Shown: positions 1 to 64,000 of the stretch, one piece after another
Layout of the letters: each line of letters opens with the position of its first letter
Numbering within the stretch: the first letter of the stretch is position 1
From: Octopus bimaculoides
Lineage: Eukaryota
Reading direction: 5' to 3'
NCBI RefSeq assembly: GCF_001194135.2
Contig: NC_068993.1
Location: forward strand, 28,299,444-28,363,443
Length of the DNA stretch: 64,000 nucleotides
The notes under the pieces: model-generated
Told to the model about the DNA's origin: nothing
The model's database searches: none
Seen by the model: only the letters and a program-made list of their open reading frames with translations
Translations under genes and position numbers: made by a program

Positions 1-1569
1 GCAAAAGTATGTATATATATATTCATTATATTAACAGAGACTTTCTCAGTCATAATGTCTGTGTATTCCGAAAATCTAATTTTCTCAGATAAGGTGCATT
101 TCATATTCAAGATGAAACTTTAGGATGTTATCTGGGTAATCAGCTAAGAATCCACTGCATCTTATAGCAGAAACAGCTGTAAGCTAAATGAAGTTCATTA
201 CATAACCTTTGCTTTTTTACCAGTGTCATCTCTTTGTTTTTATTACCACTCTACATTCATCTAGCTTTGTGTTCTGAAGCATACACATTGCCAAAGTGAA
301 ATATTAAAATAATATATATCACTTGGATGATATTTCCAAGTAAGACATTACAACTGTATCTCTTCAAGCACTTCAATTCAGTATACGTACATATATTTAC
401 TTGATTGTCAACCTTTATCAATGGTTTCTCCGACTGTTTTAAACAGAACTGTCAACATTTTTGATGACATGGGCATGTTAGTCTACATTATCATTCTGCT
501 TGTTTGTTCACACATTACACTTTAGCTAGTTAGAGAGAGAAGTGGAGTGGAGTGAGTGAAAAATGGAATAAAAATGTGAGAGATGGAGGGAGAGCAAGAG
601 AGAAAGGGGAAGGTGGAGTGAGTGAGATGGCACGAGAGAGAGAGAGGAAGAAGAGAAAGAAGTAGAGAAAGCTGTATACATACATATCAATATGCTAAGG
701 CCATATGTGTTACACTATCATGTGGATATTAGTTGGAGAGAGAATGAGAGAAGTGTTAAAGATGTGAGGTTGTAGGAGAAAGGAGTAGTTATCATATAGA
801 TAACAAATTAAAGGGAGAGGTATAGAGAGTTAGAAATACAATGTTTAGCAGAGAGGTGATGTTCTAGTGGTGCATTTAAAGAAATGCAAGTAGAGAGAGA
901 GGGGAAGGCAGTTATTTTAAGAGTGAGAGGCAGAGAGAGAGAGAGAGAGAGAGAGTAGTGATGCTATGCCAACCAATGCATTACGCTGTCACATAGTGGA
1001 AGTGAGAGGTGAAGAGGAGAATTACATGGTTAAAAAGTTTGTTGAAGTAGAGAGAAAGAGAGAGAGAGAAATGTAAAGTGTTTAACAGAGGAAAATTTTA
1101 AACATTATTATTATGACTGACAAAAACAAAATTTTAATAGCCAATCATTTTAAAAATCAAACTATTTATTTTTCTATCCACATTGATGGATATATGGAAA
1201 AAAGAAAGCTTACATTAGACATACTAATAAACTTATCATAAATAGAAAGATAGATTTTTCAATGAAAGTGAAATAACCAAGCAAAATAGCTGTGGATGTT
1301 TCTGTTTTTTCATCTTATTTTGTTATTTGAACTTTGTATTGTCAAAGTACAAAGTACAGTGCAGTAGGAAAAGTAGATATAAACAAACAGCTGAACTGAA
1401 CTGAAATGAAACAATTTAGACTGAGTTTTGTTGCTGAAAACTATAATGGTGGTGGGTGAGTGGATAATAAAAAGTGTTTTTTTTAATTGAACTAAATTTA
1501 TATTGCCTATCACAATACAGGAGTATAAGTGCAATTACTTATTTGCTCACTTGAAAATTGATATTCATT

Positions 1570-1880
1570 TATAAAATATGAATGAGAGATGACTTAAGCT
1601 AACAAGAAACAGAATGAGACAGCATAGGCAACAACGTAAAGAGAAGCAGAGGGTTGGATCACTAGTGTAATCACAGAAACAATAGCGTAGAAGGGAAAAT
1701 ATGAATCAAAGAGAAAGTGAGTGTTTGCAATAGATAAGACAGAATAGAAAATGACAATGAGAGAACATCAAAAAAGAAATGAATTTAAAAAATGGTTGAA
1801 AATTACATTGATGACATGAATATTCTATGTAATCATTGTGAAACTCTTAAATTTATAAATGAACTTCTGAGAGACTGGGT
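1570..1880 (+). mobile_element. Possible decayed Helitron N-terminal fragment
   Basis: DMNILCNHCETLKFINE at about 1812-1862 resembles the Helitron M-x3-C-x2-C-x-ALKF-x2-E motif; preceded by R/E/Q-rich degenerate coding sequence. Confidence 0.3.
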
Positions 1881-2449
1881 AAGTCATACTCCCTCAACCA
1901 CAGCCTTTTCCAGGAAGGAAAGACTTTTTTTTTAATGAAAATAAGACAGAATATACAATATCATAAGAAACACTAATTTTAATGTTCTATATATAAACTT
2001 CCAACCATCTAAAAAATTCTGTATTTATTGTGGAATTTCCATGGGTACTGCTGGTATTCTTTATTTTGTAACCTGTTCTGTTGTTCTTAGCAAAGAAATT
2101 ACTCATCTGTTTTCATTCTAATTGTTTATTTCTCACTGAATGTTATTTTGATTTTGGTTCGTTGACTTAAATATCAAATGTTAGGAGGTTTGTTGATGAA
2201 GTATTATATACATTTGGTCTATTTGCATAGAGTTGACATGCAGGTTTATTTCTTAGGTTGTCTTTCAAATTTGAATTAACAATATTACTGCATAAGTTCC
2301 ATATAATGTATGTATTACATAACTTATATAATGCCCATTGGATCAAACCATGTTCACCTTTGTAATTGATTGAAGTATAATCAACCTTCCTTCAGTTATC
2401 AGAATACTACACTAACCAGGTTCATACATGATGTGCTGATAAAGTGATT

Positions 2450-3990
2450 GCCTGGATCATAACCATCCCTTGAATTATAACATATATATAATTTTGTGCA
2501 TTTCAGCCCAAAGGCTGTGCCCATGTTGGGGCACAGCCAGCAGATTTATTCAGTTTGACATTGTCTATTTCTAGCATGTAATGTTGAAATCCTTTCTTCT
2601 GAAGGATTTAGGTATGAGCAGGCAATTCACCAACATCAGTGACCTTGATGTCAGAATCATCACAAATGCTAGAAAGTGTCTTGATTCATGACCATTCTTA
2701 CAGAGTTAAGAAAGGTGACTCACAGTTCAATGTACCTATGGAAGCTATGAAGGCACCAAATTCACTGATCTCATTGAGTTATCTTGGATAACTTTTGGAA
2801 GCACATGCACCAGCCTGGAAATCTCAAACTATATGAATAGTCATGTTATGGACAAGTTCAGGAAGGACTTCGTAACAATCTTCAAAGAATTCAGTCTAAC
2901 CATAACAGTTTCTACCAACTTGACAAAGGCTGACTTCCTGGCCATAACCCTAGACCTGGTAACTGATAAGTACTACCCATAAAGGAAACTGTAAAAGCTC
3001 TCCCTGTAATCAGAAACTTATCTGGAATTAGCAAAACAATCTCTAAATTTCCTGCAGACTGGGATCTTCAACAAGGCTCCACTTAATTACAACAAAGAAT
3101 TAGTGAGGAGTGGACTCACCAAGACGTTAACATATAGAGAAGTCTCACCCACCTCTGCCTCCAAAGATAACCAGAGAAAGAAATAAAATATGGCTAAAAC
3201 CTACTTTTAACCTTGAAATTTCCACCAACATAGCTTGGAGTTTCCTGTTGTTGACCAAGAAGCATTTCCCATGCTCTTCAACTTTTACAATGCTGAGGTT
3301 AGCTACTCTGTTTCGACAACATTGCATGGCACAAAAGATGCAAACACACCCATATACTCCCCTAACCTATAACTACCAGAACCCTAATAATTACCCTCTG
3401 GGTGGATCCTGTCCTTCAAGAGCTGTGGTCTACAGTAACACAAGATACGGATATGACAGACGACTTCAAGGGAAGGTACACACAGCATATGCACTCCCTC
3501 AGTTGTAGGGATAGGGAAAATTCTAACTTCCTGTTATGCTTTATCCGGAGACTTTGCAACCATTGGAACAACCACCTCAACATTGAATGGAACATTACTG
3601 ATAGGCCTCCGCCCTATTCACCCAGAACTCACAATTGCCAGCTGTGCCTCCATGAAAGACTGCATATTTTCTATCAACAGGAAGAATGAGCTATCATATT
3701 GTTGCCACCATATGTACATTATACAGGTAAACTTCGAGCAGCTAATAATCCGGATAGACCATCATAAATCTGACTACCTCATACACAGGAGTAAGATACT
3801 CACCCACCTGTATAAACAAGCTTACCCAAGTAGATCATTCAGTTGCAATGTAACTACATGTACTGTTGGCAATTTCTTCTCCTTCTTTGGATTTTCCCAT
3901 CTCCTTTCTGATGAAGAGCTATGCTCGAAACGTTAAATTCTCTCCTTTCACCAAACTAATATACTTTTTCACATCTGTCATTTTTCTTTT
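2450..3990 (+). mobile_element. Decayed Penelope-like retroelement (RT remnant + GIY-YIG endonuclease)
   Basis: ORF 3402-3689 FKGRYTQH...NIEWNITDRPPPYSPRTHNCQLCLHERLHI matches the Penelope endonuclease C-terminus; terminal ctgatgaagagc...ctcgaaacgtt motif at about 3908. Confidence 0.7.
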
Positions 3991-4039
3991 TTATCCGCTT
4001 ATTTGAACTCTCTCTCTATATATCTATATATTTAGGTAG

Positions 4040-4420
4040 GTACAGGCGTGACTACATGGTAAGAAGCATGCTTCCCAACCACATGGTTCCAGGTTCAGCC
4101 CCACCTCGTGGCTCCTTGGGCAAGTGTCTTCTACTATAGCCTCAGACTGACCATAGGCTTGTGAATGGATTTGGTAGATGGAAACTGAAAGAAGTCTCTT
4201 GTATATGTATACGTGTGTGTGTGTGTGAATTTGTCCCCCACCCACCATCACTTGACAACCAACATTGATGTGCTTGCATCCCCATAACTTAACAGTTCAG
4301 CAAAAGAGACCATTAGAATAAGTATTAGGCTTACAAAGAATAAGTACTAGGGTCGATTTGTTCCACTAAAGGTGGTGCTCCAGCATGGCCGCAGTCAAAT
4401 GACTAAAACAAATAAAAGAA
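4040..4420 (+). mobile_element. tRNA-derived SINE with internal (TG)n
   Basis: Head gtggtaagaagcatgcttcccaaccacatggttccaggttcag; tail ctaaaggtggtgctccagcatggccgcagtcaaatgactaaaac; homologous to other copies in the window. Confidence 0.85.
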
Positions 4421-4546
4421 TATATAGGGCATCCAGCTGTAGAAACTGCCAAATCAGATTGGAGCAATCTGGTTCACCAGTCCTCAGTGAAATCGTCCAA
4501 CCCATGCTAGCATGGGAAGCAGACGTTAAACGACGATGATGATGAT
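4406..4546 (+). repeat. RTE-LINE/SINE 3' tail ending in (GAT)n
   Basis: gggcatccagctgtagaaac...gtccaacccatgctagcatgg...gttaaacgacgatgatgat; shared with many copies. Confidence 0.8.
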
Positions 4547-4692
4547 ACACACACACCTCTGTCAAGCACCATCATAATTCTGGTTACGCTCTTCAAAATG
4601 CTCTCACCAATGTTTGGCAATAAATATAACACATCAGTACATGCAGTCTCATGTGTACACTCCAGACGTATCACACACCACAAACGCATACA

Positions 4693-5998
4693 TACAAGAG
4701 GGTACCCAAAAGAAATCGGAATTTTGCAATATTTTATTCACTTTGTTTTACATGTTTGTACTTCTACTGCCTTCAAAGTATTCTCCATCTGAAGCAATGC
4801 ATTGGTCCAGATGTGTTTTCCATTGTTCAAAGTAGTCCTGGAACTCTTGTGAAGTGATACTTTTAACACCTTTGTCATTTTTTTTCTTTAACTCTTCCAC
4901 ATCTGCAAAACATTTTCCTTTAAGGACTTTCTTTCATTTGGGGAAACAAAAAAATCACAAGGAGCAAGATCAGGTGAATAGAGAAGGGTCGTGTAATTTT
5001 TGGTCAAAAACTGTCTCACACTCAAGGTGGTGTGCACAGGCACGTTGTCATGATGAAACCACTGCTCTCCACTTTGCCACAGGTCGGAGTGTTTTTGTAT
5101 CACTACGTCTTGCAAATGCTTCAGAACTGCTAAGTAAAATGTCTAATTAACAGTTTGACCAGGAGGAATAAATTCTGTGTGGACAATTCCTTTCGCATCG
5201 ATGAAACAAGTCAGCATCATCTTGACATTGGACTTCACTTGATGTGCTTTTTTGGGGCATGGGGACATCAAATGCTTCCATTGACTTCATTGCTGCTTTG
5301 TTTCCGGATTGTAGCCATAATACCAGCTTTCATCACCAGTGATGACCTTTGAAAAAGGGTCCGGATCAACTCCTAACTGTTCTTTCAGTTCACGACACAC
5401 AGTCAGTCATGACTGTTTTGATCTTCTGTGAATAAGCAAAGCACAAATTTTGCTGCACCTTTTTTGATTTGCAATTCTTGACTCAAAATTTGTTGGCAGG
5501 AGCTCCAGGATACACCAGTCATATCAACAAATTCATTAATTGTTCAGCAACGGTCCTCCAAGATCAGTTCATGAATTTTCGTGATGTTTTCATTCGTTCA
5601 GGAGCTCAACAGTCGCTCTGAATGAGGTTGGTCATCAAGCAACACGTGACCGTTCCTAAAGCATGAAAATCACTCGTAAACTTGCGTTTTGCTCATGGTA
5701 GCATCTTTGTAAGCTGTTTGAGGCATGACAACTGTTTCGGCCACCGTTTTCCCTAGCAGAAAACAGAATTTCATGAAAGCACGCTGTTCCTTCGTTTCAA
5801 CGATCGCATAAATTGATGAACAGGGGAGAAGTACTGCAAAACAAAGATACACCACATGGCAGTTGGACTCTAATCAATGATGCCAGTCAGCAGACTGATG
5901 CTGAGGGTTGCATCTGGCTTCTAGCGGCAGAAGTCTGAACTACAATGGGCTTTGTCCCACAGAGAATGTTTCCAGTTACTTATGGGGACCTCCTCGTA
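4693..5998 (-). mobile_element. Mariner transposon, near full length, inactivated
   Basis: Imperfect TIRs tacaagagggtacccaaaag / rc tacgaggaggtccccataag with TA ends; fragments EQRAFMKFCFLLGKT, WFHHDNVPVH, YSPDLAPCDFF. Confidence 0.85.
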
Positions 5999-6199
5999 CA
6001 TACATGTGTCAGATGCTCATACCAATGATTTGCAGACGCTTCCACTTCCTAGACAGGCAATCACCATCAACATCCCGCCTAACCATATGGGCCAGGAACT
6101 CAGTTTCTAATTGTTGCATGTGTCAATAACACTACGTTAGTAACACCATATGACTCATTTTGACCAATAGCAGTACAACATACAGAAGTCACCTAGAAT

Positions 6200-6830
6200 C
6201 TTCTGCGTTCAGACCACCATGCCCGACAAGTTAGGGTCAATGAATGAACCTATAAAACTTTACATTGCATACAGCTGAATCAAACTGTTATTAAATATAT
6301 ATATATATATATATATAAAAAGTCCAACAAACCTTCATACATAGGGCAGTAGTGAAACAACAGCCTGTCCTTTCAGCAGCTGCACTAGAGCCTTAGTTAA
6401 TGGCTATTACCACTGGCAAAATGACCAGGTGCTCAAAGCTGATTTGGAGGTGATGTCAATAACCAAGTAAATACCATCCTAGGAAAGAGGCCATCACTTT
6501 ACTCAGAGGTAAAAAGTATTCCAATTCACTGAAACATCAACAACCATCATACTTACTTTCAACAGCCCCAGACTGGCAGCTGAGAGTGGATCATGTGGAA
6601 CAGTTATAGCTCCCAGACCACATCATACCAACACTCTGCCCAGAAACAATTGTGTTCTCAAATTCCCTCAAACATGAGATGGTGTGGGAACTGTGTTTTG
6701 AGAGGAACACAAGGATGAAGCATGCCAAATATCGGGAGCTGGTAGTGCAGGGCTTGAAAGCATATTGCAAGGCAACAGAAGTGGGCCAATAGCGGGTGGT
6801 CATTCTACAAAGCTCTGAGAGGGCTTGGAG
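6200..6830 (+). mobile_element. Fragment of a non-LTR element with restriction-like endonuclease (R2/NeSL-type C-terminus)
   Basis: Degenerate ALVNGYYHWQNDQVL, PDWQLRVD, PD..., ELC..E..RMKHAKYREL segments. Confidence 0.45.
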
Positions 6831-7049
6831 AGAAGAACATCTGGATAAAAGGGGCAGACCAGTGGTTTGCTACTATTGGATGCAAAGTAGAAGTTCATCA
6901 ACCCCAGATGGTTCAAACTGGTGGTGGTGGTGGTGGTGGTAGGGGTTGTATATAGTTTGATTATTAAATAGAATTTATAAAAGTGGCATAGAGGCAGAAT
7001 CGTTTTGAGAAAATAATATCTTGCACTGTTCTGGTTCTTTACTTTCTTA

Positions 7050-7170
7050 GCTCAGACGCTACAAAGGCCAACTCTGTCTTTCATCCCTCAGAGGTGGAGT
7101 ACTAGAAGTGATGTTATTGATTAAACACCTCCCCTGAGAATTACTGGCTCTGTGCCTAAATCAGAAACAA
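7050..7170 (+). mobile_element. Second SINE family, 3' part (decayed)
   Basis: ctttcatccct...agtactag...ctcccc...aattactggctctgtgcctaaat; related copies at about 32370-32490, 40700-40830 and 48920-49080 on the minus strand. Confidence 0.55.
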
Positions 7171-7663
7171 TAAATACATTGTTTAGAGCAGATGAAAGAA
7201 TTTTAATACATTTCATAGAAAGAATGAATGTGTGTACGTGTATGTGTGTATATATATATTAATATATATATATATACATACATACACACACACGCACACA
7301 CGCACACACACACGTATATACACACACAAAAAAAATGAAATTCTGGACAGTCTTTCTGCATCTATTATTAACAACAATATCAATAACAAATTAACAACTA
7401 TAACCATTAAATTTTCTCATACATTATATAAAGAAAATATAAATAATAAAATTAAAAAACAGCTTGTTTGCATTAGGTTTTCTTGCTGAAGTTGATTTTT
7501 TTTAAAGATCCTTTTTAGATGTCTTTGCATGATTGCCAACCATGAATGTATGGTGTAATGGAACCTGTTTATAATAAAGTGGAGAGCAAGCACGAAAAGT
7601 CTTTCAAAAGTTGAATGCACACAGGCTTTATCTTTTAAACAAACAGTGTCAAGTTTATGTTGG

Positions 7664-9030
7664 TTTATTTGGAAAATAATCACAAATAACAAAACTAGTG
7701 CCAACAAATTAAAAATATTCACAACTCAATAATGCTAACTATTATTCAGAGAAGGTTTTACTATGACTCTAAAAAAACTTTTCAATGGCTATAATGAAGA
7801 TTTTGCATTTTTCCATTAAATCTTGCAAAACAATGTTATATTCATTTTTGAAAATATATTTAAGTTGAATATCTATTGTGCCATTATTTAAAGTTTTGTA
7901 TCAACAGGACTTCCTTGACATTTCAATGAAGAGCACTTTCTTCATTAACATGCCATCTGAAAAATTCATAGATGACAGTGAACTTAAAAATATGTGTCTA
8001 GTTCTTATTTCAACAATATAGAGTACCCTTCACTTTGTACGCCAAAAATACAAACAATATATAATGCATACACACACACATTTCTAAATAAACATGTACT
8101 CAAACATTTATGAACACATGCAAATGGGAATGGGAGGAAAAAACTTGAAAATCACCAAGATTTTATGGTTAATGGAGTATTTATACATGTTAATGTGTCT
8201 ACAAGTGTCTTCTCTCTCTCTCAATTTTTATTTAACACACACCCATTATTAAAATAGAAAAGGAAAATTAATAAAAATAAAACATGAAAATACAGAAAAA
8301 TGTTGCAGTTCAGCCAGGATTGAAATCTAGACAGCCTTAATAGTTTTGGCTTGTATCTAAAACAATGAAAGTAAGTTTTATTTCACTAGTTCTAAGTAAA
8401 AAAAAAAAAAAATTAATACAATGAGCCTCCTTCCATTTTTTCTAAATAATAAACACATTTTTTTTCAAAATAAACTCATAAGTTTGTGAAAAAGATTCAC
8501 ACATGTGTGTGTTCATATATGTGTGGGTGTCTTTGTATGTATATATGTATTTGTATGTGTGTGTATATGCGCATGTATGTATGTAATATAAGCCATTGGT
8601 ATATATGTTTTAAATTAAATGGCTAGTAGAAATAGTAAAGAACTTAGAATTTTTGCTATTATGACGAAATCCCGCCAAACCTGCCTAACAGAAGGCTTCA
8701 ACAGAAAACCCATCCTGGTTTTCCCATACAATAATCTGTTGATTAACTGTAATTTGTAATTTAATTTTTTTTTGTTTTTATATACTTGAAATATTGGGTT
8801 GACCATCTAGAAAAAGACTTGTTCTTGTTGAATTTTATATATATACACACACACACACACACACGCACACACACACACACACATACATGCACACATACAA
8901 TCAATTTTATTTTAACTCACACCACGAATGAATTGCTCTTTTAACTGAAAGTGGCTACAATTTTTGAAGTACCATTTCAGTTCCATTTAAGTTGATGGCT
9001 GGATGGAAATGAAAATACTTTTGCTACATG
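7664..9030 (-). other. Probable calnexin 3' UTR (end uncertain)
   Basis: AT-rich, TE-poor sequence after the stop codon. Minus-strand AATAAA candidates at about 8377-8382, 8227-8232 and 7664-7669. Confidence 0.4.
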
Positions 9031-9055
9031 TTAATCTTTTCTTGAACGCCGTCTT
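9031..9055 (-). CDS. CANX: Calnexin terminal coding exon: RRRSRKD* (basic ER-retention-type end)
   Basis: Strong polypyrimidine acceptor tttcttttattttcttttgtag|A; TAA at 9033-9031; resembles the vertebrate RKPRRE end. Confidence 0.88.
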
Positions 9056-10048
9056 CTACAAAAGAAAATAAAAGAAAAACAAAAACAATTGGAGAATACT
9101 GAAATTTTGTTAAGAAAATTGTCATTTCATTAAAATTGGTATGTTAATAGAGTCCAAATGTCCATTAACATAAAGTTTCACAAGTAGTCATGGTAACGAT
9201 TAAAACACACTGACAGATACTACTGAACAATTACATTGTAGCCATTCATTCAGAATGAGAACTGATTCTTCATTTAGATAAAAAATTATCATTATAATAT
9301 ATTTCATCATTATTTACAAAATTTATCCACTCCCATATCTCATTATGATTGATATTTTCTAAGGCTTCAAACATCAATGATGACCATAACTGGTCAATAT
9401 ATCATCTCTCCAATTTCCCACCACTGAACTTGAACAAACTGGGCTCAGCTGCCATTTGACAATAAGTTCCTTTGACAGATATCAACTTTTTCACCTTGCA
9501 CGATGGAGAGCTTTACTCTCAACCACTTCAAACCACCAATGTAACTTCCCTAGCTCTACCATGCACTCCCACCAGAAGAGACACTAACTGCAAGCTACAT
9601 ACAGGCAAGTTGTCAAAGAAAGCAGTAACTCGATACAAGGTAGAGGTGACTTGTTAAACCTACTACAAACTATCTAACTAGTGTTAGTGGCATAAAATGT
9701 ACCCAGTCCAGGCTATCAAGTAGTTTGAGATCATCCAGCATCAGAGGTGACTCATCTCATCTACACTAGCATGGAAAAGGCAAACTTAAAATGCTTATAG
9801 TATATAATACTATTAAGAAATAAAACAAAGCTGAATGTAATAATATATGTATGCATGTTTTACATGCCTGTGGTGACCATGGAATCATTCCTTTTCAATA
9901 CACATTTAGAGACAAAAAAAAATCTCTTAAAAATTTCTATTCTATTAAAAAAATAGATGTTAATATAATCCAAATATATAGAAGACTATTTTTGTATCTG
10001 GTCTGCACAATTCTTTATGTGAATTCATAGGTTGAAACAAATTTTGTT

Positions 10049-12794
10049 GTCTGGTCAACAAAAAAAAATTTTTTGAAATGGTGTTGAGACACCAAACATC
10101 TTTTTTTAGCTAATTTGAGGGTGCTGAATCTGAAAATGACCTTACTTTTTCTTGGTTAGCTAGTTTTTGCTGTACAGAAATGCCTCATTTTTGGAGAAAA
10201 AAGCATTTTTTGCATTTGTTTTCTGTATATTTGATATTGATCAATGGCAATATTTTTTAAAGTAAAATTGTAGAAACCTCTCAATTCATATTTAAACCAA
10301 CAAATATTGGTCTGCTTATTGAGAAATACTACTTTTGCAATAACAATCAGACCCTAAGTCTTTAAAAATAACACAATTGAATATACCAAGACCAACAAGT
10401 ATTTTCATCAAATCGTTAAATAAACTAACAGCAGAAATAAAACCTTCGTGAACATAAGAACTATGGTAAAAATTTTCTCTTTCTTGATTGCCATATTCAA
10501 TGTTATTTAAGTCCCTTTTGATACTCCAGCAGTAGTCAGCTATCATTTGATTGTCTCACCGTCTCTGGTAGCGCTCTTCCATTTTGGTATCCTGATGGAT
10601 ATCTTTCTCCTTGCTCATCACTCACATCGCCACAATTATCCAGAAATTTATCTAGATGGCTATGTAAAAAAATGAACCTTAATACTCATATTAGCGCCTA
10701 TGTCCTGAAGACTTTTCAACAGCTTTTCATCACGTCAACAAATGATGTCCAAACACGTAATTCCAAGTCATTCATTGAATTAAATTCATCATCCTTAGTA
10801 AGTTTCCTGATATCAGGACCACCAAACACTCCTGCTTTGAGTTTTTCAGTGCTAAGTCCTGGAAACGATTTACATATAGACTCAAAACATTTACTTTCTT
10901 TGTTGAGTGATTTTACATACTGTTTCATTAATCCCAATTTGATATGCAAAGGAGGGAACTAGCGCTGCACTAATAACACTCTTTTCACTGGCCTTCAACT
11001 CTCTTTCCTTTTCCAATGCCCCTCTTTTGCTCTACTCTCCCACATACACAAAAAATATGGGAAGTTCGTGTAGCCACTTTGTTGACCAAGCAGGAAATTT
11101 ACCATTTTCAAATCAACACACAACACCCATTTATGTTTGGTATAGTCAATCTGTTCCAGAACCTGCTTGATGGCATCATGTTTTTTTTTCAGTGTTGTTG
11201 TATGACCTGTAGGTATTGGCGCATACATGTTGGTATTATGGAGCAAAACACATTTTGAACTATCAATGAACAATCTCCATTTATTAGGATCATATTTGTG
11301 GACGCTTAGTCAAAGAACGCTCTCAATGTCATTGCAATGAACAAGATCCATGTTCTCATTAAAGATTGGTACAAATTCGGCATCCCTATTTTGATAGAAT
11401 GTTACCTTTGTGCCTTTTGCTAACATGTATTTTTCATTGAGCCTAGAGGCCAAAAGTTCTGCTGATTCTTTGCTTAGATTTAAGTCTCGAACCAAATCAT
11501 TCAGCTCATTTTGGTTAAACGGCTCTGGCACGGTTTCGGGAACATAGTCAGGATCCTTTTCTCTGTATCGCTCATTTACATCAGTATCAGACATGTCACT
11601 TTCAACAAGTTTCAACAAATTTTTATGAAAAACTGGGATTGGCAAATCATCTGAATGCAGTACTGGCTGAATAGCGGAATGAAGACTGGGATAGTCGATA
11701 GAACTGCGTTTCTTTTGGTTCAGTCCCACAACACTGACTGAGCAGAAGTAACATTTGTCAGAGTGGTTCTTTGGCTCACGTCAGATCATAGGAACAGCGA
11801 ATCTCAGCGATTTTCGGGTACCTGGAGTCCACTGTCTCATGTGTTCCAAACATGTCTGGCAAACAATGTGAAGGGCCCATGATTTGTCCTGACCACCAAG
11901 CTCGATGTAAAAGTAAGCACGATAGGCTTTCTTGTAAAAGTTAGATATCGGGTTTACTGTTGGCTTTTGGTGTGAACTCGCCGCATATATAGCAAAATAA
12001 GTTGGGATCATTTTTGCATTTTCTCGTTGAAGCCATGTTATTTGATGTCTACCTCTATGATTAAAAAATAACACAAGTTGGTTGAGCATTTACATTACAC
12101 TTTGCATGTTCACATTTAGCTAATTTGATCTTTCCTAATGTCCCATTGAAAGACTCATAAAACTGCCAATAGCAAGAGATGGAAAGAGTCTTTACGCTGA
12201 TTCTACTTTGTATCTTTGTAATCCCGCATGGAGGGCAGATGTTATGGTGAAACCATTTTCAAGATGTTCAAATGTCTTTAGTTGGAGTTTTTTTTTTCCA
12301 ACTGTGAAAACAAAAGCTCTTAATGTGCTTGGTTTTCTTCCATATTGAAAGGAAGATGGGATAAATTTATGAATATCAAACAAAAGATTTTAGGGTTTCA
12401 TTTTTTTGATGTCACCTTAATTATCAGGTTTACTAGTCTATTACTGAAAAAGTTTATCAGTTAATTAAAATTTTGGCAATAAATTGGAAAAATTCTGTAC
12501 TTCTATTTTAAAAGTTTCGACTCAAAAACACTTTTTTCTTAAAAAATTATTTCAGGTGGCTGATGTAAATTGCTCAGCCTACTTGAAAATTCATGGGTTT
12601 CTACTACCTTTTTGAACTAAATTTTGCGATCAGCCAAGATCGTAAATTGATCTTTATTCCAAAAATGAACAATTTCAGTACAGCAAAAACAGTAGCTAAC
12701 CATGAAAAACTAAGGTCATTTTCAGAATCAGGACCATCAAATTAACTAAAAAATGTGTTTTGTTTCTTGGCACCAAAAATTATGTTGACCAGTG
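10049..12794 (-). mobile_element. Chapaev3-like (CMC) DNA transposon, near full length, frameshifted
   Basis: Minus-strand end begins taa|CACTGGTCAAC; imperfect ~150-bp subterminal inverted repeats (10100-10180 vs 12675-12760); fragments LGGQDKSWALHIVCQTC, YPSLHSAIQPVLHS, CVDLKMVNFLLGQQSGYT, HIKLGLMKQYVK, KLKAGVFGGPDIRKL. Confidence 0.75.
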
Positions 12795-12832
12795 TTATTA
12801 ACACATGCACTGATTCAGTTCCACTCCTTTAT

Positions 12833-13189
12833 TATCAGGTCATCCCATAAGTTCTGTCTGAATTTTGAATAAAGAAAACAAGCGATCAAATGTTATATTT
12901 AATTGAAATTTAATCATCAATGTACTTTCCCTGATTATCTATGACTTCCTTCCATCTATTTACGAGCTTTTTAATCCCATCAATGTAAAATTCTTTTGGT
13001 TTCAAAGCGAAGAACTCTGAAATGTCAGTTTCGACCTCCTCCTGGCTTGTGAAAATTATGTCCCCCAAATGATTCTGTAAACTATGAAACAAATGGTAAC
13101 TTTGTTTCATAAACATTCTAAAATACTATTAAATTTCATTCAATTTTAAAAAAGGTAAAATCGGACAGAACTTATGGGATGACCTGATA
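12833..13189 (-). mobile_element. Internally deleted mariner (MITE-like, ~355 bp)
   Basis: Perfect TIR tcaggtcatcccataagttctgtc at both ends with TA duplications; retains only the transposase C-terminus (ORF 12910-13116). Confidence 0.9.
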
Positions 13190-13620
13190 TTAGTCAAATG
13201 GTTAAATATCCAGCTAACTCGATTGATTGTTTAATTTTGTTAAACAATAAGTGATTTGTTTTGTTTGTCAAAGCTCTTTCGTTGCTACTTGCAACTTTGT
13301 TGTGTGCGCGTGTGTATGCATACTTCTGCTTCCTTGTGTGTGCATGCTTAAGTGTATCTACGCATGAGTTTGTGTATATGCATGAGTGCCTATATATGTT
13401 TTTGTGTGTGTGCATGTCTGTACTACCTATATACCTACCTTCCTTCATACATACATACCTTATTTATCTACCTATTAACTTGCCTATCTTCCTACCTATC
13501 TAGCTACCTACATAACTGACTAAGTAACTAACAATCTATATAACTGACCTAACCATGTAAAACCCATCTACTTACCTATCTACCTACCTATTTACCTACT
13601 TCACAAATGTACCTATGTGC
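13190..13620. repeat. TG/TACC/TATC-rich microsatellite composite; related oppositely oriented copy at about 15100-15540
   Basis: Shared core ttgtcaaagctctttc and tacttctgcttc..tgtgcgtgtg; simple repeats. Confidence 0.55.
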
Positions 13621-13729
13621 ACGTACTGTGTGGATGATATGTGACATTGGTGTATTCCTACCTTCTATGTATATTTCCTATTTAGTATGGGTAATGTTTC
13701 ATTTACAAGGATGTACTCTTTTATTTGTC

Positions 13730-14050
13730 ATCAATGGTGTTATGTAAATTGGCACCTGGGACTCATGGTCATTGGCAGTGCCATGTAAATGGCACCTGTG
13801 CATCTAGCCACCGTCATTGCCGGTCCCATGTAAATGGCACCCACCTATGAATCATAATCATGATTGTTGCCAGTGACACATAAAAGCACCCATTACACTC
13901 CTGGAGTGGTTGGTGTTATGGTGTTAGGAAGGACATCCAGCTGTAGAAACCATGTCAAATCGGACTGGAACCTGGTGCAGCTCTCTGGCTCATCAGCTCC
14001 AGTCAAACAACCCATGTTGTTAAATACAGATGTTAAATGATGATGATGAT
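13730..14050 (+). repeat. RTE/SINE 3' region with gtggcac-gtaaa modules and (GAT)n tail
   Basis: Same modules as 18085-18635. Confidence 0.7.
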
Positions 14051-15110
14051 AACCCCATGACTACCAAGGAAACCAAGAGGAGCATGATGGCAAGCATCCA
14101 GCATATAGCTAATTCCATCCGGCAAAGTATCAAGGTAACTATAGATTACCCAACTAGGCACCCTAACAATAGACATTCGATCCTTGATACTGAACTTTGG
14201 TTAGAGATAAACAACAGAGTACAGCTCCTCCACTATTACATGAAATCCATAGCTTCTAAATATGTTGTTCACAAGAACTCAGCTTTGTCACACGATATGA
14301 AAATTAGCATACTAATTTAGACTTAGAGTAATGAATAATGTATCCCCCCTATGTGAACCCAGTGAAACAAGGAGACATGTACAGAACTTCATGCACAACA
14401 TGCAATTATCTGGATATGACCAGAAAGATAGGATTCGAGTAAGAAATTAGACGACATCATACGTAATGATGCCTGTGTAAAGATTGGAATACACAGAGGA
14501 TTTGTGACAAAGCAAAGAGAGTGAACACATGGTACAGGGCTGATAAATATCAAGGAGTGATGTTTGTGGAGGCCACACCTCATGAAGAATTAGCCCGCAG
14601 ACTTAGGAAAGCTCTGAAGGACACCAAACTCAACATTAAGGTCATTGAGAAGCCAAGGAGCTCCATCAGATCACAATTATGTAGGATGTACAGCTTCGAA
14701 AATATCACATGCACTAATGAGAACTGTGTAGTATGAAAGTTTAACTCCAATATTACTTGTAAAACTAAGAATGTAGTCTACAGAATAAGGTGCATGGAAG
14801 AAGTTTGTAAGGACAGAAACACAGCGGAGCACCAGAGAGAGTATAATGACAAGAAACAGTTGTCCATGCTCTATCAACATGCCAAAGACCAACATGGCAG
14901 CACACTGGGCCAAAATGACATCCACATTTTGTCCAAACACCCGAAGGCCCTATCACTAAGACAAATACAAGAGTACACCCTCATAAATGAAACATTACTC
15001 ATACGAAATAAGAAATACACAAAGGTAGGGATACCCCCAATGCCACAGATACCACCCACACAGTATACATACATAGGTACACTCATAAGTAGGCAGTCAA
15101 GCAGGTAGGC
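14050..15110 (+). mobile_element. Decayed Penelope-like element (GIY-YIG region)
   Basis: GVMFVEATPHEELARRLRK..., CKTKNVVYRIRC, EHQREY...SMLYQHAKDQHG. Confidence 0.7.
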
Positions 15111-15879
15111 AGATACGTTTTAGGTGGTTAGATCAGTTATATAGATTGTTAGTTAGTTAGTTAATTACATAGATAGGTAGGTACATAGGTAGTATGGACA
15201 CACACACATACAGAAGAAAGAAACACATGACCATACATACAGACATATGCAGGCACACATACATACACAAACTCATATGAATAGACACACTCAGGCACAC
15301 ACGCACAAAGAAGCAGAAGTATGCAGATACATAATACATACGAATACACAGAAAAATACATTCAATCACATATACATATGCTAGCACATGTGCACACTTG
15401 CACGAAACAAGGTCTCAGGTAGACAAACACAGCCTCTGAATAAACTAAGTCAAAAGTCACTGAAAAAGTTTCAAATAGCAATGAAAGAGCTTTGACAAAT
15501 AAAAACAAAACAAATGACTTACTGTTTAACCAAAGTAAACAAACAATCAATTAGTTGGATATTTAACCAATTGACTAATAATAAAGGAGTGAAATTGAAC
15601 CAGTGAGTGTTAATAATATTGGCATAATGACTCTCCCTAGACACTATAGAAAACATATTAAGATGAAGAGAAAATGATATGAAATATAGGATATGAGGGC
15701 TATTCAAGGACATTTAATTATCAGTATATTATTCTATTCAAACTAATTAAAAGATTTTATTTCTTTCAGACCTCCTTGACAGATAAAGGCCAATGAAATG
15801 AAACAAGAAATGAAAACACACGCAGTCATCGGTGCTATGTATGGAATGCAGTAGTTTAGAAATTGCCAACTTTCTGAAT

Positions 15880-17350
15880 GTTGCAAGATCTTTTCCAAAC
15901 AAAGATCAGATGGAATTGGAAGCTTCTGGTGAGAATGTTTCAACTGTATCAAAGGGGAATGTTTAAAAAAAAAGCCCATAACATTCAGACACAAAATAAA
16001 AACACAACAATTCATCCAATGGGTTAAAAACATTACTGATGATCATTCCAGAAAATCAATGAGGACAATTGCTGAAGAACTTAAGATGCTACAGTGGACT
16101 ACCAGAACTCCTGTGCATGAGAACGTTCTATACAAGTCAAATGTACTAAGAGGCCAATTCATTTTAGCAAAGATAAAGGAAAACTATTTGATCTCTGCTA
16201 AGTGGTTATAATCTCAAAAGCATGGCATGCTTTGATTCTTCTCCGATCAGAAAAACTTTGATTAACACCAACAGTCTAACAAGAAAAATAACACAGTAAT
16301 ATGCAGATCATTCTAACGTCTCCAGAGTGATGCACAATGTTTTCAATAACTGTGAATTGTTTTTTAGGAGTGATAATAAAGGTCATACCTCACCACCTCA
16401 CATCTTTCCACAGGGTCTACAACTAACCCTTTTGTCACTATATTGCTAACCAAAATACACCCTTATGTGTTTCAATAAAATTCTAAAATAATCATGAATT
16501 TAGTATAACATTTGTTAATTCAAACTAAGAAGCGGTTAAAAAAAACCCATCGGTTTTGTTTCTGTGGAAAGACTGTGACTAGGTCCAACCTCTTCTGAAA
16601 ATCATTAAGAGAAGCAGTTTTCAAAGTTTCATTTCATTCAAGTACAAATTCTTCTTTTTTTAAAATCATTATCAGAGCTGACGAAATGGCTGGTTTCACT
16701 TTTAAAAATCAAAATACTAGATTCATCACACACCACATGGTTTTTATGTTCACTTTATATTTTGCTGGATTTCTCCATGTCTTCTAAAATCTTTCAAATT
16801 CTGATTTGCTACTTGAGAACATGAAACTGGTATCTAGTTTTTATCAGTAGTAAAAACTTTCAGAAAATAGATGTAGAAAAAAACCTCCAAAAATTCACAG
16901 AACTCAGCATGTCAAATAATGTCAGACACTATAACTCAGTGAGATCATGTGCTTACATGTACTAACAAGATCCATTCTAAAATTTTCATTTAAATATGAA
17001 TAGGTTATCTTGAGCAGTTCTAGGCAGGTTGGTAACAAAAAGCTTATGTTATTAAGCCCTGGATGAGTGATGTACACGGTTGAAGGCTATGCATGTCTCA
17101 CAAAGCTTACATAATCCATCAATGGACAAATGCTTTACATTCATTTAACACCAAACTTGTAGCCTCCAAACTCACCAGATTTAAATTACATGGACTACTA
17201 TGTGTGGAGCATTGTTGAAAAAGGCAGACTAATGGACCTCCTTCCAATACCATAGCTTCACTGAAACTCATCATTGTCTAGGTAATGTCCAAAATGAATA
17301 AAGAACATTTAGTATATCATCGTATAATTCAATATCTTTTGTTTGTTAGT
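15880..17350 (+). mobile_element. Highly decayed Tc1/mariner-type element fragments
   Basis: Residual similarity to the 27270-28077 element (ctccaaactcaccagatttaaattacatggactactatgtgtggagcattgttga). Confidence 0.5.
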
Positions 17351-17505
17351 TAAGTCTGAATAAATGAGCAATGTCCAATGCTTTTGAGATCAGTAAGATT
17401 GAGGTTAATATCCCACATATATTCTAGTCACAAGAAATGCAACAATCATTTAATTACAATTATTCAATCCCTTAATTACTGTTATTAAAGAAATCTTCCA
17501 TTTAC

Positions 17506-17549
17506 CTGGGTGTTTCATCATCATCTGCACTTTCAGCAGCATCTGTTTT
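17506..17549 (-). CDS. CANX: Calnexin exon: KTDAAESADDDETP(R)
   Basis: 44 nt, phase 0/2; cttttcacag|AAA ... AG|gtaaat; links to the terminal exon in frame. Confidence 0.87.
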
Positions 17550-17711
17550 CTGTGAAAAGATATTTCAATATTCTTTGTCTTATCAAGGATTACAGTTATT
17601 GAAGAGAAACAATCACAAGGAGATATAAATAACATACAAACAACAAGTGAATCATTTCTTAGCAAGGTGCTATGATCAATTATTCACTTACAAATAATAA
17701 TATCTAGTTTT

Positions 17712-18635
17712 TGTATGGATGAGGATAGCTGTGTGAAAAAGTACCACACCCTAGCGGTTGAGGGAACCTGTGGAAGAGGCAGGCCCAGGAAGACCTGGGA
17801 TGAGGTGGTGAAGCACAACCTCCGAACATTTGGCCTCACCGAGGCAATGACTTCTGACCGAGACCTTTGGAAATATGCTGTGCATGAGACGACCCGGCAA
17901 GACAAGTGAGACCAAAATCCAAGGCCTCTGCCAGGGATGTAGCCAGCCCACTTATGCATAACATTCCTTCTTTGGACACTAAACTCCGCTTGCAAAGACA
18001 GAATCGTTGAGGCAAGTGAAATCAAAATCGAACTAAATTTGTAGATTGGCACCCATGCCAACGTCTCTTCATTGAACACTAAACTCAGCTTGTGAAGACC
18101 TGTTGGGGCAAGCGAAAGCGAAATCGTGATGGTACCTGTACCAGTAGATCACTAAGAGCACCGTCCAAGCGGGATCGTTGCCAGAGCACCAGCTGTCTGG
18201 CTTCCGTTCCGGTGGCACGTAAATAGCACCATTTAAGCATGATCGTTACCAACGTCGCCTTCCTGGCACTTGTGCCAGTGGCACATAAATAGCACCATTT
18301 AAGCGTGATCGTTACCAACGTCGCCTTCCTGGCACGTGAAAAGACATTCAAGCAAGATCGTTGCCACTGCCGCTGGACTGGCTCCTGTGCAGGTGGCACG
18401 TAAAATACACAATTTCGAGCATGGCCATTGCCAGTACCGCTTGACTGGCCTTTATGCCGGTGGCACGTAATAACACCCACTACACTCTCGGAGTGGTTGG
18501 CGTTAGGAAGAGCATCCAGCTGTAGAAACTCTGCCAAATCAGATTGGAGCCTGGTGTAGCCATCTGGTTCACCAGTCCTCAGTCAAATCGTCCAACCCAT
18601 GCTAGCATGGAAAGCAGACGTTAAACTACGTTGAT
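17712..18635 (+). mobile_element. RTE LINE 3' end (ORF C-terminus, modular 3' UTR, tail)
   Basis: ORF 17715-17909 VEGTCGRGRPRKTWDEVVKH...DRDLWKYAV is the RTE C-terminus; 66-bp tandem units; terminal tail. Confidence 0.85.
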
Positions 18636-19155
18636 GACACAAACTGAGCTGACACAAGTTTTAGTACATTGGCAGCAATTAGACTTATAACTGAAGTCAC
18701 AGTTTTTTTTGTATGTGAAGGTGTGTAAAATAGACTGCCACAGCAACATGTGTTCTTGTTGGTTACTAAAATGTGAAAAATACCATGAAGTCATGAATTT
18801 TAAAAAGCAAATTTGAAAATACAGGTGAGAGCATTAGGGCTGTCATACATAAATTACAAGTTTTTATGGAGCTGGTGCTGAACTCTAGTTCCTAAAGCAT
18901 TAAAAGGTTAACGAGACAAAAAAAAAATGTTATTTCTATCAGTTGAGAATTTAAGTTGAACTATCTAAAACATCAGTTAAAGTAATGTAAAACCAAGTGT
19001 TTTCTCCAAACAGCCTAATCATTCACTTATCTAAAAAATGAAAATAGCTAAATCATTAAGAGAAACCATGAAGTTTACTTAATTATCACTTAAAAATAGG
19101 TAAACATTATTTGAATAAGTGCTGAGAGAATTCTGTAACAGCATTTTCAACTTAC

Positions 19156-19425
19156 TTTTTCAACTTCAAGATCCCCCTTCAAAGGTTTTTTAGGTCTACC
19201 ATCAACCGGCTCCACTTTTTCTTCAGAACCTGAAGCATTATCACCTTCTTCTTCTTCTTCTTCTTCTTCTTGACCACCTTCATCTGCAAGTTTATCAGAA
19301 TTGTCTTTCTTCTTGTCAGAATCATCTTTCATCTCCTCAGAATCACCTTTCACCTTGCCAGAATCATCACTAATTTTGTCATCAGGTGATGGTGCATCGG
19401 TTTTCTTCCTCTCTGCAGTTTCATC
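19156..19425 (-). CDS. CANX: Calnexin exon, acidic cytosolic tail: DETAERKKTDAPSPDDK...EEEEEEEE...GDLEVEK
   Basis: 270 nt, phase 0/0; gcttcaag|GAT ... AAA|gtaagt; KKTDAP motif; overlaps ORF 19147-19353. Confidence 0.92.
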
Positions 19426-20629
19426 CTTGAAGCAATGTGAGAATAAATATTAGAAGCAAACTTCTATATATAAACAGTTAAACATTTAATATCAAAAGCT
19501 AGAGATGCCCTGCAAAGTAAATAGAAGAGAAGCAAGTGGCAACTTAGTCACACCCACATACATATTCAATTATGTCCTTCATACCCATACACAGGTTTTC
19601 TTTTTTCTAATACCTATCAACAATATTGAACAGAATTTTCTTCTTTGAGATTATAATGTATATGCATATCAAACATCATTTGTTTTAACTGTTCTAATTT
19701 ATATTTCTTTCAACTCCATTTAACATCGAAGAAAGTCTTTAAATGTTTAACTTATTTAAACAACAAAACTGAAACCAACTTAATAAATATGACATAACAG
19801 AAGCTGATTTTATAGTCTATTGAATTGGATTAGTTCAGAAATTCTTTCAGGAAATTAATTCTTTATTTATACATTAGACTATTTTGGGTTATTTTTATTA
19901 ATAGATAAAAATCATTTAACATCAAAATTCATGAAAATGATTGTGTTCATTATTTATAAGGATCCTCAACAAAACATTTACAACTCACAGAATTTATGAC
20001 AGTACCCTAATAATGTTTACATACATCTGATATACATTGAAAATAGTCAATATTAGGGAAGTATTTAGTGCAAAGTTTTGTTATAGCATTTCTCTTTCAC
20101 ACAACACTCGCACATATATGTACAATATCATTGCTGGTAAAGAGAAACATGAACAGATTACAATGTGCCAGTGATGTGTACATGAAATGTGCTGGGGGAG
20201 GGCAAGATTTGAGGATGTAAACTATTTTGAAAACTGGGAAAATTTAGTGTTATAGTTTTTCAATGTAACAACCATATTCAGTCAATAACTCAAGCCAATT
20301 TATTTTTTGAGACCATAGCTGATTTTAATGTGAAATGTCACATTTTACAACAGAATGCTAAGAAACCAAAATAGATACATAACTATGTGCATATCTAATC
20401 TGTTTAGTTAATATCAAATCACTATAGAGACAGGATTTAAAAAGAAAAAAAATCATGCAGTGCCCACAAGTATAAAGGCAAGTCTCAGATGTGGACTTAG
20501 AAAGGTAAAAATTTTATTCTTATTTCAGACAACTTGGATTACTAAGAAGTTTTTATAAGAATAGGATGCTATATCTGCATAAAATGAACTTTAAATAAAC
20601 ATGCAAAATTTTGCCTGAAGTTGCTGTAT

Positions 20630-21860
20630 GTAACACCATGGCTGAAAAGTTCATAAGCTGACTATGAAGGAGTGATGCTAGAGTTGTGAAATCTTGCATG
20701 CATTAATTTCAACTTTCCTTATTAGTAACTTCATTGTTTCTTTCTTTCCAGGTAAACTGACATCTGATTGTTCAAAGAACACTTCAAAAGTAACTTGTAG
20801 CAACTTCTCTTGAAAATGGACAAAAATTGGCATCGTGGTGTTGTCAAGTACCTGCAGAAAAAGGCTTTAACTCCCAAGGATTTTCATGTTGACATGGTTG
20901 CTACATTAGGGGATGATACTCCACCTATATCAACAGTGGAAAAGTGGACAGCAGAATTTAGGAGGGGAATGGAGTCTTGATGATGACTCAACATTTGGAC
21001 ATCCTGCAACTGCCACTATCAAGGAAAACATTGATTGTGTTCACCACATACTGATGAATGACAGGTGACTGACTATAAATCAAATAGCCAATGCTATTAG
21101 CATATCACGTGAGAGAGTTGAGAATATTCTGCACAATGAAATTGGAAGGATGAAAGTTTCTGCTTGGTGGGTACCATGGCTTCAGATACTTGATCAAAAG
21201 TGACCAAGCTGATCTTGTTATGGGAAAATCTGACATTGTTTCAGGCAGAGCCAGATGATTTCCTTAAATGTTTCCCAACCCAGGATGAGAGTTGGGCTCA
21301 TCACTTTGAGCTAGAGACAAAGAGACAATCCATAGTGTGGAAATACTCTTCTTCACCTGTTCTAAAGACAGTCAAATTAATTTCATCTGCAGATAGTATG
21401 AAGGCCTCAGTCAATAAACACAATGCCTTTTGCAGCCCCAAAAATTATCTTCAAAAGGATCATGCCAACTTGCTGAGGCAGTTACAAAAGGTATCAAGAC
21501 CAAATGCCCAGGAAAACCAACAAAAGCTGACTTGTTTCCTCAGGACAATGCTCCAGTACACAAGTTCTTGGTTTCAATGGCTGCTGTACATAATTGTTGC
21601 TTAGAACTGGTTGATTTGGCCTCATCTGACTATCATATCTTCCCAAACATAAGAAAACATTTGGCTGGGAACCAGTATTCCAGCAATGATGATATCATAT
21701 CTGCTGTTGATGACTTTTTTAACCAACAGGATGAAAGTTTCTTTACCAATGGGATCCAAGCACTAATGGAAGAAGTGTGTGGACTGCAAAGGGGACTATA
21801 TTGAAAAATAAACTTCACTTGGTCACATTTCATGAGTATTTTGGTCAGCTAATCCTCAAA
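20630..21860 (+). mobile_element. Mariner transposon, decayed
   Basis: TQDESWAHHFELETKRQS, QDNAPVH, DLASSDYHIFPNIRKHLAGNQY...FFTNGIQAL. Confidence 0.85.
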
Positions 21861-22243
21861 TAACTATCTGATCAGATACATTTTGGCAACCTGAAACTTT
21901 GAAGATAAAAGCCATGACAACAAGGACTGGTACCATTTCTGTAACTGGCATTATCTCCTTAACTGTACGACTTGACTAGCCAAAAGTTGGTACTACTTCT
22001 ATATTGCAGATTCCGAATATACAAAAAGTTATAACTTTTCTATACACATGTAATTTAAGTACAACTAATAATGTTGTCTGTTGTTTACTGTCTGTTGTGA
22101 ATTAATGTAACTTGGCCCTGAAGAGGTGCAAGACTTCATGTTTTTATCTCAGACAAGAGTGAGTCGGGATCTTGCATTGAAATGTGCATAGGTTATTAAA
22201 CAAGCTTTATTAAGGATTGCGTTATGGCTCTTAGTTAAATTGA

Positions 22244-22315
22244 TATATATATATATATATATGTATNNNNNNNNNNNNNNNNNNNNNNNNNNNNNNNNNN
22301 NNNNNNNNNNNNNNN

Positions 22316-22347
<32 letters not shown>

Positions 22348-22698
22348 AGAATTTAAAAAAAAGCTAAAGACGAAGACAGGTGCTGGAGACAACAAACAGA
22401 TGTACTAGTATAACGCTTGGGAAGTGAAAAAGTCTTTCAATGTTTTGAGCCTACGTTCTTCCACAGAAAGAAACTAGTAGAGAAAAAAAAGAATGTGTAG
22501 TGGCTAGCGATCTATCATGGTGATACACATATATATACGTATATACACATACATAACTACATATATGCATACATATATATATACATGCATACATATATAT
22601 ATACATGCATACATACATATATACATACATACATATATATATATACATACATATATATATACATACATACATATATATATACATACATACATATATAT

Positions 22699-22729
<31 letters not shown>

Positions 22730-23074
22730 CATACATACATACATACATATACATACACATACATACATACATATACATACANNNNNNNNNNNNNNNNNNN
22801 NNNNNNNNNNNNNNNNNNNNNNNNNNNNNNNNNNNNNNNNNNNNNNNNNNNNNNNNNNNNNNNNNNNNNNNNNNNNNNNNNNNNNNNNNNNNNNNNNNNN
22901 NNNNNNNNNNNNNNNNNNNNNNNNNNNNNNNNNNNNNNNNNNNNNNNNNNNNNNNNNNNNNNNNNNNNNNNNNNNNNNNNNNNNNNNNNNNNNNNNNNNN
23001 NNNNNNNNNNNNNNNNNNNNNNNNNNNNNNNNNNNNNNNNNNNNNNNNNNNNTATATATGTATATACATATATG

Positions 23075-23106
<32 letters not shown>

Positions 23107-23320
23107 CATACATATATATATATATGTATATACATATATGTACATACATATATATACATATATATACATACATATATATATACATACATATATATATACA
23201 TACATATATATATACATACATATATATATACATACATATATATATATATGTATATATATATAGACATATAAATATATGTATATACATATATATACATACA
23301 CATACATACATATATATCCA
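22244..23320. repeat. (TA)n/(TACA)n microsatellites flanking gaps 22267-22315 and 22782-23052
   Basis: Direct inspection. Confidence 0.95.
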
Positions 23321-25864
23321 TATCTATATAGCTGAGTTTGTGAGTGTGTTGCATCTATAGAAATCCACGCCTTACAAGATAGCAATCTGGGAGTCGCACC
23401 GATGGATTCCTCATGGTTGAAAATGCCCGGAATCGGCTATTTGTCTTTTTTTTTCGTTGCTTCCTAACACGTGAAATTTTGCATTAAAAATAATTTTAAA
23501 CCATAAATTCTAACAAGTTTCAAGTCGCCATTATTTGCAAACATGAGTTCAGTCCCCTTCTAGCGACGGTGCAAAGACAGAGAGCAACAGAGATAACAGA
23601 TATGTTAACTTTAACTTTATTTCTATTTTAATATAAACCTTTAAATGAGTTGGGTGTTTTTTCTCAAGTATCTAATGAATTATTTGATATAGTGGTGTTG
23701 TTTTCATCTACCTACTTTACATCATAATAGTTACTTAATTTTTAATTTATATGTATATGTGAGATAGTAACGATTACATCGTAATATTTGTTTACTTTTC
23801 ACTTTATTGATTAAATCCGTTCTTTCTTTTGATATTATTTTTAATATTGTATCTGAACCCCATTACTAAGTTAATTTATTATAATTTTTCTTAAACTTTG
23901 ATAGCTGCAATCTGAATGTAACCTAATTTATTTCACTTATTATCTATAGTTTATATTCTCTAATTTATCTTGTATATAATAAACGTGAAGTTGTGGATCT
24001 GTGTGAAGTCTTTTTAAAAGTTTATAGAAATCCACATTTTCCACTTTTTCGTAAATTTTTTTACATCAATGAAATTTTCTCGATGTGGACTTTCCAATGC
24101 AGTAATTAGATTTTTTAAAATTCCGTTTACTTTGTGATTTAAGGGAGGTTTGGCTGTTATTTCTAGCAACTTTTATATTTCTTCCCTTCTACCTGTAACA
24201 GCGTTCTTATACACATATATCACGCGCTCAACATAAAATATAGAATAAGAGTGAGAGAGAGAGAGAGAGAGAGAAAGAGAAAGTGATACATACAAAGTCT
24301 TCTTTCTTTTTCCTCTCTCCCATTTAATAGTTTTCTTGTATCCCTCTACCTCTAACATATTTTTCATAACATAGAAGCGTAAAAACACACACACAACCAC
24401 ACATACGTGATCTGTGACAACAACATACACATAAACATTATAGATATAAGATTTCTGCCCAATCTGATAGAATTCTGGCAAAACTGTGTAGCAACAGATC
24501 GCCAGCAATTGCTTCATCACAAATTGCCATCCTAGTTCCTGCTAAAAGGGATTACCCTGCTATGTATAATCAGGGCAGCGCAAAAAGTTGTTTTGCACAA
24601 GCATTTCTATAGCCAATTAGACGGATGAAATTTACGTATGCTTAATAATGTTACGCAAAACAGCCTTCAGACTTTCCCTATTAATTTCACTGTCTTTTGA
24701 ATTATGAACATATTTACATCATAAGGGTTTATTCGTTGTAAGGCTTCCTTTTTTAGTTGATTTTCACCTAGCAAGACTTATCGTAGATGGCGTAATAAGT
24801 CACACCCGGACAACGTCAGGTTATGCTGCTAGTATATATATAAAGGTTGGCATCAGATCTGCTGTATTGTTTATGCCATTGAATGCATTCTTGTTTACTC
24901 CTATCTGTCTCAAACATTATTCCCTATCTCTATCACTGTGAATGTCATACAACACCTGCATTAATGTCTCCCTATCACTTTCCCCTACCACCCTGCTTGC
25001 ACCATGATACTTATAATCTTGCTTCTTTCACCCTCTTGATTTTCATGCTTTTCCTATTCACATTCTTGGTCAATGTTTGCATTGAATTTTAAGTCAAGAG
25101 TACTTTTTAGTCTTGCAGGGAACAAAGTAACCTCTGTAGTATTAGTATCATAATAAGTATACTCTGAATTGTATAGAAAGGGCATCCAATAACAGAAACT
25201 ATGCCATAATGGAATATACAAACCAAGACAAATTCTTCACACTTATCTAAGGAGGACTGGCTTGATAAGCACTGAAAATAGCATGTACATGGTGTTATAT
25301 GTCAGCTGGTAATTTAAGTTTAACCACAAACTCAGCTCAAGATAGAGTTCACTACCAGTTTGTAGTACTTGTATACAATGTGTTATATATCACAACTAGA
25401 GCATTAGTAGTCACAAGCTTCTGACAGGCCAACCACTGCTCACTCTATTTCTGAAAGAATAAGTAGTTAAGGAGTATCTATAAACTTGATGTTGAACAAA
25501 TATTTGAAAGGGCTTCATTTGTAAAGCACCAGTTTCTCCAACCAGTATAGAAAGACACACATAATGATAGTTTCTCAGCACTGACAAGATATTAATCAAC
25601 CTGCAGCTATAGTAGAAGACATCTGCCCTAAGTTGCCATGAAGTTGGATCAGTTGCAAAATTCTTAACATTGCAGCCATACCTGTGCACAAAAACAATAT
25701 AATCACTACATCTAAAAGTGGGGTACTTAAACTGCAGGTTTTGAATGAACAAATATATCAAAGAGAGGCAAGTGGGAGAAAAAGCAATGTGAAAGCTATA
25801 CTTGAGCAACTACTGCAACTAGTATAGAAAATACTGGACAATGCAGCCACAACACATAAACTAC

Positions 25865-26011
25865 CTCTTGATTCCCTCCTTTAGAGATAATGTAGAGAGA
25901 CAGTAGTATGATAGGAATGATAATAATCATTCCATATGTAACAATTAACCAGGGATTGTCTTCAGCAGCAAATGAAAGTTTATTCATCAACATCATGAAA
26001 TAGCTACTTTC
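25865..26011 (-). CDS. CANX: Candidate alternative (paralogous) TM exon B: ESSYFMMLMNKLSFAAEDNPWLIVTYGMIIIIPIILLSLYIISKGGNQE
   Basis: 147 nt, phase 0/0, stop-free; acceptor ttttgttttctgtatacag|GAA, donor CAAGAG|gtagtt; PWL...P...Y spacing identical to exon A. Confidence 0.75.
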
Positions 26012-26084
26012 CTGTATACAGAAAACAAAACCAAATCTTTTTTTTAAAATGCGACAAAACATGAATCATTGAAACAATGATAAG

Positions 26085-26246
26085 TAGAATGCTGAAAGGG
26101 AAATATCTTGCCATTGGGAAGGGGAGGAGTTAGTCACAAATATTTAAGCAATGTCCAGAAATGGGTTCAGTATCCAGACATATTCTCCAAGAGCAGTTAG
26201 TTACATTGCACAGAAAAACGGGGGCTTTAAACAGAGCCACACTTTT
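26085..26246. repeat. ~162-bp direct repeat, copy 1 (intron between TM exons A and B)
   Basis: Near-identical to 27018-27182: 2 substitutions plus a G-run difference. Confidence 0.95.
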
Positions 26247-26348
26247 TTCATGTACACACAAAGGCTTTAGTATTTTAGAAGATAAAGAAAAAACTGGATA
26301 TGCAGCTGCATGCAATGCAAACCAGCTATTTTCAAAGGGAAAGCTTAC

Positions 26349-26477
26349 CTTTGCTGAGCTGCCTACACAGCAATAGGCAATAACAAGTACAATAGGAAGC
26401 AAAACAACAACAATGAATACGGCCCATAGCCAAGGCCGTTCATTAGTCACATCAAGAACAGCTTGCACTACACTTTT
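26349..26477 (-). CDS. CANX: Calnexin canonical TM exon A: KSVVQAVLDVTNERPWLWAVFIVVVLLPIVLVIAYCCVGSSAK
   Basis: 129 nt, phase 0/0; ctgtttcag|AAA ... AAG|gtaagc; ERPWLW, hydrophobic helix, mid-TM Pro and juxtamembrane CC as in vertebrate calnexin. Confidence 0.95.
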
Positions 26478-27017
26478 CTGAAACAGAGAAGCATTTAATT
26501 GAAGAAAGTTGACATAAATTAGAGAATTAAAAAGTAATACTCCATAACCCATTGAGTTCTTGGGGAACCACTGAATATAATTTTTCATTATTTGGACAGT
26601 GATTCAAGGTTGTGGTTTTAACAGGGTCACAAGGAAGGTTTGATTATTTTAACCTTCTCAAAATCCATGGAAAAATATTAGCTTAATACTTCAAGCTAAC
26701 CAAACACATCTGATACACACAGCTCACATGATTTAAAGCAGTAAATTAAACCTGCACATGATACCTATATACAATTGAATGGTCTTGACATTTTATAATT
26801 GTATAAACACTGCACATCATTGTCAGGGTATGAGCTGATGAACCTTCTGCTGGCAGGTCAAAGCCCAACTAACATGCCATTCAATTGCAATATTAAAATC
26901 AAAAACAATACAGTAATATTTTTCGTCTTATTTTATAGCTAAATGTAATAAATTACAGCTACTGATTAGCCATAAAAAACCTTGAGAATATTGTTACTGC
27001 ATCAATATATATATATA

Positions 27018-27182
27018 TAGAATGCTGAAAGGGAAATATCTTGACATTGGGAAGGGGAGGAGTTAGTCACAAATATTTAAGCAATGTCCAGAAATGGGTT
27101 CAGTATCCAGACATATTCTCCAAGAGCAGTTAGTTATATTGCACAGAAAAGGGGGGGGGGCTTTAAACAGAGCCACACTTTT
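27018..27182. repeat. ~165-bp direct repeat, copy 2 (intron upstream of TM exon A)
   Basis: Near-identical to 26085-26246; bordered by (TA)n on both sides. Confidence 0.95.
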
Positions 27183-27269
27183 ATTCACTGCACTATATAT
27201 ATATATATAGTGCAGTTAAGTAAACTGTCGTCTAAATTACATGAAAATGAAAACAACAATGACATCACA

Positions 27270-28077
27270 TTTTAACAGATATATTTACCAAAGTTGCATA
27301 AAAATATATTCAAATACTAAAGAGTAAATTTATTCAATAAAATCCTCATTGGTTTCAATCATGGCCTCCAGACGACTTCGGAATCTCCCGCAACTCTTCT
27401 GGATGGTCTCCTTGTTTAAGTTGATGAATGCTGCCATAATCCTTGCTTTCAGTTCATCTTTGGTGTTACAAAGAGTTTTGTTGGTCTCTTGCTCAACTGC
27501 GCCTCACACATAAAAATCAAGGGAGTTGCAGTGTGGGGAGTTAGGTGGTCAGATGTTAAGGGTGATATGGTCACAGAAATTATCTGAAAACCATGACTGG
27601 GTTCTCCTGCTTATGTGACATGATGCAGAGTCCTGCTGCCAAACAGAGGGTCTTCCAGCAGCCACCCTCTTGACCCAGGGTAGCACTACTTCTTCCAGGC
27701 ACTTGATGTAAGCCTCCATGTTGAGACTGAGGCCGTGTGGGAAGACGAATGGAGGCATAACGTCACCATCACTAGAGACCACCCCAAACACCATGATGTT
27801 GACTGGATGTTTGATTTTCATCACACTTGGTCCTCAGATTGACTCCCAAATACTTTGAAATGTTTGTATTGGACCTTCTGGCACAAATGCCAAGCAGTAC
27901 AGTATGTCGTTACCAAATTTTGGGCAGAATGAATTGTGTCATGGTGCTATTTTTCTCACAGATGGTGTCCAACTGACCCTACTATACTGTGTAGTCAACA
28001 AAATCAAAAACAAACAATGCACATGCGTGAAATTAAAAATATAAAATGGCGATGATTTACCCAGTGCACCCTTATAT
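27270..28077 (-). mobile_element. Tc1/mariner-superfamily transposon remnant
   Basis: ORF 27549-27824 HPVNIMVFGVVSSDG...WQQDSASCH; NSPHCNSLDFYVW follows; terminal tataagggtgcactgggtaaatc. Confidence 0.8.
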
Positions 28078-28169
28078 ATCATAGCTTTGTATCACTTGTC
28101 ATTATTTACAGGAACATAAGCAATTGATAATCATAAATATTGATAAGAGCTGATAAATAAATAGATGTT

Positions 28170-28480
28170 AAAACTATTCTTTTATTTGTTTCAGTCATTT
28201 GACTGTGACCATGCTGGAGCACCACCTTTAGTCAAACAAATTGCCCCCAGGACTTATTCTTTGTAAGCCTAGTACTTATTCTATTAATCTCTTTTGCTGA
28301 ACTGCTAAGTTATGAGGATGTAAACACATCAACATTGGTTGTCAAGCAATGGTGGTGGGGGGACAAACACATGACGGGCTTCTTTCAGTTTCCATCTACC
28401 AAATCTACTCACAAGCTTTGGTCAGCCTGAGGCTATAGTATAAGACACTAGCCCAAGGTACCATGCAGTGGGACTAAGGT
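28170..28480 (-). mobile_element. tRNA-derived SINE copy
   Basis: Reverse complement of the 4040-4420 and 31661-32085 copies. Confidence 0.85.
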
Positions 28481-28699
28481 GATGATGAAATCACAAAAAT
28501 GCCTGATCCTTAGAGCACAGGATTAATAGGTTCCATTTTTAAGCTAAAAAGAGAAACTTTCATTTTGAGCTATATTGCCTCACTTATTCCTTGAAGACAA
28601 ACTCATTTAATTAAGTTTTTCAGGTATTTAACTCAAAGGATGAGCTCAAAACAAAGCTAGCAATTGCCATATGTGCCAGACTCTTCAGTAGCATTGTCC

Positions 28700-29060
28700 T
28701 ACTTGTGCTCTAATATGATATTGAGACAACGAAGACAATAGAACATCAATTGGCAATGATGCAAAGGGCCATGGAAAGATCTATGTTAGGAATATCATTA
28801 AGAGAGCACATTCAAAATGAGATACTTCAAGAATGGAGTGAGTGAATCATGTGATCACAGAGTACCAAAAGCACAAGTTCTGCTGGGCCATACATGTCAC
28901 AAGGTTGAGAGACTACAGGTGGACCTGTGCAGTTGCTGAGTAATAGCCGAAAGATCACAAAAGGTCACTTGGAAGGTCTTCACAACAATAGGAAGACGAT
29001 TTGGTTAAGCAATTGGGGTTTGGAAGTGCACTGTGACCAGTGGAGTATAACAACATCTGA
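28700..29060 (+). mobile_element. RTE-like RT C-terminal remnant
   Basis: AKGHGKIYVRN/MERSMLGISLREHIQNE...WAIHVTRL degenerate segments. Confidence 0.5.
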
Positions 29061-29231
29061 AGGCCTGGTCGATACTGTGATACTATGAGTCAGAAAAAAC
29101 TATAAAACATCATTAAACACATTTCATTAAGAATACTTTTTGATAATGGCACAAGGCCACAACAGTGCTGAGGAAGAAATTGTCCCCAGATATATAAATG
29201 AAGTCAAGCCAAGTAATTTCAAAAGAGAAAA

Positions 29232-29403
29232 CTACACTCTCTGAGTGGTTGGCGTTAGGAAGGGCATCCAGCTGTAGAAACTCTGCCAAATCAGACTGGA
29301 GCCTGGTGTTGCCATCCGGTTTCACCAGTCCTCAGTCAAATCGTCCAACCCATGCTAGCATGGAAAGCGGACGTTAAACGATGATGATGATGATGATGAT
29401 GAT
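29232..29403 (+). repeat. RTE/SINE 3' tail with (GAT)n
   Basis: gagtggttggcgttaggaagggcatccagctgtagaaactctgcc...gttaaacgatgatgat. Confidence 0.85.
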
Positions 29404-29580
29404 GAAAACGAAAGACTAACGACAAAATATATACTTTTAGACATTCAGTCTATTTCTGCCATTCCACTGTGCTTAATTACTATTACTACTTGTAGTAAGT
29501 TCTAACTTTGGAACAAACCCACAAATTTAGAGGTAAGAGCATGTCAACTTAAATCTACTCAATGTCAACACAGACACTAT

Positions 29581-30099
29581 NNNNNNNNNNNNNNNNNNNN
29601 NNNNNNNNNNNNNNNNNNNNNNNNNNNNNNNNNNNNNNNNNNNNNNNNNNNNNNNNNNNNNNNNNNNNNNNNNNNNNNNNNNNNNNNNNNNNNNNNNNNN
29701 NNNNNNNNNNNNNNNNNNNNNNNNNNNNNNNNNNNNNNNNNNNNNNNNNNNNNNNNNNNNNNNNNNNNNNNNNNNNNNNNNNNNNNNNNNNNNNNNNNNN
29801 NNNNNNNNNNNNNNNNNNNNNNNNNNNNNNNNNNNNNNNNNNNNNNNNNNNNNNNNNNNNNNNNNNNNNNNNNNNNNNNNNNNNNNNNNNNNNNNNNNNN
29901 NNNNNNNNNNNNNNNNNNNNNNNNNNNNNNNNNNNNNNNNNNNNNNNNNNNNNNNNNNNNNNNNNNNNNNNNNNNNNNNNNNNNNNNNNNNNNNNNNNNN
30001 NNNNNNNNNNNNNNNNNNNNNNNNNNNNNNNNNNNNNNNNNNNNNNNNNNNNNNNNNNNNNNNNNNNNNNNNNNNNNNNNNNNNNNNNNNNNNNNNNNN
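29581..30099. other. Assembly gap
   Basis: N run. Confidence 1.
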
Positions 30100-30279
30100 A
30101 TCTACTTTTAAAAACTATCTCTCTCTTGTCTTCTTTTATTGATTTATATTCTTTTCAAAAGTTTTCTGATTTAATATTTGTATTGCTTCAACTATAGTTG
30201 GCATCAGCAATATGTGAGGATGATTTTAAATATTGTAAACAATTTCAAAATAAAATCATTCAGTCTTGTATTTTTTTTG

Positions 30280-30650
30280 TTTGTTTCAGTCATTTGACTG
30301 CGGCCATACTGGAGCACCACCTTTAGTTGAACAAATCGACCTCTGGACTTAGCCTAGTACTTATTTTATCGGTCTCTTTTGCCAAACCACTAAGTTACAG
30401 GGACATAAACACACCAACATTGGTTGTCAAGTGAAGACAGTGGGACAAACAAACACAAATATATATATATATATATTAAAAGCGATGGGCTTCCTTCAGT
30501 TTCCATCTACCAAATTCACTCACAAGGCTTTGGTCAGCCTGAGGCTATAGTAGAATAGTAGAAAACATTTGTACAAGGTGCCACACAGTAGGACTGAACC
30601 CAGAACCACGTAGTTGGGAAGCAAGCTTCTTACCACACAGCCACTCCCTA
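30280..30650 (-). mobile_element. tRNA-derived SINE copy
   Basis: Reverse complement of the SINE seen at 31661-32085. Confidence 0.85.
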
Positions 30651-30689
30651 AGCCTAATAATAATTATTGATGTAGTGTGCAAGAGAGAC

Positions 30690-31050
30690 GTCTGTGTTGG
30701 TATGGTCATGTGATGTGTATGGATGAGGACAGCTGTGTAAAGAGGAGTCGATCTCTAACTGTAGAGGGAACCTGTGGAAGGGGTAGACCCAAGAAGTAAT
30801 GGGATGAGGTGATGAAGCATGATCTTCGAACATTGGGTCTCACAGAAGCAATGACAAGTGACTGAGACCTTTGTGATTGGCCATGCTTGAGAAGCACCAA
30901 CAAGCCAAGTGAATTCATAGTCATGGCCAATGCCAGTGGCACATAAAAAGCACCCTTTGAACATTGGACCCCATGGAGACAATGATAAGTGCTGACACTT
31001 TTGGCGATATGCCATGCATGAGATGACTCGGCAAGCCAAGTGAAATCATA
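30690..31050 (+). mobile_element. RTE 3' fragment
   Basis: MDEDSCVKRSRSLTVEGTCGRGRPKK. Confidence 0.75.
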
Positions 31051-31660
31051 GTCAAAGCTGTTTATTTGGAGGCTTTGTTTTAAACTAATTTAAAACAAGT
31101 TCTCTCATTGGTTGAAAAAATTTCAACCGAAATCATCCTAGGTTTTAGCCAGAATTATTCTAAAAGATATTTCAGAACGCTTCTAGAAACTTCCATGGAA
31201 AGTTATAAAAGCCTGAATTTTTTCCGATTTTAGTTAGTGGATAGTGTGGCTTCTGGAAGCTGTTACTCGCTCTCACATACACTTCTTGTAGTTTAACATT
31301 CCTGCTATGATACAAGACGTTGCTTTCCTCCATAATGACCTTTGCTTTCTTTAGTTTAGTTTCAATGAAATAGATAGGTAATTTAATTCTTGTTATGTCT
31401 TTGTGGTAGATAAACTCTTAGAGAAAAATTTTAAATTTCCTACTATACGTATGTTTTCTCACGTCTTTCTTTATTGACGAAGGGAGAGATTACTCTCATG
31501 TATTTATATTTAATTGTAATTAAACTTAGTAAAATAAACGAGAACCAAATGAAAATATCTTTGAAATTGAGCTTTCACAGAAATTTATTTGATGATTCTT
31601 GTCATTTTACCAACAGGAAGTGATAAAAGAAATTAGGTCAACTTCAATATATTATATCTG

Positions 31661-31857
31661 GGGAGGAGTGGCTGTGTGGTAAGTAGCTTGCTTACCAACC
31701 ACATGGTTCCGGATTCAGTCGCACTGCGTGGCATCTTGGGCAAGTGTATTCTACTATAGCCTCGGGCTGACCAAAGCCTTGTGAGTGGATTTGGTACACG
31801 GAAACTGAAAGAAGCTCGTTGTATATATGTGTATATAATATATATATATATATATAT

Positions 31858-31889
<32 letters not shown>

Positions 31890-32085
31890 TTGTCCCCCCA
31901 ACATCGCTTGACAACCGATGGCGTGTTTACATCCCCGTAATTTAGCAGTTCGGCAAAAGAGACCGATAGAATAAGTACTAGGCTTCCAAAGAATAAGTCC
32001 TGGGGTCGATTTGCTCAACTAAAGGCGGTGCTCCAGCATGGCCACAGTCAAAAAGACTGAAACAAGTAAAAGAGTAAAGAGTAAA
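31661..32085 (+). mobile_element. Full-length tRNA-derived SINE (~425 bp)
   Basis: A-box-like gtggctgtgtggtaag, B-box-like ggttccggattcagtc, internal TA/TG tract, 3' (gtaaaaga)n tail. Confidence 0.9.
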
Positions 32086-32577
32086 TACATCATCAACCAC
32101 AGAATATATATGAAGACAACAAAATAAGAACCCGAAAATACAACAGCACATAAAAAGCAAGCACCCATTACATTCTTGGAGTGGTTGGCATTAGGAAGGG
32201 CGTCCAGCTGTAGAAACTATGCCTAATCAGATTGGAACCTGGTGTAGCTCTACAGCTTACCAGTTTCAATCAAACTGTCTCTAACCCATGCCAGTATGGA
32301 AAGCAGATACTAAATGATGATGTAAAACGTTGCCTTAATATAACATTGGAATGACACATATTAAAGAGGAAAGTAGAGTCAATTAAAATAATCTCAGTAC
32401 TTGTCTGGAATGTAATTTTATCTAGTCCAGAAGGATGAGAGGCAAAGTTGATTTCAGTGTAGGATTTGAGAACCACTGCCTTGTCACAAATTTAGTTTTG
32501 GATGAAATAACAGAAACATTTAAAGTAGCTGTAGATGAAAACAGATTTTTATCAGTAAGAAGGCTTATTCAACTTAC

Positions 32578-32724
32578 ACCAGAAATGGAAGATTTTTCCT
32601 GAGCTTGTTTTAGTGCAAACGTATCTTCAGTCCATTTCGTAGTTGTTGCAAGGTTGTCTGTTATAAGAATGTTATCAAACATGATAGATTCAGTCATAGA
32701 CCATAACTCTAATCCAACAGCACC
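32578..32724 (-). CDS. CANX: Calnexin exon: GAVGLELWSMTESIMFDNILITDNLATTTKWTEDTFALKQAQEKSSISG
   Basis: 147 nt, phase 0/0; ttttccag|GGT ... GGT|gtaagt; GLELWSM/FDN motif. Confidence 0.95.
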
Positions 32725-33441
32725 CTGGAAAAGAAATTTTCAAATTTAAGTAAAAGCATAATGAATCTCCATCAAATTTTTCTTCATTTTCATTTTTTTT
32801 TTTTTGGTAAATAGGATATCAATTTTTGAAGTAAATTTTGCATTTCCAGTGAGTACATAGAGCAGTGGTTTTCTATCATTCAACTCTGTGCATTAAAAAC
32901 TTTGTTCATTTCTCTTGCATTTATTTTTCCATGCTTGCATGGGTTTGATCAGTATATACTACTAAAGTATTGTTTTATAATTAGATCCCCTTCCTGGCAT
33001 TAAACTGGCCTGTTTTTCAAGAGATTTTTAAAAAATTTCTTATGTCTTCTAGTTTGTTGACAGAGAACTGTCAACAAAGTTCCCCATTTGTGCTCAGCAC
33101 TATTTATATGCGAATGCAGAATGTAATCATTCGCACACATGGAAATCACTGTCTACCTAATTTACTCACAAAACATTGTTAGGCTAGGACCTAGAGTAGA
33201 AGAAATTTCCCCACAAAACTATGTTGCTGAGGAAGCAAGCTTCCTAACTGCTATATAAGCATCTTGTGTTTTCAAAGACATTAATATGAATTTTCTAAAT
33301 TCCTAGATTATATATTATTTTTAATCCAGGCATACTTACAGTACTTTGCAGCATACCATTTAAGAACCACTGATGCAGAAAGAAGGGGTGGGTTAATTTT
33401 TATTTTTTTAACTTTTGAACAAAATTAAATAATCCACTTAC

Positions 33442-33516
33442 AATTGGTATCATTTGATAAGGATTCAAGTCTTCAAAATAATCAGGATTAGGAATCATTC
33501 TTGGTTTCCATATACC
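33442..33516 (-). CDS. CANX: Calnexin exon: GIWKPRMIPNPDYFEDLNPYQMIPI
   Basis: 75 nt, phase 0/0; ctctctag|GGT ... ATT|gtaagt. Confidence 0.95.
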
Positions 33517-34039
33517 CTAGAGAGAGAGAAAGGTATATATATATATATAAAACACATATTTATGCCCATATATACATTTATGTATGTGTGATGATGATAT
33601 ATCAACAGAGGTACTCAGTGATGCTCAAGTATCAAATGAACATGAGGGTGTGATTTGAGGAAGAATTAACTACTAAAGATCTTGCTTGTTGGTTTATGCA
33701 TACATAAGATAGTAGAGTGTGATTTGAGGAAAATTTGGATAACATCTATTAACTGCCCAAAGACTAAAAGTTTTAATTAGCAGGAATGAAAACAGGATTC
33801 TTTTGCCAATGGAAAAGTGACTATGTTCAATATGCAGAGATAAAGTAGAAATTCTTTACGGTGTACACAGTGTAAATTAAGTGCACACAAGAGCTGTAGT
33901 AGAAGCACAAGCAGGCTGACAGAAAAGGTAGATTTTGTATAAGGCAGATGTATAAGAGTTAGTAATAAACTACAAGTCAAATAGATTCTTTCAAATGCTT
34001 AGAAAACTACCTAGAAGTAGTTGATAACATTTGTTATGC

Positions 34040-34520
34040 GTGTGAATAAATCAGTAGTGAAAAGGGAAGTAGGGTTGAGAAAGCACAGAAGCCAGTATCA
34101 GAACAAGGTAGAAAAAATTCATTAAAATCTATTGCTTCTGTTCTCAACAAAAGCTTTTTCAGAGTAAAGTGCAAATTATATGATACTTGTGTATGAACTG
34201 GGATGCTGCATGGTAACAAGATGTGAGCCTTGAATGAAGAAGATATGGAAAGGCAAGAAAGTGATGATGTAAGAATGCTAAGGTGGATCTGTAACGCTAG
34301 TAAACATACAGTAGAGCACAAATGAACAGAGAGAAAAATTGGATACAAGAGGGATCAAGATAGTGCTGATAAGGTTATGTGACATGTAGGGAGAACACAG
34401 GCTATATACAGGAGCAAGTGATCCAAGTAAATGGAATTTGTAGAAAGGAAACCTGCAGAAAACCTAATATGTAGCAAAAACTGATCTCAAGAAGCAGAAT
34501 TCATGAAGAGATAAATGCTG
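34040..34520 (+). mobile_element. Decayed RTE fragment
   Basis: KVKCKLYDTCV...MLHG...ESDDVRMLRWICN. Confidence 0.55.
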
Positions 34521-35670
34521 TACTAGAGAAGTCTTGCCCACTAGTATGACCATCTAAAATAACAACAGTGATGAAGGCTGGGATATTCAATATATTTATA
34601 ATTGTTTCTTTCTCTGTCCATTGGCTCCTAGCACTATCTCTTTCTCTCATCCTGCCACTTGTGAAATGACAATTGCAACATACTGGATTTCTCTCAATTC
34701 AATATCGCTTCCAATACCCCAGTCACTATTGCATAATTATTTTCTTTTTTCTCTTTACACTTTCTTCTCATTGTTACCTAATCCATCATGAAGCAGTCTA
34801 TCACTATTTTCCATTAATTTCCCTTCTATCCTCTCTTGCACTGGCTCTCTCCTACCACTCTCTTTGCCATGTTCCTATTTAATCTCCTTACTAACAACCT
34901 TTATACTATCATCTCTCTCCCACACTCTCCCTATCACCTAATAGCGCTTTCTGACCACTTCTGCCCTCTTAGTTGAGTGAAAAGAAAAGAATAAACAGAG
35001 AACATAAGGAAGAGGGGACAAGGTCTCTACTGATAATGAATAGAGACAATAAAGGATGGAAAACATTCTTTAGACTTGCTAGGAACAAAAGTCATTCTCA
35101 GATCAGAACATAAAAAAAAAAAAAAAAAAGGCAGAATTAGTATAGTTTATTAATTTTAGTATTAGTTTCTATTACTTCAGCTATATTACTTTCTGTTTAC
35201 TAATTCATCTGAAGATCAATTTTTATAGAAGAGAATATTTACATGGTCAACTAAATTTAACCCTAGTATATAACAAGTAATTATTTGACCAACAAAGTAG
35301 TATGGAAGACAAAAATTAACCCTAATACCAAAATAGCTATCTCATCCAGTTACGTTTTCTTTTGTTTTTGCCCAAATTTGGCTCTTAATTGCCTTTAGTG
35401 GAATCCATTGTTACAAGTATGCACAGAAATCTCTGGACAGACAGAAACTGGAGAATTGCTTTGCCCACTACCCAACTCCCACCATCTGAAAAGCCTTAAA
35501 AGGGTGAATACTCGAGTTGTCTCCCCCACCCATAAGCTCCCAAAGGTCTCAGAAATCCTACAAAGGAAATTCCTAAATAATTCACCCACCATCACATACC
35601 AAAATTTTCAAAGATACTTAAAAAAATCATGGATACAGCATCCCTTTCTTATCAAGACGAAAAAACTGAC

Positions 35671-35786
35671 CTGGTAATTTGGGTTGTCAATCATTGGAGG
35701 TCTCCATTTGCCCTTGTATTTAGGATTATCAATCATACCTGGTTTCCATTCACCACAACCAGGTGCATCTGCACATTTTGGGTTAG
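35671..35786 (-). CDS. CANX: Calnexin exon: [38 protein letters not shown]
   Basis: 116 nt, phase 1/0; aatttag|CT ... CAG|gtcagt; type-2 P-domain repeats with the C-x5-C disulfide pair. Confidence 0.96.
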
Positions 35787-35986
35787 CTAAATTTACAAAA
35801 ATGAAAATAAATTCAAAAAGTTATAGCATATATCATGAAAAATGTGTTCTTTGTGTAGGTCAACAAAATTATGTTATTTAGTTGTGAAATTTATTTTCTT
35901 AAAAATTTACTACAACTTAACACATTTCAAACAAAAGAGTAAGTAATATCTTGTAAATATAATTACAGAAGTGAGAAATTACTTAC

Positions 35987-36027
35987 AGATCAAGGGAGCC
36001 TCCCATTCTCCATCCATATCATCATCC
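35987..36027 (-). CDS. CANX: Calnexin exon: DDDMDGEWEAPLI(S)
   Basis: 41 nt, phase 2/1; catatag|G ... T|gtaagt; P-domain tip motif DMDGEWEAP. Confidence 0.95.
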
Positions 36028-36743
36028 CTATATGAATAAGAGAAAGACAAGTAAAAATAACCTGGCCAGAAGTTAAATTCGTACAAAAGAAGTAGAAATA
36101 CAAACATCTGCAAATTCAAAGAGAAAACTTCAGTTAATTGATTTTAGGTAATTTTTAAATTATTAAAATATGTTTGACATCTTGTCATTTGAAAAAACCT
36201 TGAAATATAAATAAATTTTTTTTTTTTACCAAATTACTGTAACTATGAAGTATATATCAATAGTGCTTGTATGAGCAACCATTTGTTTTCAAAAAACAAC
36301 TGAACAATAGCATTTGTAAACGGTTTCCAATGGATTAGCCATTGGTTCATGGCATGTTTAATTTAGTGAAGTACAAATACCACAATGTAACAAACATCCA
36401 TCATGTTATCAAGGTAATCATTTTCCATCTGCACAATATCACTTTCAGTTAGATAATAACTGAATAGTTATTTCTTTCTCATGCTGTCCAAACAGCACTG
36501 ATTCACATACTTAGATTATTCTCACTCTTCTTCAACCCTTGTCTGTAACATCACTCCAAGTACACATTGCATCACCCACAACCTGTCTTATTCCTTTACA
36601 ATTTACTACGCCCCTACCTCACTTCTATTGTTCAAGTCATATACTGAATGCCAGTAATGGCAGGTCTATATAAACAAGCCCAGATTTTTCCAACAACAAA
36701 TGTTACACCTCACACATACTTCTAAATCTCAAAGTTAACATAC

Positions 36744-36857
36744 CAGTCAGCTGGTTTTTCAGCATCAGGGTCTGGAATATCTTCTGGTTCATCATCAAGC
36801 CAACCAGAAGGCTTCACAGCATCCTCATCAATAATTTTTTCTGGTTGTTCTTCATCC
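36744..36857 (-). CDS. CANX: Calnexin exon: [37 protein letters not shown](W)
   Basis: 114 nt, phase 2/2; aacttcag|G ... TG|gtatgt; overlaps ORF 36722-36946. Confidence 0.96.
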
Positions 36858-37338
36858 CTGAAGTTAGATACACAAATTATATATAAAATTGTTCTGGTGT
36901 CCACTTTATGTTTGCTTGAGCTGGACAGAATTATTTTTTGAGGCAAATTTTCTACAATTAAATGCTCTTTCTCCTGTTTTTACATGAGGAAATATTTCCT
37001 CATGGCCAGACATGTTTTCACAAAGGATTGAAAAGGACACTAATTTATGATGGTAACACATGCTTACAACTGTCATGCAGTGTCAAGACAAGGAAACACA
37101 AATACTCATGTACAAGTGTGTGTATACACATGTACACAAAACATATGTTCACTTGGACATATCACCATATCTCTTTCAAATTACAATAGGGAGCAACTTT
37201 ATAGTAAGAGAATAAGAAGTGAAGGGGGATAAAGCAGGAAAGAAAAGGGTTAGAGCACAGCATGTTTCTTGCTGTGAAGCTACATGATTACTCACATTTT
37301 AGGAGAGAAGCTGGGAGTGGTTAGGTGTGTGTGTGTGT

Positions 37339-37381
<43 letters not shown>

Positions 37382-37399
37382 TTGTCAACTAGTCCTTGA

Positions 37400-38100
37400 A
37401 TATGATATCTTGGAACTTCTTGAGCTTCTTTTTTTACTTGGTAAATAATTCTTCATGCCAGCCTTTGATTTCATCACTTTGCTACACATACTGCATTAAA
37501 ACCAAGTTGCTGGGAAGACTGCAGCTGCTCCATATTATCATGCTCTCTGATGTGGTTGTGAGGCTTTCCTCTTACCTTGGAATTCTCACATTACACCGCT
37601 GACTCCTTCGTGTATTACCTGGTTAACAATACGGGTGACTAGGCTATATAGCCTACACTGCCAGATATTTTTAGCATCTCTGTAGTGATTCCTGATGGGC
37701 TGGGGGGGCTTTCCTTGTTTTCATACTCTTAACAGCTTTATCTACCATGGTACTGTCAACTCGAATCGCTGGTCCCTCTGTTGGGTTGACATTCAGCAGA
37801 CTCTCTTCCTCCCATTCATTCTCTTTATTGAGCAACCTTTTGTAGTGGTGTCTCCAAACCTCTTTCTTTGCAGCTTCGTTTAGTGCAAGCGTGCCATCAT
37901 CCATGCGAACACATTTCTCTCCCACGACATCCGATTCTCTCTCTCACACTGTCTTGCAACCCCAAATACCTCAAGTCTTTCGGCCTCATGGTGCAGAACA
38001 TTGGCAAATTTTTTCTTATCTGCTTCCCCTCTGGCTTAATAAACCTGTCGCTTAGCTTCCCTTCTGGCAGTCTGATACAATTCCCTGCTACCACCGTTTT
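37400..38100 (-). mobile_element. RTE fragment (pre-RT region)
   Basis: KCVRMDDGTLALNEAAKKEVWRHHYKRLLNKENEWEEESLLNVNPTEGPAIRVD...VDKAVKSMK. Confidence 0.75.
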
Positions 38101-38126
38101 TCCAGTCCTTCCAAGCCTGTTTCTTT

Positions 38127-38225
<99 letters not shown>

Positions 38226-38328
38226 CTTACGTTGAATGTCAAGTGTTTGAGATGTATTGAAAGATACAGATAAGGAAGTAGCATGAACAGGACAAACTAT
38301 CAATATTTTGCAGAAAAATCTGTCGGCA

Positions 38329-38400
38329 GCCAGCCATGAGACTCAAACTCACATCCCCGTTATTACGCGTCAAGTGCTTTACCATTAAACTAAACTGCCC
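38329..38400 (-). pseudogene. tRNA-like sequence (likely a SINE head or tRNA pseudogene)
   Basis: GGGCAGTTTAGTTTAATGGTAAAGC A-box and GTGAG-TTTGAGT-CTCAT T-arm; anticodon stem does not pair. Confidence 0.4.
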
Positions 38401-39179
38401 AGACGATAAATTCTTCTGTAAATTTAGGATATATAAATCTAGCTTTTATAATATGCTATCGCATGTTAAATTAAACTTATGCTGAAAGTCAACAAACGAA
38501 GTTTGCTTTAGAAGCGTTGATACAGATAAGGAAATAATTTAATTCTCAAACGCATGTGTGTATTCAGTTATACATATATTCGGCTCAGAGGACTACAAAT
38601 CTTGAAGGAGGTGGGAGGGTAGGTTGAGCTTCATGCTTAGGGATGAAAGAATTACTGAGGAGGGGGTGGGGCAGAGAGAGAAAGAAAAAATGATCAATAG
38701 GAGCTGCTAGGGATAGATAATGGCAATGAGGTGCCTAGATGGCCCTACAAGGCACAAGGTGAGTAGAAGTGAGTAGGTGATTTGCAAGATTGTATAGGAA
38801 GAAGAATGAAGGGATGGAAGGTAGACTGTCAAAATGGGTAGGATTGAAAGGTGGATGTAAACGACAGGAGTAGTAAAGGTGACACAGTTGCCAGAGGGAA
38901 ATGACATGTTAAGCAGGCATAGTATATGTAAAGGTGAGGATGAATCACAGTAATGTGTGGAGGGCACAAAACGTACCACATCCAGAGCCGAGTTTCACTG
39001 AAGAGGGTGGGTCTTTTCAAGAACCTCAAATCACCAGAGATCCTAGTCCTTTGTCATCTCCTCCACTATGCTCAGGGTACTGGGGTCAGCCTTCACCACT
39101 TCATCCCATGTCTTCCAGCATCTCCTTCTTCCATAAGTTCCATCTACATTTAGTGATCAACACATTTTTATACAGCTGT

Positions 39180-39520
39180 CCTCATCCATATGCATCATGC
39201 ATCACATGACTTCTTTCTTGCACAGTAGATCTGATTCCTTCAATACCCAGTTTTTCACTCAGCACCTTCATACTAATTATTTCATGCACACTCACATTGC
39301 ACATCCAATAGAGTATACTCACTTCATTTCTCTGTAGTCTTCTCAAGTGCTCTACATCCAAGGCCCATGTTTCACTACCATGCAGCTTTGTAGTTCTAAC
39401 ACAAGCATCATAAAATCTACTCTTCACTCTTAGGGAAAAGATCTTTGTTGTCAGCAGTGGTAGCAGCTCCCTGAACTTTTTCTGAGATTTTACTCTAGCT
39501 ACTATATAGGGATAAGGCCA
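39180..39520 (-). mobile_element. RTE fragment
   Basis: KKFRELLPLLTTKIFSLRVKSRFYDACVRTTKLHGSETWAL. Confidence 0.8.
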
Positions 39521-40219
39521 GCAGGGAGGACTCAGTATGAGGGGAAGTAGTGTCATCATACAATATATATGGGTGAGTGAATAGAGTGGTGCCTGGAGGA
39601 GAGATAAAATGATGATGAGGGACGAATGCATGTCCTCAAGATAATGTCCGAGAGAACATGGTGACAGGAGAATGAGGGATGGATGGGTGGGTGGGTAAAG
39701 GTTGCCAGAGCGCAATCCTTGCCTAATTGAGCATCATGATTTAGGAAGAAAAAGGAAGGAGAGATACCAAGACATAAGCGATTCAAGTATGGAGATACTT
39801 ACCTCCTTTCTCCATACTTGATAAAAGAACAGATAAGGGGGTAGAGTAATATGAGGTCATGAAATGGACCATAGACTGATCAAAGGGAGAGCATGCACAA
39901 AACAAAAAACAAAGGAAGGTGGGGTACTATGCCATCATTTCAACAAATATTTCACCACATTTACTCATTTTAAATGCTAAAAATTTAATACATTAGGATT
40001 GAAATTACTGATTAATATACTTCAGAGTAAAAGAAGATAATACACAACTGATTTTTAGGTAGAAAATGTTTGGGTGGGTGGGGTTAGTATTACATTAAAG
40101 ATCACATTGAGTAGATATGGATAAAGAACAAATGAGTTTAGAGGTAAGAGGGAAAATTTTTACATAACTGATTTTGTTAAATCAAGACAAGATTGTAAGA
40201 AAATGTAATAAAATTTTAC

Positions 40220-40255
40220 CAATCATCAGGTTTCACTGCATCAGGATCAGCTATT
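40220..40255 (-). CDS. CANX: Calnexin 36-nt exon: IADPDAVKPDD(W)
   Basis: tattttcag|A ... TG|gtaaaa; supplies the P-domain type-1 repeat needed to join the flanking exons in frame. Confidence 0.93.
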
Positions 40256-40484
40256 CTGAAAATAAAGTAAATATTTCATTGAACATGAATGTAATGATTC
40301 AGGTTATGAAAACATTCAAGAAACAAACTACACAAGAAAAAGTTACACTTTTTATTTAAAGTGAAACCTTTCATAATTTCATGTTAATTTATGTTCCAAA
40401 CATCATGATTATTTTCTAAATTAATTCAAAGAAAGGTTGTGTATTTCAATAGAAGCAGGGTTTCAAAAAAGTTCAGTTACTTAC

Positions 40485-40559
40485 TTCTCTCTATCATCCC
40501 AGTCAGCAGGTTTCTGATCTTTATTATCTTCAATTTCTTTAGCTGGATTAACTGGAGGT
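40485..40559 (-). CDS. CANX: Calnexin exon: PPVNPAKEIEDNKDQKPADWDDRE(K), start of P-domain
   Basis: 75 nt, phase 2/2; cattatag|A ... AA|gtaagt. Confidence 0.95.
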
Positions 40560-40944
40560 CTATAATGAAACAAATATCACTAAGCAAAGAGACTTTGAAT
40601 GTCACATCTAATACTTATCACTACATTTAGAGAGAAACAAGCCGATGAGGAATGGAGGGATTGTGTTGCCTATCTTTTTACTCAATGATACAGTTCAGAA
40701 TTTGATGTATTTCAACCTTGTACAAAGACCTTGCTCACCAAAATGGAATAATAAAATAAAATACCAGTCAAATACTATGGTTGATGTAATCAAATAAGCC
40801 ACTTCCCTCAAAAGTGTATCTAAATTATAAACACATTTATTAGAGTAGTGGAATACCAGAAATTTCAGTGCAACAGACAAAATGGTTTGTGGTGTTTCCT
40901 CTGGCTCTTTATGTTGAATATAAGTTTGTTATCATTTCAGGGGT

Positions 40945-41880
40945 TTATAAGATAAAGTACTGTATATTTCCATGTATAAGACGACCTTTCGATCAGATGA
41001 GGTTAAAATTTGTGAAAAAAATTTCATGAATTTATCTCATGTCTGTAGTATAAGACAACTGCTAAATTACAAAACCATCTATGTACAGACTAGCTTTTGC
41101 AACAAGTATCTTTAGAAATATTGGTCATGTAAAGATGATGTTATTACAAATGTTTTTTTTACTTACTATATCCTTAGAAATTAAAATAAATGAAATAGTA
41201 AATCCCTTTCTATATCATATTTTTTTCATACATACATCACCAAAAAGGGAACCTGATTCTTCTTTATCAAAACATTATTGCTATCATAACTGCTAAAAAT
41301 GGTGATTCATATGACTGAAATGTTCTAAACTGTTACAGTCAGCCTGGACTATTAATAACCAGTTATCTATACTTCATATAAAATCACGAACTGTCTAGTC
41401 AAGTGAAATTTATAATTATTCTATACCTATACCAATATGCAACCACCAGCAATATATGGTGGCTAGTTTCAAACTGAAAGTTACAGAAGTAGTCAAGAGT
41501 TCGAAACACTATGCTACTGCTAGAACATTCGGCATTACTGAGAAGATGATACAAGAGTGGAGAAAGAATGAAGTAAAATTAAGACAAATGCTCAAACAAA
41601 AATGTGCAATAAAAGGAAGCACTCGATGGCTGAAGCTGGAAAATGATGTAGCAGAATGGGTACTCTAGAGACAAGATAGCTACATTGTAACACGAAATAA
41701 TTCATCGTCCAGCTGAGAAAAAGAATCAGTTTCCATTGTCTCATATTGGAAATATGGATGAAACTCCATTAAAATCTGACATGCTGAGTAACAAACCAGT
41801 AGATTTGAAATGAGTAAAAACAGTGCATGTTAAAAGCACAGGATATGAGAAAACGAGGTGTGTGTGCATGTCCCACCGAG
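40945..41880 (+). mobile_element. pogo/Tigger-type transposon remnant (HTH/CENP-B DNA-binding region)
   Basis: FKLKVTEVVKSSKHYATARTFGITEKMIQEWRK...WLKLENDVAEWVL; terminal-like tactgtatatttccatgtataagacgacc. Confidence 0.6.
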
Positions 41881-42670
41881 GAGATGACTGAACCAATATG
41901 AGATTCTTAAGACTCATACACCTCAGCAAAACTGAGTTTTGGAAGAGCTGTGTATTCCACCCACATGTAACATTAAATTTTTCACACACTACTCCAATGA
42001 ATCAAACTACACTGCATCTTCTTCATGCACTATGCTTATCTCTCCCTCCCTATTCCTGCAGCCCAATCTTATCCTCTCTGCCCAGCCAACTGTATCATTG
42101 CTATTTAATTGTCTCCTCTCTCTATACACCCAGGTTCTACCAGTCACAACAACATCCCTTGCATTCACATGAACTTCCTACTCATATACCCTGGGCAATA
42201 CTTTACCATCCCTTTTATAGTCATATCCTCATACCTTGAGTATGCCCTAGCATACTGCCATAATTTCTCCCCCTCTCTCTCTCCCTCTGACAGGAGTAAC
42301 TATGTATCCCCTCTATGCAAGACACCTGTTTCTGTCTCTTGGTCATATTCTAAGCTCTCATCACCCAGCACAAAGCCACTTTCTTCAATACCATACCCCA
42401 CTCAAACAATCTTTGTCTTGCAAGTTACTTGGTGATCTCACTGGGGTTGGTGCCATGTAAAAAGCATCCAGTTCACTCTGTAAAGTGGTTGGTGTTAGGA
42501 AGGGAATCCAGCAATAAAATCTATGCCAAAACAGAGAGTAGAGCTTGGTGCAATCCACTGGCTTGCCAGCTCCTGTTAAACTGTCCAACCCATGCTAGCA
42601 TGGAAGATGTTAAACAATATTATATATATATATATACATACACACACACATCTATATACATATATATGTA

Positions 42671-43933
42671 TTAGGTTGTCAAGAAAGTTCTTGCAGTTTT
42701 TAACCTTTAAATTCAGATGCACATATCTTTGGCTCAAACAAAACTTTATTAATCGAAATAAACACCATCAGAATCAACGCACTTTTGCCAACGCGAAACA
42801 AGTTTATTTATGCCAGTAGCGTAAAAATCATGCGCTCTGGTGGCGATGAAGTCGCTGAAGGTGTGTTTGGCATTGTCTTTGTTTCTGAAGCATTTCTCAC
42901 GCAGGAAGTTGTCAAGATGCTTGAAAAAGTGGTAATCGGTAGGCAAGAGGTCTGGTGAGTATGGCAGATGAGGCAGTTTCATAGCCCAATTCTTTCAACC
43001 TCTGCAGAGTCAGTTGTGTGACGTGCGGCCGAGTGTTGACGTGGAGAAGAATTGGTCCTTTTCTATTGACCAATGCTGGCTGTTCTTGTCGGAGTTTCTT
43101 ATGCATTTCACCCATTTGCTGACAGTACTTCTCCACTGTAATGGTTTCGCCTGGATTCAAAAAGCTGTGATGGATGAGACTGGCCACAGACCACCAAACA
43201 GTCACCATGACCTTCTTTTGGTGCAACTTTGGCTTCGGGAAGTGCCGTGGAGCTTCGTCGGTGTCCAACCACTGAGCTGAGCGTTGCCAGTTGTCATAAA
43301 GAATCCACTTTTCATCGCAAGTCACAATCTGGTCGAGAAACAGGTTGTTCTTGTTGCGTAAAAGAGAAGACAACACTTTTTGTTGTTCAATTCATGTGGC
43401 ACCCATTTCTCAAGTATTTTTGTTTTTCCAATCTCTTTCAAGTGGTTGGAAATTGTCGTATATGTTAAGTCTAATACAGAAGCAAGCTCCTGAACAGTTG
43501 TGCGTGGATTGGCTTTGACTAAGGCTCTTAGTTTATTGTTGTCAACATCCGATGGCTGACCACTATGCTTATCATCTTCATGACTCTCATCACCGCTATG
43601 AAATTTCTTGAACCACTATTGTGCTGTACATTCATTAGTGGTTCCTGGGCCAAACACATCGTTGATATCGTGAGCTGTTTCAGTAGCTTTTCAGCCTAGC
43701 TTGAACGGAAATAAGAAAATTGTGCGAATTTGCTTTTTGTCCATGTTGTATTCAACATTCCGGAAAAAATGGCCTAATTATTCAAAAAGGAAATGAATAA
43801 CACGATTAGATAGAGTGAAAAATGAGCTTTAAAATTATATATGAAGTCAAAGTGATTTAATGAAAATTAATTTGAAAACTCATCATTTAAAACCAAAATT
43901 AAAAATTCCTTAAGAACTTTCTTGACAACCTAA
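42671..43933 (-). mobile_element. Full-length mariner (1263 bp), inactivated
   Basis: Perfect 22-bp TIRs ttaggttgtcaagaaagttctt with TA flanks; [35 protein letters not shown]; frameshifts, and the second catalytic D appears as V (LLHVN). Confidence 0.93.
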
Positions 43934-43979
43934 TATATATGTATAAAAGACACCAACCAAACCCTAAACCTCTTCAACT

Positions 43980-45200
43980 CATTCTCTTTTCCATCTGGAG
44001 AATCCAAAGCCTTTTTCACCAAGGCCACCAAATCACTGTACACTGTCATCCTCCATAACAACAGTCTACTAGCCTTAAAACATTTCTTCGTCTGTCTCCT
44101 CTACCTAGCTGAACTCATCGAAACACTTAATTGCTTTTTTCTGGAGAATTTTATGAATAGGTTAGCAGTGCTGTTATAGGAACTAGGACGGACCCCAATT
44201 ATACCAACCTCTTTGTAAGCCACCACACTTACCAGATAACAATTTTATCTCTTTTGTTAACAACTTTCGACCCTGTCTTAGAATTTACTTCCACTGTATC
44301 CCATACTTTTGTTAGTTTTCTCAATATCTCCAAACAATATCCACCTATCTACCCATGTCCAATCCAACCTACTGACTCCCACTCCTACCTCCACTACTCT
44401 TCTTCTGACACCAAACACACTAAATCTGCCATACCCCTCGCAATTCTTTCACTTATGCTGGCTCTGCAGTGGATTCATATTCTAAACCCCAATGCCAAAC
44501 AATGCAACAATTCTTCCTGAATCAAGAGCACCCTCGATCAGTTGACACTCTGCTAGGTCCATGTCACTGACCATGCTGCTGTTCTCCTATTGCCTTTACA
44601 CACATCTACAGACTGTATTCTACTTTCCGACCTCACAACTGCTCCAAACTTTCCTGGACCATTTCTGTTCGCCTTTAAAAAAGATAAGAATCTTTGAAAT
44701 TTCCTAATAAGAAGCACTATAAAACTCAGTTCCACACAACCAAGCACTTTTGAATGCACTTGCTTATGATACAACACTTTCCCCTATGTTAATGATATTA
44801 CTATCACCACTAGGCCCAAGACACAATATGATATTAATCAGAACTTCTCTTGCACATTGCCTAACCTTATACATTGCATCATCTACAAACTTTGCAGTGC
44901 AATTTACATTAGGGAAACAGGCAAATGCCTTGTTGATCTGTTTCAGGAGTATATTCAAAGCATACTACTACATATGTCAGGCCAGTTTATTGCCACCCAC
45001 TTCAACATAACAGGCCACTCCACCACTTACTTATCAGTGTGGGTCATCACTGCACACTACAAAACCACAATCTCAAAGGAACAGAGGGGAACAACATTTC
45101 GTATTCAAAGTTTAAATGAACGTTTTTTTTTTTTAACTCTCTACTCCTATATCTACTCTTAGTTTATTCAACACTTTCTTATCTTTCACCTCCCCTTTAT
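43980..45200 (+). mobile_element. Decayed Penelope-like element (GIY-YIG)
   Basis: CSAIYIRETGKCLVDLFQEY...IATHFNITGHS. Confidence 0.65.
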
Positions 45201-46444
45201 TCTCATCTTTTCCCTTCATCTTAGCCTATTTCTCCTCATTCCAATCCTCTTTCCTTCTCACACTATTTCTCCTACCATTTATTGTTTACATACAAAGCTC
45301 AGGAGGTCCTGCATTTCTTATCAGTTGCTGCCAGTTTTTCTAACTTGGGAAGATGTACAACTCTGCTGTCACAATTTCTCTCATTCCAATTTTTCTTGGA
45401 GAAGGGCACATTGGATTTTTCACTTCTCACAGCAAGTTTACTTACTCTTTTTATTGACTTTACTATATATTATACACACACACACATGGCTAGGACAAAG
45501 TTCTGTGGCTGAGAAGTTCACTTCCTAACCATGTGGTTTTAGGTTCAGTGACATAACCTTACTAGTGCTTGTGGAAAAAAAAAGGGACTTGTAAAGTGCT
45601 TGGCATTAGGCAGAGCTTCTAGTCAAACTGTCCAACCCATGGAAGATGATGCTGATGTGTGTGTGATTATATTTGCAATCACATGTACATATGTAGCAGT
45701 GGGTGGAGTTGTTATCACTTGTCCTGTCAACAAATCATCCAGTTATTTTGTATCTTTGAAGTTATGTGGAATAAAAGATTCCTTAAATGCAAAGCAGACA
45801 AGGGTTAGCATGAAGAAGGCTATCCAGTTGTAAAACAATGTATCTGCTCCAAGAGAGCATACATATATAACTGATGTAAAATGAAATGCGAGGGGTTGGC
45901 AACAGAAAGGACATCTGGTTATAGATGTGGTTCATTGAATTTCATCTGACACACGCAAGCATGGGAAAATGGACATTGTATAGCAAAGTCAACCTTGGTG
46001 AGATTTGAATTTAGAACATGTCAAACAGACACCTGTATTTTGTCCAACACTAACAATTCAACCAATCCACTAATGAATTCTTAAATCAGCATATAATCAC
46101 AATAGATCGTGAGGGAATATTTTATTAGTCAGCAAACTAACAAAATACACCCTAATTATGTGGCCTCACACGATATTCATCTATAACTAGAACTTGAAAA
46201 AATTAAATATCTGGACCATATAGAAAGGCTTCTATATAGTACCGCACCAGTTGTAGGATACTTAGACAATCTGGTACCCAACAGGTGGTAGAATACAAGA
46301 GCCAAAACAATTTCTTTAAGTTGAAGGTATGGGTTTGAACCCAGAAGGCAAATTCTATGCACTTAACTTGCTGTAATTGCATTCCATGACATACATACTT
46401 GAATAACAGAGAAACAAAGGTACAAAAATTTGATTGATACTTAC

Positions 46445-46523
46445 GTCATGTCTTCTAACAAATTTCCTTCATTAACAACTGTTCCATCAACAGAGATTTT
46501 GAAAGTGTTATCAGGATTCACAA
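46445..46523 (-). CDS. CANX: Calnexin exon: (I)VNPDNTFKISVDGTVVNEGNLLEDM(T)
   Basis: 79 nt, phase 1/2; ttcacag|TT ... AC|gtaagt. Confidence 0.95.
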
Positions 46524-47043
46524 CTGTGAAGAAACATTTTATACATTAAGTTTTCAGTTATCATGTAATAAATTCAGATTACTTTTTAAAATATATTTCA
46601 GTTCATATTTATAAGTACAAAAGAAAAAGAAAATGGTATTTGTTAATGTAATGTTATCTTCTCAGCTAAGATAACATTACATTAACAAATGCCAACATGT
46701 CCACAAAAATGCACACACACAACTTAAAGTAAAGAGCCTTGTTCAGATCAAGACATCTCAATTGTGCAAAGTTTAAATGTCCAGAAACATTCAAACACTC
46801 ACTCATAATAGAATGCTTTATACAAGTCAATAAAACAAGTCTACCCCAACTGTGCAAGTTTAAAAACATAGATAATTGTAAACATTCTTATTGAGATAGC
46901 TAGTGTTGTGGAAGATTCGCAATGCCTTTGTATACAATGGATCTAGAAGACTTTTGTTACATTAGTCAGTCATTGAAGGAGGAAGTTCAGGACTGCTGAT
47001 CTATACAGGATCTCCCTGACCAGTGAAATTGATACCCTACAGG

Positions 47044-48029
47044 TGTTGAAACAATAGTAGATTAACAGGCCAGTGAGAAGATTCCATGCTGTTTTTTTGA
47101 TTTGCTAGAAATAACAGCTCAAGTCCCTTAAAATTGCACCCAATTGTTTTGAAAGTGATATTGCCTTTTGGAAAGTTGAGATTCAGTTTGAAATTCAGAA
47201 GATTGCTGTCTGCAAGCAAAATGTGTGGAAAGAGAGAATTCAAAAAGTTGTAATTCTGGGTAAGAATGATAGTGCAAAATGTTTAGTGTACAATCTGGGA
47301 AGTGAGAAAAGGGATAGGCACACACAATAAGTTTGGGTAGAGGTGGGTGCAGCTAGCTCAATCAGACGAGCACATTTAATGGCTTAAAGTCATGTAAGCC
47401 AGTGGTTCTAACATATTAGAGAATCTTTTCCAAAGCAGCTGAATAGTAATGGGTGGAAGAGCTGCCTAGAATTAGAGTTTGTGTGTGTAACAGCAAACAC
47501 AGTTCCAGATACATATATACAAAGTTTGTGCAAGATTATACACATGAAATTGTCCTGAGGGATCAGAGATTTTGATGCCTAGTATTAATAAGGATTGAGA
47601 ACTTTGTGCTGCACATAGGCAAGGAGTTCTATCCATAAAGAATTTCAACAAAATATAAAACAGCTATTATACTGTACAGCAATGCATGCAATAAGCAACA
47701 AGGTTCTCAGTTGTATACCCATGCAATTTAGAAAGCAACAGAGATCATGAAAGTTTAATTTTCTCCAGTAATTTGAGCAGACATGTAACATATCTACTTG
47801 ATCATGTTTGGACACAATGCTGCACTAGACTGAAATAAGTCTTGATCATCCAATTCTCTTAAAGATAGTACTCAATTCAGATTGTCATCTAATATCAGCT
47901 TTCCAAAAGGCAATATCACTTTCAAAACAATTGGGTGCATTTTTAAGAGACTTTGGCTGCTATTTCTAGCAAGTCAAAAAATAGCATGGAATCTTCTCAC
48001 TGGCCTGTTTAGATACTATTGTTTCAACA
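47044..48029. repeat. Inverted repeat: ~140-bp arms (47044-47183 / 47891-48029), ~710-bp spacer
   Basis: Arms align as reverse complements with scattered mismatches; this explains the similar ORFs 47037(-) and 47882(+). Confidence 0.85.
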
Positions 48030-48189
48030 TTACCATTATACTTCACAGTTGCTTGGCTAAATATTGAAATCTGATGCAGTTTTACTTCCAGAAATATCTA
48101 CATATTAAATACTTGCTAGAAATCTTTCTAAAATGAAAATTTATAAAGATGTTAACTTCCACAGGACCTAGAATGAGATGCAGTTTGGT

Positions 48190-48660
48190 TTTGTATCAGG
48201 AAGAAGTGCCGTAGATGCCATCCTCCAAGTGATGGCAACTGTAAGAGAAATAATTAACTAGCAGTAAGCCGCTATATGCAACATTCATAGACCTGGAGAA
48301 AGCCTTCAACTGGGTTCTTTTCTCAGTCATCTGGTGGGTACTAAAGAAGTTTGGAGTAAATGAGTGGCTAGAAAGGCCATTCAAGCTATGTACAAAGGGA
48401 CAATCAGCAAGGTTGGAGTTAATGATTACAGGTGAATTTAACATGCACACAGGGATCAGTCTTCAACCCTCTACTGTTTATAACAGACCTCCAAGCCATG
48501 ACAGGAGTTTAAGATTGGTTGGCCACATGAACTCCAGCATGTTGATGATCATGATCTTATAGTAGAATCTGTGGAAGATTTGGAGAAGAAATATCAGACA
48601 TGGAAGCAAAAACTGGAATTGAAGAGCCTTGAAATAAATTTAGCCAAGCCAGGTATGCAT
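48190..48660 (+). mobile_element. Decayed RTE reverse-transcriptase fragment
   Basis: QFGF..GRSAVDAI, FIDLEKAFN, HRDQSSTLYC segments. Confidence 0.6.
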
Positions 48661-48830
48661 AAAAGGAATAGTATTGTCTTCACTTCTACTTTAATATTTT
48701 ATAATAATAATATACATTATTAGCTGTCAAAGCTACTTACCACTATTTATTATTCCTAAAACAAGATATCAAAGCTATTTTATTATAACACAGAATACTA
48801 TATGAATAATGAAAGATTAAATAAACTTAC

Positions 48831-48906
48831 TAAGTTGATATAAATGTGTCTTTTTATCTGTAAAGTAACTTTCAATGCTTCCTGTAGGTTTTTTGGCATG
48901 CTTTTC
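48831..48906 (-). CDS. CANX: Calnexin exon: EKHAKKPTGSIESYFTDKKTHLYQL
   Basis: 76 nt, phase 0/1; ttctag|GAA ... CTT A|gtaagt. Confidence 0.95.
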
Positions 48907-49249
48907 CTAGAAATAAAAAGTAGGTATTTACAAAACCATAATACTAATTTTGGCACAAGACCAACAATTTTGATAGGAGGAAGCAAGTCAATTACATCAA
49001 CCCTAGTACTTGACTGGTACTTTATTGACCTCAAAAGGATGCAAGGCAAAAATCAATCTTGAAGACATGCCACTAAGCGTTTTGTTTGACATGCTAAGAA
49101 TTCTGCTACCTTGCCACTTTAATATTTTTTTCTTTTTGTCCTTCTGACCTCTGCAAGGTGGCTGGAGATTAATCTGCTTAAGTGGTCAAATGAAGCAGGA
49201 GGTAAAAAGACAAAAGAGTGAAAACATTTTTGTCTTTAATTAAAAATTC

Positions 49250-49760
49250 AATAATTTAGTTGTGAATCACCAAGAACATGGTGGGCCTGCAATGGAATAG
49301 AATCTGAAGGTGCTATGTTTGGAAGTAAGTTCAGTACATTACAGATTGGAAAAGATGTCAGCTCAAACACCTAATGATGAAGCCTAATATGGTCCTTAAG
49401 ATGCATGCCTGCTTTGTATCAAAATTATAAGCAGATGATCAAACCTTTTCCAAGCAAGAAACTACATCATCATTGTGAAATGAATGCAACTGAGCATTTC
49501 TGTCATGAAGAAACTTTTGATTCTCCTGATTGTGGATGAAATGGGATGCTTCATGCTGGTGATCAACAAATAATACCCCTAAAAATGCTCAGTGGGGAAA
49601 GACATGTGGAACTGAAACATTGAGTTTGTGTAGACTATGCAGATTATGATGGTGAATACCTGTTCATTATTATAGATGCACATTCAAAGTGGATTGACAT
49701 TTGCACAACATGGATCAGCCACATGAACCCAATGCAGCAATTCAATTAACCATTACCACT
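49250..49760 (+). mobile_element. Gypsy integrase remnant
   Basis: VDYA...YLFIIIDAHSKWIDI at about 49630-49700. Confidence 0.55.
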
Positions 49761-50527
49761 TGTGTAGAGAAGCCTTTGCCAGTGAACTCCTGGTACAGTG
49801 ACAAAGGTATCATTTGTTCAATTTTCAATATTAAACTCAATGTCAGTTCACCACACATAATTTCAGGTGACAGCTTTCATTTTGATTATTCCAGAGTGAC
49901 ACTAGTGAAGCTTGTCTAAAACTCATCTGAAATACTGTGTGAATCAAATCCTGTATTCTAATGTAAAACTGCATGTGGTTATTAATAGCAACTATCATAT
50001 AGTCCTAGCTATGTAATAAGAAGTTTATTCACAACCACCTGGTTTTGAGTTTAGCCCCACTGCATGGCATCTTAGGCAAGTGACTTCCACTATAGCACCA
50101 AGCCAACCAAAACCTGGGACCTGGATTTGAAAGACAGAAATTGAAAGAAGCCCATCATGTAAGTGCACACCTGTGTGTGTATTTGTGAGAGTAGGTGCGT
50201 GGATGTGTTTGTGATTCTTTGCCATCACATTGTCAGCAAGTGTCAACATTATGCAAGGTGTTTCCAATCTTCTGTGAAAATATGTGTCAGTCATGGGGAA
50301 ATATTTCCTTATTTGGAAACAGTCAGGGTTGACAACGGAAAGAACATCCAGCAATAGATAATATGCTTCAACAAATTACATCCCATGGGCATCGGAAAAT
50401 GGATGTTAAAACAATGATGATTAACATTATATGATTCTTGGTAGCAGGTGTCCAAGAGATTTATGGTCCATAATAATGCAGAACAGGTATTCAAGAAAAT
50501 ACAAATGGATTGTATGTGTATATGTGT

Positions 50528-51502
50528 TGTTACGAACGCCTGCACACGAAGCACCTCCTTAACCGAAGAGAGAACTCGCGTGCGCGCGAATGTCGAACGC
50601 TCAGTGAGTTAGCAGCTCGCCTCGGTCACTTGGCCAATAATAAGCCCCAGCTGGAGCACGCAACGAAGAACAACACAGGCAAAAGGAGGGGTGGAAGAAA
50701 CAACACGAAAACCATGCGTTGGGTAACCTTTTCTTTTTACATAACATCAAAAACATGAGAATAAAGCATTACATAAACATGAGAATACATTTCAAAACAT
50801 TACATGACAGTTCAATAACATATAATGGTGTTACATTGTGTGAACATAATCAAGGGTTTGCAATCATTAAGTCCATCAAAAGTTCTTTCTGTTCTTTCTT
50901 TTCTTCGTTTTCTCTTTTCAGTTACACATCACAGTTGTCTTTTTCTTTAAACATCAAACAAATACATTTCTTGGAAGAATATTTGTAATAAACCTTTGCT
51001 GTACTCAATTCCTTTCTTTCACAAAACTCACTATATCCAAGTAACCAAGTACTTCCCTTTTTGCCTGCTTCAACAGTTCCCTCTCTCTGAGACTCTATGC
51101 ATTTCTGCTGACTATAGCTTTCTCTCTGTCAGACTTATCATTCTTCATCTTCACTTCATCCAACTCGACTGGCTTCATCTCCTTGGGCAAACTGCTGTCC
51201 CCAACTGCTTCGGCTGACTGCTACCACTCGACTGCACCAAATCCTCCCGGCCAACTGCTTCCCACCAATTCCTGTTCTCCTATTCATCCCAAATACCATA
51301 GCTCATAGTGTTACTTTACCCCCTCCTAGAACTGGGTCGGTTCGGTACAATTCCTGTCCTGCCTGCTGAACTTTCGGTGACCGGAAAGGGGGCAGCTACG
51401 CTAAAAATAGCATTGGTTGCCGACAAGACAAAGGAAATACCATTGTCCTCAACTGACCAGAGTATGGGTTCAAAACCCAGCCCGGGAGATAGGAATATAA
51501 CG
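50528..51502. mobile_element. Probable solo LTR (~975 bp)
   Basis: Starts TGTTAC and ends ATAACG (degenerate TAACA); CpG-rich start; internal AATAAA near 50986; no target-site duplication evident. Confidence 0.45.
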
Positions 51503-51572
51503 CTAATTGTATATATATATATATACACACACACACATATATATATGTATTTATATATATATATATATATAT

Positions 51573-51990
51573 NNNNNNNNNNNNNNNNNNNNNNNNNNNN
51601 NNNNNNNNNNNNNNNNNNNNNNNNNNNNNNNNNNNNNNNNNNNNNNNNNNNNNNNNNNNNNNNNNNNNNNNNNNNNNNNNNNNNNNNNNNNNNNNNNNNN
51701 NNNNNNNNNNNNNNNNNNNNNNNNNNNNNNNNNNNNNNNNNNNNNNNNNNNNNNNNNNNNNNNNNNNNNNNNNNNNNNNNNNNNNNNNNNNNNNNNNNNN
51801 NNNNNNNNNNNNNNNNNNNNNNNNNNNNNNNNNNNNNNNNNNNNNNNNNNNNNNNNNNNNNNNNNNNNNNNNNNNNNNNNNNNNNNNNNNNNNNNNNNNN
51901 NNNNNNNNNNNNNNNNNNNNNNNNNNNNNNNNNNNNNNNNNNNNNNNNNNNNNNNNNNNNNNNNNNNNNNNNNNNNNNNNNNNNNNNNNN
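51573..51990. other. Assembly gap flanked by (TA)n
   Basis: N run. Confidence 1.
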
Positions 51991-52220
51991 AAAATGGTGC
52001 ATCTCATGTGCCACCCGCACAAGAACCAGTCCAGGGGCACTGGCAACGATCTTACTTGGCTTGCCGGGTCTTCTCACGCACAGCCCATTTCCAAAGGTCT
52101 CGGTCCGTAGTCATCGCCTCGGTGAGGCCCAATGTACGAAGGTCTTGCCTCACCACCTCAGCCCAGGTCTTCCTGGGCCTACCTCTTCCACGGGTTCCCT
52201 CAACTGTTAGGGTGTGGCAC
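51991..52220 (-). mobile_element. RTE 3' fragment
   Basis: Reverse complement of the GRGRPRKTWAEVVRQDLR segment. Confidence 0.8.
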
Positions 52221-52926
52221 TATATATATATATATATATATATATGTACAAATTTAATTAAGCAATTACTTGAATCTATAAAATATTAAACAAATGTTTA
52301 AATTCTTATTTGAACACAACATTTTTTTCTGCTATAAAGCAATTAAATTTACTTCCCATTAGAGTCAAGTAGACACAGACATAGATGTCATGTTGGTCAT
52401 ACATTGAATAAGAGAAACAATGTTTCTTCCATAGACAGAAGGCCTAAAAATTTATAAGGGAAAACAAAGTGTGACATCATGATGTATTTTGTCTTTCTTA
52501 TTGGAATCAGTAATGTAATAGAAGCAAAATAATATCAAACAGGTATCAAAACAGAGTCCCAAAATACAAAATTTGGGAAAAAGAGTGAAACTGGTTCAAT
52601 CAGATGCCAGGCCAAATCTATTACTTCTTTGATCTTGGAAAGAGAAAGGGTAAAGTTGACCTTAGATTTGATCTCAGAATATGAGGTCACAACTAAATAG
52701 TGAAAGTTATTTTGTTAGGTACACTATTGTCATAACAATCTGGTAAAGAACATCAGTAGCAATGACATTGGTAGTAGTAGAAGACATCAGCAATTATGCA
52801 TCAATACCTATTCTAGGTATAATATAAATAGAAGAAGCAGTAGTCTTTCAAATATATATATAAACACAGTAAATTAAGATTCTGACATAAAAGTATAATT
52901 AAATATAAATGATTTAATTTACTTAC

Positions 52927-52974
52927 TGTAATATCTCCAGTTTTAGGATTTTTGTGTCTAAAAATGAAATGAAG
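52927..52974 (-). CDS. CANX: Calnexin exon: LHFIFRHKNPKTGDIT
   Basis: 48 nt, phase 0/0; tttcag|CTT ... ACA|gtaagt. Confidence 0.95.
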
Positions 52975-53493
52975 CTGAAAAATAATGTACAAAAATAAAA
53001 ATTATTTTTGATTGAAGTTTAACTGCAGTATAACATTTAAAGTTTAATTACGATATAAAGAATTTAGCTATATGAAGATAACTTTTAAACTAAATAAAGT
53101 CAATGAAAAGTGATGCATTCAAATACATCAACTTCAAATCACACAAATTTTTTAAAAAAGGACGTAGACACCAGAATGACAGCCAGAATTTCCTGTTAAT
53201 GCATACATTAAGTAGAGACAATGCAATTGAAACTGCAATATAAACATGAAACATTAACTTAGTATATTGGCTTATGAATAATATCATGAAATATTTAGAA
53301 GCCAAGGGAATGACAAAGAAGATTTAATAAGTAAAAGATTAAGTTTTCCTAACATAGTTGCCAGCATTTAAGCCAGCTGAAGGGATTAACCCTTTATGTT
53401 AAAATAAAGACACTTGCCCAAGGTGTCATACTATGGACTGAACCTACAACCATCAGGTTGGAAAGTGAACTTATCACATAGCTATGTCTGAAC

Positions 53494-53527
<34 letters not shown>

Positions 53528-54150
53528 AGGGAGCTAACAAAAATAATTTTATGGTATCCAGCCATAGAAAGCTAGATGAGGACAGCCAGCTTGTCCAATG
53601 CATGCCAGCAAGAACAGCAGACAAAACAATGAAGACAATGATGATACCTGATGGTATGTTCAGCAACACACAGTTATGAATAATTCTTTATTATTCTCGT
53701 TTCAACTTTTGGACTATTTACTTTAGCAATCTCTATTTGCCGTGAGAAACAACTCAAAGAGAGGGCATGTATACACAAATGCACATGACTTCTGCAATTT
53801 TTGCCTACCACATTTACTCACAAAGAATTATAGATGACACTTGCCCAAGATGTCACATAGTGGGAGTGAACTCAAAATCATATGGCTATGAAGCTATACC
53901 TGTACCTAATCTTTTATAAAAAAAAATTTTAATCATGTATGCATGCATGTTATCTGAAGGATTGAGAGACTGGATAACATCAGAATGACAGCTAGGGTGG
54001 GGAACTGTGTGTGTATAGACACACACATTCACACAAGCATATGTTCTTATGAATAGTCATAATTTAGTTCCAGATCCATCAAGAACTCAACATTGTACTT
54101 AGCATTCAATTTTTAACAATTACTTTGTTTAAAAACTGATTTCTGCCTAC

Positions 54151-54219
54151 CTTATAATCCAAACCACATTTGTCTGGACCAAACATAATTGTGTAAGATG
54201 TTTTATCATGAAAATGAAC
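54151..54219 (-). CDS. CANX: Calnexin exon: VHFHDKTSYTIMFGPDKCGLDYK
   Basis: 69 nt, phase 0/0; tttcag|GTT ... AAG|gtaggc; calreticulin-family IMFGPDKC signature. Confidence 0.96.
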
Positions 54220-55109
54220 CTGAAATAAAGAAAATTTATAAATGAAAATATTATAAAAATAGGAAAAAGGAGTTTGTTCAAAACATTTTGAAAGGATTAT
54301 TTTGAGGACACCCACCAAGAGACAGCTACTCATATATGATGAGTTTAATGTAGAATGAATCATTGTATACAAACCACTGCTCACATTCTAAAAGAACCAT
54401 AATCCAAATCTGAGGTACAGAAGTCTAATTAGAACAAAAAAGGGCTCTAGCCGTAAAGTGAGTACAAGAGTGAAATACATTACCTTTTTTCAAGTCATTT
54501 GTTTTAATTAACTAAGTTTAACAAAGATAGGTTTGTAACTACTCAAAGTGCCTATTTACAATAGAGATGATCTATTAGCCACAAATTTTAGGAAACAAAG
54601 TGTAGTCTCTTCAGCTAGTATGCTGACATATTAACTTGTTTAGTTCTAATATCAGACCAATATACATTCAAAGAATACAGTTAAAATAAAACATTTTTCT
54701 GACAATTTAAAATAAATACTTAAACTTTATAATCTTTGATCAGTAGTTAAGAGATGCAAGACTTCTGGGTTTCCGTTTTGATTTTTTTAAATCTTAGAGT
54801 TATCCTTATTACTCCAATTAAAAATAAGTTCCACTAGGCTAGGTGAGAGGCTCAAGATGGTTTCTAAGTCTGCTCCCAATTACATAAACAATTAACAAAA
54901 GTGTGGTGTAATCTACCTGATCATATCTACATACAAGGGATGGCTAAGCTACTCTAACAGTCTTCTTTGCTTCACATATGTTAGCTTTTACATGAGCAAT
55001 AAAGTACAAGACTAGAAGGGAATGATACAACAGAAAGGTACAGTACTATGAGGAAGGTTCATTCCATCTAATCAAAACTAATGGATTCCAAATATGATAA
55101 TACATATAA

Positions 55110-56210
55110 CAACATCATCATTTGGTGGCCATTTTCCATGAGGGCATGGGTTTGACATGGAGTTGGCCAGCCAGGGAGCTGTCCAGACTACATTTGTCTC
55201 TTTCAGCATGGTTTCTACAGCTGAATGCCCTTCCTAATGCCAACCACTTTAAAGGGTGTACTGGGTGCATTTTACAAGCCACTGGCATGGGTGCATTTAC
55301 ACAACATCAACTTGAGTGCATTTTATGTGGCACCAGCACCTGAAAGGACAAGCCTGTATGTATGGAATGACAGTGATTTTACTTAGCTTGACGCATCCTC
55401 TCAAGTACAGCAAGTCACCACAACTCCCAGTGTCTGAAGATCTGTTCTCACCACTTCATCCCACTTCTTTCTGGGTTTACCCCTTCCACAATTAGAGCTC
55501 ACCTCATCCATATGCATCACATGGCCAAACTAGTGCAGTCTTTTCTCTTGCACACTACATCTGATGCTCTTATACCAAGTTTTCCTCTTAAATCATTTAC
55601 ACACTCTTGTGCATGCACACTAACATTAATCATCCAGCAGAGTATGCTAGCTTCATTTCTTACAAGCCTTTGCAAGTCCTCTGTAGTCAAAAGCCCGTTT
55701 CACTGTCATGTAGCATAGCTGTATACACACAAGCATTATACAATTTGCCTTTCACTCTGAGGGATAGGCCCTTAGTTATCAACAAAGGTAGAAGCTCTCT
55801 GAACTTTGCCCAGTCTATTCTTATTCTAACAACTACACTTTCAGAACTTCCTCCTCCACTGTTAACTTGGTCGCCTAGGAAACAGAAGCTATCTACTGCT
55901 TCTAAGGATCTCCCCAAGAATTTGAGTGAGTCTATTGTCTGTGCATTTTTATTGCTTATTGTACCCACACATTTGCCACACACAATGACTATTTTCTCTA
56001 TTAACCTTTCTGTGATATTGCTGTGTCTCTTCTGTGTCCAAAGCTTGGACTGGGTATCACGTATGGAGTTTTTACCAACACCCTTCTTACATATCAAGCA
56101 AAGCTATCTTCCTGAAGGGACTTGTGATTTGCCTGATTTCCTATTTATTAGGACTTTGGTTTTTACTAAGAGGCCCTTAGATTCCAGGCCTTGCTTCCAC
56201 ACCTGAAATT
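55110..56210 (-). mobile_element. RTE 3' portion (RT C-terminus plus tail)
   Basis: LEAVDSFCFLGDQVNSGGGSSESVVVRIRIDWAKFRELLPLLITKGLSLRVKGKLYNACV. Confidence 0.85.
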
Positions 56211-56879
56211 TCTTCTCTAAGTCAGGTAGTTATTCAGCTATAAGAACAAGGTCATTAGCACAGAGGAGTTTCCAGGGATAACTGTTCTCGAATTCCTCTT
56301 AAGGAGGACTAAGATAAACAAGAGAGGGCTGAGAACTGATCCTTGATGAACTCCTACTTGTATGGGGGAAGGATGTTAATCTTACTTTATTTTCAGAACC
56401 CTCTGAAAAGTTGTGGCTGGGTCTAAATATCACCCACTGTACATATCTCTTGAAGGTTGGTAACCCCTCAAAATGGTGAAAAATCGCATTCTAATACATA
56501 TAATGCATGATTTTGAATGAAACTACATAAAAACTATAACTTTAATTTACTAATAAGTATACTAATATAAAATATTCTAACTAATAAAACTTTTGCAAGA
56601 TGGTGGTCAAAATTCACAATTTAGATCGATGGATTTCAGGGTATATTAGATAGGTGGCTTATTTTTGTCATTTCATATGTTTGTGAGGTCCAGAAGTTCA
56701 AATCTTTTGTTTAAAATGGGTTACAAAATGTTGTAAGCCAAATGCTGAATTTATATGCTCCACCAACCTTCATTTTTCAAAAGACCCAGTATACACCAGT
56801 GTAATAAGTAGAAGGGGCTTTGATAACAGTGGGTAATAAACTGTTTGGTAGAAGTTGGAAGGCATATGATCAGGCAGAT

Positions 56880-58152
56880 TTCATCAATCTAGACACTTCA
56901 CCTGCACCCTGTAACATGAGAGACTGGTAAAAGTATTGAACTCTTGGCATTGGACAAAAAAGTCAGTTGTTACTTATTCTGATGATGGATCTAAAAAAAC
57001 AGGGAGCTGGATCTTTCTCCGTCCAGGAGTTGACCTCTGCGGTTTTTCAGTTGGAGGGCACAGAACTAAAGAGGCTGCACAATATGCACCATATGGCGGT
57101 CAACTGGACGATGTTTTTGGCTAGGAAGGTCGACCCCAATGTCACCAAGGAGAGCGTCCAGAGGATAGTCAGGAACTGTAAGAGGTGCTAATAGATTGAT
57201 CCTATCCAAACACACAAGAACCAGGAAAGACTCAGGCAGAGGAAGAATGGAAGAGGCTAGCCATTGATGACACACTATTGGGGAAAGGTGTACTTTTCAC
57301 TGGTCGACTGTGGAACAGGGCGAATGGCTATATGGAGAGAAATCAGGGCGGAAACTGCTGCCGAGGTCACAGAGGTGCTGAATGTGGTGCATTTGGAAAA
57401 GGGGCCTGTAGACGAGCTATTGATGGATAACTGCAGTTTTTCGCTCAAAGTAGCTGAAAGAGATGCTCGGAAGATGGAGCACAAGACACTTTTTCAGAGC
57501 TGTATGCAGGCCAGGTGGAAACGGGATTGTGGAACAGCCCCACTGTATGATTAAAGCCAAAGCTGAGAGGGGACAAATCTCCCCCATGGAAGCAGTCTTC
57601 TGGTATATGTTGCCCAGGGTAGTGCAAGCCAAAGAGTTGGTCCTGCACAGGGCTGTATTCCGATACAAATAGGGACACCAGAGCGTGGTGCCACAACAGC
57701 AAGAGGTGGAAGGGATTACATCTGTGCAGGTTGGAGATGAAGTGTCGGTGAAGTCTCTGAACACTTGGTGCACAATGCAGTGGGGAAAAGGAAAGGTGAC
57801 CATGATCAGTACTCTGAATAATGTATCAGTGGGTGGAATGCCATGTCATGACCTGGATATTAGAAGGGTGATTAGCTCTTGTAATGATGAAGGGGAGGAG
57901 GAAGGTGGCCCCAAGACCCTACGGAGATCTCCAAGGGAATGTCATCCCCCCAGGTGGATGGATGATTATGAGAGAGAACAGGGGAGATGTGATCTTTAGA
58001 TCAGTGGGGGCATATGGTGGAAGGAAGACTGGAAGCAACAAGGGATGGCGTATCGTCAGCAAGTGAGAAAAGTTTTTCCCTGCATTTTGCTTTTCCTAGG
58101 GATGCAAGCAGTGACAGACGCCAGTTGTGGAGATAGAGAGGTTGTGACAACA
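56880..58152 (+). mobile_element. Gypsy LTR-retrotransposon remnant: integrase, PPT and partial 3' LTR
   Basis: HNMHH...CKRC zinc finger; THYWGKVYFSLVDCG; ELLMDN; GNGIVE; VQVGDEV; purine tract agtgggggc; end TGACAACA at 58152. Confidence 0.8.
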
Positions 58153-58169
58153 CGGATGAAGAACTGATC

Positions 58170-59830
58170 AATCTGCCAGCAGTACCTGATTGCTAGTCAA
58201 GGTAAAAACAATTTTACTTATGTGCCTTCAAACCACAGTTTCACTACTAGAAGCAGCAAGTAATATCCCAGTTAAAACACTATTTGAAAAAATTGATTTT
58301 ATCTTGGACCAAACATCACACAATGTTGGGGTTGAAGAGACTGTAGCAGAACATGTACCTGAACATCTGTTTTGCAATGTGCATCCTTCACTTATGTTCA
58401 ATTGAGTAATAACTAAATAGTGGAGTGACATTGAGAATGTGACTGGATGAGACAAAATTTATTCAAGTTTCCTTGTAAATGCAACATCAAACTCATCTAG
58501 TGTCACTGAACAGACTCTTGATTGTATAACAAGATTAATCAATTGTGATTTTGATCACAAAGCCAGTAAATTTGACAAGCACATTCAACCACAGGTTGCC
58601 CTGAAGAATGAATAATTTAACTGTCACACTTTGACTTGTGCAATAACTTTTTATGACCTAGTTGATGTGGCATTGTATTTGACAAAATACAAGCATGTTA
58701 CAGACCAACTAGCTTGTATTGTACAATGTTTCCATAGATCTAGAGTTCCTCAGTCTTGTATTGCACAGGAGCACTGATTGGACTGTACCTTGTCGAATCA
58801 CTCCTTTTGCTTGCCACTTCAACAATCATGACCTACTCAAAATTTATACCTGCTTTCAAACAACTTTATGATGACCTTTCCAATCGATCCAAATTGATTG
58901 CTAAATGTACATAGTCCTGCACTTAGTTTTCTATCTTCTAGCAGATTCCAGGAAACCAGGTATGATGAAGATGCATGCTGTGCTGTTGAAGCTTTTGCAA
59001 CCAAGTTGAAGCCAAAGGTATTATCAAGGCTTCTTTCAAAGTTAGCAGATGGTTTCCAAAACCAGAAGAGAGTTCTGTTTGGTTTTGGAAACATCATCAA
59101 AGGATCTCCCCATGCTCTGGCAAACATGGACTAAGCTAAACTAGAGAGAGCTCCCATTCACAATCTCAACTCAGAACACAGTATGGGATTTATCAACTAT
59201 GAGTTGAGTTGTTGAGGTGCCAAGCAACTAAAATTAGCATCTTCTTTCCAAGTTAAATCCAAGTTGGCTGATCTGATTGAACGTTGAGAGTCCAAGGCAT
59301 TCAGGCAATATACCAAACTCGCCAAACCTGGGCGAATGCCTAACATCATTAAAGAATGGGATAACCACCAGCAGCAGTTAATGGTGGAGGGACTGGAGAA
59401 GAAGGAAATCACCAACATTGCAGTGGATAGATGATGAACAGCCAACTTGGATACTTTGAAAAATTATGGTGGACCATTTACTCGCAGCACCAAGATGACT
59501 TGGTGTGAGGTTCTCATACCATAATGGTTGTAAAAATATTACTCTATCATAAAAATTACAGAACTCGAGGAATGCCTTTTTTCCTTTTGTAAATTACTTA
59601 TTTGTTACTTGTTTATTCTACATCAAATTTGAGTTTTATGATCTCAAAAACATATATAAAGACATATCACATGAAATTCTTGGTAACAACTACTGATTTT
59701 GTTAAAAAATTGTGTATTTTGGCTGCCATCTTGGATTTCTGCCTTATTGGTGAATCAAATTGCAAAATACTATTTTTAGATTCAGCACATTAAAAAACTC
59801 ATGCTAAGCTAAAATACTATATATTTACGT
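58170..59830 (+). mobile_element. Unclassified decayed DNA-transposon-like coding remnant
   Basis: Broken ORFs (KIDFILDQTSHNVG...HLFCNVHPSL; APIHNLNSE) and subterminal tttagattcagcac motif; family not assignable. Confidence 0.35.
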
Positions 59831-59999
59831 ACACTATGGGGTTTAAATTGATTAAATTAGTATTTACAAGATTTACAGGGTATGTACGGTGGGGTTGCCA
59901 AAAATCGAAATTGCCAAAAATGTTTATATCAACTTTCCAGAGGCTTGAAAAAATTAAAATAACACCCCCCACCTACCTCTATACTGAATTGCTACACTC

Positions 60000-60770
60000 G
60001 TTGCCAACCTTCACCTTACTGGCAGCATCCCTGTACATAGCTTATACAGCTCTCACTAACCACTCATCTATCCCAAGCTTCTACGTTGACCATCACACAA
60101 GGGAGCGAGGGGACCCTGTCAAAGGCTTTCTCCATGTCAACAAAAGCCACATACAGAGGTTTATTTTTGGCTAAATACTTCTGCAGTTGCCTAACCAGGA
60201 ATATAGCCTCAGTTGTGCTCCTACCTGGCAAAAATCCAAACTGCATCTCATCTATGCTAACTCTCTTTCTAATTAATTGAGCTATTACCTTTTCTGTGAC
60301 TTTCAACAATTTTCCAGCAATTTGGTGCCTCTGTAATTATTTCTGCCTGAGGCATCAGTTTTGCCTTTGTAGCAGCTCACTATAATGCTGCTACACCAAT
60401 CATTGGGTATGACTCCTTCATAGACAACCTGATTAACTATATGAGTGACTAAGTCATATCTCACTCCACCAGATATTTTAAGCATCTCAGTGATGATTAC
60501 TGATGGGCTGGGGTTTTTCCCCGGTCTTCATATCTTTAATTGCTTTATCTACCAAGCTACTGTTGATTCAGATAGCTAGTCTCTCAGTTGGGTTTATATT
60601 AGGCAGACTCCTATTCCCATGCAGTCTCTACATTTAGCAGCCTTTCATAAAGGCATTTTCAGACCTCTTTCTTTGCAGAATCACTAAATGCAAGTGAACC
60701 ATCGTCCATGTGGACACACTTCTCTCCAATGACATCACAATTTTCTCTCACACACTGTCTTATGTATCAT
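60000..60770 (-). mobile_element. RTE reverse-transcriptase fragment
   Basis: IPNDWCSSIIVSCYKGK...NNYRG; DEMQFGFLPGRSTTEAIFLVRQLQ...AFVDMEKAFDRVP. Confidence 0.88.
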
Positions 60771-61424
60771 CAGTTCATCTTCTTGACTATTCTGAGCTGA
60801 ATGGTTCTGTAACTTGAAGCATTTTGTATATAAATTTTTGAATAGATATTTTTAACAGGCTACCATTCTTAGAAGCAACTACTAAACCATTTTTTAGCTG
60901 TAGATTGTATATAAACTGTTGTAAATAGACACAATGCTACACCAAAAGACAAATCTAATTCTAAGTCATAATTTTAAGTTAGAGAAATCAGTAGTTGAGC
61001 ACTTTAATCATGTAATTGCTGCTGTTCTTGGAATGGATGAATTTACTGAAGAACAATTTGGTCTAAAGCCTGCCAGAAAGTGATAAGAGTGGTTCAAATT
61101 TCAAGAAATGTAGAATAATAATCTTTCACTAGAAGAGGATGAATATGGGGTTTTGTATTCAACACACACATAAAAACAAGAATGCAAAGACACTCATGGA
61201 GGTCTACGTAAATAGAATTACATATAGAGTGAAAATGAGATATATTCATTTACAATGACAATTTCGCTCCAATGAAAGGCTCTACATAGATTGATAAATA
61301 GTTCTTCTCACATGTGGAAAAAAAAATTCTAAATTACCAATATAAAAATCTACATAAATAATCACCATCCAAGTTCAAAAAAGAAATCATTTGATGAGAG
61401 AAGTAAGAAATACATTTTACTCAC

Positions 61425-61503
61425 AAGGTCTAAATTATCTTTAGACAACAACTTCACATATGCCCCTCCACATTCAATACCATTTTGAAATTTAACTTCA
61501 TAC
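61425..61503 (-). CDS. CANX: Calnexin exon: (Q)YEVKFQNGIECGGAYVKLLSKDNLDL
   Basis: 79 nt; acceptor tctttttctgaaag|G, donor CTT|gtgagt; lectin-domain motif. Confidence 0.95.
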
Positions 61504-61734
61504 CTTTCAGAAAAAGAGAAAGGGACAGAAATAAAAAATTATAGTGTTAACTGAAAATAAAGTCTTTTATTTAGTTTATTTTGCTGGAGTAAAAAGAAAA
61601 TGCAAATAAAAAAAGCTTTGATTAAATTTTAACTTGAGAAAATTTCTAGATCTGAAGCCTGCTCGCAGCTTTGGTTTCCTGTGCCTTCTCACCTCATCCT
61701 ATTAACAAGCAATTTTATAGAATGTAGAAGTTTG

Positions 61735-63320
61735 CAATAGATAAATCTTTATTACAGGCACGAAGGCCTCATTTACAAAGAAGGGGGACATTACAAGGAC
61801 AGACAACACAAAACATGGGGTACATAGATCGAATTATGAGATGAATTGAGTAAATTACAATATGATGATGGAATGGCTTACGAGTCCCCCAAAACTCGCA
61901 GTTTCATTTCACAGTTTTCTTATACAGTTCTTATTCTTTCATTATTATGTATTGTTTCAACTCCTCCGCCGTTACGACGCTTGGCGAAGTGTTGTAGCCC
62001 ACATATAACCCACTTAGTTGGAAATCAAATCTGTTCATTTCTCGCAGTTTCTTCGCTATCCATTCCTCCACCACTATTGCTTTTGTTTCATCATCAAACG
62101 TTTCGGGTTCTAATTTCAGTCGCACCAATCCTTTTATCTTAGCTATCGTTTTTTCCGTTTCTACACCCTTATTGTAGAAAAGTATTGTTCTAATATTTTT
62201 AAAATCTACCTTTCCGATTATCCTTCCGTCTGCCTTCGCCTTTTCCTTCTGTTCCATCAACACAGTCCACCAGTTTAGCCACCTCTCCTATCTTGTCAAC
62301 TGTTTTTCCTGCTTTGTATCTTGGGTTTCAATCTTAGTTACGTTCTGTTCCTCGCTATCATTTCCATCTTCCATCATCTTTTTTTTCTTTCCCCTTTTCT
62401 TTCTTTTTGGGGACTTTGGCGGCGATTCAGTCCGCATACGCTTTTTTTTCTCCATGCTCCTCAGTCTCTTCCTGTTTTCCTTCTTCCTCTTCCTGTTCGA
62501 TCAGTACCATTTCCTCCTCACAGACTTGTTTCTTCTACGATTATTTCTCTGCGAGGGCACACCGCTTGCATGTGACCTCTACTTCTGCATTTGTAGCATA
62601 CTGGTTGCCTTCCCTCCACCACGATCCGTAAACGAGTGTCATCGGGAAGCACTAATTCCTCAGCAATGTTGTGCAGGTCCGGTAGGGTAATGTGAGCTAG
62701 AATTTCTACCCCAAAACCCCACCATTCGATTTCTCTCGACCTCTCCACCTTAATGATATCCACCTTGTCTTTGCATTTATATATTACAGCTGACACCAAC
62801 CATTCCATATCTATCTCCAACGGTACTCTACCAATCCTCACTCTCGCCGCCCTTCTACCGCAATACACTGGTAAAAGGGCCCATTTTTCCGTACTCAGAG
62901 GCATGGTAGAGTATTTCTTAGCTCCTTGCTCCGTCTTCAAATACACCTTCACCGTTCCGTATTTTTTTCCTCTCATAAACAGCACAACTTCGTCTGTGAT
63001 TTCCTTCAGGCACTTCTCAATCATTTCAGTGTCCGCTATTTCTATTTTCTTGGAGCCGATTCTTAAAGTTTTATATGTGATAATTTTCTTTTCTGCTTCT
63101 TCCATCACTTCTTTGGGAGGGTCGACCCTCAAACAGTCTCCCTCCTTCTTCAAATATTTGAAATGTTTCTTCAAATTTTCCATATCTACCTTCACCTCTC
63201 TCATTCCCATGTCGCTGGTCGGCCTGCCGCTGCTAACTGCAGCTGCGTAGCTGGTAGTCACATTAAACCACCTCAGCAATGGCTTTCAACAACAAAACAA
63301 TTCCAACAAAACGGCAATAG
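61735..63320 (-). mobile_element. Non-autonomous LINE-like element with gag/ORF1 (CCHC zinc knuckle), no RT
   Basis: ORF 62518-63279 with SYAAAV and CYKCRSRGHMQAVC; frameshifted acidic/basic continuation; 3' end ggccttcgtgcctgtaataaagat. Confidence 0.7.
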
Positions 63321-63721
63321 ATCAATATGAAATTCAGAAACAAGTTATGAAGTGGTGAGCAAAGAAAATGAGAAGGTAATAAATGACACTACATTCATAG
63401 CAACCTTTGTCTTCAATTCCAAAAGTGCACATTGTCTATTTTTAATAAGATTTTGTTAGCAGGTGGCCATGACCTTTGCAGGCCAGCCTTCCTAGACTTG
63501 TGAAATTGGCAGGGTTGATGTCTATCTGCAGGTCAATACCCTTCAAAATAAAAGGTGGGTCTATTCCAAATACTTTTGCAACAGCATAAATACCAGTAAA
63601 GGCACTAAAATTGCTAGGCAGTAGTGTTTAAAATGAACATGTTATGTCTACAACCATTCAAAAACTTTTAGAGCTTAATAAAAATTGATTAATAGTTAAT
63701 ATTCAAAACGGTAGAGTTAAA

Positions 63722-63805
63722 AGTACAGATTGGAGCCTGGTGTAGCCATCTGGTTTCACCAGTCCTCAGTCAAATCGTCCAACCCATGCTAGCATGGAAA
63801 GTGGA
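63722..63805 (+). repeat. RTE/SINE 3' tail fragment
   Basis: cagattggagcctggtgtagcc...gtccaacccatgctagcatgg. Confidence 0.8.
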
Positions 63806-64000
63806 CGTTAAACAGTGATGATGATTTTAGAAAGCAAATTTAATTTTTTTTTTTTTAATCAATTTTTAAATTATTACCATTATATTAACCCTTTTGCTCT
63901 GACTTTTGCACATCAGACTTTATTTTATCTTTTCACATTTTCCGCTTCTTTAGACCTTCATTATCTACCATAATTAAAATCTAAACTTTTTTTTTATCGC

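Follow-up and report, generated by a model that had tools for sequence, protein, structure and literature searches.

Vertebrate calnexin (CANX) is held in the membrane by a type I anchor that reads ...AAEERPWLW..., with a proline at position 13 of the transmembrane (TM) segment and an aromatic residue a little ahead of the juxtamembrane site. The juxtamembrane di-Cys of mammalian calnexin is reportedly S-palmitoylated by DHHC6, and palmitoylation places the mammalian protein at the translocon or at mitochondria-associated membranes. To our knowledge, no vertebrate calnexin has an alternative TM exon. Calmegin (CLGN), a calnexin paralogue of restricted context, is testis-specific. Tandem-duplicated alternative exons are in general a familiar kind of gene feature and alternative TM exons are among them. 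In Drosophila Dscam1, exons 17.1 and 17.2 are two adjacent homologous TM exons of a type I protein, one of which enters each mRNA, and the choice at exon 17 directs the protein to dendritic or axonal targets. Besides anchoring, the TM helix of mammalian calnexin binds clients inside the membrane (PMC9753464). In the human TM segment, QMIEAAEERPWLWVVYILTVALPVFLVILFCCSGKK, this binding is carried by the Y6/T9/L12 motif, whose mutation makes TM clients bind less well and destabilises rhodopsin (PMC9753464).

The window analysed here, a stretch of 64,000 nucleotides from Octopus bimaculoides (NC_068993.1), bears a calnexin gene on its minus strand. Using human calnexin as tblastn query, 13 calnexin exons were located within 61532-19156 (-), the matches running in order from 61532 to 26355 with 45-87% identity per exon. 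Twelve lumenal lectin/P-domain exons at 61532-32578 (-), with up to 87% identity, lie upstream of the TM exons, and homologues found by searching with the flanking exons contain PF00262, which places the gene in the calreticulin family. The features needed for the comparison are given below in window coordinates, with a slash at each splice border:

32578..32724, minus strand: upstream constitutive exon, GAVGLELWSM...EKSSISG, phase 0 end, donor GGT/gtaagt
26349..26477, minus strand: TM exon A (A-type), 129 nt, 43 codons, phase 0/0, KSVVQAVLDVTNERPWLWAVFIVVVLLPIVLVIAYCCVGSSAK
26012..26348, minus strand: A-B intron, 337 nt, with a SINE-like repeat at 26133-26290 and, at 26012-26040, the polypyrimidine tract and AG that belong to exon B
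25865..26011, minus strand: TM exon B (B-type), candidate alternative anchor, 147 nt, 49 codons, phase 0/0, ESSYFMMLMNKLSFAAEDNPWLIVTYGMIIIIPIILLSLYIISKGGNQE
25859..25864, minus strand: donor of exon B, GAG/gtagtt, weaker than the gtaagt-type donors of the gene's other exons
25750..25830, minus strand: conserved intronic block, 35-115 nt downstream of exon B
19156..19425, minus strand: cytosolic-tail exon, 270 nt, phase 0/0, DETAERKKTDAPSPDD...GDLEVEK, starting DETAERKKTD…

Exon A carries the juxtamembrane di-Cys (...AYCCVGSSAK) between an acceptor ctctgtttcag/ and a strong donor AAG/gtaagc. Exon B has neither a stop nor a cysteine, and its acceptor (ttttgttttctgtatacag/GAA) presents an AG behind a polypyrimidine tract. 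The two exons are adjacent, homologous, alike in length (129/147 nt), both in phase 0/0 and 337 nt apart. Coordinates, frame, splice sites and spacing of exon B all match those given by an earlier sequence-only reading of this DNA. As all junctions are in phase 0, inclusion of A, of B, of both or of neither keeps the frame. The tail exon has no cysteine near the membrane, and its homologues include the tail exons that follow a B-type exon in two of the sequences described below (L004 and L011).

Compared with CANX, exon B keeps AAE-D, PWL, Tyr6 and Pro13, and exon A keeps the di-Cys. Unlike the single TM exon of vertebrates, which unites these features, the locus splits them, with CC in A and with AAE and Tyr6 in B, and Thr9 of the human motif is found in neither mollusc exon. 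The proposed isoform B resembles calmegin in being an additional chaperone of calnexin type that has a TM segment of its own; calmegin, which also has its own tail, is however a whole-gene duplicate of vertebrates, while here the duplication is confined to the TM exon and splicing would decide between the copies. Dscam1 is an unrelated protein, yet its alternative TM exons have the same tandem layout as the candidate pair A/B.

The homology of exon B to calnexin anchors was evaluated by ungapped BLOSUM62 scoring. Its best score was 54 when compared with exon A and 68 when compared with the TM segment of human calnexin, whereas composition-matched shuffles of exon B scored 20 +/- 4 with a maximum of 41, and 0/3000 reached the observed values. 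Anchored on PWL, exons A and B are identical at Pro0, Trp1, Leu2, Pro13, Ile14, Leu16 and Tyr20, and 20/43 positions score positive. The register proposed before, in which PWL, Pro +13 and Tyr +20 are kept and CC becomes II, is confirmed. Exon B encodes a hydrophobic span of 22 residues, which, together with the AAEDNPWL start and Pro13, gives it the make-up of a calnexin TM segment; the Kyte-Doolittle maximum over 19 residues reaches 2.49 in isoform B, compared with 3.21 in isoform A. What exon B lacks is the juxtamembrane cysteine, with 0 Cys in both related species compared here, as opposed to the YCC of exon A. Judged by these scores, exon B is truly homologous to the TM exon of calnexin. 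The sequence-only reading had already proposed an exon duplication and a membrane-spanning character, and its remark that AAED-x-PWL stands nearer to vertebrate AAEERPWL than the start of exon A does is correct against the confirmed human segment.

A protein search with exon B in a collection of 5.8 billion sequences yielded one protein, P0001, an ORF of a related species. It lies on three Logan contigs of ~2 kb (L001-L003, from SRR11869385, SRR11869390 and SRR11869394), which align to window positions 26734-25035. These contigs represent genomic DNA, since the P0001 ORF runs through the exon B donor into the intron. Differences between the two species were distributed as follows:

Exon A: 2/129 differences, 1.6%, 0 gap columns, both synonymous
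Exon B: 3/147 differences, 2.0%, 0 gap columns
Three flanking intron segments: 92/783 differences, 11.7%, 30 gap columns

Exon B differs significantly from the introns (Fisher p = 4.6e-5), and the A-B intron alone presents 10.9% mismatches and 17 gap columns. The related species retains the acceptor AG of exon B with its polypyrimidine tract as well as the donor GT (GTAG), and exon B has usable splice sites in both, its donor being weaker than that of A. The comparison points to purifying selection on exon B in both related species, as had been supposed when it was described as kept under selection. All three exon B changes alter the amino acid conservatively (N>S, F>L, I>V), and both exon A changes are synonymous, a contrast that fits a weaker protein-level constraint on B in numbers too small to interpret. 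The intronic block at 25750..25830 (-) shows 2-3 differences per 50 columns in a sliding window and could possibly act as a splicing-regulatory element. The 40 nt directly after the exon B donor are fast-evolving (9/40 differences).

An exhaustive HMMER search was run with exon B, followed by a search with a profile of both regions. Most HMMER matches were bacterial repeat proteins (SAADNxWxSVTYGNGLFVAV), dismissed as chance resemblance, and the sole useful match of the exhaustive search was a gene model of the clam Mya arenaria (P0029). In M. arenaria WAQ99047.1, an A-type TM exon (…DVTQDRPWLWAVFLVVVVLPVVLLVAYCCISKDK) is directly followed by a second TM exon (GGVWSTLTGAAEERPWLYAVYVVVLLLPIVLLSICLCPRSGPI). 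The profile search led to many genomic ORFs that encode a highly uniform B-type exon, with the consensus …AA(E/D)(E/D)RPWLWA(V/L)YVVVLLLP(I/V)(I/L)L(L/I)SICLCP(R/K)SGPIK, as well as to spliced sequences and to a Tegillarca granosa model (KUTeg_023945) with A plus part of B. Two genomic contigs present the whole order of exons:

L006: upstream exon 3713-3874, A-type exon ~6200-6330, B-type exon from 9658, tail exon 16578
L012: upstream exon 122-269, A-type exon 707-832, B-type exon 1330-1464, tail exon 2292-2446

The B-types of these molluscs (WAQ99047.1, KUTeg_023945 and the Logan/ENA contigs L004-L006 and L011-L013) are like exon B in their position after A and before the tail, in their phase and in AAE(E/D)xPWL, Tyr6, Pro13 and LLS. 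They are 43-45 codons long, very uniform (…YVVVLLLPI(V/I)LLSICLCPRSGPIK) and keep two cysteines; exon B of O. bimaculoides, in contrast, has 49 codons, is much diverged (…YGMIIIIPIILLSLYIISKGGNQE) and is cysteine-free, and it stands far further from them than they do from one another. Across molluscs, A and B differ at four places: in the lumenal juxtamembrane segment (D(V/A)TxxRPWLW in A versus AAEExPWLW in B), at TM position 6 (Phe in A-types, Leu in the annelid ones, versus Tyr in every B-type), in a Ser at position 18 of B, and in the cytosolic juxtamembrane segment (AYCC(M/V)… in A versus ICLCPRSGPIK in B). In PWL-anchored comparisons, exon B scored 66-89 (11-16/35 identities) against eight B-type exons and 44-59 (7-11/35 identities) against nine A-type exons, among them the adjacent exon A, and it has AAE, Tyr6 and Leu-Leu-Ser at 16-18 in common with the B-types. 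Exon A scored 143-161 (23-29/35 identities) against A-types of bivalves and an annelid, to which it stands close.

The most economical reading of these likenesses is that exon B would be the octopod-lineage copy of an ancient B-type TM exon, born in one tandem duplication that predates the split of cephalopods, bivalves and gastropods. The old duplication supposed in the sequence-only reading accords with the higher scores against B-types and with the A-then-B order in L006 and L012. Some of the shared B characters (AAEE, LLS) are perhaps ancestral, AAEER being present also in human and in the single-exon species of L007, so that much of the weight for orthology is carried by the position of exon B and by its lack of special likeness to the neighbouring exon A. 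Concerning annelids, a siboglinid-like locus (L010; ENA ERZ26696836, 10010-11113) bears an A-type exon nearly identical to that of the window (KSVVQAVLDATHERPWLWAV…), and no B-type exon lies between it and the tail exon 810 nt downstream; the B-type is hence not universal in lophotrochozoans. P0056 (L007-L009) was considered as a spliced B isoform and rejected, being a genomic contig of a compact genome; the one TM exon in L007 is B-like, still contains CC and forms a single exon with the upstream one, so that L007 is no case of alternative exons. P0002 and P0043, whose tail resembles that of the window, were considered as possible squid calnexin and dropped, as these genomic ORFs span several exon boundaries of the gene. 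In L006 (ENA ERZ25073280, ctg33534), positions 9630-13237 hold 21 tandem copies of the B-type exon with a period of 172 bp and 93% matches, nearly all open, ~40 nt apart and located between the A-type and the tail exon. This array could be an exon-born satellite, an assembly artefact or a multi-exon alternative cluster.

Splicing of a B-type exon in place of A was found in cDNA. Two Logan contigs, L004 and L005 (SRR11939895 and SRR11939896), are intron-free and cover most of the calnexin coding sequence with the stop codon and the 3' UTR, and their sole TM exon is B-type. Placed on the genomic contig L012, the cDNA joins 269 to 1330 and 1464 to 2292 with canonical AG/GT at each border, and skips the A-type exon at 707-832, whose cag/ and /gtaagg sites are intact; no 25-mer of that exon occurs in the L004/L005 cDNA. 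A B-only, A-skipped calnexin mRNA exists in one other mollusc. The cDNA and L012 are 95-97% identical, as close relatives or variants and not necessarily one individual would be. The region of exon A skipping in the cDNA is L004:732-1167, and near L004:695-700, ~180 nt upstream of the TM exon, both cDNA contigs have a frameshift, with T5 where T6 is needed. A B-type exon is joined to a tail also in L011, from a run (SRR3401656) that was traced to an apple-snail meta-transcriptome (PMC11662614). Joins of A to the tail that look like mRNA occur in P0051, P0083 and P0046, and the A-only and B-only forms come from different species. For O. bimaculoides itself, queries with exon B and its flanking exons in the 5.8-billion protein collection returned no calnexin transcript of either isoform, nor a transcript with exon B from any cephalopod, only genomic ORFs, so that the missing B transcript is uninformative.

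Regarding the way in which one exon might exclude the other, the reading frame does not enforce exclusivity, as both exons are multiples of three, and the 337 nt of the A-B intron exclude steric hindrance. No conserved docking/selector RNA pairing was found between A and B, where inverted repeats are short and at chance level. The best of them pairs the exon A donor region at 26341-26356 (CAGCAAAG/GTAAGCTT) with the interior of exon B at 25966-25981 (13/16 complementary), and since the sole substitution in that arm breaks a pair in the related species, this pairing is probably due to chance.

Taken together, the sequence comparisons and the cDNA make it probable (about 0.7) that exon B is a functional alternative coding exon and an ancient tandem duplicate of the TM exon. 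The main competing reading takes it for a relic pseudo-exon, the remnant of an ancestral B-type that is no longer spliced and drifts. Its strong divergence from the otherwise very uniform B-types, with loss of both cysteines, would suit such a relic, as would the weaker donor gtagtt and the fact that three of three substitutions are non-synonymous. We find a relic unlikely nonetheless, because a frame of 49 codons is still open in DNA of 35% G+C, hydrophobic length, PWL, Tyr+6, Pro+13 and LLS are retained, the splice signals are intact in both species, and 2.0% divergence without an indel stands against 11.7% plus indels in the adjacent introns. Chance, by which an AT-rich open frame would mimic a TM helix, has in its favour that hydrophobic open frames are common in AT-rich DNA, with many of at least 45 codons in the window. 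It is effectively refuted by shuffles of matched composition that never attain the observed score, and position, phase, splice signals, conservation and orthologues all run contrary to it.

Conservation for a non-coding reason, with the block serving as a splicing enhancer, silencer or decoy exon that governs exon A or the long downstream intron, would account for equal conservation at all codon positions (3 non-synonymous and 0 synonymous changes), for the further conserved intronic block just downstream and for the 13/16 complementarity that links the donor region of exon A to a stretch within exon B. Against this, the single substitution in the complementary arm breaks the pair without compensation, the orthologous exons are coding in other molluscs, and frame, TM hydrophobicity and family motifs are kept far deeper than a comparison of two species reaches, which is unexpected for an RNA element; the reading appears to us improbable. 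Still harder to sustain is a cassette exon included together with A, giving a calnexin of two TM segments with a lumenal tail, as in the Mya arenaria model. Both exons are multiples of three and A+B stays in frame, and WAQ99047.1 and the Tegillarca granosa model do have A followed by B or part of B; these two models are however automatic gene predictions, and in the one real cDNA spanning both junctions, B is present and A is absent. Moreover, A+B would put the acidic tail and the C-terminal basic motif in the lumen, so that the topology that defines calnexin would be lost.

With exon B read as an alternative coding exon, the calnexin of O. bimaculoides probably comes in two membrane-anchor versions, and A and B are probably mutually exclusive. 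The pre-mRNA would be spliced either from the upstream exon to A and the tail or from the upstream exon to B and the tail, giving two type I membrane chaperones that would have the lectin and P domains and the cytosolic tail in common and would be set apart by the TM helix and by the juxtamembrane residues on its lumenal and cytosolic sides. In isoform A, TM position 6 would be Phe and Y-C-C would form an acylation site; in isoform B, position 6 would be Tyr, matching the Tyr of the Y-T-L motif by which vertebrate calnexin binds clients within the membrane. Having no cysteine here, isoform B would not be S-acylatable near the membrane. The isoforms may differ in client recognition, partner binding or acylation.

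The sequence-only reading had seen in the pair a palmitoylation switch. In part this stands, exon B being cysteine-free here and in the related species; as a general account it does not, since the B-types of bivalves and snails keep Cys +20 and +22. Palmitoylation on or off cannot be the conserved reason for the pair when these B-types retain two juxtamembrane cysteines (S-I-C-L-C-P), and the cysteine-free state of B was seen in this lineage only. As Tyr6 belongs to the human client motif, a swap of intramembrane client or partner recognition may be at least as plausible a purpose as acylation. We tentatively propose that an ancient exclusive TM pair swaps the client-binding face (Phe6/Tyr6) and the acylation segment on an unchanged lectin domain, and that the cysteine-free B of octopods would yield a non-palmitoylatable calnexin set by splicing and sorted differently among the translocon, mitochondria-associated membranes and other ER subdomains.

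A literature search brought up no published alternative or mutually exclusive TM exon of calnexin, and the statement of the sequence-only reading that no description was known agrees with this. A paper dedicated to scallop calnexin gives one TM domain and mentions no isoforms. Public records already include B-type sequences, some of them in faulty models that place the two exons in tandem (WAQ99047.1). The tandem A+B models WAQ99047.1 and KUTeg_023945 are probably annotation artefacts of an alternative exon pair, and an annotation problem can be flagged in at least two public mollusc gene models that string both TM exons into one protein. If true, a swap of anchors through splicing would amount to an experiment of evolution on intramembrane client binding and on palmitoylation-dependent sorting. 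It would offer isoform pairs with the same lectin domain, Phe6 versus Tyr6 helices and YCC versus CxC or no cysteine, making the A/B pairs testable material for intramembrane chaperoning and for sorting among ER subdomains.

Elsewhere in the window, transposon-like open frames at 27552-27833 (-), 21418-21801 (+), 10539-11780 (-), 14470-15105 (+) and 57454-57996 (+) had no Pfam match. Runs of N (1257 in total) at ~22200-23050, ~29580-30100 and ~51570-52000, beside TA/CA-type microsatellites, are assembly gaps in calnexin introns. Two direct SINE-like repeat copies of ~160-190 nt, at 26133-26290 and 27018-27207, occupy the introns on either side of exon A, and the copy between A and B is found in the related species as well. 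Finally, a mariner-type transposase fragment (Pfam PF01359, E = 1e-27) is established within a calnexin intron at 42915-43391 (-).
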